Source: a virus (Duplodnaviria; Heunggongvirae; Uroviricota; Caudoviricetes). From it: DNA of 11,178 bases. The position numbers and the translations under genes were made by a program. The notes below the pieces were generated by a model. That model made no database searches. It was not told the origin of the DNA and saw nothing but the letters and a program-made list of their open reading frames with translations. Shown here piece after piece: positions 1-11,178 of the stretch. The stretch lies in IMG/VR virus record IMGVR_UViG_2671180710_000027. One strand, 5' to 3'. Positions within the stretch are counted from its first letter, which is position 1, and each line of letters begins with the position of its first letter.

Positions 1-603
1 CTATTTCTTCTCTGTAATTTTTACACTGTTTTCCAACTGCTTGATGCTGACCTGCGGGGTCGGCAACTCCTCAGGCATGGTTCCGCCAAGTTCCTGAATG
101 GTTTGCCTCACCTTGCTACCCACGTCAAAGTGTGTGGTATTAGCTTGCTGTGCTGCCTCAACCAATTGTTTGTTATGTTCTTTCAACTCATTTCTCAGAA
201 ACAGACGCTTTTCGTCTTCACGAAGTTGCTTAAATGCTTCATCGTCAGCAAGCTCCTGCCGTCGGGTCTGGATAGCAAAATAAGTCTGCCCTGCCGCAAT
301 GACCGGTTTCGCGGGGTCGCCGTTTTGTACTACCAGGTAACAGGCATAGCGGGAGAGTACGATGTCTTTTAATGCTCTTTTGGCATTTGAGCCAATTTTG
401 ACCATATCGAGGATCTCCTCGAAATGGTCATCAATTGTGTGACCACTGTTCTCACAGGCCTCTTTGGCGCGCGTTAATACAGGTATAAAGTGACGATACA
501 CTGAATAACCCAGTAGTTTCCCAAGTTGTCTTGCTGACCATTGTTCTGCTCCGTTTGCATTAATCAGTTTTATCTCTTCAAAAGGTTGATGATGTTCGTT
601 CAT
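1..603 (-). CDS. dinD: DNA damage-inducible protein D (DinD)
   Basis: ORF-track protein (MNEHHQPFEEIKLINANGAEQW...) recognised from memory as DinD. Complete, with TAG stop at 1-3. Preferred start is the ATG at 601-603 (GGAG about 8 nt upstream) rather than the in-frame ATG at 613-615. A canonical LexA box lies about 45 bp upstream. Confidence 0.8.
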   Translation of the reverse strand: MNEHHQPFEEIKLINANGAEQWSARQLGKLLGYSVYRHFIPVLTRAKEACENSGHTIDDHFEEILDMVKIGSNAKRALKDIVLSRYACYLVVQNGDPAKPVIAAGQTYFAIQTRRQELADDEAFKQLREDEKRLFLRNELKEHNKQLVEAAQQANTTHFDVGSKVRQTIQELGGTMPEELPTPQVSIKQLENSVKITEKK

Positions 604-646
604 TGCCCACTCCATGTGATATCGATTGCAAAGAAAGTAAATCTGT

Positions 647-666
647 AACTGTATTTATATACAGTT
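647..666 (-). promoter_or_regulatory. LexA (SOS) box in the dinD promoter
   Basis: AACTGTATTTATATACAGTT read directly, which is CTGT-N8-ACAG. Its reverse complement AACTGTATATAAATACAGTT matches the dinD SOS box as I recall it. Confidence 0.75.
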
Positions 667-750
667 GTGAGTATCTCACGTTCTCAGTGTGCTGGGCAAA
701 AAAACATCGCAAAATCTGGAGCAGGCACGCAAAACAGAATTGAAGTTGCG

Positions 751-789
751 GGGAAGAAAAATGCCGCTCTGTTTGAGTGGGCGGCATTT
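751..789 (-). terminator. Candidate intrinsic terminator between element and dinD promoter
   Basis: 9-bp stem AAATGCCGC / GCGGCATTT (759-767 and 781-789) with a 13-nt loop. On the minus strand it is followed by TTTTCTTCCCC. The loop is long, so this is tentative. Confidence 0.3.
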
Positions 790-1016
790 GTGAAGGCTGA
801 AAAGTAAGAATTAGTGTTACGAGTTACTCAATTGAATCTGAATGTTTAGTATGTGCGTTAATTGCTTTTATTATGCGGTTCTTTGGGTTGGGTTAATTTG
901 TATATGTACACGCGTATGTACACATTTTTCGTGAGTGCTCAATAAAACGGGATACGAAAGCCGTTTTTATGTGGCTTTAAAGTGGGTTTAGAAATGGCGC
1001 AATTGTGCTTTTGGCG

Positions 1017-1098
1017 TGCTGGTGGCGGGGGTCGAACCCGCATACATGATCAGCCTGTACAGGCTGGCACCGACTCTACCCGTTGAGCGTACACCAGC
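1017..1098 (-). other. tRNA-like sequence (degenerate; probable attachment-site relic)
   Basis: Minus-strand read gives a perfect 7-bp acceptor stem (GCTGGTG / CACCAGC), a perfect T-arm (GCGGG-TTCGACC-CCCGC) and a D-arm resembling GCTCAGTTGGTAGAGC. The anticodon region is a 5-bp stem with a 6-nt loop inside the palindrome AGCCTGTACAGGCT, spacers are oversized, and no CCA is encoded. Confidence 0.5.
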
Positions 1099-1120
1099 AA
1101 AAAAGCGATGAGGTTGTTGG

Positions 1121-1206
1121 CTGCTGGTGGTGGGGGTCGAACCCACATAAACATATGGCCCGTTAGGGTTTATGCCGCTTTACCGATTAAGAGTACACCA
1201 TACAGC
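1121..1206 (-). other. Second, more degenerate tRNA-like sequence
   Basis: Shares the 24-bp 3' terminus with the first copy (plus strand 1017-1040 versus 1122-1145, one mismatch) and a T-arm GTGGG-TTCGACC-CCCAC. The 5' acceptor strand is disrupted (GCTG-TAT-GGTG) and the middle is AT-rich and diverged. Confidence 0.4.
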
Positions 1207-1280
1207 CAGGCAAAATAGTAATTATGCGTTATGCGCGGGTAAAGTCCGTTTTGTCTGGTAGCACCAGATGAACGGGTATC

Positions 1281-1350
1281 ATTATTTCACCTGATTTCAC
1301 GTGATTTCGCTTAATTTCACAAAAATCACCGTCTTTCACCTTCTTTCACA
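1281..1350. repeat. Seven direct repeats of (A/T)TTTCAC phased at exactly 10 bp
   Basis: TTTCAC-like hexamers start at 1285, 1295, 1305, 1315, 1325, 1334 and 1344. The array lies about 80 bp inside the tRNA-like relics. Confidence 0.7.
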
Positions 1351-1480
1351 AAAAACAAATTATCATTAAAGCGCCTTTCGCTCTCTGATGCGTTTTGGTG
1401 TTTTGTGGTGTCTGTGATGCCCTGAAAGGGGATTTTTGCGATAGCGGCGCAAATATAACGGTTGCTGCTGGTATCTGTGG

Positions 1481-1888
1481 TTAGTCTTGCGTGATTTTAT
1501 TGGCGTGCTTCTTTCTAAGCCGCCGAATGATATCGTAAATATGGGTCTCGGATATCGCGTACTCTTTACGTAATGCCTGCAATTTTTCGCCGTTATCCCA
1601 CCTGTAGTAAATCTCGTATTCGCGCAATGCTGCGAAAAGTGATCTGCCTGTTGGAAGGTAAAGACTCCGCCCACCAGCATAGAAGGCGATTGCAGCAACA
1701 ACCCGCTTTGCGATTCTGAAAGCGTCTGCCTCCTCCATGCCATTACGGGTAAGTTCTGCCACTGAATGCGACACGATATCAGCAAGCGAATCACACCATG
1801 CATCACCTGGTTTATCTCCGCCGTCTATGTCATTCATGAATTTAAGCCGCTCGATGTCTTTTGGTACGTGATGGGTTTGCTCGTTCAT
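1481..1888 (-). CDS. Mor-family transcriptional activator
   Basis: 135-aa ORF. The C-terminal half (YLPTGRSLFAALREYEIYYRWDNGEKLQALRKEYAISETHIYDIIRRLRK) parallels phage Mu Mor (YIPRGQALDSLIRDLRIWNDFNGRNVSELTTRYGVTFNTVYKAIRRMRR, recalled). AAGAGG lies 7 nt upstream of the ATG at 1886-1888. Confidence 0.8.
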   Translation of the reverse strand: MNEQTHHVPKDIERLKFMNDIDGGDKPGDAWCDSLADIVSHSVAELTRNGMEEADAFRIAKRVVAAIAFYAGGRSLYLPTGRSLFAALREYEIYYRWDNGEKLQALRKEYAISETHIYDIIRRLRKKHANKITQD

Positions 1889-1977
1889 CCGGTAGCCTCT
1901 TGTGTTGGTGTATCTGGTCCTACCAGTTTAATTTAACGTCGCGATAAAACGATATACACGCACACATATCAGAAAGG

Positions 1978-2274
1978 CTAACCGACTGTTCCGGCTCTGT
2001 GCTTATTTCTGGTAGCTACGCCAGATTTTTTACATCTCCCTCCTATCCCCATTTCTGCGTAAGTGCGGTTTACTGCTTTCCTCAGGTCTGCGTAGTTCTC
2101 CTCTGGCGGCTCCGGTGGCCTCTGTGCCTTCCCGTAACACTCTGCCCTGCGCATTGCCACCCGTTCGCGTTCCCTGTCAGTCTCCACCAGCATCATCACT
2201 TCGGCCCATCGCGCCGCCGCTCTCCGGTAAAAGCCTTTCGACTCCAGTTCTTCCGCTATGCGGTCATGTACCAT
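1978..2274 (-). CDS. PerC-family transcriptional regulator (PerC/Pch-like)
   Basis: 98-aa ORF beginning MVHDRIAEELESKGFYRRAAARWAEVMMLV, recalled as the PerC family N-terminal signature. GAGGGGG lies 6 nt upstream of the ATG at 2272-2274. Confidence 0.65.
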   Translation of the reverse strand: MVHDRIAEELESKGFYRRAAARWAEVMMLVETDRERERVAMRRAECYGKAQRPPEPPEENYADLRKAVNRTYAEMGIGGRCKKSGVATRNKHRAGTVG

Positions 2275-2285
2275 CGTTCACCCCC

Positions 2286-2540
2286 TCAGAACGGAATATT
2301 GTCACCGCAGGGGTCATAACTTCCCGCTGGTGGCTGATTGCTCTGTGTGCCTGTGGTACTGCGTCTGCTCCCGCCTGGACGCGTCGCCCGTGCACTGATT
2401 ATGCTGTCCGCTATGACCTGATAACCCTGCCGCGTTTCCCCGTTCTGTCCGGTCCACTGGCTTACCTGCATCGTGCCGGATACGCTGATTACGTTGCCTT
2501 TCTCATATCCTGCCAGTCGGTCGGCCTGTCTGAAAAACAC
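2286..2540 (-). pseudogene. 5'-truncated single-stranded DNA-binding protein (ssb remnant retaining C-terminal tail)
   Basis: The 84-aa ORF aligns to the C-terminal half of SSB (SQWTGQNGETRQGYQV against RKWTDQSGQDRYTTEV) and ends ...GDNIPF, like the SSB DDDIPF tip. The frame opens with GTG at 2538-2540 directly after an in-frame stop at 2547-2549. No SSB N-terminal OB-fold sequence was found in any frame upstream. Confidence 0.6.
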
Positions 2541-2865
2541 GCTTTCTTAAACAATGCCTAAAAGCCGATTTTATGGTGCTTTGAAACGGTTTTTAAAATG
2601 GCGCTCGTGGTGTACTCTCTGGCATTCAATGGCGCTCTGTGATGTGGCTGGTGGTATGTGGCCGCCATGCATAATGGGGCTGATTTTGTTCATGGCCCGG
2701 CAATGGGTGAGCATTTTTTACCATATTCAGGGTAACAATGGGCGAAAAAGTTCATTTCTGGCATGGCCTGAAATTCCATGCAGCCCGCGCCGCGTGTGCT
2801 CTTGCCGGGGAAAACGTCGCGGAATAATGACCGCACCCCACCTTATGGCGGTGCAGTCCCACGAA

Positions 2866-2934
2866 ATCCCGGTTATTTCCGTTTATTCCCGGATTAATCC
2901 CGCCTTTTCCCGCATTCTCCCGGCTGTTCCCGGA
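2866..2934. repeat. Seven direct repeats of TCCCG(G/C) phased at 10-11 bp
   Basis: TCCCG-type units at 2867, 2877 (degenerate TTCCG), 2887, 2898, 2908, 2918 and 2928, in a non-coding gap. Confidence 0.7.
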
Positions 2935-2956
2935 ATTAATCGCCGGGGTGTGGTGG

Positions 2957-3247
2957 TTATCTGGTGTGGTCGTAGTTCTGCCGTAGTCGTTCACCCTCAG
3001 CGCAATGACGCGGTTTTTTAACGCCGCTGGTAGCACAATGCGGGCAGGTCATGACGTGGCTGATATACGCATCACGGGCAGCCAGCCACGCCGCAGACGG
3101 GGCGCACATATCCGCCAGCGTCTGGCCGTTGCTGGTGGTGTTGTCTTCCGGCCATGTTTCGGACTGGTGCGCTTCCTGTAAATCCGGTGCAGGTAATGCC
3201 CGGATAAACTCACACAATGCATCCGGCAGGCTGAATAACTTATGCAT
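2957..3247 (-). CDS. Hypothetical small protein with Cys/His cluster (possible mosaic ORF)
   Basis: 96-aa ORF with ATG at 3245-3247 and no clear ribosome-binding site. Contains CPHC...HC. It carries an in-frame 34-bp segment (3101-3134) nearly identical to part of the helicase gene (4481-4514). Confidence 0.35.
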   Translation of the reverse strand: MHKLFSLPDALCEFIRALPAPDLQEAHQSETWPEDNTTSNGQTLADMCAPSAAWLAARDAYISHVMTCPHCATSGVKKPRHCAEGERLRQNYDHTR

Positions 3248-3670
3248 AAATCTGATGTTCTGAATCGCTGAAAACGTGCGTTTTATGGTGTTTTTTCGTG
3301 ATTTCTGCGTGTTCTGATGTGCTCATTTCGCTGTATCCCTTGTGTGGCGCGGGCTGCGCGTGTGTTTCGGTGTTCTTTTTTGCCGCCAGAAAACGGTAAT
3401 CAGGCATATAAACACGGCTGTAAGCCGCGCCGCGTCTGGCTTCGCGTGATTTTGTGCGCTAAAAAGTGCATTTTTGCCCTTAAAAAGCGTTATTCGTGAT
3501 TCACTGGTAAATGCTCCACATGCCGCGCCATTGCTGGGCTTTTCGCTATTCTGTGTGGTTTTGCTGTTTAACCCGTTTTGCACACTGAAATTGCCTTGCA
3601 TCCAGCGCCACGTAAGGGATTTCCGGGTTTTTATGGTGCGTTTTTTGCCGTGCGTAATATTGTGCAAGTT

Positions 3671-3913
3671 GGTGGGACTGGTGGGAACTGTGGGAACCGC
3701 CTAGAACCACGCGGCTTTCAGTGGTTCCCACCAGTTCCCACGGTGGCTTTTTGTGGGAACCGTGGCGGTTATTTTTTGTTCTCTGTGGTTCCCACCAGTT
3801 CCCGCAGAGTTCCCACTCAAAAACGAACAATAATCATACTGGTGATTTTATTATTTACTGATTTATATATGTTTTATTTTTACGGTTCCCACAGTTCCCA
3901 CCAGTCCCACCAC
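3671..3913. repeat. Iteron cluster with AT-rich core: candidate origin of replication (P4 ori/crr-like)
   Basis: About 11 copies of the octamer GTGGGAAC / GTTCCCAC in both orientations (3671-3698, 3724-3741, 3752-3761, 3789-3816, 3885-3910). They flank an AT-rich stretch at 3817-3884 and lie immediately downstream of the helicase gene. Confidence 0.65.
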
Positions 3914-3946
3914 TTTTTCAGTTTTTAAAAACGCAATTTTTGTTAA

Positions 3947-5785
3947 TTATTCATCAATTGCGAATAACAATGCATTCTGGTCGATGGCGTAAACGCGGTG
4001 TTTTTCCCCGTTAACGGAAACGCGTTTTGTGTATCGGCGTTTCCCGTCCGTGTCGCGGTCAACAATCGCGCCAGCATCATCAAGACTGGCCGCTATGCGT
4101 TTCAGGTCGTAGCCGCTGGCCGCCTCACATAGTGCTTCCGGTAAAAACCAGTAAACCCGGTCGCCGTTGCTCCCCGGTCGCCACCATCCGGCGCGGTTGC
4201 TTACTGGTTCGCTGTATGTGTTGCCCCCTTCAAAGCGTGAGGCATGGCGGGCGATAAACCCGGCGACGGCCCGGAGTATTTTCACGTCCTCCGATTGCCC
4301 CCGGCCACGATAGTCCGACCACGCAGCAAACATCGCTTTCACCGCCTCCAGTGCTTCGCCCTGTTTCCACGGCAGAATCCCGGCAGTTATCGCCATTTCA
4401 CCGGCCAGTGCGCACAGTGTGAAACGCGCGGCGGCGCGCGCCTCCTGCCCGGTGCTTACGGGGAATTGTTCGCGCAGTATGGCGTACATATCCGCCAGCG
4501 TCTGGCCGTTGCTGTCGGTGCTGGTGGTGTCACTTTCATTGCGGGAAATCAGCCAGCGCACAAACTCCGGCCCGGCGTGGCCGTAATGGGTGGCCGCATT
4601 ACCGCGCAGCGTTTCGGCAAATTTCCGGCCTGCTCCACGGCGTTCTGTGTCGTTGTCGGGGTTGTGGGGTAGTGCCATTCCGTGGAGGCAGTCAAACGCC
4701 CCGTAAAGCCGCTGTGCCGGAATATCCAGTAACCGCATTTCCTGCCCGGCCTTGATGCGCTGACCACCGCTTTCCATGTGTTTACCCACGGTCATTTCCC
4801 CTGTGGAAATAATCATGGTGCGCCATGTGTTGACCGGGCGGGCCATGCCGGACACCTTGCCACGCTGGCGGCCTGTTCCGTTGCCAAGCTGATAAATCAG
4901 CCCGCCAATATCTCTGGCCGGGGCTTCGCCAATTTCATCCAGTATCAGCGCGGTATCGTTCCGCATGGTCGCCAGCCCTTCAAGCCCGGTGCTGGTGGCG
5001 TTCCAGTTGCGTTTAAAGTTGCGGGGTTCTCCCCATACGCTACAGGCCACCAGCGCCCCCACGCTTTTCCCGCTGGAACTGTCGCCCATGAAATGAAATC
5101 CGCCGCTGTCCACATCAAGCAGCCACAGCAACGGCCCGGCGAGTGATGCACACACTGCCAGCATGGCTACCGGGTTTCCCCGGCATAATGCGGCCACGTT
5201 GTCGCGCCAGCCCTCCGGCGTTCCTGCGGTGGCGTACTCCTGTGAGCCTGCTTCTGTTGACTGAAACACCACATCACCATCACCGATAACCCCGCCCGGC
5301 ATGACAAACAGGGTCGGGGAGTGCCACCCGGTGGCCGTAGCCGCGAGCGCCCGTCGTTTTGGTGCTGACTCCATGATGTATTCGGTCAGTGCCTGCCGTT
5401 GTTTGTAGGGAATGGTAACGCCCATGCGCAGCAGCTCCTGTCGGAGTTCTCCGCCGTCTCCGGCGAGCATTTCCATCGGTGCGGCCCATTCCCGCCACTG
5501 GCCTGACGGCGTGAGAAAACGGAGTAATCGCCCGTAGTTTTCGTCTTTGCTGTCGCTGGTCATGGCGATAACCTCCAGCGGGGAACAGATAAACGTGTCC
5601 GTGTTGGTTGAGTCGCGCACGCCGTGCCAGTAAAGGCCGGGTTTCAGTATCTGGCCGCCGTCCACCTGTACATGCTGCGAATAAGTGGCGTAGCCCGGAC
5701 GTGCCGGGCTGACTTTGGGGTGTTTCTTGCGTGGTGGTTTTCGCTTCCCGGATGTGACCGGGGTTTTAGTGGTTGTCCGGGTCAT
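3947..5785 (-). CDS. Replicative helicase, SF3/P-loop NTPase (P4 alpha C-terminal-like, DUF927-type)
   Basis: 612-aa ORF with Walker A GDSSSGKS and Walker B LILDEIG. Its ATG at 5783-5785 overlaps the primase 3' end by 20 bp. Confidence 0.85.
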   Translation of the reverse strand: MTRTTTKTPVTSGKRKPPRKKHPKVSPARPGYATYSQHVQVDGGQILKPGLYWHGVRDSTNTDTFICSPLEVIAMTSDSKDENYGRLLRFLTPSGQWREWAAPMEMLAGDGGELRQELLRMGVTIPYKQRQALTEYIMESAPKRRALAATATGWHSPTLFVMPGGVIGDGDVVFQSTEAGSQEYATAGTPEGWRDNVAALCRGNPVAMLAVCASLAGPLLWLLDVDSGGFHFMGDSSSGKSVGALVACSVWGEPRNFKRNWNATSTGLEGLATMRNDTALILDEIGEAPARDIGGLIYQLGNGTGRQRGKVSGMARPVNTWRTMIISTGEMTVGKHMESGGQRIKAGQEMRLLDIPAQRLYGAFDCLHGMALPHNPDNDTERRGAGRKFAETLRGNAATHYGHAGPEFVRWLISRNESDTTSTDSNGQTLADMYAILREQFPVSTGQEARAAARFTLCALAGEMAITAGILPWKQGEALEAVKAMFAAWSDYRGRGQSEDVKILRAVAGFIARHASRFEGGNTYSEPVSNRAGWWRPGSNGDRVYWFLPEALCEAASGYDLKRIAASLDDAGAIVDRDTDGKRRYTKRVSVNGEKHRVYAIDQNALLFAIDE

Positions 5786-6809
5786 GCTCCATTTCCCATA
5801 GCATCAAATCGTTAAAGTCGGAAAGGTCTGGTGATGCACCGGGCGGCCATTCCGGGAATGTGACGTAACATCCGGCCAGCAATGCGGCTTCGTTGGCTGC
5901 TCTGGAACCGGGGTTGCCTTTTGATGCCCGGTCATCATCCCCGGCGATAACGAGAGATATGCGCGAGCCGTATCGTTCACGCAGCGCCATAGCCACATGT
6001 TTAAGGTTTCCCGCATTCATGGCACACACCACGGCCATGACGTTCCAGTACTGGAGAAGGGCGGCCCCGGTGGCCCACCCCTCACACACGTAAACGTCAT
6101 GTTCCGGCGCTTCCGGGGCCATCAGGTCAAAGCTCCCCATAACATGGAAAGCCCCCTGCACCTGACCATCACGGAGAAACATTTTTCGACCGTCCGGGCT
6201 GATAATCTGCACGTTCACCACTTCGCCGCATACGTTGTACAGCGGGACAAGCAAATCATTACCCGACTGATACAGATTGCCGGGCTGTAGCCGTTTTTTC
6301 ATGAGATAGGGATGAGAAGGGGTTGCCACCTCCGCCCGGCCAAGCAACTCAAAGGCCCGGCAGGCGGTCAGTTTCTGGCGCTGGTGGCGTTGTTGCTGCT
6401 CCCGCTGGCGGAGTCTGCCCGCCTCCTGTTCTGCGGCCTGTACCCGCACCCGTTGCGCCTCCCGTTGTTCGCGGGTCATTACATCAGGTTTGCCCAGTGC
6501 GGGCAGGCACAGCCCCAGCCTGTCCGCCACAATACGGGCGGCATCAGTCTGACGCACATTCCACAAATAAGCCCCCAGCGCCACAAGGTCGCCGCCGCTG
6601 TCCCCGGTGGCGAAGTCGTGCCAGCATCCGTCCACCAGCGAGACGAAAAAACTGCCCGCGTGACGGTCTGCACGTGTGGGGTTACGGCACACCCATTCAG
6701 TGGCCTGCCGTTTACCTTCGGGCAGCCATTCAGGAACAAGGATTTCCGCATGTTGTGCCGCCACTGCGGCAACGCTGCGGATTGCGTTAATCGTGGCTAT
6801 GTCACGCAT
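5766..6809 (-). CDS. TOPRIM-domain DNA primase (P4 alpha N-terminal-like)
   Basis: TOPRIM motifs VYVCEGWATG and LVIAGDDD. Preferred start is the ATG at 6807-6809 (GGGAGGG upstream, MRDIATINAIR...), not the TTG at 6885-6887 used by the ORF track. Confidence 0.85.
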   Translation of the reverse strand: MRDIATINAIRSVAAVAAQHAEILVPEWLPEGKRQATEWVCRNPTRADRHAGSFFVSLVDGCWHDFATGDSGGDLVALGAYLWNVRQTDAARIVADRLGLCLPALGKPDVMTREQREAQRVRVQAAEQEAGRLRQREQQQRHQRQKLTACRAFELLGRAEVATPSHPYLMKKRLQPGNLYQSGNDLLVPLYNVCGEVVNVQIISPDGRKMFLRDGQVQGAFHVMGSFDLMAPEAPEHDVYVCEGWATGAALLQYWNVMAVVCAMNAGNLKHVAMALRERYGSRISLVIAGDDDRASKGNPGSRAANEAALLAGCYVTFPEWPPGASPDLSDFNDLMLWEMEHDPDNH

Positions 6810-7116
6810 GTTGCCCGCCCTCCCTGATTTCCCCGGTGCGGCAGCGCCAGTTATACGCCTCCACAACCTCACTGAATCCGGCCACAAGTTCAGCCGTAAC
6901 AGCGATGGAATCGCCCAGGCTGCGTAGTTCGCCCATGCTGGGGTCGAGATTGTCGCCCATGCCGGAAAGCAGGCGGCCTGTGCTAATCAGCCCTTCAAGC
7001 AGTTTGCGGGCGCAGTAATCCGCATCATCAAACAGGGCGCGGGCTTCCTGTGCGTCTGCGTTTTTGATGGCCGCAACCAGTAGTTCAGGTATCCGGGTGT
7101 TATACATATCACACAT
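6802..7116 (-). CDS. Hypothetical acidic protein (104 aa)
   Basis: ATG at 7114-7116 overlaps the upstream stop in an ATGTGTGA junction, and its own stop overlaps the primase start in ATGCGTGA. No motif recognised. Confidence 0.55.
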   Translation of the reverse strand: MCDMYNTRIPELLVAAIKNADAQEARALFDDADYCARKLLEGLISTGRLLSGMGDNLDPSMGELRSLGDSIAVTAELVAGFSEVVEAYNWRCRTGEIREGGQHA

Positions 7117-7405
7117 GGCTTACCTCCCCGGCCTGCTGGTCGTAACACTCCATCAGTTCGGCCATACAGCCAATGAGGGCAGGGGCTGTCTGTAGAAATC
7201 CGGCTAATTGGCAGATCTCGTCTCTGGAATAGGTGATGGGGTTTTCGCGTAACTGGCTTCCCTCCAGTGCCTTACCAACAAAGGCAATCCCCGCCAGTAA
7301 ATTCACTCTGTGCCAGTCGGCATCAACGCGCAGAATCCAGTGGCTTTCTTCGTCCGGCATACTGCTCATGGCGGCTTTCATTGACTCACGCAGACAATCA
7401 CGCAT
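7109..7405 (-). CDS. Hypothetical acidic protein (98 aa from ATG 7403-7405)
   Basis: The ORF-track start at 7435 is a TTG. The ATG at 7403-7405 sits in an ATGCGTGA overlap with the upstream stop and has GGGGG 6 nt upstream. Confidence 0.5.
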   Translation of the reverse strand: MRDCLRESMKAAMSSMPDEESHWILRVDADWHRVNLLAGIAFVGKALEGSQLRENPITYSRDEICQLAGFLQTAPALIGCMAELMECYDQQAGEVSHV

Positions 7406-7862
7406 GGCGCGCCCCCTGACGAATACGGGCGACAAAAATCATATGCGCGTGCGGTAGCTGCGCGCGTGCTTCGCGTTCTGTTGCCGCCGTGACGGTAAAG
7501 AGCGAGGTTTGTTTTTCCTGGCACTGCATAAAGCGCCAGACAAAGTAAGGGCGTGCGAATACAGCCATGTGAAAGGCTCCTATGTTTGAGGTAAGGAGTC
7601 TCGCTACTACGCTGCTAAACGGGGTGGCGAGACGTAACGGGGTTAGCAGACTGGCAACATAGAAACCAGCGAGCGCAAAGGCTCCCCCGTCACGCCCCGC
7701 CATAATGCGGGTATGGGTAGGTTTACGGACACAAAAAAACCGCATATCGGAATGTAAGCGGCTGTCCGCTATGTTATTCAGGCTGCTAAACCCGGTCACC
7801 ATGTGGGTGACTCCGGCATCATACAGCCCGAAAGAAGAGGCGATCAACATGTTTTTAAGCAT
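7398..7862 (-). CDS. Ash/Icd-like family protein (long form 154 aa; possible short form 7398-7568)
   Basis: C-terminal 56 aa (MAVFARPYFVWRFMQ...HMIFVARIRQGARHA) is paralogous to the Icd-like protein upstream. The long start at 7860-7862 overlaps the upstream stop (ATGCTTAA). An internal ATG at 7566-7568 has GGAG 8 nt upstream, so the true start is ambiguous. Confidence 0.5.
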   Translation of the reverse strand: MLKNMLIASSFGLYDAGVTHMVTGFSSLNNIADSRLHSDMRFFCVRKPTHTRIMAGRDGGAFALAGFYVASLLTPLRLATPFSSVVARLLTSNIGAFHMAVFARPYFVWRFMQCQEKQTSLFTVTAATEREARAQLPHAHMIFVARIRQGARHA

Positions 7863-8052
7863 GGCTCACCCCCTGAGCCGGAACGCGGCCAGCAAAAAGC
7901 AACACAAAATCACGCGCCAGCATACGGCGGGCGGTTGTTTCGTCGGGTGCGTTGACGGATTCGCGGTGTGGGCGGTCGTTCAGATCGGAACGGCGAACGG
8001 CCAGAAAGTGAAAGGTAAATTCAGGGTGTAACGGGGTTGGGGTCGTAGCCAT
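7855..8052 (-). CDS. Host cell division inhibitor Icd-like small protein (65 aa)
   Basis: MATTPTPLHPEFTFHFLAVRRSD...ARRMLARDFVLLFAGRVP matches the recalled Icd-like pattern. The ATG at 8050-8052 has AGGAGG 8 nt upstream. The 201-aa ORF-track version adds a Pro/Gly/Arg-rich N-terminal extension that I consider non-coding. Confidence 0.6.
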   Translation of the reverse strand: MATTPTPLHPEFTFHFLAVRRSDLNDRPHRESVNAPDETTARRMLARDFVLLFAGRVPAQGVSHA

Positions 8053-8481
8053 TCTGGCAGCCTCCTTTTGCAAATTTAAGGAGTCACCGCCTGAGTTTCC
8101 ACGCTCATAAGGGGCGGTGACGCTGGCGGGGGTGGAAATACCGGCGCAAAAGGAAACCGGCCAGCCTTTCGGCTGCCCCACCAGCGCCACCATAGATACA
8201 GTGCGGGCCTTGCCGCTGTTCATGGTTGCGCGATGGCACGACACAAAAAAAGACGCTGGGCGCGTCTGTGTCGCCTTTTGCTCATTAAACGGGTTTCCAC
8301 GCCCGGCTGGTGGATTTACACCAGCCGGGGAAATATAACGCCCACCAGCGATGGCAGGCAAGCAATATTTGCGGTTGCCGCCCATTCTGTGGGGCGTGTG
8401 GTGGTTGTTTTGGGCGTGAGAACGCCCCGGCCCTGTTGCGGGCCTTTCTGGCATTTTCATGATTAAAATTCTCTGACGGGG

Positions 8482-8688
8482 TTAATTGCGCGTGCTGGTC
8501 GTGCCTTTGCGGTCAGCGAGCCACTGGCGGATAGCGGAAACATCAAAGCGGCTTACGCCATCGCCCAGCTTATCCGGGCTGGGGAATTTACCTTTTTTAA
8601 CCCAGTTCCATAGCGTCGATTCGCTAATCTGAAAATGGTTTATCACCTGTGCCGGGCGCATATAGCCGGATTTGGGTAAGGTATCCAT
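8482..8688 (-). CDS. alpA: AlpA-family phage regulatory / excisionase-like HTH protein
   Basis: 68-aa ORF with an HTH (MRPAQVINHFQISESTLWNWVKKGKFPSP) followed by RFDVSAIRQWL, typical of AlpA/Xis-type proteins. AGAGG lies 9 nt upstream. Confidence 0.8.
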   Translation of the reverse strand: MDTLPKSGYMRPAQVINHFQISESTLWNWVKKGKFPSPDKLGDGVSRFDVSAIRQWLADRKGTTSTRN

Positions 8689-8739
8689 GATTAAAGCCTC
8701 TTACAGTGTTTTGGTGCTGAATGGAGGCTATACGCAAGG

Positions 8740-8773
8740 CAAGAAAAAGTAAAGGCGACTAAATTTAGTCGCC
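8740..8773 (-). terminator. Intrinsic terminator downstream of the orphan gene
   Basis: Perfect 20-bp palindrome GGCGACTAAATTTAGTCGCC (8754-8773), followed on the minus strand by TTTACTTTTTCTT. A T-run also follows on the plus strand, so it may act in both directions. Confidence 0.5.
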
Positions 8774-8857
8774 ATTTTTATTGGTGTTTTCGGTTTCTTT
8801 AAAATGCTGGCATATGTATTAAAAAAACGCTTTTATGCTTTCAATTTCATTAAAAAA

Positions 8858-9811
8858 TTATCTTTTTGCTTTTGCGTTTCCGCCCAAAATTTTCCATTCA
8901 TTGGGTAAGCGTCTGGCATCAGATAATATTTTTGCTATTCGTCCCGCGTCAGGTGTTGGGGTGGGATTGCCATCCCAGAACAGATAACCGTGTTTCTCTA
9001 TGGCTTCGGCATGTGATTTAAGTGTCTTGCCAACATCTTTAGGGAAGTGATACGCCACGTACAGGGCAGCCGCGAGAACCTTTTCACGTTCCAGCGCGAA
9101 TCGCTCCACACCGCCGTGTATATCATGCTTTTCCTGATTCCTGTCATCTGTCGGTTGTTCTGTGCGCTGGTAGCCGGGCCTTTGTGCAAGTATTTTTTGC
9201 ATGACCATCATTTCTGAATCGGTAATGCGCAAATTCTTTTTTTCCGGGGCGTTTATCCGGCGTGAGCCGCCACGTGGTGTAAAGGTTGCTGTAACTTTGG
9301 ACAGTGAAGGGGTATCGGTGTACGGTTTTAATGTGAATGTGTCCTGTGCGTGAACGCGCGAGAACTCGGCGTAAGGTACAGTCCATAAGCCATACAGGAG
9401 AACATCCGATACAACCATAAGTTTCCCGTCATGTACCTGCGCGTCACTATGGTTGCTGTCAAAGTAGAACCCGGATTGTGAGTATTGATGGTAAACATTT
9501 CTCCAAATCAATATTGATTCAGGTTCGTTGTCATTGGGGAAAAGCCTGAGTTTCTCCCCTTCTTCCGGTTGTAGTAATTCAGGTGGGAAATAATCGTTTG
9601 TTGCTGGCGCTGAAATACTGGCAATGTTCCACGGCTTGGCCGGATATCCCCACTTGTCGTAATCCGTGTAGCTTTGGCGGTTTATGGAACTTTCCGGGCC
9701 GAAATCAAGTGCGATTTTTATTGTCCCTTTAGCCCATTCAGTCAGTATTTTTTTTTGAGTACACCCCAGTATGCTGGCGGCTGTATCAATAGGGTATGTG
9801 TTTTCATACAT
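8858..9811 (-). CDS. Hypothetical protein (317 aa), AT-rich cargo gene in the integrase-alpA slot
   Basis: Long uninterrupted ORF with ATG at 9809-9811. Composition is markedly more AT-rich than its neighbours. The N-terminus has an HTH-like stretch (IDTAASILGCTQKKILTEWAKG). No catalytic motif recognised. Confidence 0.6.
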   Translation of the reverse strand: MYENTYPIDTAASILGCTQKKILTEWAKGTIKIALDFGPESSINRQSYTDYDKWGYPAKPWNIASISAPATNDYFPPELLQPEEGEKLRLFPNDNEPESILIWRNVYHQYSQSGFYFDSNHSDAQVHDGKLMVVSDVLLYGLWTVPYAEFSRVHAQDTFTLKPYTDTPSLSKVTATFTPRGGSRRINAPEKKNLRITDSEMMVMQKILAQRPGYQRTEQPTDDRNQEKHDIHGGVERFALEREKVLAAALYVAYHFPKDVGKTLKSHAEAIEKHGYLFWDGNPTPTPDAGRIAKILSDARRLPNEWKILGGNAKAKR

Positions 9812-9906
9812 GGTTTACGTTACCTTTGACGCTACCTTAAAAATAAACCGGGGCAGGCGGTAAGGTTTCCCGCTTTTCGCGCCGTCGCGCTATCCCCGGT
9901 ATGTTT

Positions 9907-11178
9907 TTATTTTGCAATCGCTTTTGTGATGGGGGTTACGTTGTATTCATCCCCCTGTTCCAGAGCCACCAGCAGGTCGGCCCATAACTCCAGAGCGTGG
10001 CGGCGTTCATTGAAATACTGATGGCGGTTATAGATACCCTCAACGCCTTTAATTCGGTGGTTCAGGCAGCGTTCCGCCACTACAGGGTCTACCCCAAGCG
10101 CGGCAAGGTGAGTTCTGGCTGTGCGTCGGAAATCGTGAACGGTAAAACCCGGCACACCAGGCATTTCCCGGCGAACCTTAGCCAGCGCAACGGGCAGGGT
10201 GCTTTCCTGTATGTGTGGAATCATGCGCTGTTGCATTTTGCGGGCCGGAAGCACCCAGCGGCTACCGCCTGAAATGCTGTGTAATTCGCGCAACCATGCC
10301 ACCGCTGGTGGCGGTAGTGGGATATCAATGGCATCCCCGTTTTTAGCCCGTTCGGCAGGGAGTCGCCATACAGCACTATCTAAATCAAATTCATCCCACT
10401 GTGCGGCGCACAACTCCATTTTTCGGCAGCAAAGGCAAAGTATCAGTTTCATGGTGAGTTCATTCTCACGGCTGAATCCTTTAGCTGTGCGCATGGCCTG
10501 AAAAAAATGAATGAGTTCATCACGGGTTAGCCATCGGTCGCGGCTTTTTTCAGCCCCACCAGCATCTGATAACTCAAAAGCAGCGGCGGGGTTTGTTTCC
10601 AGTGCGTGGCGTTTGATGGCGTAGTCGAATATCCGTTTAGTCCATCGCAAAACATCATTGGCGACTGTTGGCGCTCCGCGGTCAATAATGCGCTGTAGCA
10701 TTGCGTCAATATGGCGCGGTTTAACGTCTTCGACTTTCAGGCTGCCAATCTGAGGGTTGATATCTTTGTCTATGCGGCGGCGGAGAATATCGGGATGTTT
10801 CCAGCGGGGTAGTATTTGCCGTTCGTAGTATTCGGCTGCCAGTTCTGACACGCGAAGGGCGTTTTTTTCTTCCTCAATCCGTGCCAGTGCCGCCGCTTTT
10901 CGGGCCTGCTTTTCTCCGGCCACGTCATGGCCCAGCGCAACACGGGCGGCCAGTTCTTTAACGGTGGCGCGGGCTTTACTTAGTGACAGGTCGGAATATG
11001 AGCCGATGTGCATAGCACGTTGTTTCCCGGCCATCCGGTAACGATAGCGCCAGAATGGGGCGTTATATTTTTCAGGGAAGCACAAATACAGGCCGTTACC
11101 ATCGGCGCGGGCATCAAAGCGTTCCCCGGCCTTTATCCACGCCTTTATCTGAATATCCGTTAACTTCGCCTTTGTCAT
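9907..11178 (-). CDS. int: Tyrosine site-specific integrase, P4 family
   Basis: 423-aa ORF whose N-terminus (MTKAKLTDIQIKAWIKAGERF...GNGLYLCF) resembles the P4-type arm-binding domain. The C-terminus carries the catalytic motifs HDFRRT and LNH...GIYNRHQY. The start codon is at the window edge. Confidence 0.9.
   Translation of the reverse strand: MTKAKLTDIQIKAWIKAGERFDARADGNGLYLCFPEKYNAPFWRYRYRMAGKQRAMHIGSYSDLSLSKARATVKELAARVALGHDVAGEKQARKAAALARIEEEKNALRVSELAAEYYERQILPRWKHPDILRRRIDKDINPQIGSLKVEDVKPRHIDAMLQRIIDRGAPTVANDVLRWTKRIFDYAIKRHALETNPAAAFELSDAGGAEKSRDRWLTRDELIHFFQAMRTAKGFSRENELTMKLILCLCCRKMELCAAQWDEFDLDSAVWRLPAERAKNGDAIDIPLPPPAVAWLRELHSISGGSRWVLPARKMQQRMIPHIQESTLPVALAKVRREMPGVPGFTVHDFRRTARTHLAALGVDPVVAERCLNHRIKGVEGIYNRHQYFNERRHALELWADLLVALEQGDEYNVTPITKAIAK

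Follow-up and report, generated by a model that had tools for sequence, protein, structure and literature searches.

The E. coli MP1 PICI EcCIMP1, whose helper is the P22-like phage Kapi1, was shown experimentally to excise upon helper induction and to be transduced by Kapi1 (PMC11773190). PICMIs, as described in PMC10803314, are minimalist satellites of Vibrionaceae whose DNA enters helper capsids as concatemers, and OI-51 was described as a P4-derived cryptic element (PMC3378721). Here we analysed a window of 11,178 nucleotides, the whole stretch of DNA under study, which contains nearly all of an island that we consider fairly likely to be an integrated, minimalist, helper-dependent phage satellite. 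The island is related to P4 and to Gram-negative PICIs, is built like EcCIMP1 and the Pseudomonas element phiAH14b, and belongs to a little-described branch of known phage satellites. It is probably able to excise and replicate itself, and we infer helper dependence and transfer.

The island is a discrete 10.5-kb insertion at the 3' end of E. coli yicC, extending from window position 841 to approximately 11364. An earlier sequence-only reading had placed its start at 1017, where the boundary of a tRNA-like element lies; a three-way alignment of the empty K-12 site, the right junction and the window set the left core at 823-840, with island-specific DNA directly after it. The same reading correctly stated that the right end was missing from the window, yet it is missing only by about 190 bp. 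The integrase start codon is the window's last base, and in an identical E. coli chromosome (NZ_CM143724.1) another 187 bp follow before yicC. Extension to the right reached the target site as had been proposed, and the complete prophage considered as a possible continuation was not found; with only about 190 bp between integrase and yicC the island is not a prophage. The flanking repeat is degenerate and 18-22 bp long, and its right copy GTTATTCCACGTTCTGAATCTG (outside the window, L001 23367-23388) includes the yicC stop codon, providing the gene with a new one. A second pair matching the TATGTACAC repeats of the left end lies between int and yicC just beyond the window, and these pairs are probably integrase arm-type sites. 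All credible genes within 1017-11178 are encoded on the minus strand, as claimed before and in agreement with the RefSeq annotation of the identical locus.

Table. Features of the yicC island and its left boundary, in window coordinates.
Feature	Position	Strand	Basis
Left attachment core GTTACTCAATTGAATCTG	823..840	none	degenerate copy of yicC 3' end
Pair of TATGTACAC repeats	903..929	none	direct-repeat family D9
44-bp imperfect direct repeat	957..1000, partner 2561-2604	none	local alignment, 35/44 identical
tRNA-like element 1	1017..1098	-	Rfam tRNA 35 bits vs gathering score 29
tRNA-like element 2, tandem, more degenerate	1125..1200	-	Rfam tRNA 20.3 bits, below threshold; families D3, D4
~6-7 phased 10-bp repeats (ATTTCAC/CTTTCAC)	1284..1349	none	Tandem Repeats Finder
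Mor/C-family transcription activator, 135 aa	1481..1888	-	Pfam Mor 3.7e-23; PHROG 'late transcriptional activator'
PerC-family regulator	1978..2274	-	Pfam PerC 2.8e-35
5'-truncated ssb	2286..2540	-	Pfam SSB, C-terminal part only; annotated partial
Second phased 10-bp repeat array (TCCCGG...)	2867..2941	none	Tandem Repeats Finder
hyp96, small Cys-containing protein, conserved core gene	2957..3247	-	family searches
Putative replication origin	3670..3912	none	direct-repeat families D5, D11; Tandem Repeats Finder
DUF927 replicative helicase/initiator, 612 aa	3947..5785	-	Pfam DUF927 7e-83
Toprim primase, 347 aa from RefSeq start	5766..6809	-	Pfam Toprim_3; PHROG DNA primase 5e-50
hyp104, conserved helical-hairpin protein	6802..7116	-	
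hyp98, small protein	7109..7405	-	RefSeq annotation
Immunity module 2	7398..7847	-	Rfam, promoter scan, module alignment, icd ORF
icd2, 56 codons	7398-7568	-	ORF
Module 2 C4 RNA	7620-7707	-	Rfam
Module 2 isrK-like RNA	7733-7811	-	Rfam
Module 2 c4-a1b1 target-like match	7775-7824	-	Rfam 29 bits, below threshold
Module 2 promoter-like site	7847-7818	-	promoter scan
Immunity module 1	7855..8361	-	Rfam, promoter scan, module alignment, icd ORF
icd1, 65 codons	7855-8052	-	ORF
Module 1 C4 RNA	8110-8197	-	Rfam 82 bits
Module 1 isrK RNA	8246-8325	-	Rfam 63 bits
Module 1 a1b1 target-like match	8286-8338	-	Rfam 40 bits, below 46.7 threshold
Module 1 promoter-like site	8361-8332	-	promoter scan
AlpA-type HTH regulator/excisionase (predicted)	8482..8688	-	Pfam HTH_17, Phage_AlpA
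hyp317	8858..9811	-	N-terminal MerR/excisionase/TerS-type winged helix, then unmatched beta domain and helical domain
int-alpA RNA motif RF02996	9835..9900	-	Rfam 64 bits vs gathering score 35.8
Tyrosine integrase, yicC-targeting type, 423 aa	9907..11178	-	Pfam Arm-DNA-bind_3, Phage_int_M, Phage_integrase

Integration, excision control, replication and regulation had all been ascribed to the island, and searches against Pfam, PHROGs and NCBIfam bore this out with Int, AlpA, the primase and helicase, the Mor-family and PerC regulators and Icd-like peptides, to which repeat analysis added the iterons. Among 5426 complete genomes of E. coli, only about 15 carry an integrase of this type; homologs of the integrase in Serratia (86% aa id) and Aeromonas (77%) also adjoin yicC. 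This type of integrase is always accompanied by hyp317, and the int-alpA RNA was found at the same position in L009, L017 and L019. By analogy with EcCICFT073 and EcCIMP1, AlpA would serve as regulator or excisionase (PMC6092414; PMC11773190).

The DUF927 helicase resembles the SCC Cch helicase (NCBIfam). Homologs are encoded on plasmids of 6-15 kb. Out of 61 plasmids carrying a homolog, 57 are non-mobilizable, which is consistent with autonomous replication. For a Pseudomonas relative, database records exist both of a 10.2-kb 'phage' and of an 11.2-kb plasmid. Next to the helicase gene, on its downstream side, inverted GGTGGGAAC iteron sets surround an AT-rich stretch in the layout described for PICI origins (PMC6092414), and this region might function as the origin. 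Among the small proteins, hyp98 has just 12 representative relatives, and hyp96, which had no family match in Pfam, PHROGs or NCBIfam, belongs to a narrow family of 9 clusters with a syntenic Serratia copy (47% identical). The TCCCGG... array lies in the conserved core near the distal end, has a counterpart in L003, and is a candidate binding or packaging site.

Rfam also identified a pair each of C4 antisense and isrK-like RNAs, along with one int-alpA RNA. Together with a promoter-like site and a short icd ORF, the C4 and isrK-like RNAs form two modules of the P1 immI/P4 type. Two ORFs of 154 and 201 aa had previously been taken as Ash/Icd-like; these consist mostly of RNA genes, and the true icd ORFs are the far shorter ones listed in the table. 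The C4-1 loop UCCUUUUGC is complementary to GCAAAAGGA at the icd1 ribosome-binding region, and the C4-2 loop UUUCUAUGUU to AACAUAGGAG at that of icd2. Module 2 is missing from short-form islands (BLAST map). An ant gene is absent from this copy and present in the KY203 variant.

The earlier statement that genes for capsid, terminase or capsid-size redirection are lacking held up, as searches of Pfam, PHROGs, NCBIfam and PADLOC matched no ORF to capsid, portal, terminase, Sid/Psu/Delta or Rpp families. Scans of the island for lambda cosN gave nothing above chance, those for P2/P4 cos sequences gave no match, and no helper, pac/cos site or helper-sensing component was identified for it. In IMG/VR and metagenome contigs, neither an attP junction nor a free island copy was found. 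SatelliteFinder components were present at only 3 of 5 for PICIs and 2-3 of 7 for P4-like elements. These counts, like the failure to find a helper, a pac or cos site, a helper-sensing component or a free copy, weigh against the satellite reading.

Comparison with known satellite families, as had been suggested, showed an architecture matching EcCIMP1 and phiAH14b at 29-46% protein identity. These identities are low (29-31% to EcCIMP1 for Int, DUF927 and toprim, 37-46% to phiAH14b) and weigh against the satellite reading. EcCIMP1 shares the order and orientation of int, alpA, (ant), isrK/C4 RNA with ash/icd, small ORFs, toprim and DUF927 protein, and PerC at the far end; C4 RNA is present, and capsid and terminase genes are absent, in both. 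Identities to the island were 31% for Int, 29% for DUF927, 30% for toprim and 25% for AlpA. In contrast, EcCIMP1 is 20 kb long, sits at tRNA-Thr and has a fused primase and helicase, an additional alpA gene and ejection proteins of the P22 type, whereas the island is half this size, lies in yicC and carries two C4 modules. phiAH14b (KU708005) likewise encodes int, an approximately 318-aa protein and alpA, followed further on by a toprim primase (46% identity) and then a DUF927-type helicase (37%), and it has a C4 antisense RNA (89 bits). It differs in its length of 16.8 kb, its Pseudomonas host, more small ORFs and other cargo, and there is no homology between its 318-aa protein and hyp317. 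phiAH14b is reportedly packaged in the capsid of phiAH14a.

P4 and P4-like elements share the integrase architecture, an AlpA/Vis-type regulator, C4/CI-family antisense-RNA immunity, small ORFs directly upstream of the primase gene and a size of about 10-11 kb. The island differs in lacking homologs of sid, psu, delta and epsilon as well as a P2-type cos, and it uses a split toprim primase and DUF927 helicase instead of the P4 alpha protein. PICIs of the EcCICFT073/OI-51 type resemble it in the order int, alpA, pri-rep and an origin with iterons around an AT-rich stretch, in the co-orientation of all genes and in the ssb-perC accessory pair; the island lacks their Rpp protein, lambda-type cos and capsid morphogenesis gene, and a C4 RNA-icd module is not mentioned for Gram-negative PICIs in PMC6092414 and PMC6739421. 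PICMIs, compared by description only, have integrase, AlpA and primase without capsid-remodelling genes, and their packaging mode is the one we propose for the island; they differ in sitting beside fis in vibrios and in having virulent helpers (PMC10803314). With P1/P7 immI (c4-icd-ant) the island shares C4 RNA, a1/b1 target-like matches (below the Rfam threshold), complementarity of the icd ribosome-binding site to the C4 loop and, in the KY203 variant, ant. Here, however, the module lies within a satellite-like island and is duplicated with two different specificities, and the KY203 ant is upstream, not downstream, of the C4 modules.

At Serratia yicC the int, 300-aa protein, alpA, C4-icd, small ORF, toprim, DUF927 and hyp96 genes are all syntenic over about 8 kb (42-86% aa identity). 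Partial synteny was found in an Aeromonas yicC island (int, 300-aa protein, alpA, C4/icd region and a fused primase-helicase). C4 and int-alpA RNAs are kept in both, and isrK in Aeromonas. Across genera, the core genes evolve under purifying selection, with dN/dS of about 0.07-0.21 for int, alpA, toprim primase, DUF927 helicase and hyp317. Integrase, replication and end modules have been exchanged between islands, and a sister island resides inside mdtP, an off-target site, which indicates recent movement by transposition-like integration. These data bear on the possibility that the island is a cryptic, immobile P4-like remnant whose genes persist vertically, perhaps for the PerC/Mor regulators or for phage exclusion. 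Many P4-derived cryptic elements exist in E. coli, and the truncated ssb, the perC flagged as frameshifted and the lost ant of this copy, together with the rarity of the island in E. coli, would fit a remnant and also weigh against a satellite; the cos searches, which found no packaging signal, point the same way. Every core gene is intact, however, at dN/dS of about 0.1, and the yicC synteny, purifying selection and mdtP sister island argue against a random remnant, as does the swapping of modules, so that we regard this explanation as unlikely. The sequence-only reading had left the choice between a minimal satellite and a degraded element undecided; the synteny in two genera, dN/dS, the mdtP sister and the experimentally demonstrated satellite relatives favour a minimal functional element, and degradation applies only to the periphery (ssb, perC and ant).

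The yicC 3' end is also the target of the conjugation-mobilised islands MGIVflInd1, MGIVmi1 and SGI1-like IEEcoMOD1 (PMC8409611). The shared site weighs against the satellite reading and might suggest an integrative mobilizable element that depends on a conjugative plasmid or ICE for its movement. Gene searches against Pfam, PHROGs and NCBIfam found no transfer gene, whether for a relaxase, MobI, mating-pair formation or another such function. SGI1-type islands replicate after excision too, and DUF927 helicases occur in SCC cassettes and plasmids outside phages, but the plasmids with a homologous helicase are mostly non-mobilizable, the regulatory core (C4 RNA-icd, AlpA, ant in KY203) is of phage type, and the nearest characterised relatives are phage satellites; conjugative mobilisation thus appears quite improbable. 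We give equally little credence to a plasmid-like integrative episome that excises and replicates itself but would be spread only passively, through transformation, vesicles or generalised transduction, with no dedicated helper. Such an element would account for a full integration and replication set without any gene visibly touching a phage (Pfam, PHROGs), for helicase relatives that drive small plasmids, and for a Pseudomonas relative filed as both phage and plasmid. Against it, phage-linked life cycles are where an antisense-RNA immunity module, icd and an AlpA switch belong as devices, and EcCIMP1, with the same layout, excised only with its helper present (PMC11773190).

For the helper-dependent satellite that we favour, a possible cycle can be outlined. 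In the resting state each C4 RNA would pair with the ribosome-binding region of its own icd gene and thereby silence the downstream operon (small ORFs, primase, helicase), as in P1 and P4. A helper-phage cue would raise AlpA, which would switch the operon on and, together with Int, excise the island. Starting at the iterons, primase and helicase would then amplify the excised circle to multimers, and helper terminase and capsids could package these with the capsid unaltered, in the manner of PICMIs and EcCICFT073.

This copy belongs to the long form: it has an additional distal module of 1.56 kb that short-form islands lack (BLAST map) and that the 44-bp repeat copies bracket. It is probably a recombinant that acquired this module from a sister island family, along with the second C4-icd module of different specificity. 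Within the end module lie the pair of tRNA-like elements, one phased repeat array, the genes for a Mu C-like activator and PerC, and the truncated ssb. The first tRNA-like element, labelled tRNA-Tyr by RefSeq and without an ARAGORN match, has intact acceptor, D and T arms and an aberrant anticodon arm (5-bp stem, 6-nt loop). The ATTTCAC/CTTTCAC array, a candidate protein-binding array, is kept in sister islands, where the match to this copy begins at its first base. The Pfam domain of PerC is intact despite the frameshift flag of RefSeq. The truncated ssb is a recombination scar; in sister islands L012 and L013 the gene is intact (136-aa SSB). The Mor-family protein has its best phage match in a Mu-like phage (48% identity; 31% to Mu protein C). 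The co-occurrence of the end module with Mu-like prophages is striking and might, speculatively, provide a lead on the helper.

The window was 100% identical to the E. coli chromosome NZ_CM143724.1, in which its left 600 bases belong to dinD. A complete prophage continuing beyond the integrase, which would have spoken against the island proposed in the sequence-only reading, was not present there: 187 bp follow the integrase gene at the window end, and then yicC, rph and pyrE. At the empty site of K-12 yicC adjoins dinD with nothing in between, and a three-way alignment of this site with both junctions placed the insertion point in the last codons of yicC. The right junction, GTTATTCCACGTTCTGAATCTG, supplies a new yicC stop codon, and the left junction, GTTACTCAATTGAATCTG, is a degenerate copy of it. 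From these junction sequences the island therefore extends from window position 841 to approximately 190 bp beyond the window, in total about 10.5 kb. Pairs of TATGTACAC repeats directly inside each end are probably arm sites of the integrase. A tRNA gene as integration target was ruled out, as ARAGORN found none, the empty K-12 site has no tRNA, and the tRNA-like elements lie inside the island. The neighbouring dinD was shortened (200 aa annotated, 274 aa in K-12 and STEC711) and showed an internal deletion of about 210 bp in a BLAST map against STEC711. The DinD N-terminus matched the Bro-N domain and candidate-defence models of PADLOC (PDC-S13).

All genes of the island lie on the minus strand. 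The gene content and the missing packaging genes described in the sequence-only reading were confirmed, with corrected boundaries. The toprim and DUF927 genes, together with two sets of iterons that flank an AT-rich region, would constitute a PICI-type replication module with a putative origin, as predicted from sequence. The int-alpA RNA motif kept its position in E. coli, Serratia and Aeromonas (window and loci L009, L017 and L019) and is tied to the pair of integrase and 317-aa protein (hyp317). The DUF927 helicase gene and the gene of the 96-aa protein hyp96 have in common a 43-nt segment, 91% identical and encoding ...SNGQTLADM... in both, which is possibly a recombination scar. The two arrays of direct repeats phased at 10 bp are non-coding, lie near the distal end and are candidate protein-binding or packaging sites; they showed no resemblance to known cos/pac sequences or to the ends of a Mu-like phage.

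Features of the island and its left flank in order from yicC (window positions)
Feature	Position	Remark
Integrase gene		At one island end; Pfam integrase domains
int-alpA RNA motif (RF02996)	9835-9900	Between int and hyp317 gene, not directly before alpA
hyp317 gene		317-aa protein without family; separates int from alpA
alpA	8482-8688	Pfam HTH_17 and Phage_AlpA
Annotated 'Ash/Icd-like' proteins	7398-8460	201 aa and 154 aa; Pfam Phage_ASH match
C4-icd module 1	7855-8361	icd ORF of 65 codons
C4-icd module 2	7398-7847	icd ORF of 56 codons; tandem with module 1
Segment absent from short form	7420-7858
hyp98 and hyp104		Small ORFs
Toprim primase gene
DUF927 helicase gene		43-nt segment at 4481-4523
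Iteron sets	3670-3912	In 700-bp non-coding stretch; inverted GGTGGGAAC sets around AT-rich core
hyp96		96-aa ORF; 43-nt segment at 3101-3143
Phased array, TCCCGG type	2867-2941
ssb		5'-truncated
perC
Mor-family gene
Segment absent from short form	1001-2560
Phased array, ATTTCAC type	1284-1349
tRNA-like elements, tandem	1017-1098, 1125-1200	Minus strand
Left junction (att core)	823-840
dinD	1-615	Shortened

Two full-length C4 antisense RNAs were detected with Rfam at 82 and 74 bits, above threshold, each preceded by an isrK-like RNA. Upstream of each C4 RNA there were c4-a1b1 target-like matches of 40 and 29 bits, below the gathering score of 46.7 bits. In an alignment both modules showed a common layout of a sigma-70-like promoter, the isrK-like RNA and its terminator, then the C4 RNA and finally a short icd ORF preceded by a Shine-Dalgarno sequence. 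The loop UCCUUUUGC of C4-1 is complementary to GCAAAAGGA at the icd1 ribosome-binding site and the loop UUUCUAUGUU of C4-2 to AACAUAGGAG at icd2, a pairing that rests on short exact complementarities read from the sequences, energies of whole-leader RNA duplexes being meaningless. The C4 target of either module was absent from the leader of the other in the same reading, and antisense immunity occurs here in two specificities. P4 immunity and the P1 immI operon follow the same pairing logic. The parts of a P1 immI-type immunity, i.e. a C4 RNA, upstream a1/b1 and a C4-complementary icd ribosome-binding site, are all predicted in the island, although a1/b1 scored below threshold. A plausible role of the modules is that of a resting-state switch for the replication operon directly following them. 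The ant gene was absent from this copy and present in strain KY203, which carries a variant island. The annotated 'Ash/Icd-like' proteins and the Phage_ASH match mostly overlie the isrK and C4 RNA genes, and of the 'Icd-like' proteins only the final 56-65 codons resemble genuine icd genes. Conserved RNA genes in translation may account for much of the 'Ash' protein family.

At first hyp317 seemed to be variable cargo, as the proteins at its place in locus L003 and in the Pseudomonas satellite phiAH14b were not homologous to it; this was revised when Serratia and Aeromonas were found to have homologs accompanying the yicC integrase. Its co-variation with the yicC-type integrase and with the int-alpA RNA makes membership in an integration or regulation module more likely for hyp317 than a role as cargo, and it may have a role in DNA recognition for packaging. 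As a viral structural protein it was rejected, with no match in BFVD. The 104-aa protein hyp104 is a conserved helical hairpin for which a fold search returned generic helical hairpins only, and hyp98 and hyp96 belong to narrow families. A defence role for the unassigned ORFs was dropped, as PADLOC gave no match.

Searches against Pfam, PHROGs, NCBIfam and PADLOC returned no match to capsid, portal, terminase, Sid, Psu, Delta, Rpp or lysis proteins. Lambda cosN gave two loose matches, within chance level, and P2/P4 cos gave zero matches at up to 3 mismatches. An attP-junction pattern as a sign of free or circular copies was not found in IMG/VR and metagenome contigs, and the relatives from IMG/VR (L014-L016) were seemingly integrated islands from which nothing was learned on packaging. 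A Pseudomonas aeruginosa element with the same layout of integrase, regulator, primase and DUF927 has been deposited twice, as the 'phage' vB_Pae_U10 (L007, 10.2 kb) and as the small plasmid NZ_KR106191.1 (11.2 kb), and both records showed the identical 38.0% match to the island helicase. These twin deposits suggest a free circular form of such an island.

Other E. coli carried at the same site a short form of about 8.2 kb without the two segments marked in the table. Beside yicC in Serratia marcescens the same gene set was found in synteny (integrase 86%, hyp317 43%, AlpA 73%, toprim 77%, DUF927 81%, hyp96 47%), and synteny was partial in Aeromonas (integrase 77%, hyp317 44%, AlpA 75%). The C4 and int-alpA RNAs were kept in both genera and isrK in Aeromonas. 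Between E. coli variants and Serratia, dN/dS was 0.07-0.21 for int, alpA, primase, helicase and hyp317. The replication core was also found, at 97% identity, behind a different integrase at tRNA-Ile, and a sister family combined a RepA-type helicase with the same end module and an intact ssb. One sister island, from E. coli STEC17-183 (L013 12047-21965), encoded int, alpA, two C4-icd modules, the RepA-type helicase, intact ssb, PerC, Mor and tRNA-like elements. It splits mdtP, while other strains have the same island type at tRNA-Ile beside mug, which implies off-target integration and recent activity. Relatives of the helicase were found on non-mobilizable plasmids of 6-15 kb, and decay in this copy was limited to the truncated ssb, perC and the missing ant gene. 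Synteny, dN/dS, exchanged core and end modules, the mdtP insertion and the plasmid-borne helicase relatives, taken together, argue for a functional element and place the island in a modular, recently mobile element family, not with decaying prophages. Of the two possibilities left by the sequence-only reading, a minimal satellite is accordingly favoured over a degraded element, and we infer its packaging and its dependence on a helper.

In comparison to known satellites, 3 of the 5 SatelliteFinder components of PICIs were present (Fillol-Salom 2018, PMC6092414; SatelliteFinder, PMC10085698). The island agrees with PICIs in the integrase at the end, AlpA downstream of int, a replication module with putative origin and the absence of structural and lysis genes. 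It differs in having no small terminase homolog or Rpp-type packaging redirector, such as the Rpp of EcCICFT073-type PICIs, and no match in Pfam and PHROGs to the capsid morphogenesis gene of E. coli Type A PICIs. With P4-like satellites (2-3 of 7 components) it shares int, alpA and antisense RNA immunity, but psu, delta and sid had no match in Pfam and PHROGs and a P2-type cos was likewise missing. No counterpart of P4 epsilon was found, hyp98 and hyp104 upstream of the primase being without family match. With regard to the alpha primase-helicase, Toprim_3 also occurs in P4-type primases, but here the helicase is of the DUF927 type and primase and helicase are separate genes. The PICI EcCIMP1 of E. 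coli MP1 showed the same order of int, alpA, ant (lacking in this island copy), ash/C4-icd, small ORFs, toprim-DUF927 and PerC, and both have C4 and isrK RNAs, although protein identities were distant (25-31%). For EcCIMP1, circularisation was shown to need phage Kapi1, which also transduces it (PMC11773190). The element phiAH14b likewise has int, a 318-aa protein and alpA, along with a toprim primase and a helicase (37-46% identity for these two), and also has a C4 RNA. It is reportedly an experimentally validated satellite. The PICMIs of vibrios are alike in gene economy. Among the known P4/PICI satellites the island forms a new variant, with yicC as target, no packaging genes and a duplicated antisense-RNA immunity.

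Present satellite finders demand packaging or capsid-remodelling genes, and because of its low component counts the island would be missed by current tools, leaving elements of this kind uncounted. An 8-kb element of int, alpA, C4/icd, primase and helicase at yicC in E. coli and Serratia (partially in Aeromonas), an RNA immunity switch common to EcCIMP1 and phiAH14b, and integration, replication and end modules swapped between related islands suggest that "minimalist" satellites exist beyond marine vibrios and that a P4-related group has antisense-RNA immunity as its shared core.

The conjugation-mobilised islands MGIVflInd1, MGIVmi1 and SGI1-like integrate in the 3' end of yicC as well (PMC8409611), and this common site leaves an IME, i.e. 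an island mobilised by conjugation, as an alternative of low probability. However, no transfer gene was found on the island, with no match to MobI, relaxase or mating-pair proteins in Pfam, PHROGs and NCBIfam. The common site suggests that elements carried by phages and elements carried by plasmids have exchanged integrase modules. For the favoured satellite reading, a lead to a possible helper phage came from the end module of the long form carried in the window. This module of 1.56 kb is flanked by imperfect repeats of 44 bp, is derived from the sister family and possibly has a Mu-like affinity. Its Mor-family protein had its closest phage relative (48%) in a Mu-like phage of Shiga-toxin-producing E. 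coli, encoded by the only Mor/C-family gene there, which is located directly upstream of the lysis genes like C in Mu; identity to the Mu C protein was 31%. Among 50,697 phage records the tRNA-like element matched only the same Mu-like phage lineage (86%), where it lies antisense between F-like and G-like head genes and only the central arm differs. Besides this element there was no nucleotide similarity between island and Mu-like phage. Mu ends or a pac site on the island were rejected, as the TTTGATACC motif of the phage ends does not occur in the window and the ATTTCAC array is unrelated to it.

Co-occurrence was assessed with a chimeric query that ranked island carriers first and reported the number of matching places. 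A segment of the Mu-like prophage was found in 7 of 7 genomes with the long form at yicC and in none of the 8 that have the short form or only the integrase, over a background of about 5% of all genomes. Among the 14 genomes with the end module in any island, the prophage was present in at least 11 and absent in 1, with no call for 2; all these counts are raw and uncorrected for shared ancestry or STEC background. An adaptation of the long form to a Mu-like transposable prophage, which it would exploit as its helper, is, in our estimate, unlikely. In such a case the Mor/C-family protein of the island would turn on the Mu-like late promoters (head, tail, lysis), and the tRNA-like element and a phased repeat array would take part in the interaction of island and phage. 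P4 Delta acts likewise on P2. To our knowledge no satellite of a transposable phage has been known before, and the long form would be the first.

The tRNA-like elements also occurred at L004 4241-4500 and L006 3001-3071, and strain KY203 had a third, partial copy. Their acceptor, D and T arms were well formed, and the 'anticodon' arm was aberrant and varied between copies, copy 1 having a 6-nt loop there. Their RefSeq annotations are tRNA-Tyr and tRNA-OTHER, and ARAGORN does not accept them as tRNAs. They might represent a processing signal, a decoy or an integration target. In the island carrier E. coli 2012EL-2448 the Mu-like prophage of about 39 kb is inserted in hofC (L020 4941-43967). It contains an IS1 insertion and an internal stop in a Gp27-family gene, and this copy may itself be defective.

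Follow-up and report, generated by a model that had tools for sequence, protein, structure and literature searches.

Which partner do the two small activator genes at the distal end of a phage satellite address: the host bacterium, the satellite itself or a helper phage? Satellites shape phage ecology and carry virulence and defense genes, and the known helpers of E. coli satellites are P2-like and lambdoid/siphoviral phages. The DNA analyzed here (the window, 11,178 nucleotides; IMG/VR record IMGVR_UViG_2671180710_000027) contains a PerC-like gene next to a Mor-like gene. A reading made from the letters alone (the sequence-only reading) had proposed that they form a pair through which the element communicates with a helper phage or a host regulon, as satellite P4 does with its helper. 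Our sequence and co-occurrence comparisons suggest that the Mor-like gene and the DNA repeats adjoining it are tools to exploit a co-resident Mu-like prophage.

Results

The window harbors a PICI-type phage satellite of E. coli, which occupies the yicC 3′ end and measures approximately 10.5 kb from junction to junction, within the 8 to 15 kb of PICIs (Table 1). Its gene set comprises int, alpA, C4/Icd, a toprim primase and a DUF927 helicase. As in other PICIs, int lies at one end, followed by alpA, a co-directional primase/replicase operon and then iterons, which represent the probable ori of the satellite. The element has an attachment site of its own: K-12 has nothing inserted at the yicC 3′ end, where several other genomes carry sister elements. 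The int-alpA-(icd/ash)-primase/helicase-ori layout, the size and the dedicated att are shared with Gram-negative PICIs such as EcCICFT073, and the organization of PICI ori regions has been described (PMC6092414).

Table 1. Features of the window, ordered by position
Feature	Position	Strand	Basis or remark
Left junction of the element	820..929		K-12 empty-site similarity stops at 832 (GTTAYTC)
Arm-type repeat TATGTACACGCGTATGTACAC	903-929		Second copy right of int, beyond window
~44-bp imperfect direct repeat, copy a	957..1000		Brackets module with copy b
tRNA-like element (PGAP "tRNA-Tyr")	1017..1098	-	Rfam tRNA, 35 bits
Second tRNA-like element	1120..1203	-	PGAP "tRNA-OTHER" in sister copies
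GTGAAA-type array, seven units, 10-bp phase	1285..1354	-	TRF, period 10
21-nt box TTTTTGTGAAAGAAGGTGAAA	1334-1354	-	Array units 1-2 plus T-run
Mor/C-family transcription activator gene, 135 aa, intact	1481..1888	-	Pfam PF08765
PerC/Pch-family gene, PchE-like, 98 aa	1978..2274	-	Pfam PF06069, domain intact
SSB C-terminal fragment	2286-2540	-	Pfam SSB profile positions 55-101 only; PGAP "missing N-terminus"
44-bp repeat, copy b	2563..2606		Junction of backbone and truncated SSB
Second phased array, ~8 SCGGGAW units, period 10-11	2860..2947	-	TRF; just downstream of hyp96
hyp96, hypothetical 96-aa protein	2957..3247	-	Conserved in satellite backbone
Iterons GTTCCCACCA / TGGTGGGAAC	3670..3912		Directly 3′ of helicase gene
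DUF927 helicase/replication initiator	3947..5785	-	Pfam PF06048, E 7e-83; phrog_1139
Toprim-domain primase	5766..6887	-	Pfam Toprim_3, PGAP
Two Ash/Icd-like ORFs	7398..8460	-	Pfam Phage_ASH, Rfam, PGAP; duplicated P1/P7-type immunity-like cassette
C4 antisense RNAs, embedded in Ash/Icd-like ORFs	7620-7707, 8110-8197	-	Rfam
isrK	8246-8325	-	Rfam
AlpA-type HTH regulator	8482..8688	-	Pfam Phage_AlpA/HTH_17
int-alpA RNA	9835-9900	-	Rfam RF02996
Tyrosine integrase	9907-11178	-	Pfam

The sequence-only reading had seen no capsid or packaging genes, and indeed no capsid, terminase, tail or lysis gene was detected among the scanned ORFs of the window using Pfam, NCBIfam and PHROG profiles. The operon characteristic of cf-PICIs (capsid, protease, portal, connector, HNH, terS and terL) is absent from the window; in the cf-PICIs L006 and L007, a capsid-to-terL operon follows perC. 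Neither did the same scans reveal homologues of Psu, Sid, Delta, Epsilon or the alpha protein of P4, which together with a P2-type cos characterize P4-like satellites. Searches of the window for lambda-type cosN yielded chance-level matches only, all within genes, and there was no match to P2/P4 cos, with up to 3 mismatches allowed for P2 cos. Unlike PICIs and cf-PICIs, the element has no lambda- or P2-type cos, rpp, terS or capsid genes, and the place of their packaging module is occupied by a Mor/C-family gene, an array resembling a phage end and tRNA-like elements.

Both regulatory genes reported by the sequence-only reading are real: their minus-strand ORFs match the respective Pfam families above the cutoffs, and they are the last genes of the integrative satellite-like element, past its replication module. 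The PerC ORF (E = 2.8e-35, 120.9 bits, cutoff 22.6) is missing one A from an A7 run. The resulting 1-nt frameshift replaces the terminal 7 residues (IWRSYQK, conserved as ...KKIWRSYQK) by 15 out-of-frame residues, so that the C-terminal IWRxY of the PchE-like subgroup is lost, and RefSeq/PGAP classes the gene as a frameshifted pseudogene. Comparison of sister copies showed an intact 90-aa PerC in L009, L019, L006 and L007. The SSB fragment, located between the regulators and the replication genes, marks the recombination scar at the module's proximal edge; L009-L019, L025 and L026 have an intact 136-aa SSB in its place. With a frameshift in perC and only part of SSB left, the present copy may be partly decayed.

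PerC variants have already been reported in E. coli PICIs (PMC6092414, PMC11773190, PMC3378721), and the combination of SSB and PerC after the replication genes is a known PICI/cf-PICI feature, which the window shares with cf-PICI EcCIEDL933, i.e., OI-51, where PerC is PchE (PMC3378721, 10.1101/2022.09.08.507074). In true phage genomes, PerC homologues are nearly absent (2 of 50,697 records), and PerC therefore provides no lead to a helper. Furthermore, Mor occurs without PerC in L028-L030, and PerC without Mor in the cf-PICIs L006 and L007. The two genes are thus not an obligate pair, and the idea that they form a functional unit is unsupported.

The Mor-like protein aligns with profile positions 3 to 102 of the 107 of its Pfam family (E = 3.7e-23, 82 bits, cutoff 24.9) and belongs to phrog_532, "late transcriptional activator" (E = 9e-28). 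Its homology with the solved structures of Mu C and Mor, including the C-terminal HTH and the conserved core GG..Y.P.G (G72, G73, Y77, P79 and G81 are invariant in a six-sequence alignment), places it in the Mor/C family. It is nearer to Mu C (9l0x, E = 1.5e-13, residues 28 to 131) than to Mu Mor (1rr7, E = 6.6e-7). Proteins of this family are expected to activate sigma-70 RNA polymerase at promoters without a -35 element, and Mu Mor and Mu C act as dimers. Unlike these two proteins, to which its amino acid identity is 30% and 31%, respectively, the Mor-like protein is satellite encoded, and no late genes lie downstream of its gene. Whereas transposable phages have such genes upstream of middle or late operons, mor is the last gene of the satellite and is followed on its 3′ side by non-coding repeats and tRNA-like elements only. 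Its closest phage homologue, at 48% identity, is the product of the single C/Mor-family gene found directly upstream of the endolysin gene in Sp18-type Mu-like phages.

Among 455 clusters of the family, the Mor-like protein forms a separate cluster at 50% identity, and its relatives in IMG/VR amount to one weak match; within the data searched, the lineage hardly extends beyond Escherichia. Purifying selection on mor was shown by the dN/dS ratios of 0.11 to 0.23 estimated between diverged copies. Over all six pairs the ratios range from 0.04 to 0.84, with the extremes coming from near-identical pairs with few substitutions.

The recombination that truncated SSB joined the distal 1.55 kb of the element (window positions ~1012-2562), a portable segment, to the backbone. 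Sister elements L003 and L004 have a single copy of the 44-bp repeat and lack window positions 1001-2560. The segment consists of two independent pieces, SSB′-PerC and a "Mor tail" made up of mor, then the 10-bp-phased GTGAAA array and then the two tRNA-like elements. The Mor tail is present with 94 to 100% nucleotide identity on three E. coli backbones at the yicC, mdtP and tRNA-Ile sites. In another Escherichia, an orthologous satellite lacks PerC but likewise carries, behind a 49%-identical Mor, phased repeats, the box and two tRNA-like elements. We also considered a tandem insertion, in which the module would be a second element at the att already in use. This was rejected, as the inner junction has no second set of att and arm sites and holds only the 44-bp imperfect repeat and the truncated SSB.

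Five exact GTGAAA units are grouped in the array that follows mor, which is near-invariant among the window, L002, L009 and L019, with two single-base differences. The 21-nt box within it finds a match in Sp18-type Mu-like phages at nt 35-55 of their left end. The array and the left end of the phage are each other's best match, ranking first of 3988 and of 1108 sequence windows, and their score was reached by 0 of 3000 shuffles. The box is unique in the window, in the phage and in the resident prophage. Mu-like left ends account for 22 of its 24 matches in IMG/VR, always at nt 35-55, even though the L1-like sequence next to it and the transposase are variable. The units are repeated seven times in tandem in the satellite versus twice in the phage.

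In Mu-type phages, pac is a cis site required for packaging, located between the L1 and L2 transposase sites some 30 to 60 nt from the left end; Groenen and van de Putte in 1985 and Harel and coworkers in 1990 are said to have placed it at about nt 32-58. At nt 35-55 of the Sp18-type left end, the box presumably occupies the position of Mu pac. We propose that the box and array could be a pac-site mimic, taking the putative pac function of the box in the Sp18-type phage over from Mu. The array and the box may nevertheless be two different sites, because the L029-type array is built of GTGGAAT rather than GTGAAAT units. The second phased array of the window is part of the backbone and not of the module; in L029, a similar CGGGA-type run comes after mor, and the hyp96 homologue immediately precedes mor.

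The first tRNA-like element has canonical acceptor, D and T arms and a palindromic, non-canonical anticodon arm; ARAGORN called no tRNA at this location. It is 86% identical at the nucleotide level to a tRNA-like element that the Sp18-type phage carries between its F-like and G-like head genes, and the tRNA-like stems are backed by covariation or compensatory changes. The notion that the module is a simple Mu-like prophage remnant was rejected, because the three pieces that it has in common with the phage are ordered differently there and their identities are widely unequal (48% aa, 71% nt and 86% nt).

The module was found in only 14 of 5426 complete genomes, mainly of STEC or bovine isolates. 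Phages of the Sp18 family are common in STEC and occur in about 4% of complete E. coli genomes. An Sp18-type C gene was found in 12 of the 14 module genomes, the exceptions being JNEC-KY179 and STEC17-183, versus 193 of the 5412 others (Fisher p 5e-16, a value that ignores clonal relatedness). Among the 32 genomes with the same toprim backbone, this gene is present in 7/7 with the module and in 0/25 without it, five of the seven yicC-site carriers being near-identical. The genome with a 99.97%-identical copy of the window (one 2-bp indel) contains an Sp18-type prophage that is apparently complete. Sequenced strains that harbor satellite and prophage together, for example CFIAFB20190167, JNEC-KY174 and 2012EL-2448, can be obtained. 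For the helper dependence expected of a PICI, the available data consist of this co-occurrence with Sp18-type prophages.

The sequence-only reading had suggested a search for motifs shared with late promoters of the helper. A candidate late-promoter box of the phage, CTGAWATYCCGCAAARCCYGCC, deduced from two sites, precedes lys and the I-like gene. It was not found in the window, and there is thus no evidence of a promoter in the satellite that responds to the C protein of the helper. The Mu C-type dyad TTAT-N6-ATAA gave 7 one-mismatch matches in the window versus 3.2 expected, none of them meaningfully placed.

Discussion

P4 encodes the transactivator delta, a homologue of Ogr, and carries a P2-type cos, with P2 as its helper. 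The analogy to P4 proposed by the sequence-only reading gained in silico support for the Mor-like gene and none for PerC. Support for the former comes from its nearest phage relatives, which are Mu-like late activators, from the linked DNA, which copies the Sp18-type left-end box, and from the almost perfect co-occurrence of the module with Sp18-type prophages. Like P4, the element is a small integrative satellite without structural genes that encodes a diverged homologue of a helper late activator (a C-like protein relative to that of Sp18, as Delta is to Ogr) and carries a putative copy of a helper packaging signal. In contrast to P4, its activator belongs to the Mor/C family and not to the Ogr/Delta zinc-finger family, and the proposed helper is a transposable, headful-packaging myovirus. 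We favor, with a probability of roughly one half, the interpretation that the Mor tail is a P4-like helper-exploitation module directed at Mu-like phages. Its proposed kit would comprise a C-like late-gene transactivator, an amplified left-end pac mimic and tRNA-like RNAs shared with the helper.

Upon induction, the satellite operon would express the C-like activator, which would turn on or re-tune the C-dependent late operons (lysis, head and tail) of an Sp18-type Mu-like phage, whether resident or infecting. The phage terminase would then meet, on the replicated satellite concatemer, a copy of the left-end box that the phage has at the presumed position of Mu pac, and satellite DNA would be packaged by the headful mechanism into phage particles. 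The phage encodes a TerS-like protein, gp27. From the comparisons above we infer that the protein may activate helper late promoters and that the box may function as pac; the tRNA-like RNAs or PerC might also have some role.

There is a precedent for such a helper, as the Pasteurella multocida PICI PmCI172 is mobilized by a Mu-like phage, a Mu-family myovirus as proposed here; unlike the window satellite, it forms small capsids and has a gene for a homologue of a capsid protein (PMC6092414). PICMIs, minimalist satellites of Vibrio (PMC10803314), are likewise very small and without capsid-remodeling genes, and their concatemers would be packaged in full-size helper capsids, as we propose for the present element; they differ from it in host clade, helper type and gene content. 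A point against the favored interpretation is that the satellite Mor and the phage activator are only 48% identical.

Alternatively, the PerC-like and Mor-like proteins might be accessory cargo that reprograms host or pathogenicity-island genes (LEE/T3SS, motility, metabolism), which we consider unlikely. Pch, RgdR and EcCIMP1_025 would be the models, and the proteins would have no role in the satellite life cycle. Members of the PerC/Pch family regulate LEE1, the PICI PerC homologue EcCIMP1_025 represses it in Citrobacter (PMC11773190), and RgdR of cf-PICI OI-51 controls T3S and motility (PMC3378721). The 3′ end is moreover the typical place of PICI accessory genes (PMC6092414), and the module is found mostly in STEC or bovine isolates. 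However, PMC11773190 cites Porter 2005 for the observation that PchE-type proteins do not affect LEE1, and Mor exists without PerC. A host-directed role predicts neither that mor would be accompanied by non-coding elements copying a phage end nor that the module would track the prophage within one backbone.

Less likely still, the C-like protein might interfere with the phage by poisoning or out-competing the helper activator, through inactive heterodimers or promoter occlusion, while the array titrates the pac-binding protein. The yield of the helper would then be reduced, in the manner of SaPI PtiA/PtiM acting on LtrC. The phage links are the same as for helper exploitation, dimerization is established for Mu Mor and C (1rr7, 9l0x), and seven tandem units versus two in the phage would suit titration. 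Nevertheless, a satellite without structural genes needs the late proteins of its helper, and pure repression would be self-defeating.

It is improbable that the Mor-like protein is an internal regulator that binds the downstream array and drives the tRNA-like RNAs or autoregulates, in which case the resemblance to the left end would reflect common ancestry and not packaging. The tRNA-like elements are faced by a weak sigma-70-like promoter (TTTACC-17-TACTAT, read by eye), with the array 50-115 bp upstream of this promoter, and the shift of the array units from GTGAAAT to GTGGAAT accompanies the 51% divergence of Mor between two satellite lineages. However, that promoter is under the scan threshold, Mor/C binding sites as known from Mu are dyad symmetric and not direct repeats, and the co-occurrence with the prophage is left unexplained. 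Finally, the truncated SSB, the frameshifted PerC, the imperfect 44-bp repeat scar and the dispensability of the segment in sister elements would fit non-functional debris of inter-satellite recombination, which is very improbable given that Mor is intact and under purifying selection and that the tail is conserved on three backbones and in two species.

Exploitation of a Mu-like helper remains the interpretation that we prefer. In a broader and more tentative view, E. coli and its relatives would harbor a lineage of minimalist PICI-type satellites that parasitizes Sp18-type phages, with a P4-style kit as a cassette that moves between backbones. If this is true, molecular piracy in E. coli reaches transposable phages, and the theft of a late activator and a packaging signal, as in P4, would have a convergent second case that uses a different protein family. 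The box would then be a candidate pac signal for Sp18-family phages, and helper-exploitation functions would move as a small cassette among satellite backbones.

Two activator genes in a PICI-type satellite

Both small activator-family genes named by the sequence-only reading are real, since the two ORFs score far over the curated Pfam cut-offs. They lie in an element of ~10.5 kb whose scanned genes are all on the minus strand. Between dinD and yicC, E. coli CFIAFB20190167 and JNEC-KY174 have almost the same sequence as the window (99.97% identity, a single 2-bp indel); similarity to the empty site of K-12 ends at window 832, adjoining the yicC 3′ end, and the arm-type repeat TATGTACACGNNTATGTACAC occurs near each end of the element. 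The layout is that of Gram-negative PICIs (PMC6092414), and none of the core genes of P4 is present. As that reading had stated for capsid and packaging genes, no structural or terminase family was matched by the scanned ORFs, nor was any lysis family; no lambda-type or P2-type cos was found in the element.

Features of the window and of compared loci
Feature	Position	Strand	Remarks
Integrase, int-alpA RNA, 317-aa unknown ORF, AlpA-type HTH	First group in gene order	minus	
Two Ash/Icd-like ORFs with C4 antisense RNAs, and isrK	Next in gene order; 7398-8460	minus	Duplicated immunity-like cassette; C4 RNAs 82 and 74 bits
Two small unknown ORFs, toprim primase, DUF927 helicase then iterons	Third group in gene order	minus	
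96-aa unknown ORF, SSB fragment, PerC, Mor	Last group in gene order	minus	
Second phased array	2860-2947	minus	~8 SCGGGAW units at 10-11 bp
PerC ORF	1978-2274	minus	98 aa; Pfam PerC E 2.8e-35
Mor-like ORF	1481-1888	minus	135 aa; Pfam Mor E 3.7e-23
Repeat array	1285-1354		Seven GTGAAA-type units, 10-bp phase
tRNA-like elements	1017-1098, ~1120-1203	minus	Stems supported by covariation
Further tRNA-like elements	L019/L002 (three copies); L024 5001-5071; L029 10210-10395; L055 20411-20490		Compared loci
dinD	1-615	minus	Deletion junction near 142-151

In the cassette, each Ash/Icd-like ORF overlaps a C4 antisense RNA, which places control of the P1/P7 c4-icd-ant type within a PICI-type satellite; sister elements have a single copy, or an AntA/AntB gene instead. 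The 96-aa ORF contains, at 3103-3145, a 91%-identical repeat of 43 nt of the DUF927 helicase gene (4483-4525), and SNGQTLADM is found in both proteins; part of the 96-aa ORF therefore derives from the helicase gene. The SCGGGAW array, directly downstream of this ORF, may be a further site for protein binding or packaging. Being part of the backbone, it is also found in sister elements without Mor, and a CGGGA-type run resembling it comes after Mor in L029, the satellite of another Escherichia. The neighboring dinD is shorter than in K-12 and JNEC-KY203 (~200 versus 274 aa) through an in-frame internal deletion of 213 bp, and it carries an internal stop in other island-bearing strains.

A portable segment at the distal end carries both activator genes

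Sister elements at the yicC site (O111:H2 strain 12A and Z0117EC0133) are 97% identical to the window at 2561-7419 and over the integrase, but wholly lack window 1001-2560. In the window, the two copies of an imperfect direct repeat of ~44 bp (957-1000 and 2563-2606) flank this segment, and its inner edge cuts the SSB gene, of which only the C-terminal part remains. At 94-100% nucleotide identity, the segment recurs in ~8-kb satellites that have other integrases and replicases, where it occupies the far end; these satellites are inserted in mdtP (L009-L019, L026) or at tRNA-Ile next to mug (L025), and both SSB (136 aa) and PerC (90 aa) are intact in them. The aligned homology extends from SSB to Mor and on over the repeat array and two or three tRNA-like elements, ending exactly at the 3′ end of the last of these. 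Altogether, 14 of 5426 complete E. coli genomes carry the segment. In the mdtP-type satellites the ori region is of another kind: iterons of the AAGTGAG type separate the RepA-like helicase gene from SSB (L009, 8740-9190).

The Mor tail resembles parts of Sp18-type Mu-like phages

The Mor-like protein belongs to the PHROGs family 'late transcriptional activator' (E 9e-28). Among solved structures, its closer match was the Mu late activator C (9l0x, E 1.5e-13), ahead of Mu Mor (1rr7, E 6.6e-7); BLASTP identities to these were 31% and 30%, respectively. A 96%-identical Mor cluster is carried by 506 contigs of a large collection. The best phage match of the Mor-like protein (48% amino acid identity) comes from a Mu-like phage, of the Sp18 type of O157:H7 Sakai, that resides within Stx phages. 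The matching gene is the sole Mor/C-family member in this phage and lies between a GemA-like gene and the endolysin gene, the position of Mu C. One such phage (L027) has exactly two copies of the 22-nt box CTGAWATYCCGCAAARCCYGCC, one preceding the endolysin gene and one preceding the I-like protease gene (natural coordinates ~11,346-11,367 and ~19,274-19,295); the box is a candidate C-dependent late-promoter element.

Window 1022-1094 showed an 86% nucleotide match to an intergenic tRNA-like element of the same phage, located between the F-like and G-like head genes and labeled tRNA-OTHER by PGAP in the resident prophage. Across nine copies, the acceptor, D, and T stems were 94% paired and five pairs had changed on both sides, values reached by 0 of 500 shuffles. 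The family has canonical acceptor, D, and T arms and variable, non-canonical 'anticodon' arms, one being a perfect 16-nt palindrome. Its members stand in tandem at the satellite end and once in Sp18-type phages, on the strand opposite the late genes; plasmid NZ_CP074995.1 has a similar 'tRNA-OTHER'.

The repeat array and the first 100 nt of the phage match each other best in both directions: the phage left end ranked first among 3988 phage windows with the array as the query, and the array region first among 1108 window segments in the reverse search. The alignment has 36 of 51 ungapped identities, a score reached by 0 of 3000 dinucleotide shuffles. The 21-nt box TTTTWGTGAAAGRMGGTGWAA occurs only once in the window (1334-1354) and only once in the 40-kb phage, at nt 35-55 of its left end; the other-Escherichia satellite also has it. 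In IMG/VR, the box had 24 exact matches, 22 of which fall at nt 35-55 from an Sp18-family left end and 1.2-1.4 kb upstream of a MuA-like gene, although the adjoining terminal sequence varies and the transposases are down to 75-94% identical. The pac site of Mu is reportedly at about nt 32-58 of its left end, between the transposase sites L1 and L2. Directly after the array, ATAATGATACCCG (1263-1275, minus) resembles the TTTGATACC core that recurs at each end of the Sp18-type phage and may represent transposase-binding sites; as a single 7-mer, it is not significant alone.

PerC and Mor are not an obligate pair

The closest Mor relative beyond the window's cluster (P0005, 49% identity) is encoded by an orthologous yicC-site satellite of another Escherichia, whose gmk-spoT region is 91% identical to that of E. 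coli and whose backbone is 72-83% identical to the window. In that satellite, the homologue of the 96-aa ORF is immediately followed by Mor, with neither SSB nor PerC, and phased repeats and two tRNA-like elements come next, as in the window. The conserved unit is thus Mor plus repeats plus tRNA-like elements. Conversely, capsid-forming PICIs carry SSB-PerC (~84% nucleotide identity) after the replicase and before the capsid-to-terminase operon. A functional pairing of the two activators is therefore not supported.

One such PICI is the phoQ/roxA island of O157:H7, OI-51/EcCIEDL933, whose PerC homologue is PchE (PMC3378721; 10.1101/2022.09.08.507074). PerC variants have been described in E. 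coli PICIs, one of them repressing LEE1, whereas LEE1 is reportedly unaffected by PchE-type proteins (PMC6092414, PMC11773190). PerC is thus a separate, previously known PICI component and not new. Homologues are nearly absent from true phage genomes (2 of 50,697 records). The window copy, a PchE-type regulator, is damaged: one A is missing from an A7 run relative to the 90-aa copies, which turns the conserved end ...KKIWRSYQK into a 15-residue out-of-frame tail and leaves the 80-residue Pfam domain unaffected; RefSeq labels the gene a frameshifted pseudogene. We found no link of PerC to the Sp18-type phage. In one IMG/VR viral contig (L034, 2617271340_000001), an SSB-PerC pair lies ~9.4 kb upstream of an Sp18-family left end, so that genome has a PerC-bearing satellite next to a Mu-like prophage.

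Most module carriers also have the Sp18-type C gene

The Sp18-type C/lys region is present in 231 of 5426 genomes. With a composite query, the C gene was found in 12 of 14 module genomes, and missing from two, versus 193 of 5412 others (Fisher p 5e-16, which ignores relatedness). A better-matched control is the set of genomes with the toprim backbone (n=32): the phage gene was present in 7/7 with the module and 0/25 without it (1/C(32,7) ~3e-7, by hand). As five of these seven carriers are near-identical, they represent ~3 independent lineages at the yicC site, besides the tRNA-Ile and mdtP carriers. In the window-matching genome there is an apparently complete Sp18-type prophage, spanning repressor to Mom, whose left end bears the box.

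A putative helper-exploitation cassette

The P4 analogy of the sequence-only reading is partly supported for Mor, given its phage-activator homology, the left-end box, and the prophage co-occurrence, but not for PerC. Rival explanations of the Mor tail are interference with the helper's activator, an internal circuit of Mor, array, and tRNA-like elements, and cargo acting on a host regulon. As to the last rival, decay, dN/dS values of 0.11-0.23 between diverged Mor copies indicate purifying selection, which together with conservation of the tail across backbones and species argues that it is functional.

In the literature library searched, we found nothing on satellite Mor/C-family genes, a Mu-end-like array, or satellites of Mu-like phages in E. 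coli; Pasteurella provides a known case of a PICI with a Mu-like helper (PMC6092414). The best-supported reading, drawn from sequence comparison and analogy, is that the Mor tail may be a helper-exploitation cassette aimed at Sp18-type Mu-like phages. Its parts would be a diverged version of the late activator of the helper and an amplified version of the helper's left-end cis signal. Replication of the satellite would rely on its own primase/helicase, and its concatemers would then be packaged headful; in the alignment, the equivalent of Mu's left-to-right direction runs from the array towards the att site and on around the circle. The Mor tail would thereby combine an activator and a cis signal, as P4 does with delta (related to Ogr) and a P2-type cos.

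Follow-up and report, generated by a model that had tools for sequence, protein, structure and literature searches.

Single-stranded DNA-binding protein (SSB) ends in a C-terminal tip that is the docking site for many genome-maintenance proteins, and a reading frame that keeps this tip without the first half of the protein raises the question of whether it is a broken gene or a small protein in its own right. Such a frame, here called ssb', lies at 2286–2540 on the minus strand of the window, i.e., the whole stretch of DNA that was analysed, 11,178 nucleotides in length. In the light of the homology, junction, and allele comparisons described below, ssb' in all likelihood has no function as a protein and is the 3′ remnant of a satellite ssb gene.

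A satellite island beside dinD

Between positions 571 and 11178, the window and the chromosome of E. coli 2012EL-2448 share 99.94% identity, and in the ssb' stretch the two are 100% identical. This sequence contains an island of ~10 kb between yicC and dinD, with the host/island boundary at ~840 by comparison with K-12. The island genes are all on the minus strand and comprise an integrase, a 317-aa hypothetical gene, an HTH/AlpA-like gene, two Icd-like genes, toprim and DUF927 genes, a 96-aa hypothetical gene (hyp96), ssb', perC, mor, and a tRNA-like element. The features on which the argument depends are as follows.

957–1000, plus strand: first copy of a 44-nt direct repeat, 80% identical to the second copy
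1017–1098, minus strand: tRNA-like element (PGAP: tRNA-Tyr; Rfam tRNA 35 bits, gathering score 29)
1481–1888, minus strand: Mor-family activator (Pfam Mor, E 3.7e-23)
1978–2274, minus strand: perC-family regulator (Pfam PerC, E 2.8e-35)
2286–2540, minus strand: probable ssb remnant ORF (ssb'), 84 codons from a GTG start codon plus a TGA stop that is counted within these coordinates
2532–2540, minus strand: recombination junction (seven-sequence DNA alignment, blastn end points, and pairwise blastn)
2541–2956, minus strand: non-coding right-end region of DUF927/toprim satellites, the 5′ junction partner (92–96% identity to related islands)
2561–2604, plus strand: second copy of the 44-nt direct repeat (repeat search; copies in related loci)
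2957–3247, minus strand: hyp96 (ORF list; RefSeq CDS; kept in ssb-less relatives)
3947–6887, minus strand: replication module, toprim plus DUF927 (Pfam; RefSeq annotation)
3947–5785, minus strand: DUF927 primase-helicase-like protein
5766–6809 (PGAP) or 5766–6887 (longest ORF), minus strand: toprim-domain protein
8482–8688, minus strand: HTH/AlpA-like gene
9907–11178, minus strand: integrase

An integrase, an AlpA-type regulator, a primase/helicase module, the orientation of all genes on one strand, the length, and a specific integration site are all found here, and no phage structural or lysis genes occur in the island; this architecture points to a PICI-like phage satellite. A published description names PerC-family genes as typical of Gram-negative PICIs (PMC11773190).

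Several other parts of the window deserve a description of their own. In a frameshift alignment, perC has lost 1 nt from an A7 run at codon 83, near 2027–2033; as a result, the last 7 residues are different and the protein is lengthened to 98 aa, with the Pfam PerC domain (residues 1–80) left intact. PGAP flags perC as frameshifted in 2012EL-2448. The tRNA-like element, located at the distal end of its module, folds with acceptor, D, and T arms and an aberrant anticodon hairpin around GUA (6 bp, 4-nt loop), and ARAGORN finds no tRNA at 1017–1098. A degenerate second copy lies at ~1109–1200 (PGAP 'tRNA-OTHER'), and the pair is also present in three related loci (L004, L005, and L009), with the sequence extending into a fourth (L018). 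Iteron-like direct repeats, (A/T)TTCCCG(G), at 2855–2941 with 10- and 31-nt spacing and short inverted repeats are located between hyp96 and the junction, within the conserved 2541–2956 region, and form a candidate satellite replication origin. A 43-nt segment (~91–97% identical) occurs both at 3101–3143 in hyp96 and at 4481–4523 in the DUF927 gene, in both cases encoding ...SNGQTLADM..., and an inverted pair of ~30 nt (3670–3699 and 3883–3912) is placed in the gap between these two genes.

Further upstream, two tandem immunity-like modules on the minus strand (7620–7824 and 8110–8338), each consisting of a C4 antisense RNA (74 and 82 bits), an isrK-like RNA, and a1/b1 target sites, overlap the Icd-like cell-division-inhibitor ORFs at 7398–7862 and 7855–8460, which amounts to a duplicated P1/P7-type c4-icd arrangement within one satellite. 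An int-alpA RNA (Rfam RF02996, 64 bits) is located at 9835–9900 on the minus strand, just 3′ of the integrase gene and before the 317-aa gene. On the host side, dinD (window 1–615) has undergone an internal loss of ~212 bp relative to K-12 and 2012EL-2448, with the joint at ~142–151 and an ORF of 204 aa instead of 274 aa; the dinD of L017 is similarly short (200 aa). Positions 357–571 also differ from 2012EL-2448, and the window is therefore taken as a close relative of that strain, not that strain itself.

The SSB homology of ssb' and its start signals

The translation of ssb', MFFRQADRLAGYEKGNVISVSGTMQVSQWTGQNGETRQGYQVIADSIISARATRPGGSRRSTTGTQSNQPPAGSYDPCGDNIPF, corresponds to residues 54/56–136 of a 136-aa satellite SSB when aligned to its full-length relatives, and it comprises part of the helix, β4, β5, the disordered linker, and the GDNIPF tip; it ends in ...GSYDPCGDNIPF, where intact relatives have GGDDPYGDDIPF or GDNIPF. 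Residues 2–47 match positions 55–101 of the 104 in the Pfam SSB profile (PF00436; E 2.6e-6, 27.8 bits, cut-off 26), and TIGR00621 gives 33.7 bits over profile positions 57–131 of 165, below its cut-off of 53.95. In a tblastn search with a 136-aa relative as the query, only residues 54–136 are recovered in the window, at 2537–2289 (82% identity, E 1.5e-43). The match to SSB is far beyond chance. The N-terminal 55 residues of SSB have no match in the window in any frame (tblastn, best E 0.41), the 5′ 165 nt of an intact ssb yield only 8–10-nt chance words against the window (blastn), and an in-frame TAA is found at 2547–2549, two codons 5′ of the GTG. These searches confirm what the earlier note had described from the letters of the window, namely the distal half of an SSB OB fold with a GDNIPF tail, in a frame that opens right after an in-frame stop and has no N-terminal SSB sequence upstream in any frame.

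Bacterial SSBs combine a complete five-strand OB fold, matched end to end by the profile, with a disordered linker and an acidic/hydrophobic tip (consensus D-D-D-I-P-F); of these, ssb' has the linker and the tip and lacks the complete fold. In the AlphaFold model of the intact satellite protein, strands at residues 2–11, 16–19, 25–35, and 45–54 are followed by a helix (55–62), two further strands (69–82 and 88–101), and a disordered region (102–136), and its OB domain aligns to residues 10–104 of E. coli SSB (1EYG). The AF2 model of a full-length relative thus contains β1–β3, the helix, β4, and β5, whereas that of the fragment retains two of the five OB strands, as a β4–β5 hairpin only, with low-confidence flanks and a pTM of 0.28. 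Judging from these models, ssb' probably gives no stable protein, at most a β4–β5 hairpin with a disordered tail, and it is unlikely that its product binds single-stranded DNA or oligomerises into a dimer or tetramer. The same limitation appears in comparison with the chromosomal SSB of E. coli (1EYG, 1EQQ, and 4MZ9), a distant OB-fold homologue that likewise has a disordered linker and an ...IPF tip: with the last two OB strands only, ssb' has no OB barrel on its own.

The closest full-length counterparts are 136-aa SSBs of PICI and cf-PICI satellites (e.g., WP_000126697, WP_000126693, and WP_096981542), to which ssb' has 75–83% amino acid identity over residues 56–136. A perC neighbour, an 11-nt spacer, the Shine–Dalgarno (SD) sequence of perC, the linker, and a G-D-D/N-I-P-F tip are common to both; however, ssb' is devoid of codons 1–55 (β1–β3), its first three codons are foreign, and it carries private replacements at otherwise invariant positions. 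An H-to-Y change in the 'AGHEKG' motif was considered as a parallel to ssb-1 (H55Y) and rejected, as manual alignment places the position at ~Y70/L71 of E. coli SSB and the intact protein of L020 also has Y there.

The signals for starting translation have changed along with the fold. The native ATG and its SD sequence, GAGGTGG, are gone; the predicted SD pairing amounts to −2.4 kcal/mol for the GTG, in a non-productive position, and to −1.7 kcal/mol for an internal ATG (codon 24), as compared with −7.8 kcal/mol for intact ssb and −12.5 kcal/mol for perC. The same GTG is also present in islands without ssb, and it is an accident of the junction, derived from the non-SSB partner. A scan for a dedicated promoter upstream of ssb' returned a single weak sigma-70-like match, TTTAAA-18-TAAAAT (2597 to 2568, in the reverse complement of the second 44-nt repeat copy and directed towards ssb'/perC), which is no more than shuffled sequence gives. 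Because perC starts 11 nt after the ssb' stop on the same strand, the perC-mor message probably includes ssb'.

The status of ssb' as a remnant is already known through RefSeq, in which the locus of 2012EL-2448 is labelled 'single-stranded DNA-binding protein; incomplete; missing N-terminus' (pseudogene C7A04_RS11600 in NZ_CP027586.1); this is the same locus as ssb', without any biological difference, and two diverged relatives carry the same pseudogene label. PGAP gives the pseudogene a span of 252 bp and assigns no start; counted from the GTG to the end of the stop codon, the ORF measures 255 bp. In some GenBank submissions, the 84-aa ORF is entered as a protein (clusters P0001–P0004). Two tryptic peptides of the 84-aa ORF are QGYQVIADSIISAR and STTGTQSNQPPAGSYDPCGDNIPF.

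The junction and its two parents

In related satellites, an intact 136-aa SSB gene is located directly 5′ of perC, and both the 11-nt spacer and the ribosome-binding site of perC are as in the window. The order ssb-perC-capsid genes, of the cf-PICI type, is seen in L002, L003, L019–L023, and L027–L034, and the order ssb-perC-mor-tRNA-like element-island end, in which ssb is full-length, in L009 (located in mdtP, with a RepA helicase) and L018 (at ileX, with a D5_N primase); this latter is the parental island type, and its right-end module includes mor together with ssb and perC. The gene is very frequent: among 5426 complete E. coli genomes, 1698 match a blastn query that includes the ssb remnant, and the assembly collection has 8909 indexed blocks with P0016, one of the intact alleles. 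The DUF927/toprim islands related to the window include ssb-less members, i.e., cq9 (L006) at ileX/nfeF and Z0117EC0133 (L007) at yicC/dinD.

An alignment to full-length ssb genes, which the earlier note had proposed as the means of locating the breakpoint, puts the cut between codons 55 and 56 (window 2532–2535), with unrelated sequence beyond, at the junction of two satellite lineages. At this point, the coding strand of the window reads ...AAGAAAGC GTG TTT TT|C AGA CAG GCC..., cq9 reads ...AAGAAAGCGTGTTTTTCCCAATAGGC..., and intact ssb reads ...GCA TTT GGC AAA CAG GCC... (A53 F54 G55 K56 Q57 A58); the GTG TTT TT is the right-end region of a DUF927-type island, and SSB homology begins at C AGA CAG GCC, where intact genes have GGC AAA CAG GCC. 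The blastn matches of both partner classes end at query position 247. On one side, 2286–2532 is ~88% identical to the ssb genes of other islands, and the sequence from 2532 to 1009 matches the ssb(3′)-perC-mor-tRNA-like segment at 93% identity in L018 and at 91% in L009. On the other side, 2532–2960 is ~94% identical to the right-end region of ssb-less DUF927/toprim islands, which comes after hyp96, the gene that closes the DUF927-type module on the upstream side of the junction. The islands compared over 2541–2956 include cq9 and Z0117EC0133, and in relatives without ssb this region runs on into the att-proximal arm: in cq9, DUF927-type sequence continues past 2532 into an arm of ~95 bp and the ileX att core, and this arm is also found in L018, whose ssb-perC-mor is intact. 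Because each side of the junction matches a different island type, the window island is a chimera, with a left parent like cq9 and a right parent like L018/L009.

Two other explanations of the region's structure were set aside. A site-specific hotspot at 2532 was rejected, since with a cq9-like left parent the divergence point is the crossover by definition, and the microhomology at the crossover is only 15/24 nt. The two 44-nt repeats, which bracket the tRNA-like/mor/perC/ssb' segment, were rejected as att duplications of a tandem element in view of the host boundary near 840 and of L009 and L018, in which the repeat is absent. Z0117EC0133 has a single copy of the repeat and no such segment, and the repeats explain its ssb-less structure, through deletion or replacement between copies, and not the break in ssb.

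A protein search recovers the 84-aa form as four clusters (P0001–P0004), with 86–99% identity to the window ORF, together with a 97-aa variant (P0081), and all variants begin with MFF(R/K)Q; P0004 by itself is present on ~60 contigs. Wherever context is available, the 84-aa alleles are located in the same DUF927-hyp96-ssb'-perC-mor island beside dinD (yicC/dinD) with the same MFF junction, and the truncated form is found in only 7 of the 5426 complete genomes. Since all 84-aa alleles occur in one chimeric island, their distribution indicates a single event, in which the truncation arose once and then diversified. Other N-truncated remnants of the same gene family exist, namely P0088 (98 aa) and P0084 (90 aa), with breakpoints at residue 40 or 47. 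P0088, broken at residue 40, ends in DDIPL and is located directly 5′ of perC in a degraded island near cybC (L024–L026, 5001–5297, beside a 106-aa PerC; 58 blocks of the assembly collection); its different breakpoint, chromosomal context, and mutated tip make it an independent event.

In the most coherent account of these observations, a DUF927/toprim-type PICI-like island lost its last ~95 bp and became fused, by illegitimate or microhomology-guided recombination, to a point halfway along ssb in a second satellite carrying the module ssb-perC-mor-tRNA-like element. The simplest route may be that the two satellites were arranged in tandem at one attachment site and that a deletion between them removed the last ~95 bp of the first element, the att site, and the second element from its integrase to ssb codon 55; no tandem intermediate for such a deletion was found, and this route is put forward as a model. 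The event would have removed the promoter-proximal sequence of ssb, its ribosome-binding site, its start codon, and codons 1–55, thereby leaving 81 SSB codons fused to three foreign codons that happen to begin with GTG. The earlier suggestion of a deletion remnant is thus upheld by a codon 55/56 junction common to every 84-aa allele found, as well as by the RefSeq pseudogene call.

Decay, constraint, and competing readings

Three hallmarks of a pseudogene, namely a defined truncation breakpoint, the loss of start signals, and a disabling mutation in some copies, are seen in ssb'. For instance, the allele of NCCP 13963 carries a CAG-to-TAG change at codon 41, upstream of the tail, which is flagged by PGAP, and its perC and mor are annotated as intact. 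The truncated alleles have 16 replacements that are absent from 64 full-length 136-aa representatives, six of them at positions invariant in those 64 (A58T, K66Q, G83D, V99I, T115A, and Y130C), and the replacements near the tip include D127Y, D132G, and D133G; intact representatives have a mean of 0.6 private residues over the same stretch. At the DNA level, private changes of the truncated lineage were counted against 6 and then 12 full-length alleles, and the latter comparison gives 18 non-synonymous (1 nonsense) and 11 synonymous changes with an omega of ~0.49; the one nonsense change among these 29 compares with a neutral expectation of 1.0. The pairwise dN/dS among five truncated DNA alleles is 0.37, and the omega of the intact C-terminal half is 0.26–0.32. 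Against neutrality, the private-change omega gives a binomial p of 0.05–0.23 depending on the assumed fraction of non-synonymous sites (0.05 under one site model and 0.16–0.23 under others), and Fisher's test of the truncated against the intact C-terminal half gives a p of 0.39. The use of dN/dS as a decisive test was therefore dropped, as values of 0.37–0.49 versus 0.26–0.32 separate neither hypothesis and recombination with intact genes undermines the measure.

Decay of ssb' in related islands, which the earlier note had taken as a sign against a functional fragment, is seen in part: the nonsense codon of NCCP 13963 fits such decay, but most alleles keep the frame open and the IPF tip is kept in every truncated allele. 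The frame is open in four of the five DNA-level alleles and in the intact 'MFF...' clusters P0001, P0003, and P0081, with one broken allele; protein databases list only open ORFs, which is an ascertainment bias, and in the complete-genome sample, free of the bias of ORF calling, one of three alleles is broken. No indel occurs within the 255 bp of any truncated allele, while the adjoining 416 bp of non-coding DNA has 3–5 gap openings per pair.

Exchange with intact genes offers an explanation for this apparent preservation. In comparison with L017 (GCA_037685705.1), the window is 99.95% identical in DUF927 and 100% in hyp96, and the values are 94% for ssb', 87.5% for perC, and 94.6% for mor; the left part is near-identical and the right-end module is much more diverged, from which it follows that satellites which are otherwise identical have swapped this module. 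A conversion tract resembling L003 is present in L004, intact alleles share 13 of the 42 segregating sites, and the four-gamete test is failed by 10 of 120 site pairs. Imported variation that has already been purified by selection would lower both the apparent omega and the indel count, and the open frame, the missing indels, the constant IPF tip, and an omega below 1 can be explained by such import, by ascertainment, and by a GC-rich sequence without homopolymer runs.

Mis-assembly or a frameshift is often the cause of truncated ORFs in draft data, and an artefact of this sort would hide the N-terminal half of a gene that is really full-length. Nothing was found in support of this reading, and the junction is identical in seven independently finished complete genomes and dozens of draft assemblies, none of the window's frames encodes the N-terminal part of SSB, and the upstream DNA is the well-conserved but different sequence of ssb-less islands, all of which makes an artefact hardly credible. 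An unlikely reading, though one with several observations in its favour, is that the open, translated frame is under selection and its residues are not, ssb' being a cis-acting leader ORF for perC-mor that acts through coupling or protection from Rho. The start of perC so shortly after the ssb' stop, with a strong SD sequence (GGGGGTGA) that is the same as in intact islands, agrees with such a role, as does the freedom from indels beside non-coding DNA that has some, and an intermediate dN/dS with many private replacements is the pattern to be expected if the frame matters and the residues do not. However, efficient translation of the leader is doubtful from a GTG that is essentially without an SD sequence, coupling should not be needed by a perC with such strong SD pairing of its own, and the stop at codon 41 in NCCP 13963 coexists with a perC and mor that are annotated as intact.

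The possibility raised in the earlier note, an expressed decoy, is very improbable; here a small protein with an IPF tail would compete with the SSB of the host or a helper phage for tip-binding partners such as Exo I, RecQ, PriA, or the chi subunit. Equally little weight falls on its specific form, in which a product of 84 aa, or of 61 aa if read from the internal ATG, would be made at satellite induction and titrate tip-binding host or helper proteins through its tail. The tail and its terminal IPF are indeed intact in the window and in all alleles, the ORF is open in most of them, and dN/dS is below 1. Nevertheless, the start codon arose fortuitously at the junction and has no SD sequence, the peptide, with no predicted fold beyond a hairpin, is probably unstable, a nonsense codon precedes the tail in one allele, and acidic or conserved residues close to the tip are changed in several alleles (D132G, D133G, Y130C, and D127Y). 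The form is also rare and confined to one island lineage, and the independent remnant P0088 has lost the terminal Phe. A monomeric SSB tail has low (micromolar) affinity and must compete with abundant tetrameric SSB. A full-text literature search, judged by titles and abstracts, returned nothing relevant on a natural decoy for the SSB tip. An expressed decoy is thus left unsupported, with a start lacking a ribosome-binding site, a nonsense allele, and substitutions that are compatible with neutrality.

The reading of ssb' as a 3′ remnant also accounts for its persistence. Located 11 nt 5′ of perC, it would be carried along with that gene and probably transcribed as a leader with perC-mor, and homologous recombination with intact ssb-perC modules of other satellites keeps refreshing its sequence. 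A deletion that spares a retained downstream gene would leave a 3′ remnant of the gene upstream, and the SSB tail is accordingly kept for positional reasons and not for what the tail does; positional retention is supported by the independent truncation P0088, because it also adjoins perC.

Taken together, ssb' appears to be an ordinary gene remnant whose origin can now be given precisely, as the junction of two satellite modules at codon 55/56. Several GenBank records call the 84-aa ORF a bona fide SSB and RefSeq calls it a pseudogene, and the evidence favours the pseudogene call. If the peptide were nevertheless expressed and active, it would amount to a natural inhibitor of the SSB interactome that arose by accident and was subsequently kept. 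The locus shows why, where a downstream gene is retained, the remnants next to it are usually 3′ fragments resembling tail-bearing mini-proteins, and it provides a clear example of PICI-type satellites assembled from modules by recombination.

Follow-up and report, generated by a model that had tools for sequence, protein, structure and literature searches.

A phased CGGGA array in an Escherichia coli satellite-like island resembles the left-end arrays of Mu-like phages and may be a packaging-signal mimic

A chromosomal island of E. coli, satellite-like and 8-10 kb long, carries at its integrase-distal end eight helically phased units whose sequence, phasing and polarity are closely like those of the left-end-only arrays of Mu-like phages. 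We propose, with a probability of about 0.5 and from sequence comparison, that this array is an amplified mimic of the packaging (pac) signal of a Mu-family helper phage, carried by a PICI/P4-like satellite island.

The array and the island that carries it

The window, by which we mean the whole stretch of 11,178 nucleotides that was analysed, is a chromosomal island of E. coli, flanked by yicC and dinD, and carries all its genes on the - strand (Table 1). Along that strand the order is integrase, a 317-aa protein, AlpA, two Ash/Icd-like genes with C4 antisense RNAs, two small genes, and the toprim and DUF927 genes, followed by an iteron field, a 96-aa orphan gene, the array, ~300 bp of conserved non-coding DNA, a module made up of an ssb remnant, a frameshifted perC and mor, a second array of TTTCAC units, two tRNA-like stretches and finally dinD. 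With its size of ~8-10 kb, an int gene, an alpA-type regulator, primase/replication genes and an origin, and with no virion genes in the island, the layout is, by its gene content, that of a PICI/P4-like satellite.

Table 1. Features of the window; motifs of the single array units are given as read on the + strand
Feature	Position	Strand	Remarks
Paralogous second array, ~7 units	1284..1349	-	TTTCAC on +, GTGAAA on -; same register as the TCCCGS array, including the single 11-bp step
Mor/C-family late transcription activator	1481..1888	-	long-form module only
Terminal box (AAAGCCGnTTTTATGG..AAATGGCGC), close to where the short form ends on the integrase-distal side	2560..2625	-	second copy at 955-1015
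Conserved non-coding stretch, array to terminal box	2626..2856	-	nearly invariant in five relatives; no Rfam match, no annotated gene
Eight-unit phased array	2857..2933	-	kept in E. albertii and in 31 genomes of E. coli; candidate mimic of a Mu-type pac (left end)
Array unit 1	2857	-	TCCCAC (GTGGGA on the - strand, 2857-2862)
Array unit 2	2867	-	TCCCGG, exact
Array unit 3	2877	-	TTCCGT, degenerate
Array unit 4	2887	-	TCCCGG, exact
Array unit 5	2898	-	TCCCGC, exact
Array unit 6	2908	-	TCCCGC, exact
Array unit 7	2918	-	TCCCGG, exact
Array unit 8	2928	-	TCCCGG, exact
96-aa orphan protein, CxxC...HC motif	2957..3247	-	closes the replication block; matches nothing in Pfam, PHROG or PDB
Probable replication origin	3669..3912	.	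AT-rich stretch surrounded by ~12 GTTCCCAC/GTGGGAAC iterons of either orientation; one GTTCCCGC, GTCCCAC variants
DUF927 primase/helicase-type replication protein	3947..5785	-	P4 alpha-like, C-terminal HTH_56-like region
Toprim-domain primase partner	5766..6809	-	
Tyrosine integrase	9907..11178	-	other island end, adjoins yicC

All eight units share one orientation and read, on the - strand that is the coding strand of the island, as CCGGGA acag CCGGGA gaat GCGGGA aaag GCGGGA ttaat CCGGGA ataa ACGGAA ataa CCGGGA tttc GTGGGA, with steps of 10, 10, 10, 11, 10, 10 and 10 bp in the order of Table 1 and with AT-rich spacers. The array is polar, the degenerate GTGGGA unit lying at the inner side and the outer end being abrupt, with no unit beyond the last one. 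A sequence-only reading of this DNA had described seven TCCCG(G/C) units at 10-11 bp; its seven positions and the phasing were correct, but the unit at 2877 is degenerate, so that the seven consist of six exact units and one degenerate one, and the eighth unit at 2857 had been overlooked. Exact TCCCG words at 10/11-bp steps form a longest chain of five in the window; across 5,000 first-order Markov simulations of the window the longest chain was two (0/5,000 reached three), and none of the other 5-mers of the window attains a chain of five at these steps. Tandem Repeats Finder also picks up the array, which is real and far beyond chance.

No gene is annotated at the array by PGAP, and Rfam gives no match there or in the conserved non-coding stretch beside it. 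One relative lacks exactly one 10-bp unit of the array and carries 1-bp indels nearby, and since these indels among relatives would break both overlapping open reading frames, the array is non-coding, as had been claimed from the first, and a coding repeat was rejected. BLAST against phages and plasmids found no similarity.

Of 5,426 complete E. coli genomes, 31 carry the array and 32 carry this DUF927 gene; in the additional genome (C311), a ~487 bp deletion between short repeats has removed the array. About 24 of the 31 array islands are of a short form, which ends ~300-460 bp beyond the array, lacks the ssb/perC/mor module and has no gene between the array and the att site. The long form, to which the window belongs and which is found in only ~7 of the 31 genomes, equals the short form plus this 1.5-kb module, flanked by the duplicated ~60 bp box. 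The box marks where homology starts among islands at different chromosomal sites, and Klebsiella and Salmonella relatives also have boxes similar to it. Segment 2538-2956 had been taken to replace the missing 5' half of ssb, a view that is not borne out, the segment being the conserved terminal segment of the short form.

Left-end arrays of Mu-like phages

In cultured Mu-like phages, a 10-bp-phased xCGGGA array of one orientation begins 31-54 bp from the left terminus. It occupies positions 31-66 in Mu (CCGGGA ggac ATTGGA ttat TCGGGA tctg ATGGGA), the same left-end position in D108 and in two E. coli Mu-family prophages, positions 43-78 in B3 and positions 54-80 in BcepMu. No CGGGA array is present at the right ends of Mu, B3 and BcepMu, and the phage array is thus not a transposase end-site; nor is it a local operator, for its neighbouring gene varies between phages (c for Mu, mor for both B3 and BcepMu, F/portal in another class). 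The signal is not universal among Mu-like phages, since no CGGGA array was found in RcapMu, KS10 and the Sp18-type Mu-like phage.

Groenen and van de Putte in 1985 and Harel et al. in 1990 reportedly placed the Mu pac site at left-end nt 32-54 or 35-58. The left-end CGGGA array of Mu lies in what we take to be this region. The same stretch of Mu is the L1-L2 spacer, which is HU-bent in the transpososome.

When IMG/VR was searched for three TCCCGS units spaced by exactly 10 bp, at least 120 loci were found, and the complete list of loci with at least four exact units comprised 65; loci were classed by clustering of the neighbouring ORFs and by Pfam scans. The largest class among the matches listed consists of Mu-like transposable phages, with an S24-type c repressor, Ner (HTH_35), MuA (DDE_2, Mu HTH domains) or a Mu-type portal/F. 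Mu genes were found at 26 of the 65 four-unit loci and, among the matches listed, at 39 of the at least 120 three-unit loci, always on the same side of the array. Because the viral arrays were found by a motif search, identity of the motif is built in, and only context, polarity and spacers constitute independent evidence. The metagenomic Mu-like arrays hold three to five units in one orientation, with AT-rich spacers even in GC-rich genomes, and in 8 of the 39 Mu-like loci among the matches listed the innermost unit (-10 position) is TCCCAC, the same TCCCAC/GTGGGA as in the island, Mu having TGGGA (ATGGGA). Within tens of bp past the array lies a terminus-like TGTC..ACA element, which matches the annotated attL1 of RcapMu and at which homology among the phages ends. 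The metagenomic contigs themselves end 80-170 bp past the array, as would be expected of packaged host DNA; according to published work, Mu packages ~50-150 bp of such DNA at its left end. At one locus (L019), a Mu gp27-family gene, a 558-aa ORF in the large-terminase position, a Mu-type portal and F stand beside the array.

The features of the Mu-type left end, namely at least three to four same-orientation xCGGGA units at ~10 bp, an inner degenerate (G/A)TGGGA unit and an abrupt outer end, were all found in the island array. The likeness to the Mu pac region, where the step is exactly 10 bp, extends to AT-rich spacers such as ttat, tttg and ttag, to the degenerate inner unit ((A/G)TGGGA) and to an internal degenerate unit, ATTGGA in Mu and ACGGAA in the island. 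Four-unit arrays of related islands come close to the Mu-family left end including the spacers, as in a Klebsiella island (CCGGGAttatCCGGGAaagtGCGGGAtttaGCGGGA in L188 versus ATTGGAttatTCGGGAtttgGCGGGAttag in the Mu family). In contrast, the four units of Mu stand ~30 bp from the transposon terminus beside a MuA-binding site, whereas the window has eight units in an integrase-mobilised element, and in none of the islands examined does the array adjoin a Mu-type terminus (TG...) or an L1-like site. The island array is thus at most a mimic and not a Mu end, and a fossil Mu end was rejected on the same observation.

A candidate pac mimic and its rivals

We infer that the repeats themselves are the Mu pac determinant, that the arrays of the other phages are likewise pac determinants with the terminase as their binder, and that the island is mobilised. 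On the proposed route, a Mu-family helper would go lytic, Int and AlpA would excise the island, and the island would replicate from its own origin by means of its toprim and DUF927 proteins. The packaging machinery of the helper, presumably a small terminase of the Mu gp27 type, would bind cooperatively along one face of the eight phased units, the terminase would cut ~100 bp outside the first CCGGGA unit, and the head would be filled in the direction from CCGGGA to GTGGGA, across attP into int and around the element. Binding to the array could also draw terminase off the helper and possibly inhibit it.

The cis site of the island resembles the left-end array of E. coli Mu-family phages and prophages, the proposed packaging site of phages of the same host. 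A Mu-family prophage is present in 4 of the 31 island-bearing E. coli genomes versus 88 of 5,426 overall, and the hypergeometric P value of 0.0015 (0.012 with two clonal ETEC strains counted once) rests on three or four partly clonal strains. Counting against a pac mimic, Mu packages by headful, so that an island of 8-10 kb would need multimers. The array is also missing from some related islands (L187, L190, L191), as it is from the RcapMu, KS10 and Sp18 types of Mu-like phage, and TCCCG-type words serve as origin iterons in some DUF927/primase elements (L071, L139/140, L192, L072 class), the iterons of the island sharing their TCCC core.

The phage array might also serve transposition instead of packaging, in which case the island would mimic a function of the Mu left end other than pac, such as transpososome assembly by the HU-bent L1-L2 spacer or another left-end factor, and would bind or titrate that factor, for example to hinder the transposition-replication of the helper. 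We regard this as unlikely, even though the array lies inside the L1-L2 spacer of Mu, GC cores phased among AT-rich spacers point to DNA with a preferred direction of bending, and every link of the pac mimic to Mu-like phages applies to it equally. Bendability would need no conserved 5-mer across phages with differing end-sites (the Mu CGAAA type, the GCGCGATA type of B3 and BcepMu, the metagenomic TGTC..ACA type), a one-ended transposition element has no obvious use for a satellite, and the restriction of the array to the left end agrees with the polarity known for Mu packaging.

Relatives of the DUF927 protein were retrieved and scanned for phased arrays, and their comparison bears on a role of the array in replication. 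The origin layout directly downstream of the DUF927 gene is the same in all relatives. Islands with DUF927 proteins 59-81% identical carry TGTCCCC as the origin iteron (Salmonella L186 and L189, Klebsiella L188) or GGTTAC (Providencia L193), versus GTTCCCAC in the E. coli window, and keep a distal CGGGA array (CCGGGAttatCCGGGAtaacGCGGGAtttaGCGGG in L186, CCGGGAtatgGCGGGttttaGCGGGA in L189, the above-mentioned CCGGGAttatCCGGGAaagtGCGGGAtttaGCGGGA in L188 and GCGGGAtaatCCGAAattaaACGGAAtttaGCGGGA in L193), which in all four has one orientation and lies at the same integrase-distal end on the same strand despite the changed origin iterons. Conversely, two islands of enterobacterial and metagenomic source (L138, 86% identity, and L190, 82%) share the GTTCCCAC iterons of the window and have no distal CGGGA array; two further islands with TGTCCCC iterons (Salmonella L187 and Klebsiella L191) have none either. 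Since the origin iterons change while the distal array stays, the array does not follow initiator specificity. It is independent of the replication specificity of the island, and as an iteron set for the island's own replication protein it is unlikely.

These observations weigh on the reading of the array as a second replication iteron cluster of the crr type of P4, bound by the DUF927/toprim proteins or a related initiator and needed in cis for replication or copy-number control. There is a parallel to P4, both elements having an alpha-like primase/helicase, an octamer-iteron origin directly beside its gene and a second repeat cluster at a distance, and P4 crr carries the same iterons as the P4 origin. 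The GTTCCCAC origin iterons and the array have a TCCC core in common; the origin includes one GTTCCCGC unit and also contains GTCCCAC, the first unit of the array. Related or analogous elements have TCCCG-type origin iterons (GTTCCCGG in L139/L140, CGGGAAC in L192, TATCCCGS in L071), a Prim-Pol/PriCT_2 class (L072 class) uses TGTCCCG, and the array and this DUF927 gene occur in the same E. coli genomes. Given the common core and the TCCCG-type iterons elsewhere, a crr-like cluster had to be taken seriously, yet we consider it quite unlikely. The array has CCCGS in six of its eight units as against CCCAC in 11 of the 12 island iterons, so that, unlike in P4 crr, the distal iteron is not the same as that of the origin, and its motif stays CGGGA when initiator and origin iteron change. 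Moreover, its units all face one way and it lacks an AT-rich unwinding region, in which it differs from every origin examined, and it is kept with TGTCCCC or GGTTAC iterons and missing from L138 and L190, which have the iterons of the window.

The sequence-only reading had favoured an operator array for a regulator, possibly one of the island's own activators. A phased array of protein-binding sites remains a sound description, but the operator part is contradicted by the distribution of the array. PerC-like and Mor-like proteins had been named as candidates, yet ~24 of the 31 array islands lack both, which therefore cannot be conserved partners. AlpA had been named as well, yet in the cq9 island, which is integrated at tRNA-Ile, the integrase is a different one and the AlpA-like protein is unrelated in sequence to that of the window (23% identity over 39 aa, E = 0.48), and the array is still 96.7% identical; L187 and L190 have the same Int/AlpA type without the array. 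Control of the downstream ssb, perC and mor genes had been suggested too; the long form does have the array upstream of ssb'/perC/mor on the same strand, as had been noted, but the short form has no gene there and no sigma-70-like promoter was predicted beside the array. Nor was any gene confined to array-bearing islands found among the relatives compared. As no island-encoded protein tracks the array, the binding protein more likely comes from outside, supplied by a helper phage or the host.

Improbable on the same evidence is a broader form of the operator reading, in which the array would be an operator or recombination-accessory array for any small DNA-binding protein of the island (AlpA/Xis-type, Mor, PerC, Ash-like or small hypotheticals). 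Same-orientation repeats at 10-11 bp phasing are typical of Cox-, Xis- and Apl-type proteins; the P2 Cox boxes and lambda X1-X1.5-X2 are, like the island array, direct repeats at one helical turn suited to cooperative filament-like binding, and the array of the Salmonella L186 island lies ~75 bp from presumed integrase arm repeats. However, such arrays track their cognate excisionase and adjoin att cores or promoters, and the island array neither co-occurs nor co-varies with AlpA, Mor or PerC and does not track Int. Integrase arm sites and AlpA/RDF sites were rejected on the grounds that in cq9 the array is the same although integrase, att site and AlpA all differ, and that array-less islands share the Int/AlpA type.

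Least probable is a structural element or host-factor site (intrinsic curvature, a nucleoid protein) with no sequence-specific phage partner, which would fit the regular alternation of GC-rich cores and AT-rich spacers at one helical turn, but not the retention of the CGGGA word, the layout of four to eight units and the polarity in Escherichia, Salmonella, Klebsiella and Providencia islands with otherwise unrelated flanks, nor the same conservation in Mu-like phages of distant hosts. Cos sites of the lambda or P2/P4 type were rejected as well, no cosN-like sequence lying within ~50-100 bp of the repeats and no P2 cos sequence near them. With up to three mismatches allowed, the single lambda-type cosN match in segment 2538-2956 was a three-mismatch one at 2656-2667, ~200 bp from the array, the window total being at chance level, and no P2/P4 cos was found in the window.

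Known satellites and further links to Mu-like phages

Like the island, EcCICFT073 and other cos-type E. coli PICIs are small elements that combine int, alpA and primase/replication genes with an origin, lack capsid genes and carry a cis site expected to be recognised by the helper terminase (PMC6739421, PMC6092414). In EcCICFT073, Rpp redirects the helper TerS to a PICI-specific cosB, and the cos sites of E. coli PICIs differ from that of the helper in the terminase-binding part (PMC6739421). Unlike these PICIs, the island has no lambda-type cosN beside the array and no Rpp-like protein detectable by sequence; its candidate helper would be a transposing Mu-type phage that packages by headful and not a lambdoid cos phage, and its site is similar to the signal of that helper instead of departing from it. 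In Pasteurella, PICIs with a Mu-like helper have been described (PmCI172/PmCI86), and the proposed island would be like it in being a PICI-type satellite mobilised by a Mu-family phage (PMC6092414). In contrast to the island, PmCI172 encodes a capsid protein homologue and makes small capsids, and its packaging signal is not described.

The 96-aa gene beside the array is not specifically linked to it. Homologues occur in Pseudomonas-type islands (L139/L140) that have no distal array, and in the array-bearing Klebsiella island L188 no gene was called where it would stand. An Rpp-like or other known role for this gene was rejected, given the lack of database matches (Table 1) and of linkage to the array across relatives. 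An Erwinia locus (L009) shares only the C-terminal motif of the 96-aa protein and has no array.

If the array is a pac mimic, it would be a variant of an already known molecular piracy and also provide a testable model of Mu pac. Mu-type transposing, headful-packaging phages would then be a new class of helper for E. coli satellites, the known ones being lambdoid or P2-type, and the piracy would proceed by copying and multiplying the helper's own packaging signal. The sequence determinant of Mu pac has long been undefined, and phased CGGGA units would be a concrete sequence model for the pac of Mu-like phages. A chromosomal pac could furthermore drive lateral transduction of neighbouring genes (dinD, ligB, spoT side) when a Mu-family phage grows in pathogenic STEC/ETEC strains. 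If the proposal is wrong, the array is still no operator for the island's own regulators and still independent of the replication specificity of the island.

More tentatively, an enterobacterial satellite family may parasitise Mu-type phages by way of an amplified left-end packaging signal in swappable cassettes, with CGGGA matching the Mu/D108 type and GTGAAA the Sp18 type, and the phased CGGGA repeat, shared by E. coli Mu, Pseudomonas B3, Burkholderia BcepMu and many Mu-like phages that are uncultured, may be the Mu pac determinant. The TTTCAC array of the window (1284-1349) sits in a cassette paralogous to that of the TCCCGS array and, read as GTGAAA, resembles the left-end-only GTGAAA/GGTGAAATCA elements of the Sp18-type Mu-like phage, whose transposase sites (TTTGATACC), unlike those elements, stand at both ends. 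This second match is the weaker one, with P ~0.05 for the shared 9-mers by a rough estimate.

The Mor protein provides a further link, as all 19 matches of the window protein among 50,697 phage records are Mu-like phages or records with a Mu-like insert. Its best match, at 48% identity, is in the Sp18-type Mu-like phage inserted in Stx phages, so that the C/Mor of this phage is the closest phage homologue of the island Mor; identity to Mu C is 31%. Lastly, Mor/C-family activators recur in the islands, being present in the window and in L187, L189 and L193, in the latter three just downstream of the origin.

Apparent host DNA at the ends of Mu-like contigs

Many of the Mu-like contigs in IMG/VR (comparison loci L012-L179) end 80-170 bp beyond the CGGGA array, which puts their ends some tens of bp to about 140 bp past the TGTC..ACA terminus. 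The DNA past the terminus looks like a short host stretch packaged at the left end, and such contig ends could allow terminase cut distances to be mapped from metagenomes.

Loss of the array and most of the adjoining orphan gene

A segment of about 487 bp that lay between short GCTGGTGGT repeats has been deleted from the island of E. coli C311 (L185). It is equivalent to about 2650-3140 in the window, and its loss took away the TCCCGS array together with most of the gene for the 96-aa orphan protein. Because the C311 island persists without the array, the array is dispensable for the chromosomal maintenance of the island, as seen in this one genome. The orphan protein (window 2957-3247) carries a conserved C-terminal motif, WLxARDAYxxHVMxCxxC...HC, possibly a zinc ribbon, which is common to Pseudomonas-type islands (L139, about 7060-7540) and an Erwinia locus (L009, about 6001-6132). 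Its N-terminus is common to the related element L138, whereas the C-terminus of L138 is different.

Paralogous cassettes, origins and activators

The cassette of a second phased array, TTTCAC (window 1284-1349), is paralogous to that of the TCCCGS array, and the two have in common a box (955-1015 and 2560-2625, respectively), the register and a single 11-bp step. On the minus strand, the GTGAAA units of the second array are similar to left-end-only elements of Sp18-type Mu-like phages, a group lacking the CGGGA array. Several switches of origin iteron were found in the toprim/DUF927 island family (window 3669-3912; L186-L193, L138-L140, L071), the types being GTTCCCAC, TGTCCCC, GTTCCCGG/CGGGAAC, GGTTAC and TATCCCGS, and the origin layout is constant despite these switches. 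Directly past the origin, late activators of the Mor/C family are repeated cargo across the family of the window's island; all 19 phage matches of the window copy are Mu-like phages or records with a Mu-like insert.

Island ends, RNAs and a cos-like sequence

The ATGTACAC..ATGTACAC direct repeats adjoining the island end are probably arm-type sites of the yicC-site integrase family. ARAGORN found no tRNA at tRNA-like stretch 1, and the two tRNA-like stretches may represent tRNAs, either non-canonical or decayed, that the extra module carries as cargo. Each of two tandem immunity-like modules comprises a C4 antisense RNA, an isrK-like RNA and an Ash/Icd-like ORF.

Features of the window and corresponding features of comparison loci
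Feature	Position	Strand	Annotation
Direct repeats at island end	window about 890-930; L005 about 4210-4245; L186 8607-8630		
Mor/C-family late activator	window 1481-1888		
Mor/C-family late activator	L187 8016-8480		
Mor/C-family late activator	L189 7598-8170		
Mor/C-family late activator	L193 8410-8889		
tRNA-like stretch 1	window 1017-1098	-	Rfam tRNA, 35 bits; PGAP tRNA-Tyr
tRNA-like stretch 2	window about 1125-1200	-	'tRNA-OTHER' in relatives
Tandem immunity-like modules	window 7620-7824 and 8110-8338	-	
int-alpA RNA	window 9835-9900		

Within the toprim gene, CGGCGGCGACCT (window 6586-6597, minus strand) matches the cohesive-end sequence of lambda cosN at 11 of 12 positions, a match that may be due to chance.

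Follow-up and report, generated by a model that had tools for sequence, protein, structure and literature searches.

A segment of a replicative helicase gene inside a small zinc-type gene of an Escherichia coli island: probable scar of a short non-allelic exchange

Two neighbouring genes of a chromosomal island of E. coli, one for a replicative helicase and the other for a protein of 96 residues (ORF96), carry the same short DNA segment in the same reading frame. How did a piece of one gene come to lie within the other, and does it serve any purpose there? The locus was examined in a window of 11,178 nucleotides (IMG/VR record IMGVR_UViG_2671180710_000027), the whole stretch of DNA that was analysed. 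The following features are directly involved:

3947-5785, minus strand: DUF927 (Cch/D5-like) replicative helicase of 612 aa (Pfam DUF927, E = 7e-83; PHROG DNA primase/helicase)
4481-4530, minus strand: donor copy of the segment inside the DUF927 helicase, codons D419-A435 (DTTSTDSNGQTLADMYA); core at 4481-4514
Between the helicase and ORF96: intergenic region of 700 nt
2957-3247, minus strand: ORF96, a small Cys/His protein in which a variable linker with the patch connects an N-terminal helix to a conserved C-terminal zinc-type domain
3101-3141, minus strand: recipient copy (the patch) inside ORF96, codons N36-A49 (NTTSNGQTLADMCA); core at 3101-3134
2969-3088, minus strand: zinc-type domain of ORF96, approximately residues 54-93

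Positions 3101-3134 (GGCGCACATATCCGCCAGCGTCTGGCCGTTGCTG) and 4481-4514 (GGCGTACATATCCGCCAGCGTCTGGCCGTTGCTG) are identical at 33 of 34 nucleotides; the sole mismatch pairs 3105 with 4485, and the exact run covers 29 nt (3106-3134 and 4486-4514). Without gaps, the match extends to 39 of 43 positions (3101-3143 versus 4481-4523; pairwise BLASTN, E = 7e-11). If a single 9-nt gap is allowed in ORF96, the codon listing gives 40 identities in 41 positions (3101-3141 versus 4481-4530), the helicase copy having nine extra nucleotides (4511-4519). Both genes read the patch in frame on the minus strand (...EDNTTSNGQTLADMCA in ORF96 and ...SDTTSTDSNGQTLADMYA in the helicase), and the copies are spaced by 1380 nt, that is 460 codons, a multiple of three. 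The initial annotation of this DNA had described a 34-bp near-identity with one base different, the peptide SNGQTLADM in frame in both copies, and weaker similarity beyond the core with a 9-bp indel; our alignments agree with it in each of these respects. It had also named confinement of the match to a low-complexity stretch, with no similarity on its flanks, as grounds for discarding the observation. The 5' part, composed of ACC/AGC codons, is indeed of low complexity, but the 3' part (CAG ACG CTG GCG GAT ATG) is not.

The copies are identical at synonymous positions in the codon alignment, and the boundaries of the patch are sharp. Namely, BLASTN of ORF96 against the helicase gene returned the 43-nt match only, and the codon alignment of the two copies shows complete divergence after GCC and before GAC. 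Homology of the two proteins beyond the patch, as could be read from BLASTP (EFIRAL/EFVRWL and LPDALCE/LPEALCE, the latter with E = 0.12), was considered and rejected, since there is no DNA similarity at these places. Both peptides are native to both families, patch-less orthologues included, and are therefore not part of the duplication.

The window is a 100% match to an E. coli chromosomal island located between yicC and dinD, all genes of which are on the minus strand. Apart from the helicase and ORF96, the island has the following features:

9907-11178, minus strand: tyrosine integrase
9835-9900, minus strand: int-alpA RNA (Rfam, above gathering score)
8858-9811, minus strand: 317-aa open reading frame between int and the AlpA-like gene, without a match in Pfam, PHROG, or NCBIfam
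8482-8688, minus strand: AlpA-type HTH gene
Minus strand: two Icd-like genes, which overlap the two C4 antisense RNA matches and the isrK-like match
8246-8325, minus strand: isrK-like Hfq-binding RNA (Rfam, above gathering score)
8110-8197 and 7620-7707, minus strand: two C4 antisense RNAs inside the Icd-like genes (Rfam, above gathering score)
Minus strand: two small hypothetical genes between the Icd-like genes and the primase
5766-6809, minus strand: Toprim primase (Pfam Toprim_3, RefSeq), encoded upstream of the helicase as its partner in the replication module
3670-3912, between the repeat copies: putative origin, in which nine TGGGAAC iterons surround an AT-rich core and are flanked by a perfect inverted repeat of 30 nt
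2286-2540, minus strand: SSB gene fragment without the N-terminus
1978-2274, minus strand: PerC gene, frameshifted according to RefSeq
Minus strand: Mor-family gene after PerC, followed by the tRNA-like element and dinD
1017-1098, minus strand: tRNA-like element just inside the island end (Rfam tRNA, 35 bits; RefSeq tRNA-Tyr)

Gram-negative phage-inducible chromosomal islands (PICIs) are organised into an int-alpA zone, Bro/Icd genes with C4-like immunity RNAs, a replication zone, and variable late zones (PMC10111431). By the layout criterion of that study, the window belongs with them: int, alpA, pri, and a downstream origin follow one another in the unidirectional four-zone order. The TGGGAAC iterons number nine versus 1.6 expected; they occur in both orientations, and all those of the window fall within 3682-3900, bracketed by the inverted repeat (3670-3699 and 3883-3912). 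This layout, together with the position downstream of pri as in Gram-negative PICIs (PMC10111431), suggests that 3670-3912 is likely the origin of the island. No capsid or packaging genes were present in the window, and the late zone, with its SSB fragment and frameshifted PerC gene, looks decayed. Three further observations concern the island as such. A gene of similar size occupies the position of the 317-aa open reading frame in the Lelliottia island L004. ARAGORN found nothing at the tRNA-like element (1017-1098), the 3' part of which is duplicated 105 nt away (1004-1044 and 1109-1149), with a Chi site in each copy. Also, near 903-939 there is an att-like core, which L007 has at both of its island ends.

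The helicase belongs clearly to its family, with a DUF927 profile score of 279 bits versus the cut-off of 22.6 and a P-loop (GDSSSGKS) with invariant G234, D235, S236, S237, G239, and K240. A match to HTH_56 (Cch HTH) at residues 503-602 reached 21 bits, which is below the cut-off of 26.2; in the structural model, the C-terminal domain is helical with a beta-hairpin. The AlphaFold model has a mean pLDDT of 83.5, which falls below 50 at residues 422-426, and a helix begins at residue 430 (430-438). The source of the patch is the loop that connects the ATPase region with the C-terminal helical/winged-helix part. In the family alignment, GQTLADM[FY]A.LREQFPVSTGQEARA is kept in relatives at 75-96% identity and is recognisable further out, the loop preceding it is variable in length and composition, and the C-terminal sequence that follows the motif remains conserved in relatives of as little as about 45% identity.

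The ORF96 family is different in organisation. As revealed by an exhaustive representative search, its conserved part comprises the C-terminal 40-45 residues (W..ARDAY..H.M.C..C...(P).HC..G..LR..YD), in which R58, H64, C68, C71, C82, and G85 are invariant; everything upstream of the zinc domain is hypervariable, and the linker is unalignable across the family. About 30 representative clusters carry this domain, some of them in tandem. The members, 63-254 aa in length, stand alone and have start codons of their own; their genes are usually located between the origin and a Mor-like gene. The N-terminus (M.KLF.LPDALCEFIR) and the start codon of ORF96 are kept in patch-less orthologues. The matches P0130, P0138, and P0149 were discarded as artefacts, being long low-complexity repeat proteins without HxxxCxxC. 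Close relatives of ORF96 are few, and the scan of species-representative genomes detected them in E. albertii only. ORF96 had no match in Pfam, PHROG, or NCBIfam, no structural match, no sequence match in PDB, and no match in phage records. The H64-x3-C68-x2-C71 arrangement with C82 is reminiscent of the HxxxCxxC motif in the zf-HC2/ZAS domain of anti-sigma factors, which is a resemblance only: Pfam PF13490 (zf-HC2) gave no match to ORF96, and the best relative scored 18.8 bits, below the gathering score of 22.2.

In the AlphaFold model of ORF96, pLDDT exceeds 90 at residues 51-70 and in the zinc-type domain, but is about 50-70 at residues 21-50, where LADM alone forms a short helix. Given these values and the low pLDDT at helicase residues 422-426, the models suggest that the patch sits in a permissive loop of both proteins. 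The gene is also composite at a larger scale. The replication module of the window is collinear with those of the Salmonella islands L005 and L007, at 91-97% identity from position 7127 onwards, and this collinearity stops in the 3' part of ORF96, at about 3003-3034; ORF96 thus spans the border of the replication zone with the late zone. One family member, P0135, combines a different N-terminal half with a C-terminal half of the L007 type. The view of ORF96 as a mosaic, which had been proposed from the repeat, is therefore upheld by the helicase patch as well as by the break near 3003-3034.

The distribution of the patch tells donor from recipient. The ORF96-family genes of L004 (Lelliottia), L011 (Salmonella), L012, and L013 lack it and display neither DNA nor peptide similarity to the helicase motif; in all four islands the small gene lies downstream of the primase/DUF927 helicase pair and an intergenic region, and the helicase has the motif. 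P0160 is a fifth relative of ORF96 without the patch. Comparison of these islands shows that the segment moved from the helicase gene to ORF96, because the motif is native to the helicase family and the ORF96-type genes of five related islands do not have it. All examined members of the close clade carry the patch: the window, E. albertii L009, Salmonella L005 and L007, and the metagenome contigs L015-L018; among 5426 complete E. coli genomes it occurs in 30-32. A single transfer in an ancestor of the E. coli/E. albertii/Salmonella sub-lineage is the parsimonious reading. Both the timing and the single event rest on parsimony, since no patch-less orthologue comes closer than about 54% identity. 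The patch-bearing lineages have ORF96 proteins of 78-94% identity, and selection could also have contributed to its being kept.

Three alleles of the patch were found in ORF96: TTS-NGQ (window), TTSTDN-NGQ (L005), and TDS-NGQ (L018). The L005 allele (TTSTDNNGQTLADM) matches its own helicase gene over 52 nt with 46 identities and is closer still to the E. coli helicase allele. The inter-domain loop of the helicase itself contains one to four tandem ACC-ACC-AGC (TTS) units in Salmonella and E. coli alleles (units counted in L005 8703-8738, P0159, and window 4511-4531), equivalent to one to four tandem Chi sites; in Salmonella helicases, there are two to four. With a 52-nt version in L005 and a third version in L018, the 9-nt gap is best taken as secondary slippage, and the simplest account would be that about 50 nt were copied at first and that the ACC/AGC tract later slipped by 9 nt on independent occasions. 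Repeated conversion may also have generated these alleles.

The initial annotation had pointed to the repeat pair as a substrate for deletion, and one such case was identified in nature. In the E. coli contig L002 (692 bp), window positions 4606-4481 are followed directly by 3134-2535, with 99-100% identity. Both alignments include the 34-nt repeat, and it is within its identical core that helicase-type bases give way to ORF96-type ones. The corresponding partial protein, P0006, reads helicase ...HAGPEFVRWLISRNESDTTSTDSNGQTLADM and then ORF96 CAPSAAWLAARD... in frame. The deletion of 1380 bp fuses helicase residues 1-433 to ORF96 residues 48-96 in a product of 482 aa and removes the C-terminal domain of the helicase, all nine iterons, and the N-terminus of ORF96. 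An island of this type should not replicate, given that the helicase C-terminal domain and the iterons are lost. The evidence for this deletion is one 692-bp draft contig, seen in two samples, in which a fixed, sub-population, or second-copy state is not distinguishable. The junction was absent from all 32 complete genomes carrying the region; its exact pattern had no match in metagenome contigs, and the core had none in viral contigs. A protein search with an artificial fusion query gave four hits only and missed known positives, and is thus uninformative.

Other rearrangements affect the patch as well. In E. coli C311 (L019, NZ_CP062204, 6440-6500), a 484-bp deletion took place between two ACCACCAGC nonamers (window 2646-2654 and 3131-3139), which are Chi-complement nonamers, one of them inside the patch; ORF96 is truncated to 45 aa. 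In E. coli ETEC4090 (L003, CP122620, 6600-10110), the patch of ORF96 is interrupted at window 3128-3135 by an IS26-bounded composite transposon with genes of the aac(3)-IV/aph(4)-Ia type, and 8 bp of the target (CCAGCAAC) are duplicated. The protein P0007, a candidate for a second recombinant at the motif, was rejected because its N-terminus is the end of IS26 from the transposon inserted in the patch. There is also a frameshift in the ACCACC run of ORF96 in P0009 and one further downstream in P0005, and natural substitutions within the patch include T43A in L003 and L44Q in L018. On the basis of the C311 truncation, the IS26 insertion, and the two frameshifts, we argue that ORF96, and the patch especially, would be under no strong constraint in E. 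coli.

We consider it probable that the patch is the scar of a short non-allelic gene conversion or template switch, placed in frame, tolerated, and in kind an ordinary mosaic. About 41-52 nt of the helicase gene would have been copied by such an ectopic event into the hypervariable linker of ORF96. The copied piece would represent the low-complexity inter-domain loop of the helicase and the first turn of the next helix. The scar would look alike after a two-ended template switch, microhomology-primed conversion, or two separate events. Identity that includes synonymous sites argues for recent copying rather than convergent selection. The in-frame copy appears to have been tolerated because both sites are flexible, indel-rich loops; the data indicate no role for the shared peptide, and the patch may well be neutral.

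The copied piece would also have brought along a Chi site. The octamer 5'-GCTGGTGG-3' occurs on the plus strand at 3131-3138 and 4520-4527, the patch codons ACC-ACC-AGC being GCTGGTGG on the opposite strand. RecBCD loads RecA on the 5' side of Chi. In both copies the identical core is on this side; in the helicase copy, nine non-shared bases separate it from Chi. The patch would thus have placed 29-30 nt of identical core on the RecA-loading side. The Chi sites of the window are as follows:

Plus strand: Chi at 1018, 1123, 2326, 2647, 3131, 4520, 4991, 6380, 8306, and 10304
Minus strand: Chi at 1671, 2184, 5047, 6632, 8178, 8342, 9966, and 10556

Finally, the copy would have created a same-orientation repeat pair that flanks the helicase C-terminal domain and the origin. 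Recombination in the core would remove 1380 bp and fuse helicase residues 1-433 to ORF96 residues 48-96. Chi may have had a part in creating the patch or in keeping it, and it may raise the deletion rate.

That the patch is instead a functional module seems doubtful to us, be it a competing or coupling peptide of ORF96 and the helicase that would link the replication and late zones, or a Chi cassette that spreads, as an anti-RecBCD strategy, among satellites of a family selected for extreme Chi density.

It is unlikely, specifically, that ORF96 captured the helicase linker peptide (TTS..NGQTLADM) as a short motif for binding the primase, a replication factor of the host, or a protein of a helper phage or of defence, so that ORF96 would compete with, recruit to, or act as a decoy for the helicase; the DNA identity would then be incidental to selection at the peptide level. 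In favour of this, both genes read the patch in frame, the E. coli, E. albertii, and Salmonella alleles have kept it, its loops are exposed and of low model confidence, which is the usual place of linear motifs, and the motif of the helicase itself is well conserved. However, five related islands have the two genes but no patch, and natural alleles alter it by substitution (T43A, L44Q), gain or lose three codons, shift its frame (P0009), or truncate or interrupt it (C311, IS26). Selection on a peptide also does not call for nucleotide-level identity at synonymous sites, and no binding partner of this peptide is known. The patch was also considered as a shared target of small RNAs and rejected: when both C4-like RNAs, the isrK-like RNA, and the int-alpA RNA were scanned against the transcripts with RNAduplex, the patch windows ranked at 7-56%. 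As a separate observation, the 3' part of the isrK-like RNA (8246-8325), GCGCCCAGCGUCUU, is complementary over 9-11 nt to CAGACGCUGG, which is present in both patch copies (3101-3130 and 4481-4510). This pairing is probably due to chance; shuffled targets reach similar duplex energies.

The abundance of Chi in the island raises the possibility that the patch was fixed or maintained as an extra Chi site in an element selected for very high Chi density, where Chi could shield linear replicating or packaged DNA from RecBCD. Chi is the commonest 8-mer of the window, with 18 sites in 11.2 kb versus 0.5 expected, and occurs on either strand, between genes, and within genes in each of the three reading frames. 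This enrichment extends to L001, L004, L005, L007, L011, and L013, is shared by related islands, and is confined to the islands: L001, L004, L007, and L011 have about 52 Chi sites in about 38 kb of island versus 6 in about 43 kb of flanks. Patch-less ORF96 linkers contain no Chi, which agrees with this reading, as do the tandem Chi sites in the helicase loop of Salmonella. Chi-rich and Chi-poor strategies are known among lambdoid phages (PMC8791490). We nevertheless regard this explanation of the patch as improbable, given that one site added to 17 others is a small gain, that a point mutation is cheaper than a 45-nt copy, and that the copied tract runs 30 nt past Chi. The literature searched gave no description of Chi enrichment in PICI-type satellites.

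The initial annotation had suggested that ORF96 could be the relic of an alternative helicase C-terminus. In that case, an ancestral helicase ending ...SNGQTLADMCAPSAAWLAARD... would have been split by a 1380-bp insertion that carried a new C-terminal domain and the origin. We consider this very improbable and the idea is largely refuted, even though the fusion frame occurs in nature (P0006) and the spacing of the copies is divisible by three. The flanks of L002 are 99-100% identical to the window, so this contig is a recent deletion derivative and not an ancestor. The ORF96 family is free-standing, without fusions to helicases: none of the credible ones among 32 representative hits (63-254 aa) has the ORF96 domain as a helicase C-terminus or is of helicase length. 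Furthermore, the N-terminus and start codon of ORF96 are conserved in patch-less orthologues, the C-terminal domain of the helicase is conserved across its family, and the same gene is found downstream of helicase and origin in five related islands without the patch.

Chance or an assembly artefact can practically be dismissed, in spite of the ACC/AGC codons that make part of the match low-complexity, since the window contains an exact direct repeat as long as 29 nt, versus 11-17 nt for the longest in 200 first-order Markov resamplings, and since the pair recurs in at least 30 complete genomes that are independent of one another, as well as in several assemblies of metagenomes and drafts.

The short exchange that we favour suggests that the patch matters little in itself. 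It offers a clear, datable example of how genes of satellites become mosaic via very short exchanges, and of a scar that seeds further rearrangement, here an in-frame helicase fusion with loss of the origin by which the island would be immobilised. Two features of the island reach beyond the patch and are the more promising leads. ORF96 represents an uncatalogued family of small, predicted zinc-binding proteins at the boundary of the replication and late zones. The island family is approximately ten-fold enriched in Chi relative to its chromosomal flanks, which suggests reliance on, or shielding from, host RecBCD.

Among known systems, the closest for the island as a whole is the Gram-negative PICI (PMC10111431), with which it shares the integrase, the AlpA-type HTH gene, the Icd-like genes with two C4 RNAs, the primase, the DUF927 helicase, the iteron origin, and a variable zone; the late zone of the window differs in consisting of ORF96, the SSB fragment, the frameshifted PerC gene, and Mor. 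Repeats of which more than 20 bp lie 5' of Chi are reported to be those that can enter the RecA homology search; this rearrangement-prone configuration is suppressed in E. coli genomes (bioRxiv 10.1101/351395). As in those Chi-adjacent repeats, Chi adjoins the core in both copies of our pair, but in the helicase copy it is set off by nine non-shared bases.

The fate of the repeat resembles short-direct-repeat deletion in E. coli: the copies have the same orientation, the crossover in L002 is inside the repeat, and the C311 deletion occurred on a 9-nt repeat. As Bi and Liu are said to have reported in 1994 (cited in bioRxiv 10.1101/351395), such deletion in E. coli is RecA-dependent above roughly 23-27 bp of identity and proceeds by RecA-independent slippage below it. 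With 29 nt of exact identity, our pair exceeds the minimal processing segment of about 23-27 bp. The difference is in the product, which here is an in-frame protein fusion with the putative origin also lost.

The origin of the repeat finds its counterpart in the ectopic gene conversion and mosaic patches described for genes of phages and mobile elements. There, too, identity of some tens of bases begins and ends abruptly within unrelated genes that have no flanking homology, and the donor side is ancestral and the recipient side derived. In comparison with the usual mosaic patches, the putative exchange studied here is distinguished by a donor and a recipient that are two genes of one element, 1.4 kb apart, and by a copy that is in frame.

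Follow-up and report, generated by a model that had tools for sequence, protein, structure and literature searches.

An iteron array 3' of a DUF927 helicase gene as the probable replication origin of a PICI-type island in Escherichia coli

We analysed an 11,178-nt stretch of DNA (hereafter the window), which spans nearly the whole of an approximately 10.7-kb chromosomal island between yicC and dinD in Escherichia coli. All island genes lie on the minus strand, in the order integrase, 317-aa hypothetical, AlpA-type HTH, two Ash/Icd-like ORFs, two small hypotheticals, toprim primase, DUF927 protein, a 699-bp gap, 96-aa hypothetical, ssb fragment, frameshifted perC and mor. This unidirectional int–alpA–pri/rep–ori layout, about 10–12 kb long and at a dedicated site, is that of Gram-negative phage-inducible chromosomal islands (PICIs). 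The gene order matches those of EcCICFT073, EcCI042, EcCIIHE3034, EcCI D i14 and EcCI224, and yicC–dinD is a catalogued PICI site, occupied by EcCIRM13514.

The gap sequence was 100% identical to that of E. coli 2012EL-2448, and the array and gap were found in single copy in 32 of 5426 complete E. coli genomes. Decay is evident at the accessory end (window 1978–2540), where the RefSeq annotation shows a frameshift in perC and only a C-terminal fragment of ssb. In strain C311, roughly 1000–3128 of the window is missing, and the gap, the putative origin and the replication genes are retained at 98% identity. No capsid gene, terminase gene (terS), cos site or pac site was identified in the window, and the P4-like capsid-size/late genes psu, sid and delta were absent from the PGAP annotation and from Pfam/PHROG scans of the window ORFs. 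Given the decayed accessory genes, the activity of the island as a satellite is uncertain, and the origin may be intact inside a defective element.

Several further features of the island were recorded. Rfam matched two C4 antisense RNAs, an isrK RNA and an int-alpA RNA on the minus strand (7620–7707, 8110–8197, 8246–8325 and 9835–9900), and 8011–8196 and 8239–8309 showed 72–79% identity to the P4 cI/seqA region. These matches indicate that the island has a P4-type RNA immunity region, which is apparently duplicated and lies inside the ORFs annotated as Ash/Icd-like. A tRNA-like gene on the minus strand near the dinD end (1017–1098) scored 35 bits with the Rfam tRNA model (cutoff 29) and was called tRNA-Tyr by PGAP; its acceptor and T arms are good, and its anticodon/variable part measures 26 nt versus 18 in the model. 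ARAGORN found no tRNA in the window, this segment included. GATC was strongly depleted in the window (6 sites versus 26 expected, sd 4.9), and none lies between 1645 and 7213, so that the putative origin and the replication genes carry no Dam sites. The published att core GAGCAGATTCAA of the PICI at yicC–dinD was absent from the window and occurred once, with one mismatch, beyond the int end; no direct repeat of at least 11 nt was common to both island ends. The 10-mer TATGTACACG was present near both ends (window about 903–923, and beyond the int end), and these copies may be integrase arm-type sites.

The features of the replication region are collected in Table 1.

Table 1. Coordinates of the replication genes, the iteron sets and the adjoining non-coding DNA in the window
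Feature	Position	Strand	Description
Conserved non-coding stretch, array to next gene	3248..3669	.	422 nt; 95–100% identical in 32 of 32 E. coli copies
Iteron set E	3672..3697	+	3 copies, inverted relative to set A
Iteron set D	3724..3741	-	2 copies, in the orientation of sets A and B
Single iteron C	3753..3760	+	Inverted relative to sets A and B
Iteron set B	3788..3816	-	GTGGGAAC, GCGGGAAC, GTGGGAAC; oriented as set A; positions conserved in the enterobacterial alignment
AT-rich stretch, putative DNA unwinding element	3817..3884	.	68 bp, 79% AT
Iteron set A, adjoins the helicase gene	3885..3910	-	3 co-oriented copies: GTGGGAC, GTGGGAAC, GTGGGAAC on the minus strand
Putative initiator-helicase, 612 aa	3947..5785	-	DUF927 plus C-terminal Cch-type HTH/winged-helix region
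Toprim primase, 373 aa	5766..6887	-	Pfam Toprim_3; PHROG DNA primase families; overlaps the helicase start

The octamer GTGGGAAC (other strand, GTTCCCAC) occurred nine times without mismatch, on both strands, and all nine copies lay within 3681–3901, against an expected count per window of 0.34 and a maximum of 3 in 200 dinucleotide-preserving shuffles. Across the whole window there was no exact copy outside 3681–3901 and no second iteron cluster, and one-mismatch matches outside the cluster stayed at chance level. Three degenerate copies accompany the exact ones: GCGGGAAC at 3798–3805 on the minus strand, which carries one mismatch, and two iterons short of one A (GTGGGAC at 3672–3678 and GTCCCAC at 3904–3910). 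The earlier note had counted about 11 copies in direct and inverted orientation; this was a fair estimate, since the total is 12, in both orientations. A full-text literature search for GTGGGAAC returned unrelated matches only, and the word was absent from the supplements of the PICI paper (PMC6092414).

Within each set the iterons are spaced by 9–11 bp, and the copy nearest the helicase gene lies 36 nt from its stop codon (3947–3949). Read along the minus strand, the array runs from three co-oriented copies (set A) through the AT-rich stretch to three copies in the same orientation (set B), one inverted copy (C), two direct copies (set D) and three inverted copies (set E). The division across the AT-rich stretch is asymmetric, with 3 copies on the helicase side and 9 on the far side, and the two sets that directly border it are co-oriented (>>> AT >>>). 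Inverted copies (3753–3760 and 3672–3697) are confined to the far side. The outermost triplets are mutually inverted, and together with their flanks (3670–3699 and 3883–3912) they form a perfect 30-nt inverted repeat.

The AT content of the bracketed stretch was set against 47% in the window as a whole. The least stable 40-nt duplex of the entire 11.2 kb was 3842–3881 and the least stable 60-nt duplex was 3822–3881; the nearest-neighbour dG there was -39.2, compared with a window mean of -58.5 (sd 4.8), so that stability fell about 4 sd below the mean. The results bore out the earlier description of a 68-bp AT-rich stretch bracketed by iterons and placed the least stable duplex of the window inside it. 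Ranked second for duplex instability in the window was 8774–8873, which separates the 317-aa ORF from the AlpA-type gene. This segment contained no copy of GTGGGAAC and probably represents the promoter region of the alpA operon.

The gap that holds the array (3248–3946) had been described as lacking any convincing ORF, and this part stood: no Pfam family matched any ORF in it, and 30 of the 32 E. coli genomes holding it have no annotated gene there. The accompanying claim that its ORFs are generated by the repeats did not hold for all of them, as only some overlap the repeats and mechanical ORFs at 3240–3667 fall outside. The 422-nt stretch beyond the array accompanied it in every one of the 32 E. 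coli copies. This stretch is A-rich on the transcribed strand, gave no Pfam match, no credible Rfam match and no sigma-70-like promoter, and had an unexceptional RNA fold (z = -0.67).

To characterise the helicase, we used profile searches and a structure model. DUF927 was matched with an E-value of 7e-83. HTH_56 was matched at residues 503–602 with an E-value of 3e-4 and 21 bits, under the curated Pfam cutoff of 26.2, and was detected in 6 of 24 helicase homologues (best E 3e-7). A profile built from the 24 homologues matched only two PDB entries, the Cch structure 5DGK (E 1e-28) and the SaPIbov1 Rep structure 8TCH (E 5e-28), and its alignment to Cch ran through the C-terminal region. The AlphaFold (AF2) model had a mean pLDDT of 71, with the C-terminal third mostly confident. 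When this model was submitted to Foldseek, Cch and SaPIbov1 Rep were again the only strong matches (E ~1e-16), with about 15% identity to SaPIbov1 Rep in the structural alignment. As judged by profile and predicted fold, the helicase is a homologue of SaPIbov1 Rep and SCCmec Cch in both sequence and fold, and a self-loading helicase with a C-terminal winged helix is predicted at the level of this homology. DUF927 matches in Gram-negative PICI 'primase' families have been mentioned in passing (PMC10111431).

Comparison with P4 alpha gave different results for the two replication proteins. The helicase showed no similarity to alpha (best E 0.35), whereas the toprim primase shared 35% identity with the alpha primase domain over 114 aa (E 5e-15). 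Both ORFs were intact and annotated at full length in the copies examined.

We then compared the region with related loci. A search of species-representative genomes returned 80 loci with helicase relatives 40–99% identical, out of a total of at least 496. In the 78 that were usable, we scanned the first 350 nt past the helicase stop for a 7-mer repeated at least five times. Such a 7-mer was found in 48 of the 78, compared with 27 of 1852 control tiles from the same loci (1.5%; Fisher p = 2e-55). The same scan also picked up the origin in each of six catalogued PICIs, together with P4 crr and the phiAH14b array. Arrays in the relatives start 15–60 nt after the stop, with a spacing of 9–11 nt and mixed orientations. 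Comparison with the iterons of related islands, which the earlier note had proposed as a check, was favourable, with arrays directly after the helicase stop in these 48 loci. Genes downstream of the array fell into 55 unrelated clusters among 75 loci, and the upstream ORF belonged to one primase family in 42 of the 48 loci where it was called, indicating that the array travels with the primase–helicase pair.

The repeated word differed between lineages. GTGGGAAC was the word in E. coli, E. albertii and Tenebrionibacter, and CCGGGAAC was that of Brenneria, with C/G-CGGGAAC at nearly every aligned copy. Pseudomonad words were CCGGGAACA, GAAGACA, GGGGACA and GGTGACA; CGTTACA, TGATACC and others were found elsewhere. 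In a four-way enterobacterial alignment, the iteron positions were conserved and the spacers drifted. The Brenneria helicase was 90% identical in the ATPase core and about 50% identical in residues 501–612, whereas that of Tenebrionibacter, which keeps the E. coli word, was 86% identical through the C-terminus. Iteron distance tracked helicase distance across the loci (Mantel r = 0.33, p <= 0.0005). Partial Mantel tests did not distinguish the C-terminal domain from the ATPase domain as the part of the helicase that co-varies with the iteron word, giving equally weak signals for the two (r ~0.10, p ~0.03 each); assignment of the DNA-binding domain therefore rests on homology. In Tenebrionibacter intestinalis a frameshift divides the homologous helicase gene into two ORFs (3992–4474 and 4326–5840 of its locus), and the iteron array is intact; the split gene is either a pseudogene or an assembly error.

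Sequence variation among close copies was also determined. Seven E. coli/E. albertii copies had 20 variable columns in 311. A single variable column fell inside the iterons, in a degenerate copy, against about 6 expected (binomial p = 0.007, seven variants). Set A was invariant among the seven variants apart from one change in its degenerate copy, the AT-rich core (3846–3882) was invariant in all seven, and the E. albertii copy retained every iteron site.

The counterpart of the AT-rich stretch was also AT-rich in the E. albertii, Tenebrionibacter and Brenneria loci. Of 48 wider relatives, 44 lacked AT enrichment in the spacer (median 55 nt) that separates the first iteron set from the second, most high-GC loci among them, so the melting site is not conserved family-wide. 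The idea of an AT-rich spacer common to the whole family was rejected on this basis, with enrichment in just 4 of the 48 loci, including three from enterobacteria. For several pseudomonads, the 40 nt richest in AT lay just past the last iterons, about 200–225 nt after the stop, and the melting site may differ between lineages.

Our analysis established how the array is built, that it is associated with the helicase gene in different lineages, that the helicase is homologous to SaPI Rep and Cch, and that the iterons are under constraint. The array lies immediately 3' of rep, as in PICIs and SaPIs, a placement common to the 78 related loci, and it comprises two iteron sets around an AT-rich region (3 copies, 68 bp at 79% AT, 9 copies). 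From this anatomy, together with homology and comparison, we consider that the array is probably the island's own Rep-dependent origin of the PICI/SaPI type, with a probability of about 0.83. The proposal that an iteron-built origin lies downstream of the helicase gene and is served by the helicase is supported by context, homology and the comparison of the 78 related loci.

Binding of the helicase to the iterons, melting and replication are proposed from homology. For binding and autonomous replication, indirect support comes from the concerted divergence of iteron word and helicase and from the constraint on the iterons. After induction and excision, the DUF927 helicase would bind the GTGGGAAC iterons through its C-terminal winged helix, as homology with SaPI Rep and Cch suggests, with neighbouring iterons presented one helical turn apart. 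Helicase oligomers would assemble on both sides of the 68-bp AT-rich stretch and melt it. The helicase would then load itself as the replicative helicase, the adjacent toprim primase would prime synthesis and the host polymerase would elongate.

Decay of the island raises the alternative that the array is a relic, a formerly functional origin that has lost replication. The truncated ssb, the frameshifted perC, the missing capsid and terminase genes and the presence of the element in just 32 of 5426 complete E. coli genomes are in keeping with such a history, but the primase and helicase ORFs remain intact and full length in the copies examined, polymorphisms avoid the iterons and the E. albertii copy has all the sites. 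We regard a relic as unlikely.

Another alternative is an operator or roadblock array without a role in replication, in which AlpA-like, Mor or PerC proteins, or the helicase as a repressor, would bind the sites and control read-through. We consider this quite unlikely. The downstream genes are unrelated among loci (55 clusters, 75 loci) while the array stays with the primase–helicase pair, and strain C311 has lost its downstream genes and kept the array; these observations weigh against such control even though the array stands between two co-directional gene blocks and the 422 nt past it are conserved and non-coding. No sigma-70-like promoter was found, and an origin would suit both the AT-rich segment of lowest duplex stability and the relationship of the helicase to self-loading initiators. 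Plasmid iteron arrays commonly autoregulate as well, and a secondary regulatory role beside origin function is possible for the array.

The array could also correspond to P4 crr and enhance replication in cis from a position 3' of the primase/helicase genes, acting in concert with a separate true origin elsewhere in the island. In P4, crr is made up of octamer iterons of both orientations and lies directly 3' of alpha. The primase of the island is similar to the primase domain of alpha, and the island has a P4-like RNA immunity region. All 9 exact copies nevertheless form one cluster, with chance-level matches elsewhere in a window that spans nearly all of the island; the cluster includes its own AT-rich melting region, and the helicase is unrelated to alpha. 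Moreover, EcCICFT073, which has a single array of like kind, replicates from that segment alone (PMC6092414). An enhancer with a distant origin is therefore very unlikely.

A packaging signal, that is, pac or cos-type terminase-binding repeats for hijacking a helper phage, is most improbable. In its favour, a satellite requires a site for packaging, the small subunit of terminase often binds repeats and no other cos/pac site was identified in the window. Against it, the array stays with the helicase gene in hosts ranging from Enterobacterales to Burkholderiales, which must have different helpers, and the iteron word diverges together with the helicase. Catalogued PICIs whose origins are proven have a like array at the same place. 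When the window was compared by blastn with P4 and with five PICI loci, the array was left unmatched, and so were the ends of the P4 record, the site of P4 cos.

Iteron plasmid origins carry DnaA boxes and IHF sites beside the iterons, and their WH1–WH2 Rep recruits host DnaB. An iteron-plasmid origin of the RepA, pi or TrfA type was rejected here, as neither a DnaA box nor an IHF consensus was present by the array (3670–3946) and the initiator itself is a helicase by homology. One DnaA-like word at 3576 was at chance level.

Returning to the probable Rep-dependent origin, this is an expected feature of such islands; the repeat word and the helicase type are not yet described for E. coli. For a satellite island that is rare in E. 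coli, at 32 of 5426 complete genomes, the analysis locates a replication origin, at the confidence given above, and a probable initiator. In addition, it indicates that SaPI/Cch-type helicases with lineage-specific iteron words are widespread beside toprim primases in Proteobacteria, with at least 496 loci in species-representative genomes. Cognate helicase/iteron pairs are ready for tests of origin specificity, for example the natural T-to-C switch between the iteron words of E. coli and Brenneria, and they are a possible source of mutually orthogonal small replicons. The current picture of satellite-island replication is unchanged.

A bolder reading, which we hold to be doubtful, is that the array is more than a simple origin and is also the first described origin of a large proteobacterial DUF927/Cch-type satellite replicon family. 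The first part of this reading is prompted by the asymmetric 3 + 9 design, the co-oriented sites at the melting region and the perfect 30-nt inverted repeat. Copy control might be exerted by the distal sites through titration or pairing (handcuffing) of the initiator, or else these sites might stop read-through out of the replication genes into those downstream until replication has fired. If this reading were true, the iteron word would have been re-coded lineage by lineage within the family, and Gram-negative PICIs would be linked to SaPI Rep by direct homology, beyond similar organisation.

Finally, we compared the array with known systems. In the P4 record, crr lies directly 3' of alpha and ori lies 4.5 kb away, both built of the octamer TGTTCACC. 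P4 ori and crr are both required in cis, and alpha is an iteron-binding initiator with Zn ribbon, Toprim, D5_N, DUF5906 and Pox_D5 domains. The island shares with P4 octamer iterons in both orientations, a homologous toprim primase domain and a CI/C4 RNA immunity region upstream. It differs from P4 in its helicase, which is not alpha-related; the domain sets differ, and only the separate toprim primase matches alpha. It also has one iteron cluster rather than two 4.5 kb apart, the word GTGGGAAC rather than the type I iteron TGTTCACC, and no psu, sid or delta seen in the island. The earlier comparison with P4 ori and crr accordingly holds in part: octamer iterons, a position like that of crr 3' of alpha and an alpha-like primase speak for it, and the unrelated helicase, the single cluster and the different word speak against it. 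The P4 analogy is a fair picture of the array's look, not of its family.

Fillol-Salom et al. (2018, PMC6092414) report that the origin of Gram-negative PICIs directly adjoins the 3' end of the initiator gene, and that the rep-ori segment of EcCICFT073 drives plasmid replication whereas a rep mutant plasmid does not replicate. In both the EcCICFT073 and the EcCIRM13514 origin, a pair of co-oriented iterons follows shortly after the stop and is separated by AT-rich DNA from a longer array of mixed orientation whose last set is inverted. The island resembles EcCICFT073 in its int-alpA-icd-...-rep-ori-hyp-ssb-perC layout and in how closely the array follows the rep stop (a few tens of bp), and it resembles Gram-negative PICI origins in having 7–8 bp iterons in both orientations, roughly one-turn spacing and the same order of sets. 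Unlike in EcCICFT073 (>> AT <), the iterons on the two borders of the AT-rich stretch here share one orientation. Among catalogued E. coli PICIs, those that we checked encode a D5_N/DUF5906/Pox_D5 Pri-Rep or an AAA_25 RepA-type helicase, whereas this island encodes a toprim primase and a DUF927 helicase, and its iteron word is GTGGGAAC in place of the TGTCTACC or TGTTCACC of catalogued PICI origins. The EcCIRM13514 (9060–9300 of its locus) and EcCI224 origins use TGTTCAC(C), the P4 type I iteron word, and the EcCIRM13514 Pri-Rep has D5_N/DUF5906/Pox_D5 domains as in P4 alpha, which suggests that these two islands and P4 share initiator specificity.

The Pseudomonas satellite phiAH14b has a similar arrangement: besides int and alpA it encodes a toprim primase as well as a DUF927 helicase (37% identical), after which comes a gap of 310 bp. 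This satellite has been experimentally induced and packaged, and the paper describes no origin (PMC4936722). In the gap after its helicase gene we found about 10 GGGGAAC(A) iterons in both orientations (9290–9530 of its locus). It differs from the array here in its iteron word and in a weaker AT-rich part.

SaPI Rep is a self-loading helicase whose C-terminal winged helix recognises iterons, and the SaPI origin consists of 6–12 short iterons directly after rep, around an AT-rich centre, with opposite orientations on either side of that centre (PMC9371898). Differences from the SaPIs are the Gram-negative host, 8-bp iterons versus 5–6 bp, the asymmetric 3 + 9 split and the co-oriented flanks. 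SCCmec Cch (PDB 5DGK) was the best match in sequence and fold, including the C-terminal region that carries the Cch HTH domain; it comes from a staphylococcal cassette chromosome, not a phage satellite, and the likeness here concerns the protein only. With SaPIbov1 (PDB 8TCH), the island shares a homologous helicase, a probable origin immediately 3' of rep and short iterons around an AT-rich centre.

Follow-up and report, generated by a model that had tools for sequence, protein, structure and literature searches.

Why are consecutive genes in one stretch of viral DNA joined again and again by the same 8-nt overlap, and what do these joints do? A preliminary description of the window (the whole 11,178-nt stretch analyzed; Caudoviricetes record IMGVR_UViG_2671180710_000027), made from its letters alone, had pointed out four such octamers and a 20-nt primase/helicase overlap behind them. 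All five were found at exactly the positions claimed, on the minus strand, which carries every feature described here (Table 1). In all four octamers, the start codon lies 5 nt before the prior stop and the Shine-Dalgarno (SD) sequence lies within the upstream gene, a G-rich SD-like run being present 5–9 nt 5' of each junction ATG. This −8 (NTGNNTGA) spacing is recognized as an enriched coupling motif (PMC12548453). The series had also been said to lead into a primase; searches of Pfam, NCBIfam, and PHROG placed a Toprim primase and a DUF927 helicase at its end.

Table 1. Features of the operon and its control region, listed in the direction of transcription.
Feature	Position	Strand	Basis or remark
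AlpA/Vis-like HTH regulator	8482..8688	−	Pfam HTH_17 and Phage_AlpA; heads the gene chain
Long open frame 1, Eta-like, 201 codons	7855..8460	−	Holds cassette 1; ends as Kil/Icd-like ORF 1
Sigma-70-like promoter candidate, cassette 1, TTGCCT-18-TATATT	8332..8361	−	Consensus match only
isrK/seqA-like element, cassette 1	8246..8338	−	Rfam isrK 62.6 bits (gathering score 50); c4-a1b1 40.2 bits
Target a1, cassette 1	8300-8294	−	Complementary to RNA 1
Target b1, cassette 1	8281-8274	−	Complementary to RNA 1
Terminator hairpin then T7, cassette 1	8267-8251	−	Terminator scan
C4/CI-type antisense RNA 1	8110..8197	−	Rfam C4 82.3 bits (gathering score 45), full length
Downstream targets of RNA 1	8056..8102	−	Exact complements; co-vary in relatives
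a2, cassette 1	8102-8096	−	Exact complement of RNA 1 nt 60-66
b2, cassette 1	8071-8063	−	Exact complement of RNA 1 nt 44-52; overlaps kil-like 1 SD AAAAGGAGG
Kil/Icd-like ORF 1, 65 aa	7855..8052	−	Nested at 3' end of frame 1
Junction 1, ATGCTTAA	7862-7855	−	kil-like 1 stop and long frame 2 start
Long open frame 2, Eta-like, 154 codons	7398..7862	−	Holds cassette 2
Sigma-70-like promoter candidate, cassette 2, TTGATC-18-TATGAT	7818..7847	−	Consensus match
isrK/seqA-like element, cassette 2	7733..7824	−	Rfam isrK 36.6 bits, c4-a1b1 29.2 bits, both under gathering score
Target a1, cassette 2	7789-7783	−	Complementary to RNA 2
Target b1, cassette 2	7775-7769	−	Complementary to RNA 2
C4/CI-type antisense RNA 2	7620..7707	−	Rfam C4 74 bits (gathering score 45), full length
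Downstream targets of RNA 2	7580..7618	−	Complementarity; three-way covariation
a2, cassette 2	7618-7612	−	Complementary to RNA 2
b2, cassette 2	7586-7580	−	Complementary to RNA 2; adjoins kil-like 2 SD GGAG
Kil/Icd-like ORF 2, 56 aa	7398..7568	−	NCBIfam phage_ICD_like 52.1 bits (cut-off 25), frame 2 residues 107-149; PHROG 1426, 1743
Junction 2, ATGCGTGA	7405-7398	−	kil-like 2 to ORF98
ORF98, small acidic helical protein	7109..7405	−	pI 4.7, net charge −7; present/absent cassette among relatives
Junction 3, ATGTGTGA	7116-7109	−	ORF98 to ORF104
ORF104, small acidic three-helix protein	6802..7116	−	pI 4.55, net charge −7; Enterobacterales only
Junction 4, ATGCGTGA	6809-6802	−	ORF104 to primase
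Toprim-domain primase, 347 aa	5766..6809	−	Pfam Toprim_3; PHROG 2249 DNA primase, E 4e-50
Primase stop/helicase start overlap, 20 nt, ATGACCCGGACAACCACTAA	5785-5766	−	GGAG 3 nt 5' of ATG
DUF927 replicative helicase, 612 aa	3947..5785	−	Pfam DUF927 E 7e-83; NCBIfam Cch-type helicase; PHROG 1139

The two strands of the window contain 23 ATGnnTRR octamers, six of which link a pair of ORFs each 50 aa or longer; four of these six tile head to tail in this operon. In first-order Markov random sequences, ORF-joining octamers averaged 0.32 per window and never exceeded 3. Conservation of the junctions in relatives had been set as a condition beforehand, and it was observed in loci gathered from E. coli genomes and by look-ups of contigs encoding homologues. 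ATGnnTRA ended 18 of 18 Kil/Icd-like ORFs, irrespective of the next gene, and the −8 class made up 30 of the 63 annotated junctions in 13 related loci, P4 included, the −4 class making up 3 of the 63. The octamer of junction 1 was kept in the other tandem loci (L007, L008, L016, and L017). Junction 4 takes a −8, −4, or −11 form in relatives, with a 73-nt gap in L007 and L008, where the replicase differs. The 20-nt primase/helicase overlap is identical in L002, L005, L013, and L014, and a 17-nt form occurs in L004 and L011. The possibility that junction 1 is merely spurious was rejected, because every tandem locus has kept both the octamer and an open frame behind it. Both ORFs flanking junction 1 are long frames annotated by PGAP, yet they are not simple protein genes. 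The start/stop overlaps are part of a control region of a type already known from phage satellites such as P4.

The two upstream "genes" are composites, in which an open frame runs over a promoter-like site, an isrK/seqA-like element, a C4/CI-type RNA, and a Kil/Icd-like ORF. Only the last 56–65 codons of the two long frames matched the Icd/Kil family; in long frame 1, NCBIfam phage_ICD_like (NF033153, cut-off 25) scored 70.5 bits on residues 148–194 only. Kil/Icd-like ORF 1 was 54% identical to P4 Kil over 65 aa, and the variable sites of Kil/Icd-like ORF 2 were distributed 11/14/23 over the three codon positions. The promoter-like sites occupy homologous, conserved positions in both cassettes. 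That of cassette 1 aligns with the P4 TTGCCT hexamer, where the internal constitutive promoter PLE is located, and in the homologue alignment of cassette 2 the −35 TTG and the −10 TAT..T are invariant while the flanking bases vary. The count of such matches in the region equaled chance expectation, and it is only the conserved position of the two, not their number, that carries weight.

Exact 7–9 nt complements of the RNA loops were found on both sides of the RNA in both cassettes, in each case including one at the ribosome-binding site of the RNA's own Kil-like ORF. Among 18 RNA copies from 15 loci, b2 always lay 32–39 nt downstream of the RNA, adjoining the SD, and at least 12 b and at least 7 a specificities co-varied between RNA and targets. 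The target sites co-varied with the RNA loops in 17–18 of the 18 copies; among the six cassette 2 homologues, b1, b', and b2 did so three ways, with five specificities. The loops of RNA 2 (CTATGTT/CTGCTAA) differ from those of RNA 1 (TCCTTTTGC/TTTCCAC), giving the two RNAs differing specificities. An 8-nt complement between nt 28–35 of RNA 1 and the kil-like 2 leader (7578-7571) was dismissed as being at chance level (~1.4 expected).

We consider it probable that this is the "left" (early) operon of a satellite island that is PICI-like and related to P4, and that its octamers act as the links of an unbroken translational relay, in which a single RNA-controlled initiation would give all-or-none expression of the replication module. 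By analogy with P4, P1, and Gifsy-1 isrK, we infer that the operon has these promoters, that its RNAs are processed, and that Rho and translational coupling act on it. RNase P processing of the RNA and Rho-dependent termination relieved by translation are traits of P4-type immunity. The operon head would consist of two tandem immunity cassettes of the P4 CI/P1 C4 type, each with a promoter-like site, an isrK/seqA-like leader (a1, b1), an 88-nt antisense RNA, and a2/b2 by the Kil/Icd-like SD, in this order. In the quiescent state, the processed RNA would pair with a2/b2 and block translation of the Kil-like ORF. Since the next cistron starts 5 nt before the prior stop, no ribosome would then be passed on, and the naked transcript would be ended by Rho polarity, so that ORF98, ORF104, the primase, and the helicase would be off together. 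On induction, transcripts from further upstream (alpA) would be translated straight through the long frames. This translation would shield the RNA targets and stop termination, and the −8 joints would relay ribosomes as far as the helicase. Points against the model are the chance-level number of promoter-like matches, the cassette 2 isrK and c4-a1b1 scores under the gathering score, the 73-nt gap before the replicase in L007 and L008, and the prospect that ribosome re-initiation at 7862 would let transcripts from cassette 1 bypass cassette 2. The alpA stop lies 21 nt from the ATG of long frame 1, and this distance is 18–21 nt across six loci.

The island combines an integrase, AlpA, and a primase/helicase replicon within ~10 kb at a fixed chromosomal site. 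In E. coli it is located between yicC and dinD, and insertion at the same yicC-side site was found in L005, L009, L013, and L015. No sid, delta, or psu was present among the genes annotated in the island (L001). According to the PGAP annotation, the island is partly decayed in appearance, with a frameshifted PerC gene and a truncated SSB gene; the circuit may therefore be out of use.

It is unlikely that the series consists instead of six ordinary protein genes, overlapped mainly to keep the small proteins in a fixed ratio with the primase and helicase, for example as complex subunits or loaders. The preliminary description had taken the small ORFs as real and produced in such a ratio. ORF98 and ORF104 are indeed conserved coding genes; the claim fails for the two upstream frames, which are not ordinary proteins, their 5' parts lying over RNA genes. 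Variable sites in ORF104 were distributed 41/42/86 by codon position, and its homologues formed 57 clusters at 63–98% identity, with only 8 representatives among 1.84 billion proteins and only 2 loci in a profile search of genome contigs. A word-based homologue search with ORF98 gave 3 clusters, and blastp against neighboring loci gave homologues of 32–34% identity (E 1e-16) in the corresponding place of Citrobacter and Tenebrionibacter loci. ORF98 is weakly related to the ORF104 family; the two proteins are mildly acidic, helical, and paralogous. RNA-immunity gating is a better-supported purpose for the overlaps than a fixed ratio, and fixed stoichiometry would be at most a side effect.

Neither ORF98 nor ORF104 matched a known family in Pfam, NCBIfam, or PHROG, and these libraries detected no Ant, AntA, KilA, or Bro domain in either protein. 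A PDB sequence search found nothing. The AF2 model of ORF104 had a pLDDT of 87; that of ORF98 (pLDDT 42.6) was unusable. The suggestion that the acidic proteins are DNA mimics or anti-defense factors was not borne out: the net charge is only −7, and there was no specific fold match and no PADLOC match. Of the traits of Ocr/ArdA-type mimics, neither a strongly negative surface nor a mimic-like fold was found.

A different reading holds the long frames (201 and 154 aa) to be functional Ash/Eta-type "Bro network" proteins, the octamer at 7855-7862 to join real proteins, and the RNA-family matches to be secondary. Pfam Phage_ASH does match residues 42–148 of long frame 1 (E 9.5e-27); the frames are open in 18 of 18 copies, and P4 Eta is reportedly translated from the late promoter (PMC10111431). 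However, the Pfam match covers exactly the isrK/a1b1 and C4 RNA segments. The 5' extensions lack amino-acid conservation, and in that of long frame 2 the third codon positions are the least variable (22/29/15). Compensated frameshifts put 30 codons in another frame in L016 and L017, cassettes of the L009/L013 type differ from the window by three separate 1-nt indels within the long-frame region, and several copies are labeled frameshifted or partial by PGAP. We regard this reading as quite improbable. What has been kept is the openness of the frame. Upstream of the kil ATG it is open for at least 99 codons in all 18 copies, versus 3–35 stops in the other frames; in frame 1 the open run is 143 codons, with 0 stops, whereas the two alternative frames have 5 and 4, and upstream of the kil-like 2 ATG it is 99 codons. 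Long frame 2 stays open in 6 of 6 homologues, even in L016 and L017 with their −1/+1 frameshift pair. The weak third-position variation, the frameshifts and indels, and the PGAP calls fit selection that keeps the frame open and translatable, not selection on protein sequence.

The octamers might also be a passive legacy of duplication and short-homology cassette exchange, with each gene initiating, uncoupled, at its own SD. There is an SD of its own at every junction; relatives either carry or lack ORF98 as an exact cassette with the motif GGrGGt..GcCATGnGTGA on each side, its insertion or deletion being bounded exactly by the junction motifs; and cassettes 1 and 2, like ORF98 and ORF104, are paralogues, so that the joints could have been copied. 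Such an origin as the whole explanation is very unlikely, since the joint is kept in 18 of 18 Kil-like ORFs from E. coli, Salmonella, Klebsiella, Citrobacter, and P4 although the flanking codons have diverged, since −8 junctions are usually outnumbered by the −4 and −1 classes (PMC3887535, PMC12548453) whereas here −8 prevails over −4 by 30 to 3, and since the homologous P4 and Gifsy-1 systems were shown to need upstream translation for downstream expression (PMC10111431, PMC4825925). This origin and the translational relay are not mutually exclusive.

On the relay reading, this run of overlapping "hypothetical" and "Icd-like" RefSeq proteins, ordinary in appearance, would really be a P4/P1-type RNA-controlled switch before satellite replication genes. 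For annotation there is a warning here: RNA elements are largely what is translated in the Pfam "Ash" family and in long CDS annotated as "Icd-like". At least 12 natural RNA/target specificities combined with a conserved coupling joint are testable and potentially useful as orthogonal genetic parts. A wider proposal, which we advance only tentatively and consider doubtful as a whole, is that the −8 octamer with its SD serves P4/PICI-type satellites as a standardized docking joint for stacking and swapping cassettes and effectors with the relay intact, that two hetero-specific C4/CI cassettes have been stacked here, and that ORF98 and ORF104 form a new paralogous family of small, acidic, helical effectors at the P4 epsilon position. 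If this were true, the stacked cassettes could provide immunity against two rival satellite classes or an OR-gate for induction, and ORF98 and ORF104 could be helper-derepression or interference proteins with a hypervariable loop tracking phage targets.

Several known systems resemble this operon. Gram-negative PICIs such as EcCICFT073 and EcCIMP1 share int, alpA, a "Bro/Ash" zone, primase/helicase, SSB, PerC, and Mor, whereas no packaging or capsid-redirection genes were recognized in this window. C4 and isrK matches have previously been noted in Gram-negative PICIs (PMC10111431, PMC11773190), and these Rfam models detect CI and seqA relatives there (PMC10111431, PMC4825925). The isrK-orf45-anrP region of Salmonella Gifsy-1 likewise has an isrK-family leader with a terminator and an upstream ORF conserved in nucleotides but not in amino acids. 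Translation of that non-conserved ORF is required, through coupling, for the downstream anti-repressor (PMC4825925). In Gifsy-1, however, the short RNA acts in trans as an activator of translation, and the overlap has the AUGA (−4) form (PMC4825925); a separate C4-type RNA and −8 overlaps are found here.

The immI region of P1 and P7 (c4, icd, ant) shares the Rfam C4 RNA, the a1/b1, a'/b', and a2/b2 logic, and the position of b2 at an icd-type ribosome-binding site. In both, an Icd-like ORF (NF033153) directly follows the C4 RNA and is apparently coupled to the next gene. The heteroimmunity of P1 and P7 is based on specificity differences in the RNA loops, as between the two cassettes here. 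On the other hand, icd and ant of the P1-like phage D6 overlap by 1 nt and not 8 nt, and icd of immI is followed by an Ant-type antirepressor, whereas two small proteins and the replicase follow here.

The closest likeness is to P4, and by sequence comparison the operon is homologous and syntenic to the P4 left operon; tblastn aligned long frame 1 to the P4 "cI/ash" frame at 44% identity. The order is the same in both, the P4 series being a vis/alpA-like gene, CI inside eta/kil, −8, epsilon, −8, orf151, and later the primase, with 8-nt overlaps from kil/eta to epsilon and from epsilon to orf151. Shared with it are the 8-nt overlaps after kil and after the next gene, a 65-aa Kil homologue ending an open frame of about 200 codons, and replication genes at the 3' end. 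The Rfam trio isrK, c4-a1b1, and C4 matches both P4 and the window, the P4 CI RNA scoring 74.9 bits with the C4 model. In P4, premature termination results from pairing of the CI RNA with seqA and seqC, and Kil is the end of eta, whose translation prevents termination and is coupled to the alpA homologue (PMC10111431, PMC4825925). There are also differences. P4 has a single cassette, whereas two of unlike specificities stand in tandem here; its primase and helicase are fused in alpha, whereas the Toprim primase and DUF927 helicase are separate; and the unrelated ORF98 and ORF104 take the place of epsilon, orf151, and orf106. With P4 epsilon, ORF98 shares position alone (first gene after kil, −8 joint): for epsilon homology at ORF98/ORF104, blastp gave nothing and hhalign a probability of 0.3%, and comparing ORF104 with P4 epsilon and orf106 by hhalign likewise showed no relationship (probability <1%). 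P4 biology leaves only the tandem hetero-specific cassettes and the ORF98/ORF104 family unexplained, and both bear on the mutual exclusion of satellites and their exploitation of helper phages.

All four ATGnnTRA octamers that had been proposed to couple the genes leading into the primase were found on the minus strand, which also encodes all the genes considered here, followed by an overlap of the primase and helicase frames (see the table of features). Six octamers linking two ORFs of at least 50 aa occur in the window, four of them tiled head to tail here, compared with a mean of 0.32 in random sequences with the window's dinucleotide statistics; the junctions are therefore not due to chance. 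A Shine-Dalgarno (SD)-like G-rich run is present 5-9 nt ahead of every junction ATG. Conservation was examined with 18 C4 RNA copies from 15 loci of E. coli, E. albertii, Klebsiella, Salmonella, and other Enterobacterales assemblies. The Kil-like ORF downstream of the RNA ended with an SD and then ATGnnTRA in all 18 copies, so the junction ATGs are conserved in relatives. This ending was independent of the next element, which was a second cassette, ORF98, ORF104, or an unrelated ORF of 60-72 aa. The octamer has also left its imprint on the proteins: M1 and D3 are invariant in the ORF104 family, and the Kil-like, ORF98, and ORF104 products end in 'H-A/V-stop'. Among 63 annotated alpA-to-replicase junctions (13 loci, P4 included), the −8 overlap was found in 30 and the −4 overlap in only 3; among prokaryotic overlaps overall, the dominant classes are −4 (about 45%) and −1 (about 15%), with −8 forming a smaller enriched class (PMC3887535, PMC12548453). 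The ORF104-to-replicase junction was less constant: it took the forms −8, −4, and −11 or, with DUF4222 plus RepA as the replicase, a gap of 73 nt.

Features of the coupled region
Feature	Position	Strand	Sequence or match
Junction octamer	7862-7855	minus	ATGCTTAA
Junction octamer	7405-7398	minus	ATGCGTGA
Junction octamer	7116-7109	minus	ATGTGTGA
Junction octamer	6809-6802	minus	ATGCGTGA
Primase/helicase frame overlap, 20 nt	5785-5766	minus	
C4 antisense RNA 1	8197-8110	minus	Rfam C4, full-length, 82.3 bits (gathering score 45)
C4 antisense RNA 2	7707-7620	minus	Rfam C4, full-length, 74 bits (gathering score 45)
isrK/c4-a1b1 element before RNA 1	8338-8246	minus	Rfam scan
isrK/c4-a1b1 element before RNA 2	7824-7733	minus	Rfam scan

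A fifth −8 octamer, ATGCATAA (3240-3247, minus strand), lies at the start of ORF96 (2957-3247), and its upstream partner is an unannotated 55-aa ORF (3240-3407); this octamer and its context are identical in three related loci (L002, L013, and L014). A 161-aa protein from Logan assemblies (P0058, 90 member sequences) joins a Kil-like ORF in frame with ORF98 at the junction and looks like a naturally occurring frameshift variant of the octamer site.

All four RNA elements fall within the two upstream 'genes', in their 5' parts; these 'genes' are long frames of 201 and 154 codons that each end as a Kil-like ORF. In cassette 1, nucleotides 44-52 of the RNA (TCCTTTTGC) are complementary to an upstream target, b1 (8281-8274), and a downstream target, b2 (8071-8063), which overlaps the SD of the first Kil-like ORF; nucleotides 60-66 (TTTCCAC) are complementary to a1 (8300-8294) and a2 (8102-8096). 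In cassette 2, CTATGTT is complementary to b1 (7775-7769) and to b2 (7586-7580), which adjoins the SD GGAG, and CTGCTAA to a1 (7789-7783) and a2 (7618-7612). Because these loop and target sequences differ, the two cassettes differ in specificity. In the comparative set, b2 was located 32-39 nt downstream in 18 of 18 copies, adjoining the SD of a Kil-like ORF of 56-65 aa, and b1 was present upstream in 17. The RNA loop and both targets changed jointly, giving at least 12 b and at least 7 a specificities. This three-way covariation is strong comparative evidence that the RNAs act on the Kil-like ribosome-binding sites. The P1-like phage D6 (L021) has a second, weaker C4-like match of 40 bits at 1329-1408, some 470 nt upstream of its main isrK-C4-icd-ant cassette, so C4 tandems may also exist in P1-like phages.

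The preliminary description had taken the upstream frames as ordinary coupled genes, and this was borne out for the conserved junctions but not for the long frames, which overlie the RNA elements. The match to the NCBIfam Icd-like profile was confined to the C-terminal ~47 residues of both long ORFs, and internal ATGs with good ribosome-binding sites at 8052 (AAAAGGAGG) and 7568 (GGAG) open ORFs of 65 and 56 aa, respectively. The Pfam Phage_ASH match (8017-8337, minus strand; residues 42-148 of the 201-aa frame) spans the isrK/a1b1 element and the C4 RNA and extends just 12 codons into the Kil-like ORF. On this basis, the long 'Icd-like' CDS in RefSeq and the 'Ash protein family' look largely like translated RNA elements. 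Variable sites per codon position were 22/29/15 in the 5' extension of frame 2, the third position being the least variable, and 11/14/23 in its Kil-like part. In two loci (L016 and L017), a −1/+1 indel pair shifts 30 codons to another frame, and PGAP marks both copies as frameshifted; in cassette-1-type relatives, the stretch from b1 to the RNA differs by three separate single-nucleotide indels. Nevertheless, the frame upstream of the kil ATG was open for 99-496 codons in 18 of 18 copies, whereas the other two frames contained 3-35 stops in the same stretch. Since the frame stays open although the codon-position pattern and indels speak against protein conservation, these results point to selection on a translatable frame and not on the protein sequence. 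This fits the precedent of P4 eta, and the first junction most likely passes ribosomes into a frame whose translation matters rather than its product.

The small ORF104 had been argued to be real, and its coding signature (41/42/86 variable sites per codon position) agrees. Its family is narrow and limited to Enterobacterales (57 clusters), with only 8 representatives among 1.84 billion proteins; the AF2 model is a confident three-helix structure (pLDDT 87). ORF98 has homologues (32-34%) at the same position in other loci and behaves as a precise presence/absence cassette between two copies of the junction motif. A weak but reproducible similarity between ORF98 and the ORF104 family (hhalign E 7.6e-4; blastp E 4e-6 to the member in L007) suggests that the two are probably paralogues. 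Both are mildly acidic (pI 4.73 and 4.55, respectively; net charge −7 each). Neither matched a family, fold, PDB entry, or defence system, nor was either similar to P4 epsilon, orf151, or orf106. Because they sit where P4 has epsilon, the helper-derepression protein, and P1 has Ant, a role in handling the helper is a reasonable guess. Residues 41-62 of ORF104 (6931-6996), in the loop between helices 2 and 3, make up a hypervariable patch. Between the window and L002, ORF104 as a whole shows 15 nonsynonymous and 5 synonymous codon changes; the altered amino acids cluster in this patch, a pattern suggestive of recombination or diversifying selection.

The window is 100% identical to an island of E. 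coli 2012EL-2448 between yicC and dinD, annotated in the order integrase, hypothetical, HTH (AlpA-like) regulator, two 'Icd-like' CDS, two hypotheticals, toprim, DUF927, truncated SSB, frameshifted PerC, and Mor; the long ORFs of this PGAP annotation are those of the preliminary description. Since SSB is annotated as truncated and PerC as frameshifted (2304-2838 of this locus, L001; about 2003-2537 of the window), this island copy may be partly decayed. An int-alpA RNA (Rfam RF02996, 64 bits; gathering score 35.8) at 9835-9900 (minus strand), between the integrase and a 317-aa ORF, was also found in L003, L004, L011, and L013. The 317-aa ORF (8858-9811, minus strand), which precedes alpA, had no Pfam, NCBIfam, PHROGs, or PADLOC match; at this place, relatives have uncharacterised ORFs of similar size. 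At least 8 copies of an iteron (GTTCCCAC/GTGGGAAC) in both orientations occupy 3680-3915, within a ~700-nt non-coding stretch directly 3' of the DUF927 helicase gene; the iteron region is probably the island's replication origin. A tRNA-like element (1017-1098, minus strand; Rfam tRNA, 35 bits) is annotated by PGAP as an 82-nt 'tRNA-Tyr' in the identical genome; ARAGORN detected no tRNA in the window.

From the observed anatomy, homology, and covariation, we infer the following regulatory steps. Promoter-like sites in each frame (8361-8332 and 7847-7818), predicted to be constitutive, would generate leaders, and the RNAs processed from them would occlude the ribosome-binding sites of the Kil-like ORFs. 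Because every cistron starts inside the preceding one, a block of initiation at the head would leave the whole transcript without ribosomes and lead to Rho termination. In six loci, the alpA stop codon lies 18-21 nt ahead of the ATG of the long frame; transcripts entering from alpA would be translated across the cassettes and onward to the helicase.

Overall, the earlier interpretation is partly supported. The region can be recognised as belonging to the P4/P1 RNA-immunity kind, on which it varies in two notable respects. First, it carries hetero-specific cassettes in tandem; exactly this pairing is found in just 6 of 5,426 complete E. coli genomes, and tandems of different cassette pairs are present in L007, L008, L016, and L017. 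Second, it has a new pair of small, probably paralogous proteins, ORF98 and ORF104. As described in the P4 statements of PMC10111431 and PMC4825925, which rest on Forti et al. 1999, pairing of the P4 CI RNA with seqA and seqC causes premature transcription termination, Kil corresponds to the 3' portion of the longer eta frame, and termination is prevented by eta translation from an upstream late promoter; relatives of CI and seqA in Gram-negative PICIs are detected by the C4 and isrK models. The P4 'cI/ash' frame is 44% identical to the window's 201-codon frame, and the window's 65-aa ORF shares 54% identity with P4 Kil (65 aa) along its entire length. The P4 layout is also alike: ORF88 (Vis/AlpA-like), the cI frame, epsilon, orf151, and then orf106 and the alpha primase, with 8-nt overlaps between epsilon and the cI frame (GTGCGTAA) and between orf151 and epsilon (ATGTTTGA). 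The positions of the CI RNA and seqA in P4 are matched by Rfam C4, isrK, and c4-a1b1 with scores like those of the window. In the P1-like phage D6, isrK is followed by C4 and icd, and icd and ant overlap by 1 nt.

Follow-up and report, generated by a model that had tools for sequence, protein, structure and literature searches.

The C4/CI RNA of phages P1, P7, and P4 is matured from a primary transcript by RNase P to a stable RNA of approximately 77–90 nt. In P4, an alpA-type gene (ORF88) is followed by a long ORF, eta, that contains a target leader and the C4/CI RNA and ends in the 65-aa Kil, and then by 8-nt gene overlaps leading to the primase gene alpha. The immunity mechanism of P4 is summarised in a passage of PMC10111431, which, citing Forti 1999, presents eta as a translated and functionally important gene nested around kil. 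The immI operon of P1 and P7 has the order c4–icd–ant1/2, with the a1–b1 and a2–b2 sites on either side of c4 and b2 lying over the ribosome-binding site (RBS) of icd. In Gifsy-1 of Salmonella (isrK–orf45–anrP), the leader RNA is short and terminated and shows complementarity to a processed RNA from downstream; translation of a small upstream ORF is coupled there to that of the following gene (PMC4825925). IsrK has been described as a trans-acting activator. The equivalence of IsrK to SeqA and of C4 to CI has also been stated (PMC3632133, PMC4825925).

Here, we analysed an 11,178-nt stretch of DNA (the window). We concluded, with a probability of roughly 0.8, that the region described below controls immunity and replication of an Escherichia coli integrative island and that in it two P4/P1-type antisense-RNA modules stand in tandem. 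The gene order of the island is int–alpA–switch–primase/helicase. Both modules follow a common plan: a promoter-like site, an a1/b1 leader RNA, a terminator, a C4/CI RNA of approximately 88 nt, a2/b2 sites over the RBS, and a small Icd/Kil-type ORF. They align with each other across their full length of approximately 460–490 nt, beyond the ends of the ORFs. Judged by sequence comparison, copy 1 is a homologue of P4 eta/kil/CI and copy 2 is of the P1/P7 c4–icd type. The analysis of the window shows the RNA genes, the loop–target complementarities, the homology to P4 Kil/Eta and P1/P7 Icd, and two specificities that do not overlap. This type of system is already known from phages P4 and P1, but it is poorly annotated; the stacking of unlike module copies, of which we found no description, appears to be undescribed. 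The features are listed in Table 1.

Table 1 Features of the two modules and their neighbouring genes in the window
Feature	Position	Strand	Description
alpA-like helix-turn-helix gene	8482–8688	-	68 aa; PGAP 'helix-turn-helix transcriptional regulator'; PHROG 66 excisionase/regulator
Long ORF 1, eta-like	7855–8460	-	201 aa; runs through all module 1 RNA elements and ends as Icd/Kil-like domain 1
Promoter-like site, module 1	8332–8361	-	TTGCCT-18-TATATT, within long ORF 1
IsrK/SeqA-like leader RNA, module 1	8246–8338	-	Rfam isrK and complementarity
Target a1, module 1	8300–8294	-	GTGGAAA
Target b1, module 1	8281–8274	-	GCAAAAGG
Terminator hairpin and T-run, module 1 leader	8267–8251	-	
C4/CI-type antisense RNA 1	8110–8197	-	loop b' CCUUUUGC, single strand a' UUUCCAC
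Downstream targets, module 1	8061–8102	-	a2 GTGGAAA 8102–8096; b2 GCAAAAGGA 8071–8063
Short ORF 1, Icd/Kil-like protein 1	7855–8052	-	65 aa; P4-Kil type
Long ORF 2	7398–7862	-	154 aa; ATG on the ORF 1 stop (ATGCTTAA), spans module 2 RNA elements and ends as Icd-like domain 2
Promoter-like site, module 2	7818–7847	-	TTGATC-18-TATGAT
IsrK/SeqA-like leader, module 2	7733–7824	-	a1 TTAGCAG 7789–7783; b1 AACATAG 7775–7769
C4/CI-type antisense RNA 2	7620–7707	-	loop b' CUAUGUU, single strand a' CUGCUAA
Downstream targets, module 2	7577–7618	-	a2 TTAGCAG 7618–7612; b2 AACATAG 7586–7580
Short ORF 2, Icd-like protein 2	7398–7568	-	56 aa; P1/P7-Icd type
Downstream genes with start/stop overlaps	5766–7405	-	ORF98 7405–7109; ORF104 7116–6802; toprim primase 6809–5766

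The gene order of the window equals that of P4, with the alpA-like gene at the position of ORF88, and the CI RNA and seqA regions of P4 match the same Rfam families as the window. P4 has a single module (CI RNA, seqA/seqB/seqC, nested eta, and kil), whereas the window has two with unrelated specificities. The long ORF of module 1 starts next to the alpA-type gene as in P4, and that of module 2 starts instead on the stop codon of ORF 1. In P4, kil is followed by epsilon (PF25738), ORF151, and cnr; in the window, this place is taken by two small ORFs (98 and 104 aa) that are unrelated to these. Psu, Sid, and Delta were absent from the PGAP annotation of the whole island (int, the alpA-type gene, Icd-like genes corresponding to the PF10554 match, and primase/DUF927), which, on annotation, places it outside the P4-like satellites as defined in PMC8628076; the fit to the P4 satellite family is accordingly incomplete. 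The RNA region of P1/P7 immI is approximately 80% identical to module 2 and has the same a1–b1/c4/a2–b2 layout. The a' strand of antisense RNA 2 is identical to that of P7, but the b specificity of module 2 is unlike both P1 and P7, and the in-frame upstream extension is open in module 2 and closed in P1/P7. The fit to the P1 immI operon is also incomplete, as no ant gene lies downstream; among the relatives, an antA/AntB gene was found only in L002, upstream of module 1. The window shares with Gifsy-1 the complementary terminated leader and the coupled small ORF, and the IsrK family matches the module 1 leader above the gathering score. Gifsy-1 alone has the coupled orf45 over the C4-like RNA, feeding an antirepressor gene, and an Icd/Kil domain is not reported for it.

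The RNA genes were identified with Rfam and with our own C4 model (R1). Antisense RNAs 1 and 2 matched RF01695 over positions 1–87, that is, full-length, with 82.3 and 74.0 bits, respectively (gathering score 45), and scored 95 and 90 bits with R1. In the C4 family, 98% of the cells were paired in the structure, compensatory changes were observed in 17 of 24 pairs, and none of 500 shuffles equalled this. The module 1 leader matched isrK at 8325–8246 with 62.6 bits (gathering score 50) and c4-a1b1 with 40.2 bits, which is under the gathering score. For the module 2 leader, which has a weak hairpin followed by a T-run, both scores were under the gathering scores (29.2 bits for c4-a1b1 and 36.6 bits for isrK). 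The promoter-like sites are consensus matches, one per module at equivalent places; the two found in 7000–8750 are not above chance (1.3 expected). That of module 1 lies downstream of the start of long ORF 1, as for the nested eta/kil, and is a candidate counterpart of the constitutive promoter inside P4 eta.

The two C4 RNAs have unrelated loops (GTGGAAA/GCAAAAGG versus TTAGCAG/AACATAG), and each pairs with its own flanks only. The exposed C4 segments have perfect 7–9-nt complements at all four sites in both modules, at matching offsets on both sides. No cross-module matches between C4 loops and targets were found in the 11-kb strand, where the target words of module 2 do not recur and those of module 1 recur at one or two chance sites. 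The related modules were collected by a one-gap DNA pattern scan, whose matches were mostly due to chance, and were filtered with our own C4 model (approximately 55 real out of 120 loci). All four cognate matches were at least 7 nt in 75% of 69 unique modules, compared with 0 of 3852 non-cognate pairings, and the 69 modules comprised 46 distinct specificity pairs. In a relative 97% identical to module 1, GTGGAAA is changed to GTAGGAA jointly at a1, a', and a2. The demonstrable difference between the two copies is therefore one of antisense-RNA specificity, and the suggestion of the earlier note that the duplication could mean two targets or a regulator/effector pair found no support.

Both short ORFs encode proteins of the Icd/Kil type. 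Short ORF 1 matched the profile NF033153 'phage_ICD_like' with 73.2 bits (E = 1.3e-20) and short ORF 2 with 55.9 bits (E = 3.2e-15), well above the cut-off of 25 bits, and P4 Kil, P7 Icd, and D6 Icd matched it as well. The identity of short ORF 1 with P4 Kil was 54% over 65 of 65 residues (E = 1e-19), and that of short ORF 2 with P7 Icd was 46% (E = 4e-13). The two C-terminal domains are thus tandem Icd-type paralogues, as had been proposed from their shared residue pattern. Their pairwise alignment was weak (27% identity, BLASTP E = 0.024, or E = 0.006 without composition correction), whereas the profile alignment was strong for both; because both match the same curated profile despite the weak pairwise score, the likeness indicates a real but old homology. 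The start signals read earlier from the sequence are also present. The ATG at 8052–8050 is preceded by the Shine-Dalgarno sequence AGGAGG (8066–8061), which b2 of module 1 overlaps, and the ATG at 7568–7566 by GGAG (7580–7577), which b2 of module 2 abuts and overlaps. These ATGs lie at +57 (module 1) and +51 (module 2) from the C4 3' end, and the family expectation is approximately 45–57 nt. The stop codons of the short ORFs overlap the next start codons (ATGCTTAA and ATGCGTGA), the former at the ATG at 7862–7860.

It could be argued that the duplication matters because of the proteins themselves, and that two Icd-type division inhibitors serve two host targets or act as regulator and effector. 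Both short ORFs match the Icd-like profile, the coding-type third-codon-position excess of variation was found in the short ORF only, and copy 1 is predicted to fold (beta-beta-alpha-beta, pLDDT 82.8 with AlphaFold2); an identity of 27% also makes different partners conceivable. We consider this explanation unlikely, since each ORF belongs to a complete module that includes an antisense RNA of its own, and whole modules have been exchanged between islands at a conserved 3' junction. Moreover, a recent local duplication was rejected because the two copies fall in separate ancient lineages (P4-Kil type and P1-Icd type). Searches of PDB by sequence and by fold found no solved structure resembling the copy 1 model, and neither these searches nor PADLOC yielded a match for the Icd-like proteins or for the genes next to them.

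The long frames were examined separately, since the earlier note had called the 201-aa model of ORF 1 almost certainly over-extended. This was not borne out: long ORF 1 has 44% identity with the P4 eta ORF over 182 aa and is the homologue of eta. Its ATG at 8460 is located 21 nt past the alpA stop, does not overlap it, and has a weak Shine-Dalgarno sequence. No in-frame stops were found in long ORF 1 or in long ORF 2, and the other two frames of the latter contain 7 and 6. The long frame was stop-free in seven island-type clusters (<80% mutual identity), compared with 1–10 stops in the other two frames and approximately 3 expected, although the stop-free frames do not count as independent observations where the sequences are related. 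Among the 150 best representatives of the wider protein family, 136 carried the domain at the extreme C-terminus, and 117 of these 136 were longer than 80 aa. For the second ORF, the long form, which PGAP names an Icd-like protein, and the short form are both plausible, as was held before. By analogy with P4, the ambiguity of the starts reflects nested genes. The N-terminal extensions are more than an open frame: the C4/CI, IsrK/SeqA, and a1b1 RNAs detected with Rfam lie inside them and had been missed.

We initially regarded the long ORFs as pure artefacts of the RNA genes and dropped this view after the stop-codon counts and the comparison with P4. In its fuller form, this explanation accepts the short ORFs and the RNAs as real but regards the long ORFs as frames that happen to be open over G+C-rich conserved RNA genes and are detected as such by gene callers and PF10554. 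PF10554 (Phage_ASH) matched long ORF 1 with 94 bits (gathering score 26) at aa 42–148, that is, nt 8337–8017, which is exactly the RNA region, and in P4 it matches an obsolete 'cI protein' ORF, not epsilon; long ORF 2 has no PF10554 match. Because the matched stretch is a translated RNA region, membership of PF10554 says little on protein function. The extension showed no coding-type constraint on its amino-acid sequence and no third-position excess, several long forms are marked as frameshifted or partial by PGAP, and P1 c4 was formerly annotated as protein-coding. Two to four in-frame stops occur in the extension of P1-type phage modules, and C4 can therefore function without an open long frame; among the relatives, L008 has five in-frame stops in the long frame, and a 1-nt deletion in L002 fuses ORF 1 to ORF 2. 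Nevertheless, the frame is stop-free in the seven clusters despite the frequent presence of TAG, TGA, or TAA out of frame in the hypervariable a and b sites, and the starts are at coupling positions, beside alpA or over the preceding stop. In addition, the passage of PMC10111431 cited above reports that P4 eta is translated and has an important function. The long ORFs are thus improbable as mere annotation artefacts.

A word-indexed protein search identified 18 close relatives. Arrays of two or three modules were observed in L002, L130, L131, L134, and L096; the modules of an array always differed in a as well as in b, and one triple array was found among the related islands. The module junctions have the common motif CAGGGGGnGnGCCATGCnTRA, which would favour recombination, the close relative L003 has module 1 alone, and the exact module pair occurs in just 6 of 5426 complete E. 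coli genomes. These observations would suit a neutral recombination scar between two islands with one module decaying. However, both modules are intact in every part examined: each has a promoter-like site, a high C4 score, an open short and an open long ORF, and a and b matches that are perfect on either side. Other islands, moreover, repeatedly hold arrays in which unlike modules are combined with different partners; a scar is therefore highly improbable.

The genes downstream of the modules are presumed to be the output of the switch. ORF98 and ORF104 had no family matches. GGAGG-N7-9-ATGnnTRA junctions occur four times, at 7862/7855 between the modules and at 7405/7398, 7116/7109, and 6809/6802. 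All mechanistic steps at both modules (transcription, RNA processing, termination, and translation) are transferred from P4 and P1. On this analogy, transcripts from each internal promoter would yield a stable antisense RNA, which would pair with a2/b2 and block translation of the short ORF, so that transcription would end before the replication genes; the outcome would be immunity or replication silencing. Transcripts begun upstream, in or before alpA, may instead be translated in the long frame. Ribosomes would then cross the RNA elements and, by way of the ATGnnTRA overlaps, move along the successive ORFs to the primase, bypassing both antisense gates. Such read-through from upstream transcripts would be the reason why the long frames are kept open despite an unconserved peptide.

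We tentatively propose that this island family stacks two or three non-overlapping modules, swapped whole at the CATGnnTRA junction and coupled to each other, giving combinatorial RNA incompatibility or immunity among satellites and phage-plasmids; this is a possible reading rather than a probable one. Given the separate promoter of module 2 and the coupling of long ORF 2 to short ORF 1, we speculate that either gate, once open, would suffice to express the downstream genes, so that silence would need both RNAs. Under the combinatorial reading, the replication operon would escape silence as soon as any one cognate C4/CI RNA was missing. A resident array would silence several kinds of incoming relatives, among them possibly P1/P7-like phage-plasmids with half a specificity in common. 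Stacked specificities might thus silence more kinds of incoming relatives and be harder to silence themselves, and specificity could change fast via coordinated substitutions at three sites.

Both long ORFs are named 'host cell division inhibitor Icd-like protein' in RefSeq, and the RefSeq record examined lists no RNA features over the modules. The families of Pfam (PF10554, 'Ash') and PHROGs ('transcriptional repressor') represent, for the most part, the translation of an RNA gene, and PF10554 has been used as a marker of P4 epsilon in counts of P4-like satellites, yet epsilon belongs to another family. The nesting of a short within a long frame explains why effectors described as 'Icd-like proteins with long N-terminal extensions' appear in some studies; what is lost when such an extension is deleted or hit by a transposon may in fact be an antisense RNA. 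Hundreds of E. coli islands are read correctly once their RNA modules are recognised. The 46 specificity pairs are ready-made candidates for non-cross-reacting antisense/target pairs, and, if the stacked modules act as separate gates, they would constitute a compact natural multi-input RNA control of mobile-element replication.

The two Icd-like ORFs lie where the earlier note placed them, and the internal ATGs at 8052 (preceded by AGGAGG) and 7568 (preceded by GGAG) are present, as is the overlap ATGCTTAA that couples the ATG at 7862 to the upstream stop. Rfam searches placed RNA genes inside both N-terminal extensions: a C4 antisense RNA in each and an IsrK-type leader in the first; the corresponding stretch of the second matched isrK and c4-a1b1 less strongly. 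In the C4 fold, 98% of cells were paired, compensatory changes were found in 17 of 24 pairs and no shuffle was as good. The two copies aligned end to end over 460-490 nt, a promoter scan of 7000-8750 gave only two sigma-70-like sites, one heading each copy, and an intrinsic terminator was found 3' of the first leader. Based on the Rfam RNAs, the whole-length alignment, the promoter-like sites and the terminator, each copy was interpreted from its sequence as a full module (modules 1 and 2): a candidate promoter, a leader that carries targets a1 and b1, a terminator, a C4 RNA, targets a2 and b2, and a small ORF (short ORF 1 or 2).

Coordinates of the features discussed in the text
Feature	Position in the window	Strand	Remark
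Long ORF 1, 201 aa	8460-7855	-	
Long ORF 2, 154 aa	7862-7398	-	
IsrK-type leader, module 1	8325-8246	-	Rfam 63 bits (gathering score 50)
C4 antisense RNA, module 1	8197-8110	-	Rfam 82 bits (gathering score 45)
C4 antisense RNA, module 2	7707-7620	-	Rfam 74 bits (gathering score 45)
Perfect complements of module 1 C4 loop CCUUUUGC	8281-8274 and 8071-8063	-	
Complements of module 1 single-stranded UUUCCAC	8300-8294 and 8102-8096	-	
Module 2 b words, AACATAG	7775 and 7586	-	7586 copy abuts GGAG
Module 2 a words, TTAGCAG	7789 and 7618	-	
Three-site change relative to module 1 of L002	8300-8294, 8138-8132, 8102-8096	-	
Four junctions	7862/7855, 7405/7398, 7116/7109, 6809/6802	-	
Integrase	11178-9907	-	
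alpA-type regulator	8688-8482	-	
317-aa ORF	8858-9811	-	between integrase and alpA
int-alpA RNA	9835-9900	-	Rfam RF02996, 64 bits (gathering score 35.8)
tRNA-like sequence	1017-1098	-	Rfam tRNA model, 35 bits (gathering score 29)

The exposed C4 segments have complements both in the leader and before the short ORF of their own module, and the downstream complement of the module 1 loop extends into the AGGAGG of short ORF 1. Neither C4 RNA matched the other module. Among 69 unique modules gathered from E. coli islands, P1, P7, D6, P4 and viral contigs, with 46 distinct specificity pairs, all four cognate matches were at least 7 nt long in 75%, compared with 0 of 3852 non-cognate combinations. 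Module 1 of the related locus L002 is 97% identical to module 1 of the window; in L002 all three sites, a1, a2 and (as the complement) a', read GTAGGAA in place of GTGGAAA. These six coordinated substitutions, out of approximately 14 differences, form a coordinated three-site specificity switch. These results indicated that the pairing is real and specific.

The earlier note regarded the two C-terminal domains as tandem paralogues arising by duplication. Their kinship was borne out by strong matches of both to NF033153 'phage_ICD_like' (73 and 56 bits; cut-off 25), although the pairwise similarity was weak (E = 0.024); a fresh duplication was not. The RNA region of module 2 shared approximately 80% identity with P1 and P7 c4, its a' loop was that of P7, and the short ORF 2 protein was 46% identical to P7 Icd, which assigns this module to the P1/P7 branch. 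Because copy 1 groups with P4 and module 2 with P1/P7, the pair brings two old lineages side by side. AlphaFold2 modelled copy 1 with confidence (pLDDT 82.8) as a small domain of beta-beta-alpha-beta topology, and no relative was found among solved structures. Phage D6, which is P1-like, has a further, weaker C4-like match (1054-1133; 40 bits with Rfam, 35 bits with our own model) approximately 470 nt upstream of the main c4, perhaps a degenerate second module in tandem.

The P4 immunity region was matched by the same three Rfam families. The C-terminal 65 aa of P4 ORF 8812-8168, beginning MATTLTPSHPEF, are taken here to be Kil, because Kil is said to have been described by Forti in 1999 as a 65-aa protein. 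This sequence matched NF033153 and was 54% identical to copy 1 without gaps, and the long forms also aligned. The gene order is common to both, with ORF88 (alpA type), eta/kil and 8-nt start/stop overlaps up to alpha; the overlaps at eta/epsilon and epsilon/ORF151 occupy the same places as junctions of the window. The equivalence of IsrK with SeqA and of C4 with CI has been stated (PMC3632133, PMC4825925). The P4 mechanism is summarised in PMC10111431 with reference to Forti et al. 1999: read-through allows Kil to be translated; translation of full-length Eta depends on an upstream late promoter and is coupled to the alpA homologue, with no other promoter yielding it; and its translation prevents termination.

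In long ORF 1, PF10554 'Phage_ASH' exactly spans the RNA region. Both long ORFs were initially assumed to be pure artefacts, and the earlier note had called the 201-aa model almost certainly over-extended. The assumption was dropped after stop codons were counted. Between a1 and the short ATG, a stretch of approximately 265 nt, the short-ORF frame was stop-free in seven island-type clusters (mutual identity <80%), in which L008 was the sole member with in-frame stops; an eighth cluster free of stops (L026) lacked a downstream Icd-like ORF. The remaining two frames contained 1-10 stops (approximately 3 predicted by composition), and P1-type phage modules contained 2-4 in-frame stops. Given this open frame and the alignment with P4 long forms, the claim of over-extension was abandoned. 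In the wider Icd/Kil family (435 cluster representatives), the domain was at the extreme C-terminus in 136 of the best 150, and 117 of these 136 exceeded 80 aa. An excess of variable alignment columns at the third codon position was confined to the short ORF: positions 1, 2 and 3 gave 33, 27 and 56 of 64 in the P4/Klebsiella type and 9, 8 and 19 of 66 in the module-1 type, against 47, 43 and 45 of 89 and 25, 15 and 20 of 90, respectively, in the upstream extension. In our reading, the selected protein is the short form, and the long frame is kept open for read-through by ribosomes from upstream, with its peptide sequence set by the RNA genes. As in P4, both starts would then probably be in use, each on its own transcripts; for ORF 2, the long and short forms had both been considered plausible, and both remain so.

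In P4, PF10554 matches an obsolete 'cI protein' ORF (8168-8584) over the CI RNA and the true epsilon (7888-8175) is PF25738; PF10554 was used as an epsilon marker in PMC8628076. This naming is label drift. PHROGs 6928 and 1743 attach the label 'transcriptional repressor' to these ORFs. In eight predicted proteins of 332-632 aa (P0037, P0041-P0044, P0063, P0080 and P0081), the Icd/Kil domain forms the extreme C-terminus; none had a Pfam match, Phage_ASH included, and they may be either true fusions or over-called frames. The 'extension' in bioRxiv 10.1101/2023.04.06.535777 may likewise contain C4/IsrK-type RNA genes.

All features are on the minus strand. In the 1.2-kb region tested, the window was a 100% match to an island that several E. 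coli chromosomes carry between yicC and dinD. Its genes are, in order, integrase, 317-aa ORF, alpA-type regulator, two Icd-like ORFs, two small ORFs, toprim primase and DUF927 protein. The 317-aa ORF had no match in Pfam, NCBIfam, PHROGs or PADLOC; since this slot is filled in one relative by another protein, of 306 aa, it may be variable cargo. An int-alpA RNA lies just 3' of the integrase stop, before the 317-aa ORF, and was also found in relatives L002 and L003. RefSeq annotates tRNA-Tyr at the tRNA-like sequence, and ARAGORN reported no tRNA over the whole window.

Four successive junctions connect short ORF 1, long ORF 2, ORF98, ORF104 (ORFs of 98 and 104 aa) and the primase. Each consists of GGGGG or GGAGG, 7-9 nt and ATGnnTRA, where the stop and the following start overlap, and therefore the upstream ORFs end in H-A or H-V. 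In the close relative L003, module 1 alone is joined directly to the 98-aa ORF. As the junctions share CAGGGGGnGnGCCATGCnTRA, this motif appears to be the point at which whole modules are inserted. Of 5426 complete E. coli genomes, only 6 contained the exact pair; a pair of modules was also found in one viral contig. Among eleven loci with a module-2-type copy, a biased sample in which some were picked for showing two genes, five had two or three C4 modules, five had a second Icd-like gene without C4 and one had a lone module without a further Icd-like gene; within that bias, arrays are common in this island family. Both a and b differed in all seven adjacent module pairs.

In related islands, the extra Icd-like gene without C4 RNA (L132, 3080-3475; L135-L138, about 1280-1975) is preceded by a divergent YlcI/YnfO-family gene, and in L132, the one locus whose sequence was read, also by repeated TGTGCGCACA palindromes. 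This arrangement looks like the same switch run by a protein repressor. L002 (NZ_AP045179) carries an antA/AntB antirepressor cassette at 3040-3876, in frame within the start of the eta-like ORF and directly after alpA. Because this cassette keeps the same first 19 codons and the same ...SHA and ATG overlap at its end, the eta N-terminus looks like a slot for domain swapping.

Systems of this kind have already been published, as have the nested eta/kil genes and the correspondence between IsrK/C4 and SeqA/CI. No description of stacked modules with unlike specificities was found in literature covered mostly without subscription journals, which makes this absence weak evidence. The window itself shows which parts are present, how they can pair, what they are homologous to and that their specificities do not overlap. 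By analogy with P4 and P1, each C4 RNA would block its own short ORF, so that transcription would end before the replication genes, and upstream transcripts translated in the long frame would escape C4 control. Since module 2 has a candidate promoter of its own and since long ORF 2 is coupled to short ORF 1, we infer that opening of either gate would allow expression of the primase operon and that silence would need both RNAs. If so, stacking would broaden the range of relatives silenced by a resident island.

Follow-up and report, generated by a model that had tools for sequence, protein, structure and literature searches.

In P1 and P4, the C4 antisense RNA is processed from a longer precursor by RNase P and other nucleases, and in P4 an immunity-dependent, Rho-dependent termination (timm) is relieved by translation. 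The RNA immunity system considered below is already known, its mechanism having been worked out for P4 and P1. According to one account, P4 transcripts that start at the promoter inside eta terminate early and yield CI, with Kil needing read-through; full-length eta is made solely from the upstream late promoter, is coupled to the alpA homologue and blocks termination, and eta translation from this upstream promoter lets transcripts escape immunity (PMC10111431). In P4-like prophages, IsrK corresponds to seqA and C4 to the CI RNA (PMC3632133, PMC4825925), and the seqA RNA is required for P4 immunity (PMC3632133). In the case of Gifsy-1, whose locus is homologous, the read-through mRNA has its first RBS structurally masked, the short IsrK is a trans-acting activator of its translation, and alternative conformers have been documented (PMC4825925). 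Moreover, C4 and isrK matches in Gram-negative PICIs have already been reported (PMC10111431).

The window considered here (the whole stretch of DNA analysed, 11,178 nt, from the virus record IMGVR_UViG_2671180710_000027) has its gene content entirely on the minus strand, including an integrase (9907-11178), a 317-aa ORF (8858-9811) and, directly upstream of the region under study, an alpA gene (8482..8688) encoding an AlpA/Vis-type HTH regulator (Pfam Phage_AlpA and HTH_17), whose product shares 29% identity with P4 orf88/Vis (E 3e-8). The alpA stop codon occupies 8482-8484 and the ATG of a small kil/icd-like gene 8050-8052, in agreement with the limits that the initial annotation of this DNA had set for a leader between both genes; the sole long ORF of the leader region on the gene strand lies at 7855-8460. 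On the 3' side of the kil/icd-like gene lie a second module, two small ORFs and then the replication genes, a toprim primase and a DUF927 helicase, both on the minus strand. A tRNA at 1017-1098 is called by Rfam (35 bits) and by PGAP; ARAGORN finds none in the window.

The 430-bp interval between alpA and kil is very probably a P4-type RNA immunity region. Indeed, the P4 immunity region is the closest known system, and every defining immunity feature that could be examined was found at this locus. The order is alpA/vis, then an eta gene enclosing promoter, seqA, CI, seqC and kil, and then replication genes; at the DNA level, 73.5% identity to NC_001609 8353-8676 extends over 52% of the leader, and P4 itself scores 60.8 bits for isrK and 74.9 bits for C4, in the same order and spacing. 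The promoter and the terminator align, the antisense loops pair on both sides of CI with the downstream site over the kil Shine-Dalgarno, and the long ORF has 201 codons here and 197 in P4. A regulation by RNA immunity or attenuation like that of P4 had been guessed previously, and by homology this guess was right, since both isrK and C4 also exceed their gathering scores. On the other hand, the specificity sequences differ (GUGGAAA/GCAAAAGG here, GUGAGAA/UUCACAGG in P4), the spacer from isrK to C4 is about 54 nt shorter here, and the eta-like start lies 21 nt past the alpA stop, whereas in P4 it abuts it. Furthermore, a second complete module is present here, together with the toprim and DUF927 pair, and sid, psu and delta are not annotated.

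Across the whole island, PGAP reports Mor, a frameshifted PerC, a partial SSB, DUF927 and toprim; neither the capsid-size and helper-exploitation genes sid, psu and delta of P4-like satellites nor the alpha primase-helicase is among its calls. With sid, psu and delta missing from the annotation, the biology downstream may not be that of P4, and the island looks like a Gram-negative PICI-type satellite, not P4 proper. In this regard, the "Bro zone" of Gram-negative PICIs has a comparable layout, with int, alpA, a dynamic zone carrying C4/isrK in an eta/Bro-type gene, and primase, and the immunity RNAs described there present no essential difference from the module in the window (PMC10111431).

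Inside the long ORF, a candidate PLE-like sigma-70 promoter (8332..8361, minus strand; TTGCCT, 18-nt spacer, TATATT) was identified by consensus scan and alignment. The site aligns column for column with TTGCCT...TATAGT of P4 and with 14 other modules and, as judged from sequence, it has the P4-type location within the long ORF and upstream of the seqA equivalent. From its position, transcription is predicted to start near 8325, where the Rfam isrK model also begins. An IsrK/seqA-like small RNA follows (8246..8325, minus), matching Rfam RF01394 over its full length (model positions 1-77 of 77) with 62.6 bits against a gathering score of 50 (E 8e-13). This RNA comprises, in order, a 5' hairpin, a hairpin presenting the a1 site (8290-8305), a single-stranded b1 stretch and a terminator, and all three hairpins of the model are present in its centroid fold. 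The intrinsic terminator (8245..8267, minus), found by terminator scan and contained in the isrK model, has a 6-bp stem, a 5-nt loop and U7 (AGACGC-GCCCA-GCGTCT at 8251-8267, plus T7), and its helix is 89.6% paired across 16 modules. A match to Rfam c4-a1b1 (RF03163) at 8286-8338 (minus) reached 40.2 bits, below the gathering score of 46.7, as did P4 with 44.1 bits, while five P4-like E. coli islands scored 49-51. Sites a1 and b1 were both located here by complementarity.

The C4/CI-type antisense RNA (8110..8197, minus) is a full-length match to Rfam RF01695 with 82.3 bits (gathering score 45; E 2e-16), and it has an MFE of -51.5 kcal/mol (z -5.1) with a fold identical to the model, namely a closing stem and two hairpins. 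Two exposed segments, a' (the joint UUUCCAC, 8132-8138, minus) and b' (the 12-nt loop UUUCCUUUUGCG, 8145-8156, minus), are complementary to sites on the same transcript. The a' segment pairs over 7 nt with both a1 (GUGGAAA, 8294..8300, minus), its exact complement in the loop of the second IsrK hairpin, and a2 (GUGGAAA, 8096..8102, minus), which lies 3' of C4 as part of the seqC equivalent. Within the b' loop, the site CCUUUUGC is the exact complement, over 8 nt, of b1 (GCAAAAGG, 8274..8281, minus), and the loop forms 12 contiguous pairs, including GGAGG, with b2 (UGCAAAAGGAGG, 8061..8072, minus), a cognate duplex of -30.5 kcal/mol; b2 overlaps the Shine-Dalgarno of kil, which is the gene that comes next.

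Among related modules, the three-way complementarity of a'/a1/a2 (7 nt) and b'/b1/b2 (7-12 nt) was present in 15 of 15, which together display 6 different a and 13 different b sequences; in all 15, loop and target sites change jointly, and b2 runs into the GGAG/GAGG of the Shine-Dalgarno in 13. We consider this covarying complementarity of loop and targets to be the strongest evidence for a function of the predicted pairing. The gene whose ribosome-binding site is involved (7855..8052, minus) encodes a 65-aa kil/icd-like product behind a GGAGG Shine-Dalgarno, matches NCBIfam NF033153 (Icd-like, 73 bits) and aligns with P4 Kil; among the genes served by the internal promoter, it would be the first to be translated.

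The eta-like long ORF (7855..8460, minus; 201 codons) begins 21 nt after the alpA stop and takes in the promoter, the two RNA genes and the target sites, its last part being the nested kil, so that a long ORF next to alpA and in frame with kil is found here, which is the nested kil/eta arrangement of P4-type immunity. Its product is 44% identical (E 4e-34) to that of the 197-codon eta ORF of P4, read by translating the P4 sequence, an ORF that follows directly on vis/orf88 and has kil as its final part. The kil frame is free of stops through C4, isrK and promoter in 14 of 17 modules (99-261 codons), the other two frames being closed within 45 codons, and in 15 of 17 the isrK 5' end and the kil ATG are separated by a length divisible by 3, nine different lengths being represented. 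The modules without an open kil frame are one that is annotated as frameshifted and two from plasmids. No clear Shine-Dalgarno was found for the eta-like ORF, and in P4-like relatives the ORF overlaps the alpA stop.

Since even diverged relatives retain the ORF, open and in the same frame, its translation from transcripts that begin upstream is probable. The initial annotation had judged this Pro/Gly/Arg-rich extension of the kil frame to be non-coding, an opinion opposed by the match to P4 eta, the conserved open frame and the multiple-of-3 spacing. Similarly, its description of an untranslated leader is adequate for transcripts from the internal promoter but not for those coming from upstream, where translation of eta is probable, and the idea that the leader is transcribed from alpA is too simple, considering the PLE-like promoter within it. 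Apart from the 21-nt gap after the alpA stop, the window fits the P4 eta scheme, as far as its sequence goes.

Other known systems share part of this organization. The immI region of P1/P7 also has a C4 family RNA, upstream a1/b1 sites and a b2 site over the RBS of an Icd-like gene, and the leader is about 75% identical to the c4-icd regions of the P1-like phages D6, JL22 and RCS47; however, no antirepressor gene (ant) was found after icd here. A P1-like plasmid module (L008) displays the same complementarity, but it is stop-free for 6 codons and has no long eta-like ORF. In another relative (L002), antA/antB are located upstream of the module. Likewise, the Gifsy-1 IsrK locus (isrK, orf45/STnc1160, anrP) resembles the window in its three-hairpin sRNA with a leaky intrinsic terminator (PMC4825925) and in a stable downstream RNA that is thought to be made by processing; it differs in having an antirepressor gene downstream, where the window has the kil/icd-like gene and replication genes.

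A rival reading takes the leader for nothing more than an attenuator: the intrinsic terminator at 8251-8267 would stop transcripts arriving from alpA, AlpA would be a processive antiterminator that allows RNA polymerase to enter the replication genes, and the inverted repeat at 8302-8329 would be part of the attenuator. Such a function has been described for AlpA of Pseudomonas aeruginosa, and the window does have an AlpA-family gene directly upstream as well as a strong intrinsic terminator within the leader. Nevertheless, AlpA-dependent antitermination leaves the C4 RNA unexplained, along with the complementarity of a'/a1/a2 and b'/b1/b2 that covaries over 15 modules, the internal promoter aligned with PLE and the conserved long ORF; moreover, the P4 homologue Vis is annotated as excisionase and transcription regulator. 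We regard it as very unlikely to account for the region, although such antitermination could coexist with the RNA system instead of replacing it.

Another possibility is that the locus merely encodes an Ash/Icd-like protein of about 200 aa, with the hairpin and stems being incidental to a GC-rich coding sequence. In favor of this, the PGAP/RefSeq annotation of the locus is a 199-aa Icd-like CDS, the frame is conserved among modules, and Pfam Phage_ASH matches amino acids 42-148 (E 9.5e-27). This match, however, coincides exactly with the RNA-bearing segment, which extends from the -10 box to the targets and includes both RNAs, so that the conservation underlying the family may be largely that of the RNAs. 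Coding alone would not be expected to produce same-strand matches to two covariance models far in excess of their curated thresholds, helices maintained by changes in both arms and by G-U pairs, or loop-target covariation. Coding and RNA functions of P4 eta are known to overlap (PMC10111431); consequently, plain coding would be an incomplete description rather than a true alternative, and as a full account it is even less probable than antitermination by AlpA. The P4-type reading, in turn, exposes an annotation gap, since RefSeq lists an "Icd-like" or "ash family" protein and no ncRNA feature for this locus and for many homologues, and two curated RNA families are above threshold at a locus annotated as protein only.

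The inverted repeat that had drawn attention to the leader, a perfect hairpin at 8302..8329 (minus) with arms of 11 bp and a 6-nt loop (CCCGGCTGGTG-GATTTA-CACCAGCCGGG; arms 100% complementary), was confirmed exactly as claimed by an inverted-repeat scan. The window has no other perfect 11-bp hairpin with a loop of 3-8 nt, and at least one such hairpin occurred in 26 of 1000 dinucleotide-preserving shuffles of the window (mean 0.031), making a chance origin unlikely; folded as RNA, it has an energy of -23.8 kcal/mol (z = -5.6). The statement that no T-run follows holds for the bases right after the hairpin, but it overlooked the terminator with T7 located 35 nt downstream on the minus strand.

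A total of 16 IsrK-like modules were aligned, comprising both copies of the window, P4, E. albertii, Aeromonas rivuli and eleven E. coli modules from islands, prophages and plasmids. An AlpA search of genome contigs gave 3 loci, and the diversity was drawn from E. coli genome matches, P4 and one Aeromonas locus. In these 16 modules the conserved core corresponds to 8306-8325, with 7 bp and the loop UAAAUC, and is 92.9% paired; both sides have changed at 6 of 7 core pairs, G-U pairs are present (UG in 4 sequences at one pair), and the covariation was matched by none of 500 shuffles. In contrast, the outer 4 bp (8326-8329 / 8302-8305) are lineage-specific: 13 of 16 sequences do not form the pair 45-67, the 4-bp extension is missing even in the close E. 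albertii relative, and the 3' partners of the outer pairs are an invariant CGGG, which in the family model belongs to the following hairpin, the one displaying a1. A conserved structure of 11 bp was rejected on these grounds, the outer 4 pairs being lost and their 3' partners serving the a1 hairpin. Covariation across relatives, proposed beforehand as a check, was thus seen within the inner 7 bp, and the other 4 of the 11 are not conserved.

The hairpin thus combines a conserved part, the 7-bp stem-loop at the 5' end of the sRNA, with an extension peculiar to this lineage. Pairing kept through changes on both sides and with G-U pairs points to an RNA helix rather than a DNA operator. A dimeric protein such as AlpA/Vis binding the inverted repeat as DNA and repressing the internal promoter is the least probable of the explanations weighed, since, even though the palindrome spans the predicted +1 region (start near 8325) and goes here 4 bp beyond the RNA stem, probably upstream of the start, the arms vary freely in relatives while pairing is kept with G-U pairs occurring, and the extension is absent from that close E. 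albertii relative. Within the P4-type reading, the most likely role of the hairpin is to stabilise the 5' end and to determine the folding by which a1 becomes exposed. As for the outer 4 bp, they probably lie upstream of the predicted transcription start, and so their pairing could form solely in transcripts entering from alpA.

A second stem had been described with 8 bp at 8083-8116. It does exist and shows compensatory changes in relatives, but according to the inverted-repeat scan it has 9 bp (100% complementary) and a different end, pairing the 3' arm of the C4 closing stem (8113..8121, minus) with GGCGGUGAC (8083..8091, minus), a segment located between a2 and b2. Across 15 modules, pairing in this stem reaches 89.6%, with both sides changed at 5 of 9 pairs, while slid controls gave 25-59%. 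When the C4 5' arm is present the second stem is outside the MFE fold, in which segment 8083-8091 helps to sequester the kil Shine-Dalgarno. The second stem is therefore a conserved alternative to the C4 closing stem with a putative role; it might decide between C4 processing and use of the read-through transcript as kil mRNA.

Taken together with the known behavior of P4, these elements suggest the following mechanism. A constitutive PLE-like promoter (8332-8361, minus) would start transcription near 8325, and by analogy with P4 most transcripts would end at the 8251-8267 terminator, giving an IsrK/seqA-like RNA of about 80 nt; its 5' end would be the inner 7 bp of the hairpin, with a1 displayed in a loop and b1 carried along, as read from sequence and structure. 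Read-through RNA would hold C4/CI (8110-8197), which, as in P4 and P1, may be processed to a stable antisense RNA. With the promoter aligned to PLE inside the region, the main products would be this terminated sRNA and the processed antisense RNA. Pairing of a' and b' with a2 and b2 would cover the kil Shine-Dalgarno and leave kil untranslated, and the untranslated RNA would be terminated before the replication genes, which in P4 occurs in a Rho-dependent manner; a1 and b1 of the IsrK-like RNA are further potential partners of a' and b'. Whenever the alpA promoter fires, ribosomes would translate the eta-like ORF (8460 to 7855) across promoter, RNAs and targets, and such translation, considering the conservation of the ORF and the case of P4, would render the transcripts insensitive to immunity. 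Since seqA in P4 and IsrK in Gifsy-1 have different roles, the direction of the effect of the IsrK-like RNA here is uncertain. Recognising the module would explain how the replication genes are kept silent and which sequences determine the specificity of immunity, and it brings no new principle; the leads that it offers are small, namely the tandem of heteroimmune modules, the alternative helix with its covariation and the lack of an ncRNA entry in RefSeq.

As a last step of this mechanism, a coupled second module (7398-7862) with other a and b sequences would repeat the same logic. This second, heteroimmune module is contained in a 154-codon ORF (7398..7862, minus) and was recognised by Rfam, promoter scan, pairing sites and NF033153. 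The ATG of the ORF (7860-7862) overlaps the eta1 stop, the overlap at 7855-7862 being ATGCTTAA, which suggests that the two eta-like ORFs are translationally coupled. On the minus strand the module has a promoter-like site (7818-7847; promoter scan), an IsrK-like RNA (7733-7811; isrK 36.6 bits, below the gathering score of 50), a c4-a1b1 match (7775-7824; 29.2 bits, gathering score 46.7) and a C4 RNA (7620-7707) that reaches 74 bits, above the gathering score of 45, with z -5.7 and an MFE fold equal to the model. By complementarity to this C4, sites were assigned on the same strand to a1 (7783-7789), b1 (7769-7775), a2 (7612-7618) and b2 (7580-7586), and they are followed by icd2 (7398-7568, minus; 56 aa), an Icd-like gene matching NF033153 with 56 bits.

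Calculated duplex energies of the two C4 RNAs were -24 to -30.5 kcal/mol for cognate and -13 to -17 kcal/mol for cross combinations, so the two RNAs are predicted to be mutually orthogonal in pairing. The tandem modules could represent a two-lock gate on the replication operon, or immunity to two satellite families. A joint reading, in which tandem orthogonal modules act as such a gate or dual immunity and the second stem acts as a switch between C4 and kil, is speculative and, in our estimation, rather unlikely as a whole. No description of tandem heteroimmune modules was found in the passages of the literature consulted, those of PMC10111431 included.

Regarding distribution, sequences similar to the leader were present in 2742 of 5426 complete E. 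coli genomes. The exact two-module sequence occurred in 6 complete E. coli genomes, and the second type of module in 141 genomes, mostly after another Icd-like gene. Two C4 genes in tandem were also present in an unrelated island of the O43 strain RM10042.

Downstream of the RNA immunity region that lies between alpA and the kil/icd-like gene (module 1), a second complete immunity module was identified at 7398-7862 on the minus strand, comprising a promoter-like site, an IsrK-like RNA, a C4 RNA, a/b target sites (stretches complementary to exposed segments of the C4 antisense RNA), and an icd-like gene, with pairing sequences unlike those of module 1. The module is enclosed by a 154-codon ORF; the start codon (ATG) of this ORF and the stop codon of the first long ORF (the eta-like ORF, 7855-8460) overlap. 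Moreover, tandem immunity modules were found again in other E. coli islands. Consecutive ORFs of the operon share 8-nt overlaps on the minus strand, at 7855-7862 (ATGCTTAA) and 7398-7405 (ATGCGTGA), and this arrangement, as read from the sequence, suggests that translation is coupled from one gene to the next, beginning with the eta-like ORF and continuing into the downstream genes.

The Pfam family PF10554 (Phage_ASH) matched aa 42-148 of ORF 7855-8460 (window ~8017-8337), a match coinciding exactly with the segment that carries the -10 box, IsrK, C4, and the target sites. In this context, the Phage_ASH protein family may largely represent RNA-gene conservation as read in the eta frame. At the same segment, RefSeq presented only Icd-like or ash CDSs and no ncRNA features.

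Folding of the region 3' of C4 predicted a hairpin that would sequester the kil Shine-Dalgarno sequence (8056-8091, minus strand; GGCGGU-GA-CUCCUU ... AAGGAG-GCUGCC). The anti-Shine-Dalgarno motif CUCCUU was common to both modules of the window, E. albertii, one more related module (L007), and a P1-like plasmid, and was absent from P4-type modules in the same comparison. Furthermore, two neighbouring hairpins, both rich in GC and lacking U-runs (GGCCC-GCAACA-GGGCC and GGGGCG-UUCU-CACGCCCC-like) were located at 8412-8445 on the minus strand, between alpA and the internal promoter, within codons 1-41 of the eta-like ORF.

Evidently, the zone following alpA varies among relatives, since strain JNEC-KY203 carries an antA/antB antirepressor gene between alpA and module 1 (L002 3819-4655), and the Tenebrionibacter relative (L004) presented alpA and the int-alpA RNA, with neither C4 nor isrK matched by Rfam. 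On the other side of alpA, towards the 317-aa ORF, a perfect 8-bp palindrome (GGCGACTAAATTTAGTCGCC, 8754-8773), with T-runs beside it on each strand, resembles a bidirectional terminator in its sequence. Between this 317-aa ORF and the integrase gene, the int-alpA RNA motif (RF02996) was detected at 9835-9900 on the minus strand (Rfam 64 bits; gathering score 35.8), and Rfam also identified it in the E. albertii, Tenebrionibacter, Aeromonas, and KY203 relatives.

At 1017-1098 on the minus strand, a tRNA was called by Rfam (35 bits) and an 82-nt tRNA-Tyr is annotated by RefSeq; ARAGORN found no tRNA at these positions. The call adjoins a 17-nt stretch matching the tmRNA 3' end (1130-1146, minus strand), and together they may denote an attachment-site remnant marking the far end of the island.

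Follow-up and report, generated by a model that had tools for sequence, protein, structure and literature searches.

The open reading frame between the integrase gene and alpA of an enterobacterial satellite, termed ORF317 here, belongs to a protein superfamily found only in the integration module of int-alpA-primase (PICI-type) satellites. ORF317 is neither an orphan, nor a relative of YfjH, nor a recognisable defence gene. In the window (the whole 11,178-nt stretch of viral DNA that was analysed), it is preceded by int-alpA RNA, an orphan motif of the Rfam database, and this unexpected link extends to the genes that occupy the same slot in other islands. The protein is best read, tentatively and at somewhat less than an even chance, as a DNA-binding accessory or sensor protein of the satellite life cycle that is analogous to the iolg/icg genes of the Vibrio PICMI satellites.

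The satellite and the ORF317 family

ORF317 starts with ATG and shares its orientation with the integrase gene and alpA that flank it (Table 1). The same CDS is annotated in E. coli 2012EL-2448 as a hypothetical protein (WP_042964799.1, PGAP), and E. albertii NBRC 107761 is a further carrier strain. The host island spans ~10 kb between yicC and dinD, with the int, alpA, Toprim_3 and DUF927 genes all on the minus strand. It has the gene content of a PICI (co-oriented int, alpA and primase genes, small size, and no phage structural or lysis genes) and conforms to the four-zone layout of satellites (PMC10111431). Integrases homologous to that of the window carry the Arm-DNA-bind_3, Phage_int_M and Phage_integrase domains.

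Table 1. Features of the integration module, in window coordinates.
Feature	Position	Strand	Description
Tyrosine integrase gene	9907..11178	minus	423 aa; ORF, PGAP; first gene of the integration module
int-alpA RNA (Rfam RF02996)	9835..9900	minus	66 nt; cmscan 64.2 bits (gathering score 35.8)
Hairpin P4 (GCGU/ACGU)	9817..9832	minus	8-nt loop CAAAGGUA holds the ORF317 Shine-Dalgarno sequence
ORF317	8858..9811	minus	317 aa
ORF317 residues 1-58	9638..9811	minus	Winged helix-turn-helix head, MerR/Xis/AlpA type
ORF317 residues 59-213	9173..9637	minus	Beta-rich middle domain; most variable part; no detectable fold relative
ORF317 residues 214-233	9113..9172	minus	Disordered linker (pLDDT <50 at 214-234); alignment gapped and poorly conserved
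ORF317 residues 234-317 and stop	8858..9112	minus	Three-helix tail, strongly conserved
Intrinsic-terminator-like element	8741..8773	minus	Palindrome GGCGACTAAATTTAGTCGCC (8754-8773), then T-run (8741-8753)
alpA leader hairpin	8695..8729	minus	AGCCUC/GAGGCU pairing over the alpA Shine-Dalgarno sequence
alpA	8482..8688	minus	68 aa; AlpA/HTH_17 regulator-excisionase (Pfam HTH_17 6.5e-8, Phage_AlpA 9.5e-7)

The initial annotation described the gene as an orphan that had been acquired separately, and neither description is supported. The family, although unannotated, comprises 47 homologue clusters at 41-92% identity and ~100 remote representatives, with hosts that range from E. coli through Aeromonas to Chromobacterium. 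The order int, ORF317, alpA and, further on, the Toprim/DUF927 genes is found in every homologue context examined, down to ~20% identity, including those of Salmonella, Tenebrionibacter, Aeromonas, Chromobacterium and metagenomes; these islands are satellites of the PICI type, most of them integrated beside yicC. A family-alignment scan of 100,044 species representatives returns three hits (E. albertii, Tenebrionibacter intestinalis and Aeromonas rivuli), while none is found in 50,697 phage records or 72,556 plasmid records. From E. coli to Aeromonas, the close family has kept its position and diverged together with int and alpA, and synonymous sites are saturated in all three genes.

ORF317 is more AT-rich than its neighbours, as had been noted, though the difference is only moderate: a GC content of 46.9% in ORF317 compares to 53.5% in int, 52.2% in alpA and ~60% in the Toprim/DUF927 genes, while the spacer between ORF317 and alpA has only 33%. 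By its substitution pattern, ORF317 is a genuine gene under purifying selection, yet a fast-evolving one. Its dN is 0.28-0.45, compared to 0.064-0.071 for int (dS is saturated in both), such that the protein changes 4-7 times faster than the integrase and is the fastest-evolving product of the integration module. The lower GC and an annotation that goes no further than hypothetical would suit a decaying or spurious frame in an AT-rich spacer, where the RNA alone is functional; this explanation is, however, scarcely credible. ORF317 has a dN/dS of 0.14-0.22 against close alleles, with dN near zero in the head and tail, its homologues are full length and share 39 invariant columns, the AF2 model has a confident pLDDT (82.5), and both the start codon and the hairpin with the ribosome-binding site are kept across loci.

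A resemblance to YfjH of the CP4-57 prophage of E. coli K-12 (b2623), suggested in the initial annotation, stands for size and slot but not for homology. The two proteins are alike in length (318 and 317 aa), both are uncharacterised, and yfjH likewise lies between intA and alpA; its strand is, however, opposite to that of intA and alpA, while ORF317 is co-oriented with both its neighbours. BLASTP of the pair gives an E-value of 2.7, phmmer of YfjH finds no match among 144 members and remote relatives of the ORF317 family, and the family HMMs score only 4.1 bits (A1) and -1.3 bits (A2). YfjH lacks a Pfam family and CP4-57 lacks int-alpA RNA. Common descent of the two proteins is, thus, very improbable. 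In a five-sequence comparison, YfjH weakly resembles another family of slot proteins (motif GRKGG...KAE, E 0.007), a similarity that is too weak to use.

Domain organization of ORF317

ORF317 is predicted to consist of a winged-helix head, a beta-rich middle domain, a disordered linker and a helical tail. The head has the winged helix-turn-helix fold of the MerR superfamily, based on a structural match that covers only ~55-60 residues at a modest Z. ORF317 differs from the AlpA, Xis and MerR proteins that share this fold in being five times the length of an excisionase and in that the Pfam models fall short of significance. No Pfam match is found at E <= 0.1, including the HTH_17, Phage_AlpA and MerR models, and HTH_17 is matched by only one of 88 remote relatives (E 0.005). 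The full-length protein is also without a match in PHROGs and NCBIfam; sequence searches of the PDB with ORF317 and both family profiles find none, and Foldseek against the PDB and BFVD gives no match at E <= 0.001.

The tail is the part of the protein that is common to the ~100 remote relatives. It includes most of the invariant columns of the family alignment, is read as HGG.ERFALEREK.LAAALYVA.HFP...WKILGG, and has a dN/dS of 0.03-0.12. In the AF2 model, its three helices span residues 234-255, 264-278 and 289-299.

The int-alpA RNA leader

The 95-nt gap between int and ORF317 is filled by int-alpA RNA, and the start codon of ORF317 is located ~25 nt downstream of the RNA. This element, directly upstream of the gene, had been overlooked in the initial annotation. 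The RNA consists of a closing stem (P1) that encloses two hairpins (P2 and P3), and the minimum-energy fold of the window sequence matches the consensus. Related loci score 49.8-69.1 bits with RF02996. Covariation is extensive, with changes on both sides of all eight P1 pairs and of three of the four P2 pairs; 95.7% of the alignment cells are paired, compared to 32-41% when the partners are slid, and the observed values are reached by none of 500 shuffles.

Past the 3' end of RF02996, and outside of the Rfam model, is a further hairpin (P4) with the Shine-Dalgarno sequence of ORF317 in its loop. Across 20 loci, 94.6% of the P4 cells are paired and three of the four pairs have changed on both sides, while two loci have register-shifted equivalents (GUUAC/GUAAC in L039 and AAUCC/GGAUU in L050). 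RF02996 is listed in Rfam as a functionally uncharacterised sRNA; in the loci analysed here, by contrast, the RNA acts like a 5' leader, with an extra covarying hairpin that includes the Shine-Dalgarno sequence of the downstream ORF. Among 44 loci found in a scan seeded on the RNA core alone, a same-strand ORF follows at a fixed distance in all 43 that are readable.

The RNA lies immediately 5' of ORF317 or its homologues in the window and seven other loci. In one locus (L015), an IrmA gene sits between int and the RNA; thus, the RNA travels with ORF317 and not with int. Sister islands that lack ORF317 also lack the RNA. Overall, int-alpA RNA is found in 203 of 5,426 complete E. coli genomes. 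The RNA is not specific to ORF317, since in three phage-like contigs it is 5' of an HNH endonuclease gene or a probable radical-SAM gene. The HNH endonuclease and an ORF with the sequence MYQWGKG were considered as slot occupants and rejected, as they reside on phage-like contigs rather than satellites. A general reading of P1 as the terminator of int is likewise rejected: a U-run follows P1 in some RNA variants only, and many variants are without it.

The ORF317 terminator and the alpA leader

Downstream of ORF317 is an element with the features of an intrinsic terminator, in which the coding strand reads TTTACTTTTTCTT directly after a perfect 20-nt palindrome. The hairpin reported in the initial annotation is, thus, confirmed, with the range of 8740-8773 given there covering the hairpin and the T-run together. 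The hairpin has a predicted fold of -13.2 kcal/mol (z = -4.3 vs shuffles), is unique in the window, and is kept with symmetric changes (GGCAAC/GTTGCC and GGAAAC/GTTTCC) among the Salmonella, Tenebrionibacter and Aeromonas loci. An operator of the MerR type was considered for the same palindrome and rejected, as it is not flanked by a -35/-10 pair with 19-20-bp spacing, the palindrome is not repeated in the window, and the symmetric changes suit a hairpin equally well. No convincing DNA target for ORF317 is found in the window or in the spacer, the one strong palindrome being most plausibly the terminator.

Between the terminator and alpA, a second hairpin pairs over the alpA Shine-Dalgarno sequence (-13.7 kcal/mol, z = -1.6). 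By eye, the pairing is kept in other islands with different sequences (GUCUC/GAGAC, CAGUCUC/GAGACUG and CCCGUAAC/GUUACGGG).

Exchange of the slot gene

The contents of the slot were defined in the converse direction from the scan seeded on the RNA core, in which 41 of the 44 loci have satellite contexts (int upstream and/or alpA downstream of the RNA, plus one ORF) and 40 of these have a readable ORF. The comparison of the int-alpA slot across islands, proposed in the initial annotation, reveals four ORF families and a slot that always holds exactly one gene, of ~215-335 aa; alleles of ORF317 and members of the three other families displace each other between the conserved leader and alpA. The ORF317 superfamily accounts for 20 of the 40 ORFs. 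Family c1 accounts for another 10 and probably shares the winged helix of ORF317 (hhalign probability 58%, E 9.6e-5), with common ancestry supported for the head only. Thus, 30 of the 40 ORFs share, or probably share, the MerR/Xis/AlpA-like winged helix. The other two families, c2 and DUF6387, are unrelated to ORF317, one being of ~220 aa with a C-terminal GGRP...WL motif; hhalign of c2 and DUF6387 against the ORF317 profiles gives no support for relatedness.

The exchange has sharp boundaries. In L035 and L037, the flanks of the slot are 98.9% and 99.3% identical, while the ORFs between them are unalignable, and one alpA allele (>=95% identity) is paired with two different slot families. The unit that is swapped extends from the start codon to ~40 nt before the alpA ATG, where similarity between islands with different slot genes returns, and alpA forms the right-hand border of the slot. 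The upstream control region of alpA, therefore, moves with the slot gene. The view of ORF317 as a single-gene unit with its own terminator at a site of exchange is upheld by these comparisons.

ORF317 is not invariant: of 15 closely related E. coli islands, three lack it. In these three diverged islands, int and alpA are 95-96% identical to their counterparts and 496 bp of unrelated non-coding DNA replaces the RNA and ORF317, which indicates that the gene is not indispensable to the island backbone.

Exchange of this kind is also expected of a cargo hotspot. In this alternative, raised in the initial annotation, the position downstream of int-alpA RNA would serve to express single-gene immunity or interference factors that can replace one another. 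ORF317 would be an unrecognised anti-phage or helper-interference factor of this sort, perhaps silenced by the structured leader until a phage infects. The cassette-like exchange between near-identical flanks, the four families in the slot, two of which occur beside one alpA allele, the three islands that lack the gene, its lower GC and its rank as the fastest-evolving gene of the module are all compatible with cargo. Int-proximal defence hotspots are, furthermore, known in satellites, the P4 psu-int locus being an example (PMC9122126); PICMI has a defence gene elsewhere in the element, and a small gene in the int-alpA slot of EcCIMP1 is classed as accessory. The P4 site resembles the slot in being next to int and in having unrelated genes swapped between conserved flanks, but it holds >300 arrangements that are often multi-gene and often include known defence systems (PMC9122126), whereas in the present slot a conserved RNA leader is followed by one gene, drawn from a few families that PADLOC does not recognise.

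PADLOC-DB v2 gives zero families for ORF317, the other slot occupants, YfjH and the remote relatives, with 11-14-bit coiled-coil noise on P0048 as the sole hits among the last three groups; the anti-phage role suggested for the gene is, thus, without positive evidence. Several further features speak against cargo, including the uniform size and number of the slot genes, the DNA-binding head that is shared or probably shared by three quarters of them, the lack of a catalytic motif or fold relative in ORF317, and the lasting association of its close family with one int lineage from E. coli to Aeromonas. In PICMI, moreover, excision depends on the corresponding gene. An anti-phage or interference function is, on balance, unlikely, if still a serious competitor. 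Even if ORF317 proves to be a defence factor, a conserved RNA leader shared by interchangeable ORFs, and a fold without known relatives, would be useful findings.

Predicted role of ORF317

In the preferred reading, a role in the satellite's own life cycle, the head of ORF317 would bind DNA and the protein would not act as a catalytic defence enzyme. ORF317 would most likely be made together with Int and act at the att sites or at the alpA control region. The variable middle domain may read a helper-specific signal, to which excision or the induction of alpA would be coupled. Such a protein would be a functional analogue of PICMI iolg/icg and, more loosely, of SaPI Stl.

The int-alpA interval of the Vibrio PICMI satellites is occupied by genes from 13 functionally uncharacterised families, and the one in PICMI115 is required for excision (PMC10803314). 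PICMI iolg is the only gene of this position to be studied, and its mechanism in excision is unknown. Similarly to iolg/icg, ORF317 is the sole gene between the int and alpA of an int-alpA-primase satellite and has their orientation, has no known function, is one of several unrelated families (13 in PICMI and four here) and is absent from a minority of elements (PMC10803314). A further likeness is the pairing with an alpA that is, presumably also here, phage-induced. By contrast, iolg overlaps the int stop codon by 1-13 nt, while ORF317 is set apart from int by a gap that holds a structured RNA; ORF317 is, thus, at most of the 'contiguous' (icg) variant. The excision requirement is known from PICMI115 alone, the hosts and helper phages of which differ from those of the ORF317 islands.

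The comparison to Stl (Rpr), the master repressor of the SaPI/PICI satellites of Gram-positive bacteria, is looser. Both proteins are satellite-specific, are encoded next to int, have an N-terminal DNA-binding domain (predicted in ORF317), and are highly variable in the remainder, which in Stl reads different helper proteins. Stl is, however, divergent from the operon that it represses, whereas ORF317 is co-directional with int and alpA. The head of Stl is of the lambda-CI/XRE type and not of the MerR/Xis type. The spacer between ORF317 and alpA has no operator-like repeats besides the terminator palindrome.

In Gram-negative PICIs, how the helper switches on alpA and whether a repressor exists are stated to be unknown (PMC6092414). 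A more elaborate model, which is speculative and rather doubtful as a whole, treats int-alpA RNA and its downstream gene as a single regulatory device. The RNA would gate, in cis, the synthesis of a hypervariable winged-helix protein at the level of transcription or translation. The exchangeable middle domain of this protein would recognise a particular helper phage; by binding DNA beside alpA or, together with Int, at the att sites, the protein would determine which helper can induce or excise the satellite. If true, Gram-negative PICIs would have in this device their long-sought equivalent of Stl, and the int-alpA motif would gain a function.

The window provides a tractable enterobacterial example of the int-alpA slot, with a defined superfamily, a domain map, and natural controls in the form of allele swaps and gene-less islands. 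Strain CFIAFB20180511 was considered as a mosaic allele and rejected, being a deletion remnant that retains int and the first 112 codons of ORF317.

Host Island and Gene Order

The window is a ~10-kb island between yicC and dinD of Shiga-toxin-type E. coli and is 100% identical to 2012EL-2448 by sequence comparison. On the minus strand, int, ORF317 and alpA come first, then two Ash/Icd-like genes that contain C4 and isrK RNAs. Beyond these lie two small ORFs, the Toprim and DUF927 genes and, finally, an SSB fragment, PerC and Mor. This order matches the four-zone layout (integration, Bro/immunity, replication and late) of Gram-negative PICI-type satellites (PMC10111431), and the host element is of this known kind. 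The C4/isrK RNAs and Ash/Icd-like ORFs are a P1-type c4-icd-ant immunity module in duplicate; related islands carry an AntA antirepressor at the c4-icd-ant position. The tRNA-like element is called tRNA-Tyr by PGAP, and ARAGORN reports zero tRNAs over the window, this element included. The PADLOC matches of dinD are no evidence of a defence system here, as they reflect a common DinD/BRO-type domain.

Coordinates of features in the window and in compared genomic loci (L-numbers)
Feature	Source	Coordinates	Strand	Remarks
int	window	9907-11178	minus	first gene in order
int-alpA RNA (RF02996)	window	9835-9900	minus	fills 95-nt int-ORF317 gap; 64.2 bits (gathering score 35.8)
Small hairpin P4	window	9817-9832	minus	outside Rfam model; loop holds ORF317 Shine-Dalgarno sequence
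ORF317 (317 aa)	window	8858-9811	minus	between int and alpA
Sigma-70-like match	window	8923-8952	minus	CTGACG, 18-nt spacer, TATTAT; 9/12 positions
Perfect palindrome	window	8754-8773		GGCGACTAAATTTAGTCGCC
Possible alpA leader hairpin	window	8695-8729	minus	AGCCUC pairs with GAGGCU
alpA	window	8482-8688	minus	after ORF317
isrK RNA	window	8246-8325	minus	63 bits; within Ash/Icd-like ORFs 3' of alpA
C4 antisense RNA	window	8110-8197	minus	82 bits; within Ash/Icd-like ORF
C4 antisense RNA	window	7620-7707	minus	74 bits; within Ash/Icd-like ORF
Mor-family gene	window	1481-1888	minus	
tRNA-like element	window	1017-1098	minus	far end of island; Rfam tRNA 35 bits (gathering score 29)
dinD chromosomal fragment	window	1-615	minus	PADLOC PDC-S13 (E 5e-78), N-terminal part of 'Specificity_I' (E 2e-65)
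496-bp slot DNA	L011 (E. coli C311)	9288-9783		
496-bp slot DNA	L024 (FDAARGOS_943)	8290-8785		
YfjH	L002 (E. coli K-12)	4645-5601		
IrmA gene	L015	1739-2188		
Mu-type genes	L006/L007	14085-16528		
int-alpA RNA locus in phage-like contig	L039	6460-7053		

The ORF317 Family

ORF317 is a genuine, selected gene that is satellite-specific and keeps a fixed position. The protein has no match in Pfam, PHROG, NCBIfam, PADLOC or PDB sequences; however, the term orphan, used in the initial annotation, does not apply. Homologues form 47 clusters (41-92% identity; Escherichia, Salmonella, Raoultella, Serratia, Tenebrionibacter and Aeromonas), every one named 'hypothetical', and a full profile search over 1.84 billion representatives yields ~100 further, remote relatives of similar length, including proteins of Salmonella, Enterobacter, Aeromonas and Chromobacterium. 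The family is rare, occurring in 12 of 5,426 complete E. coli genomes and 3 of 100,044 species-representative genomes, with zero carriers in the phage and plasmid records searched.

A likeness to YfjH had also been suggested. K-12 YfjH (318 aa) lies between intA and alpA on the strand opposite to both and has no similarity to ORF317 by BLASTP, phmmer or family HMMs; on these two grounds homology is rejected, and very little weight stays with it. YfjH could be linked to one kind of slot occupant only, the c2 family of slot ORFs (L032, L042 and L057), with which it shares a short motif (R.AG+KGG....KAE); at E 0.007-0.03 in a five-sequence comparison, this is too weak for homology.

An AlphaFold2 model built from a 43-sequence alignment (mean pLDDT 82.5) predicts four parts: a winged helix-turn-helix head (1 to ~58), a beta-rich middle domain ending near residue 213, a disordered linker of residues 214-233 and a tail of three helices (residues 234-300). 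The head is of the MerR/Xis/AlpA type. Conservation is bipartite, with nearly all invariant residues in the head and tail, and the middle domain is variable, with two very different versions in the alignment. Selection is purifying over the whole length (overall dN/dS of 0.14-0.22; by region, about 0 for the head, 0.15-0.25 for the middle and 0.03-0.12 for the tail), and a spurious ORF is most improbable. The superfamily and its domain plan appear new in the literature searched.

Apparent Inheritance with the Integrase

Every informative context has the order int, ORF317 homologue, alpA and, farther on, Toprim/DUF927, mostly beside yicC and down to ~20% identity. In islands of Salmonella, Tenebrionibacter and Aeromonas, identity to the window is 78-89% for Int, 75-83% for AlpA and 43-62% for the ORF317 product. 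The dN is 0.28-0.45 for ORF317, against 0.064-0.071 (int) and 0.12-0.14 (alpA); all three genes are saturated at synonymous sites. Thus, ORF317 looks co-inherited with its neighbours in this lineage, yet its protein evolves 4-7 times faster than Int.

Among 15 E. coli genomes whose int is close to that of the window (at least 93% identity), full-length ORF317 is present in 11, a deletion remnant in one, and int and alpA without ORF317 in three, where 496 bp of non-coding DNA, unrelated and with repeats, fill the slot. In the sister islands L011 and L024 (int/alpA 95-96% identical), this AT-rich DNA replaces both RNA and ORF, has repeats such as (G)CRTATAAAGGTTTTTAAA, and resembles an alternative alpA control region. 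At this site, E. coli more commonly carries an island whose int has ~76% DNA identity to that of the window; the 307-aa product of its slot gene fits the superfamily profile across the head and middle (93.5 bits) and differs in the tail.

A Structured Leader and a Terminator

The int-alpA RNA, missed in the initial annotation, lies directly 5' of an ORF317 homologue in seven other loci and is absent from the islands lacking ORF317 and from CP4-57; the leader occurs in 203 of 5,426 complete E. coli genomes. In the metagenomic island L015, an IrmA (interleukin-receptor-mimic) gene separates int from the RNA and ORF317 unit; thus, the RNA goes with ORF317 rather than int, and true cargo can enter on the int side of the RNA.

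Across 20 distinct leaders, the closing stem (P1) has compensatory changes in 8 of 8 pairs (CCGGGG/CCCCGG, UUGAGCC/GGCUCAA, CCGGAAC/GUUCCGG and AACAGAC/GUCUGUU), the inner hairpin P2 changes on both sides in 3 of 4 pairs, and P4 is 94.6% paired with 3 of 4 pairs changing on both sides. The U-run that follows P1 in the window is missing from many variants; thus, P1 is not generally a terminator. Since an ORF begins at a fixed distance 3' of the RNA core in all 43 readable loci (of 44 found), the motif behaves as a 5' leader, not a free-standing sRNA. Both the tight coupling of ORF317 to this RNA, listed by Rfam as an sRNA, and the extension into a ribosome-binding-site hairpin appear new in the literature searched.

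ORF317 is expressed from this conserved structured leader and ended by a terminator, in which the palindrome and T-run fold at -13.2 kcal/mol (z = -4.3). At 46.9%, the GC content of ORF317 is below that of int (53.5%), alpA (52.2%) and the replication genes (about 60%); the AT-richness and perfect hairpin noted initially are, therefore, correct at the sequence level. The one sigma-70-like match in 8400-10000 (1.8 expected, thus within chance) falls within the ORF, at its 3' end, and is directed to the terminator and alpA. The 5' leader of alpA may form a hairpin with the alpA Shine-Dalgarno region, a pairing kept with other sequences in other loci (read by eye only), which suggests post-transcriptional control of alpA.

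Slot Occupants and Proposed Role

Metagenome contigs scanned for exact matches to the RNA core returned 44 loci. Satellite contexts account for 41: int lies upstream, alpA downstream, or both (several contigs end too early to include the two flanks), and Toprim/DUF927 lie beyond where the contig reaches. The ORF begins about 40 nt downstream of the core in 40 of 40 readable satellite loci. The slot ORFs belong to the ORF317 superfamily (20 loci), c1 (about 295 aa, 10 loci), with a head that aligns to the superfamily head (hhalign probability 58%, E 9.6e-5), c2 (about 220 aa, 7 loci), with a C-terminal GGRP...WL motif, and DUF6387 (3 loci); PADLOC has zero matches to these four families. The int-alpA RNA also occurs outside satellites, as the other 3 of the 44 loci are phage-like contigs. 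One of them, L039, has the RNA in a cluster of phage head genes, immediately before a gene for an HNH/NUMOD4 homing endonuclease; in the other two, L050 and L065, taken in the orientation that puts the RNA on the plus strand, the RNA precedes a probable radical-SAM gene, an ORF whose start is radical-SAM-like (CxxxC).

Exchange boundaries are sharp. The flanks of loci L035 and L037 are 98.9% and 99.3% identical, but their ORFs are unalignable at the DNA level, the likeness ending at the start codon and restarting about 40 nt before the alpA ATG; one alpA allele (at least 95% identity) is paired with two slot families. Such cassette-like exchange, the islands lacking ORF317, and the c2 and DUF6387 occupants unrelated to it would fit a site where unrecognised anti-phage or interference genes are carried as cargo, the view of the initial annotation and the main rival. 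However, known defence families are wholly absent from the slot, a single-gene rule applies, a DNA-binding head is probably common to three quarters of the occupants, and co-inheritance with int is stable; a cargo site is considered somewhat less likely than the reading below.

The preferred, still tentative, reading is that ORF317 encodes a life-cycle regulator or accessory protein, which would bind DNA and help to control induction or excision of the satellite itself; its variable middle domain might read a helper-specific signal. The remaining probability falls to something else. PICMI satellites have an int-alpA gene in 13 families of unknown function, which is required for excision in PICMI115 and missing from a few subfamilies (PMC10803314); this likewise variable gene is a precedent for the slot gene here. 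How helpers induce alpA in Gram-negative PICIs is stated to be unknown (PMC6092414).

The Aeromonas veronii island (L006/L007) encodes a Mu-like gpT major head protein and carries two Mor-family genes and a Gp41_Mu gene; a Mor-family gene is retained in the window. The Mu-type genes of the Aeromonas relatives hint that helpers of this island family could be Mu-like or related phages.
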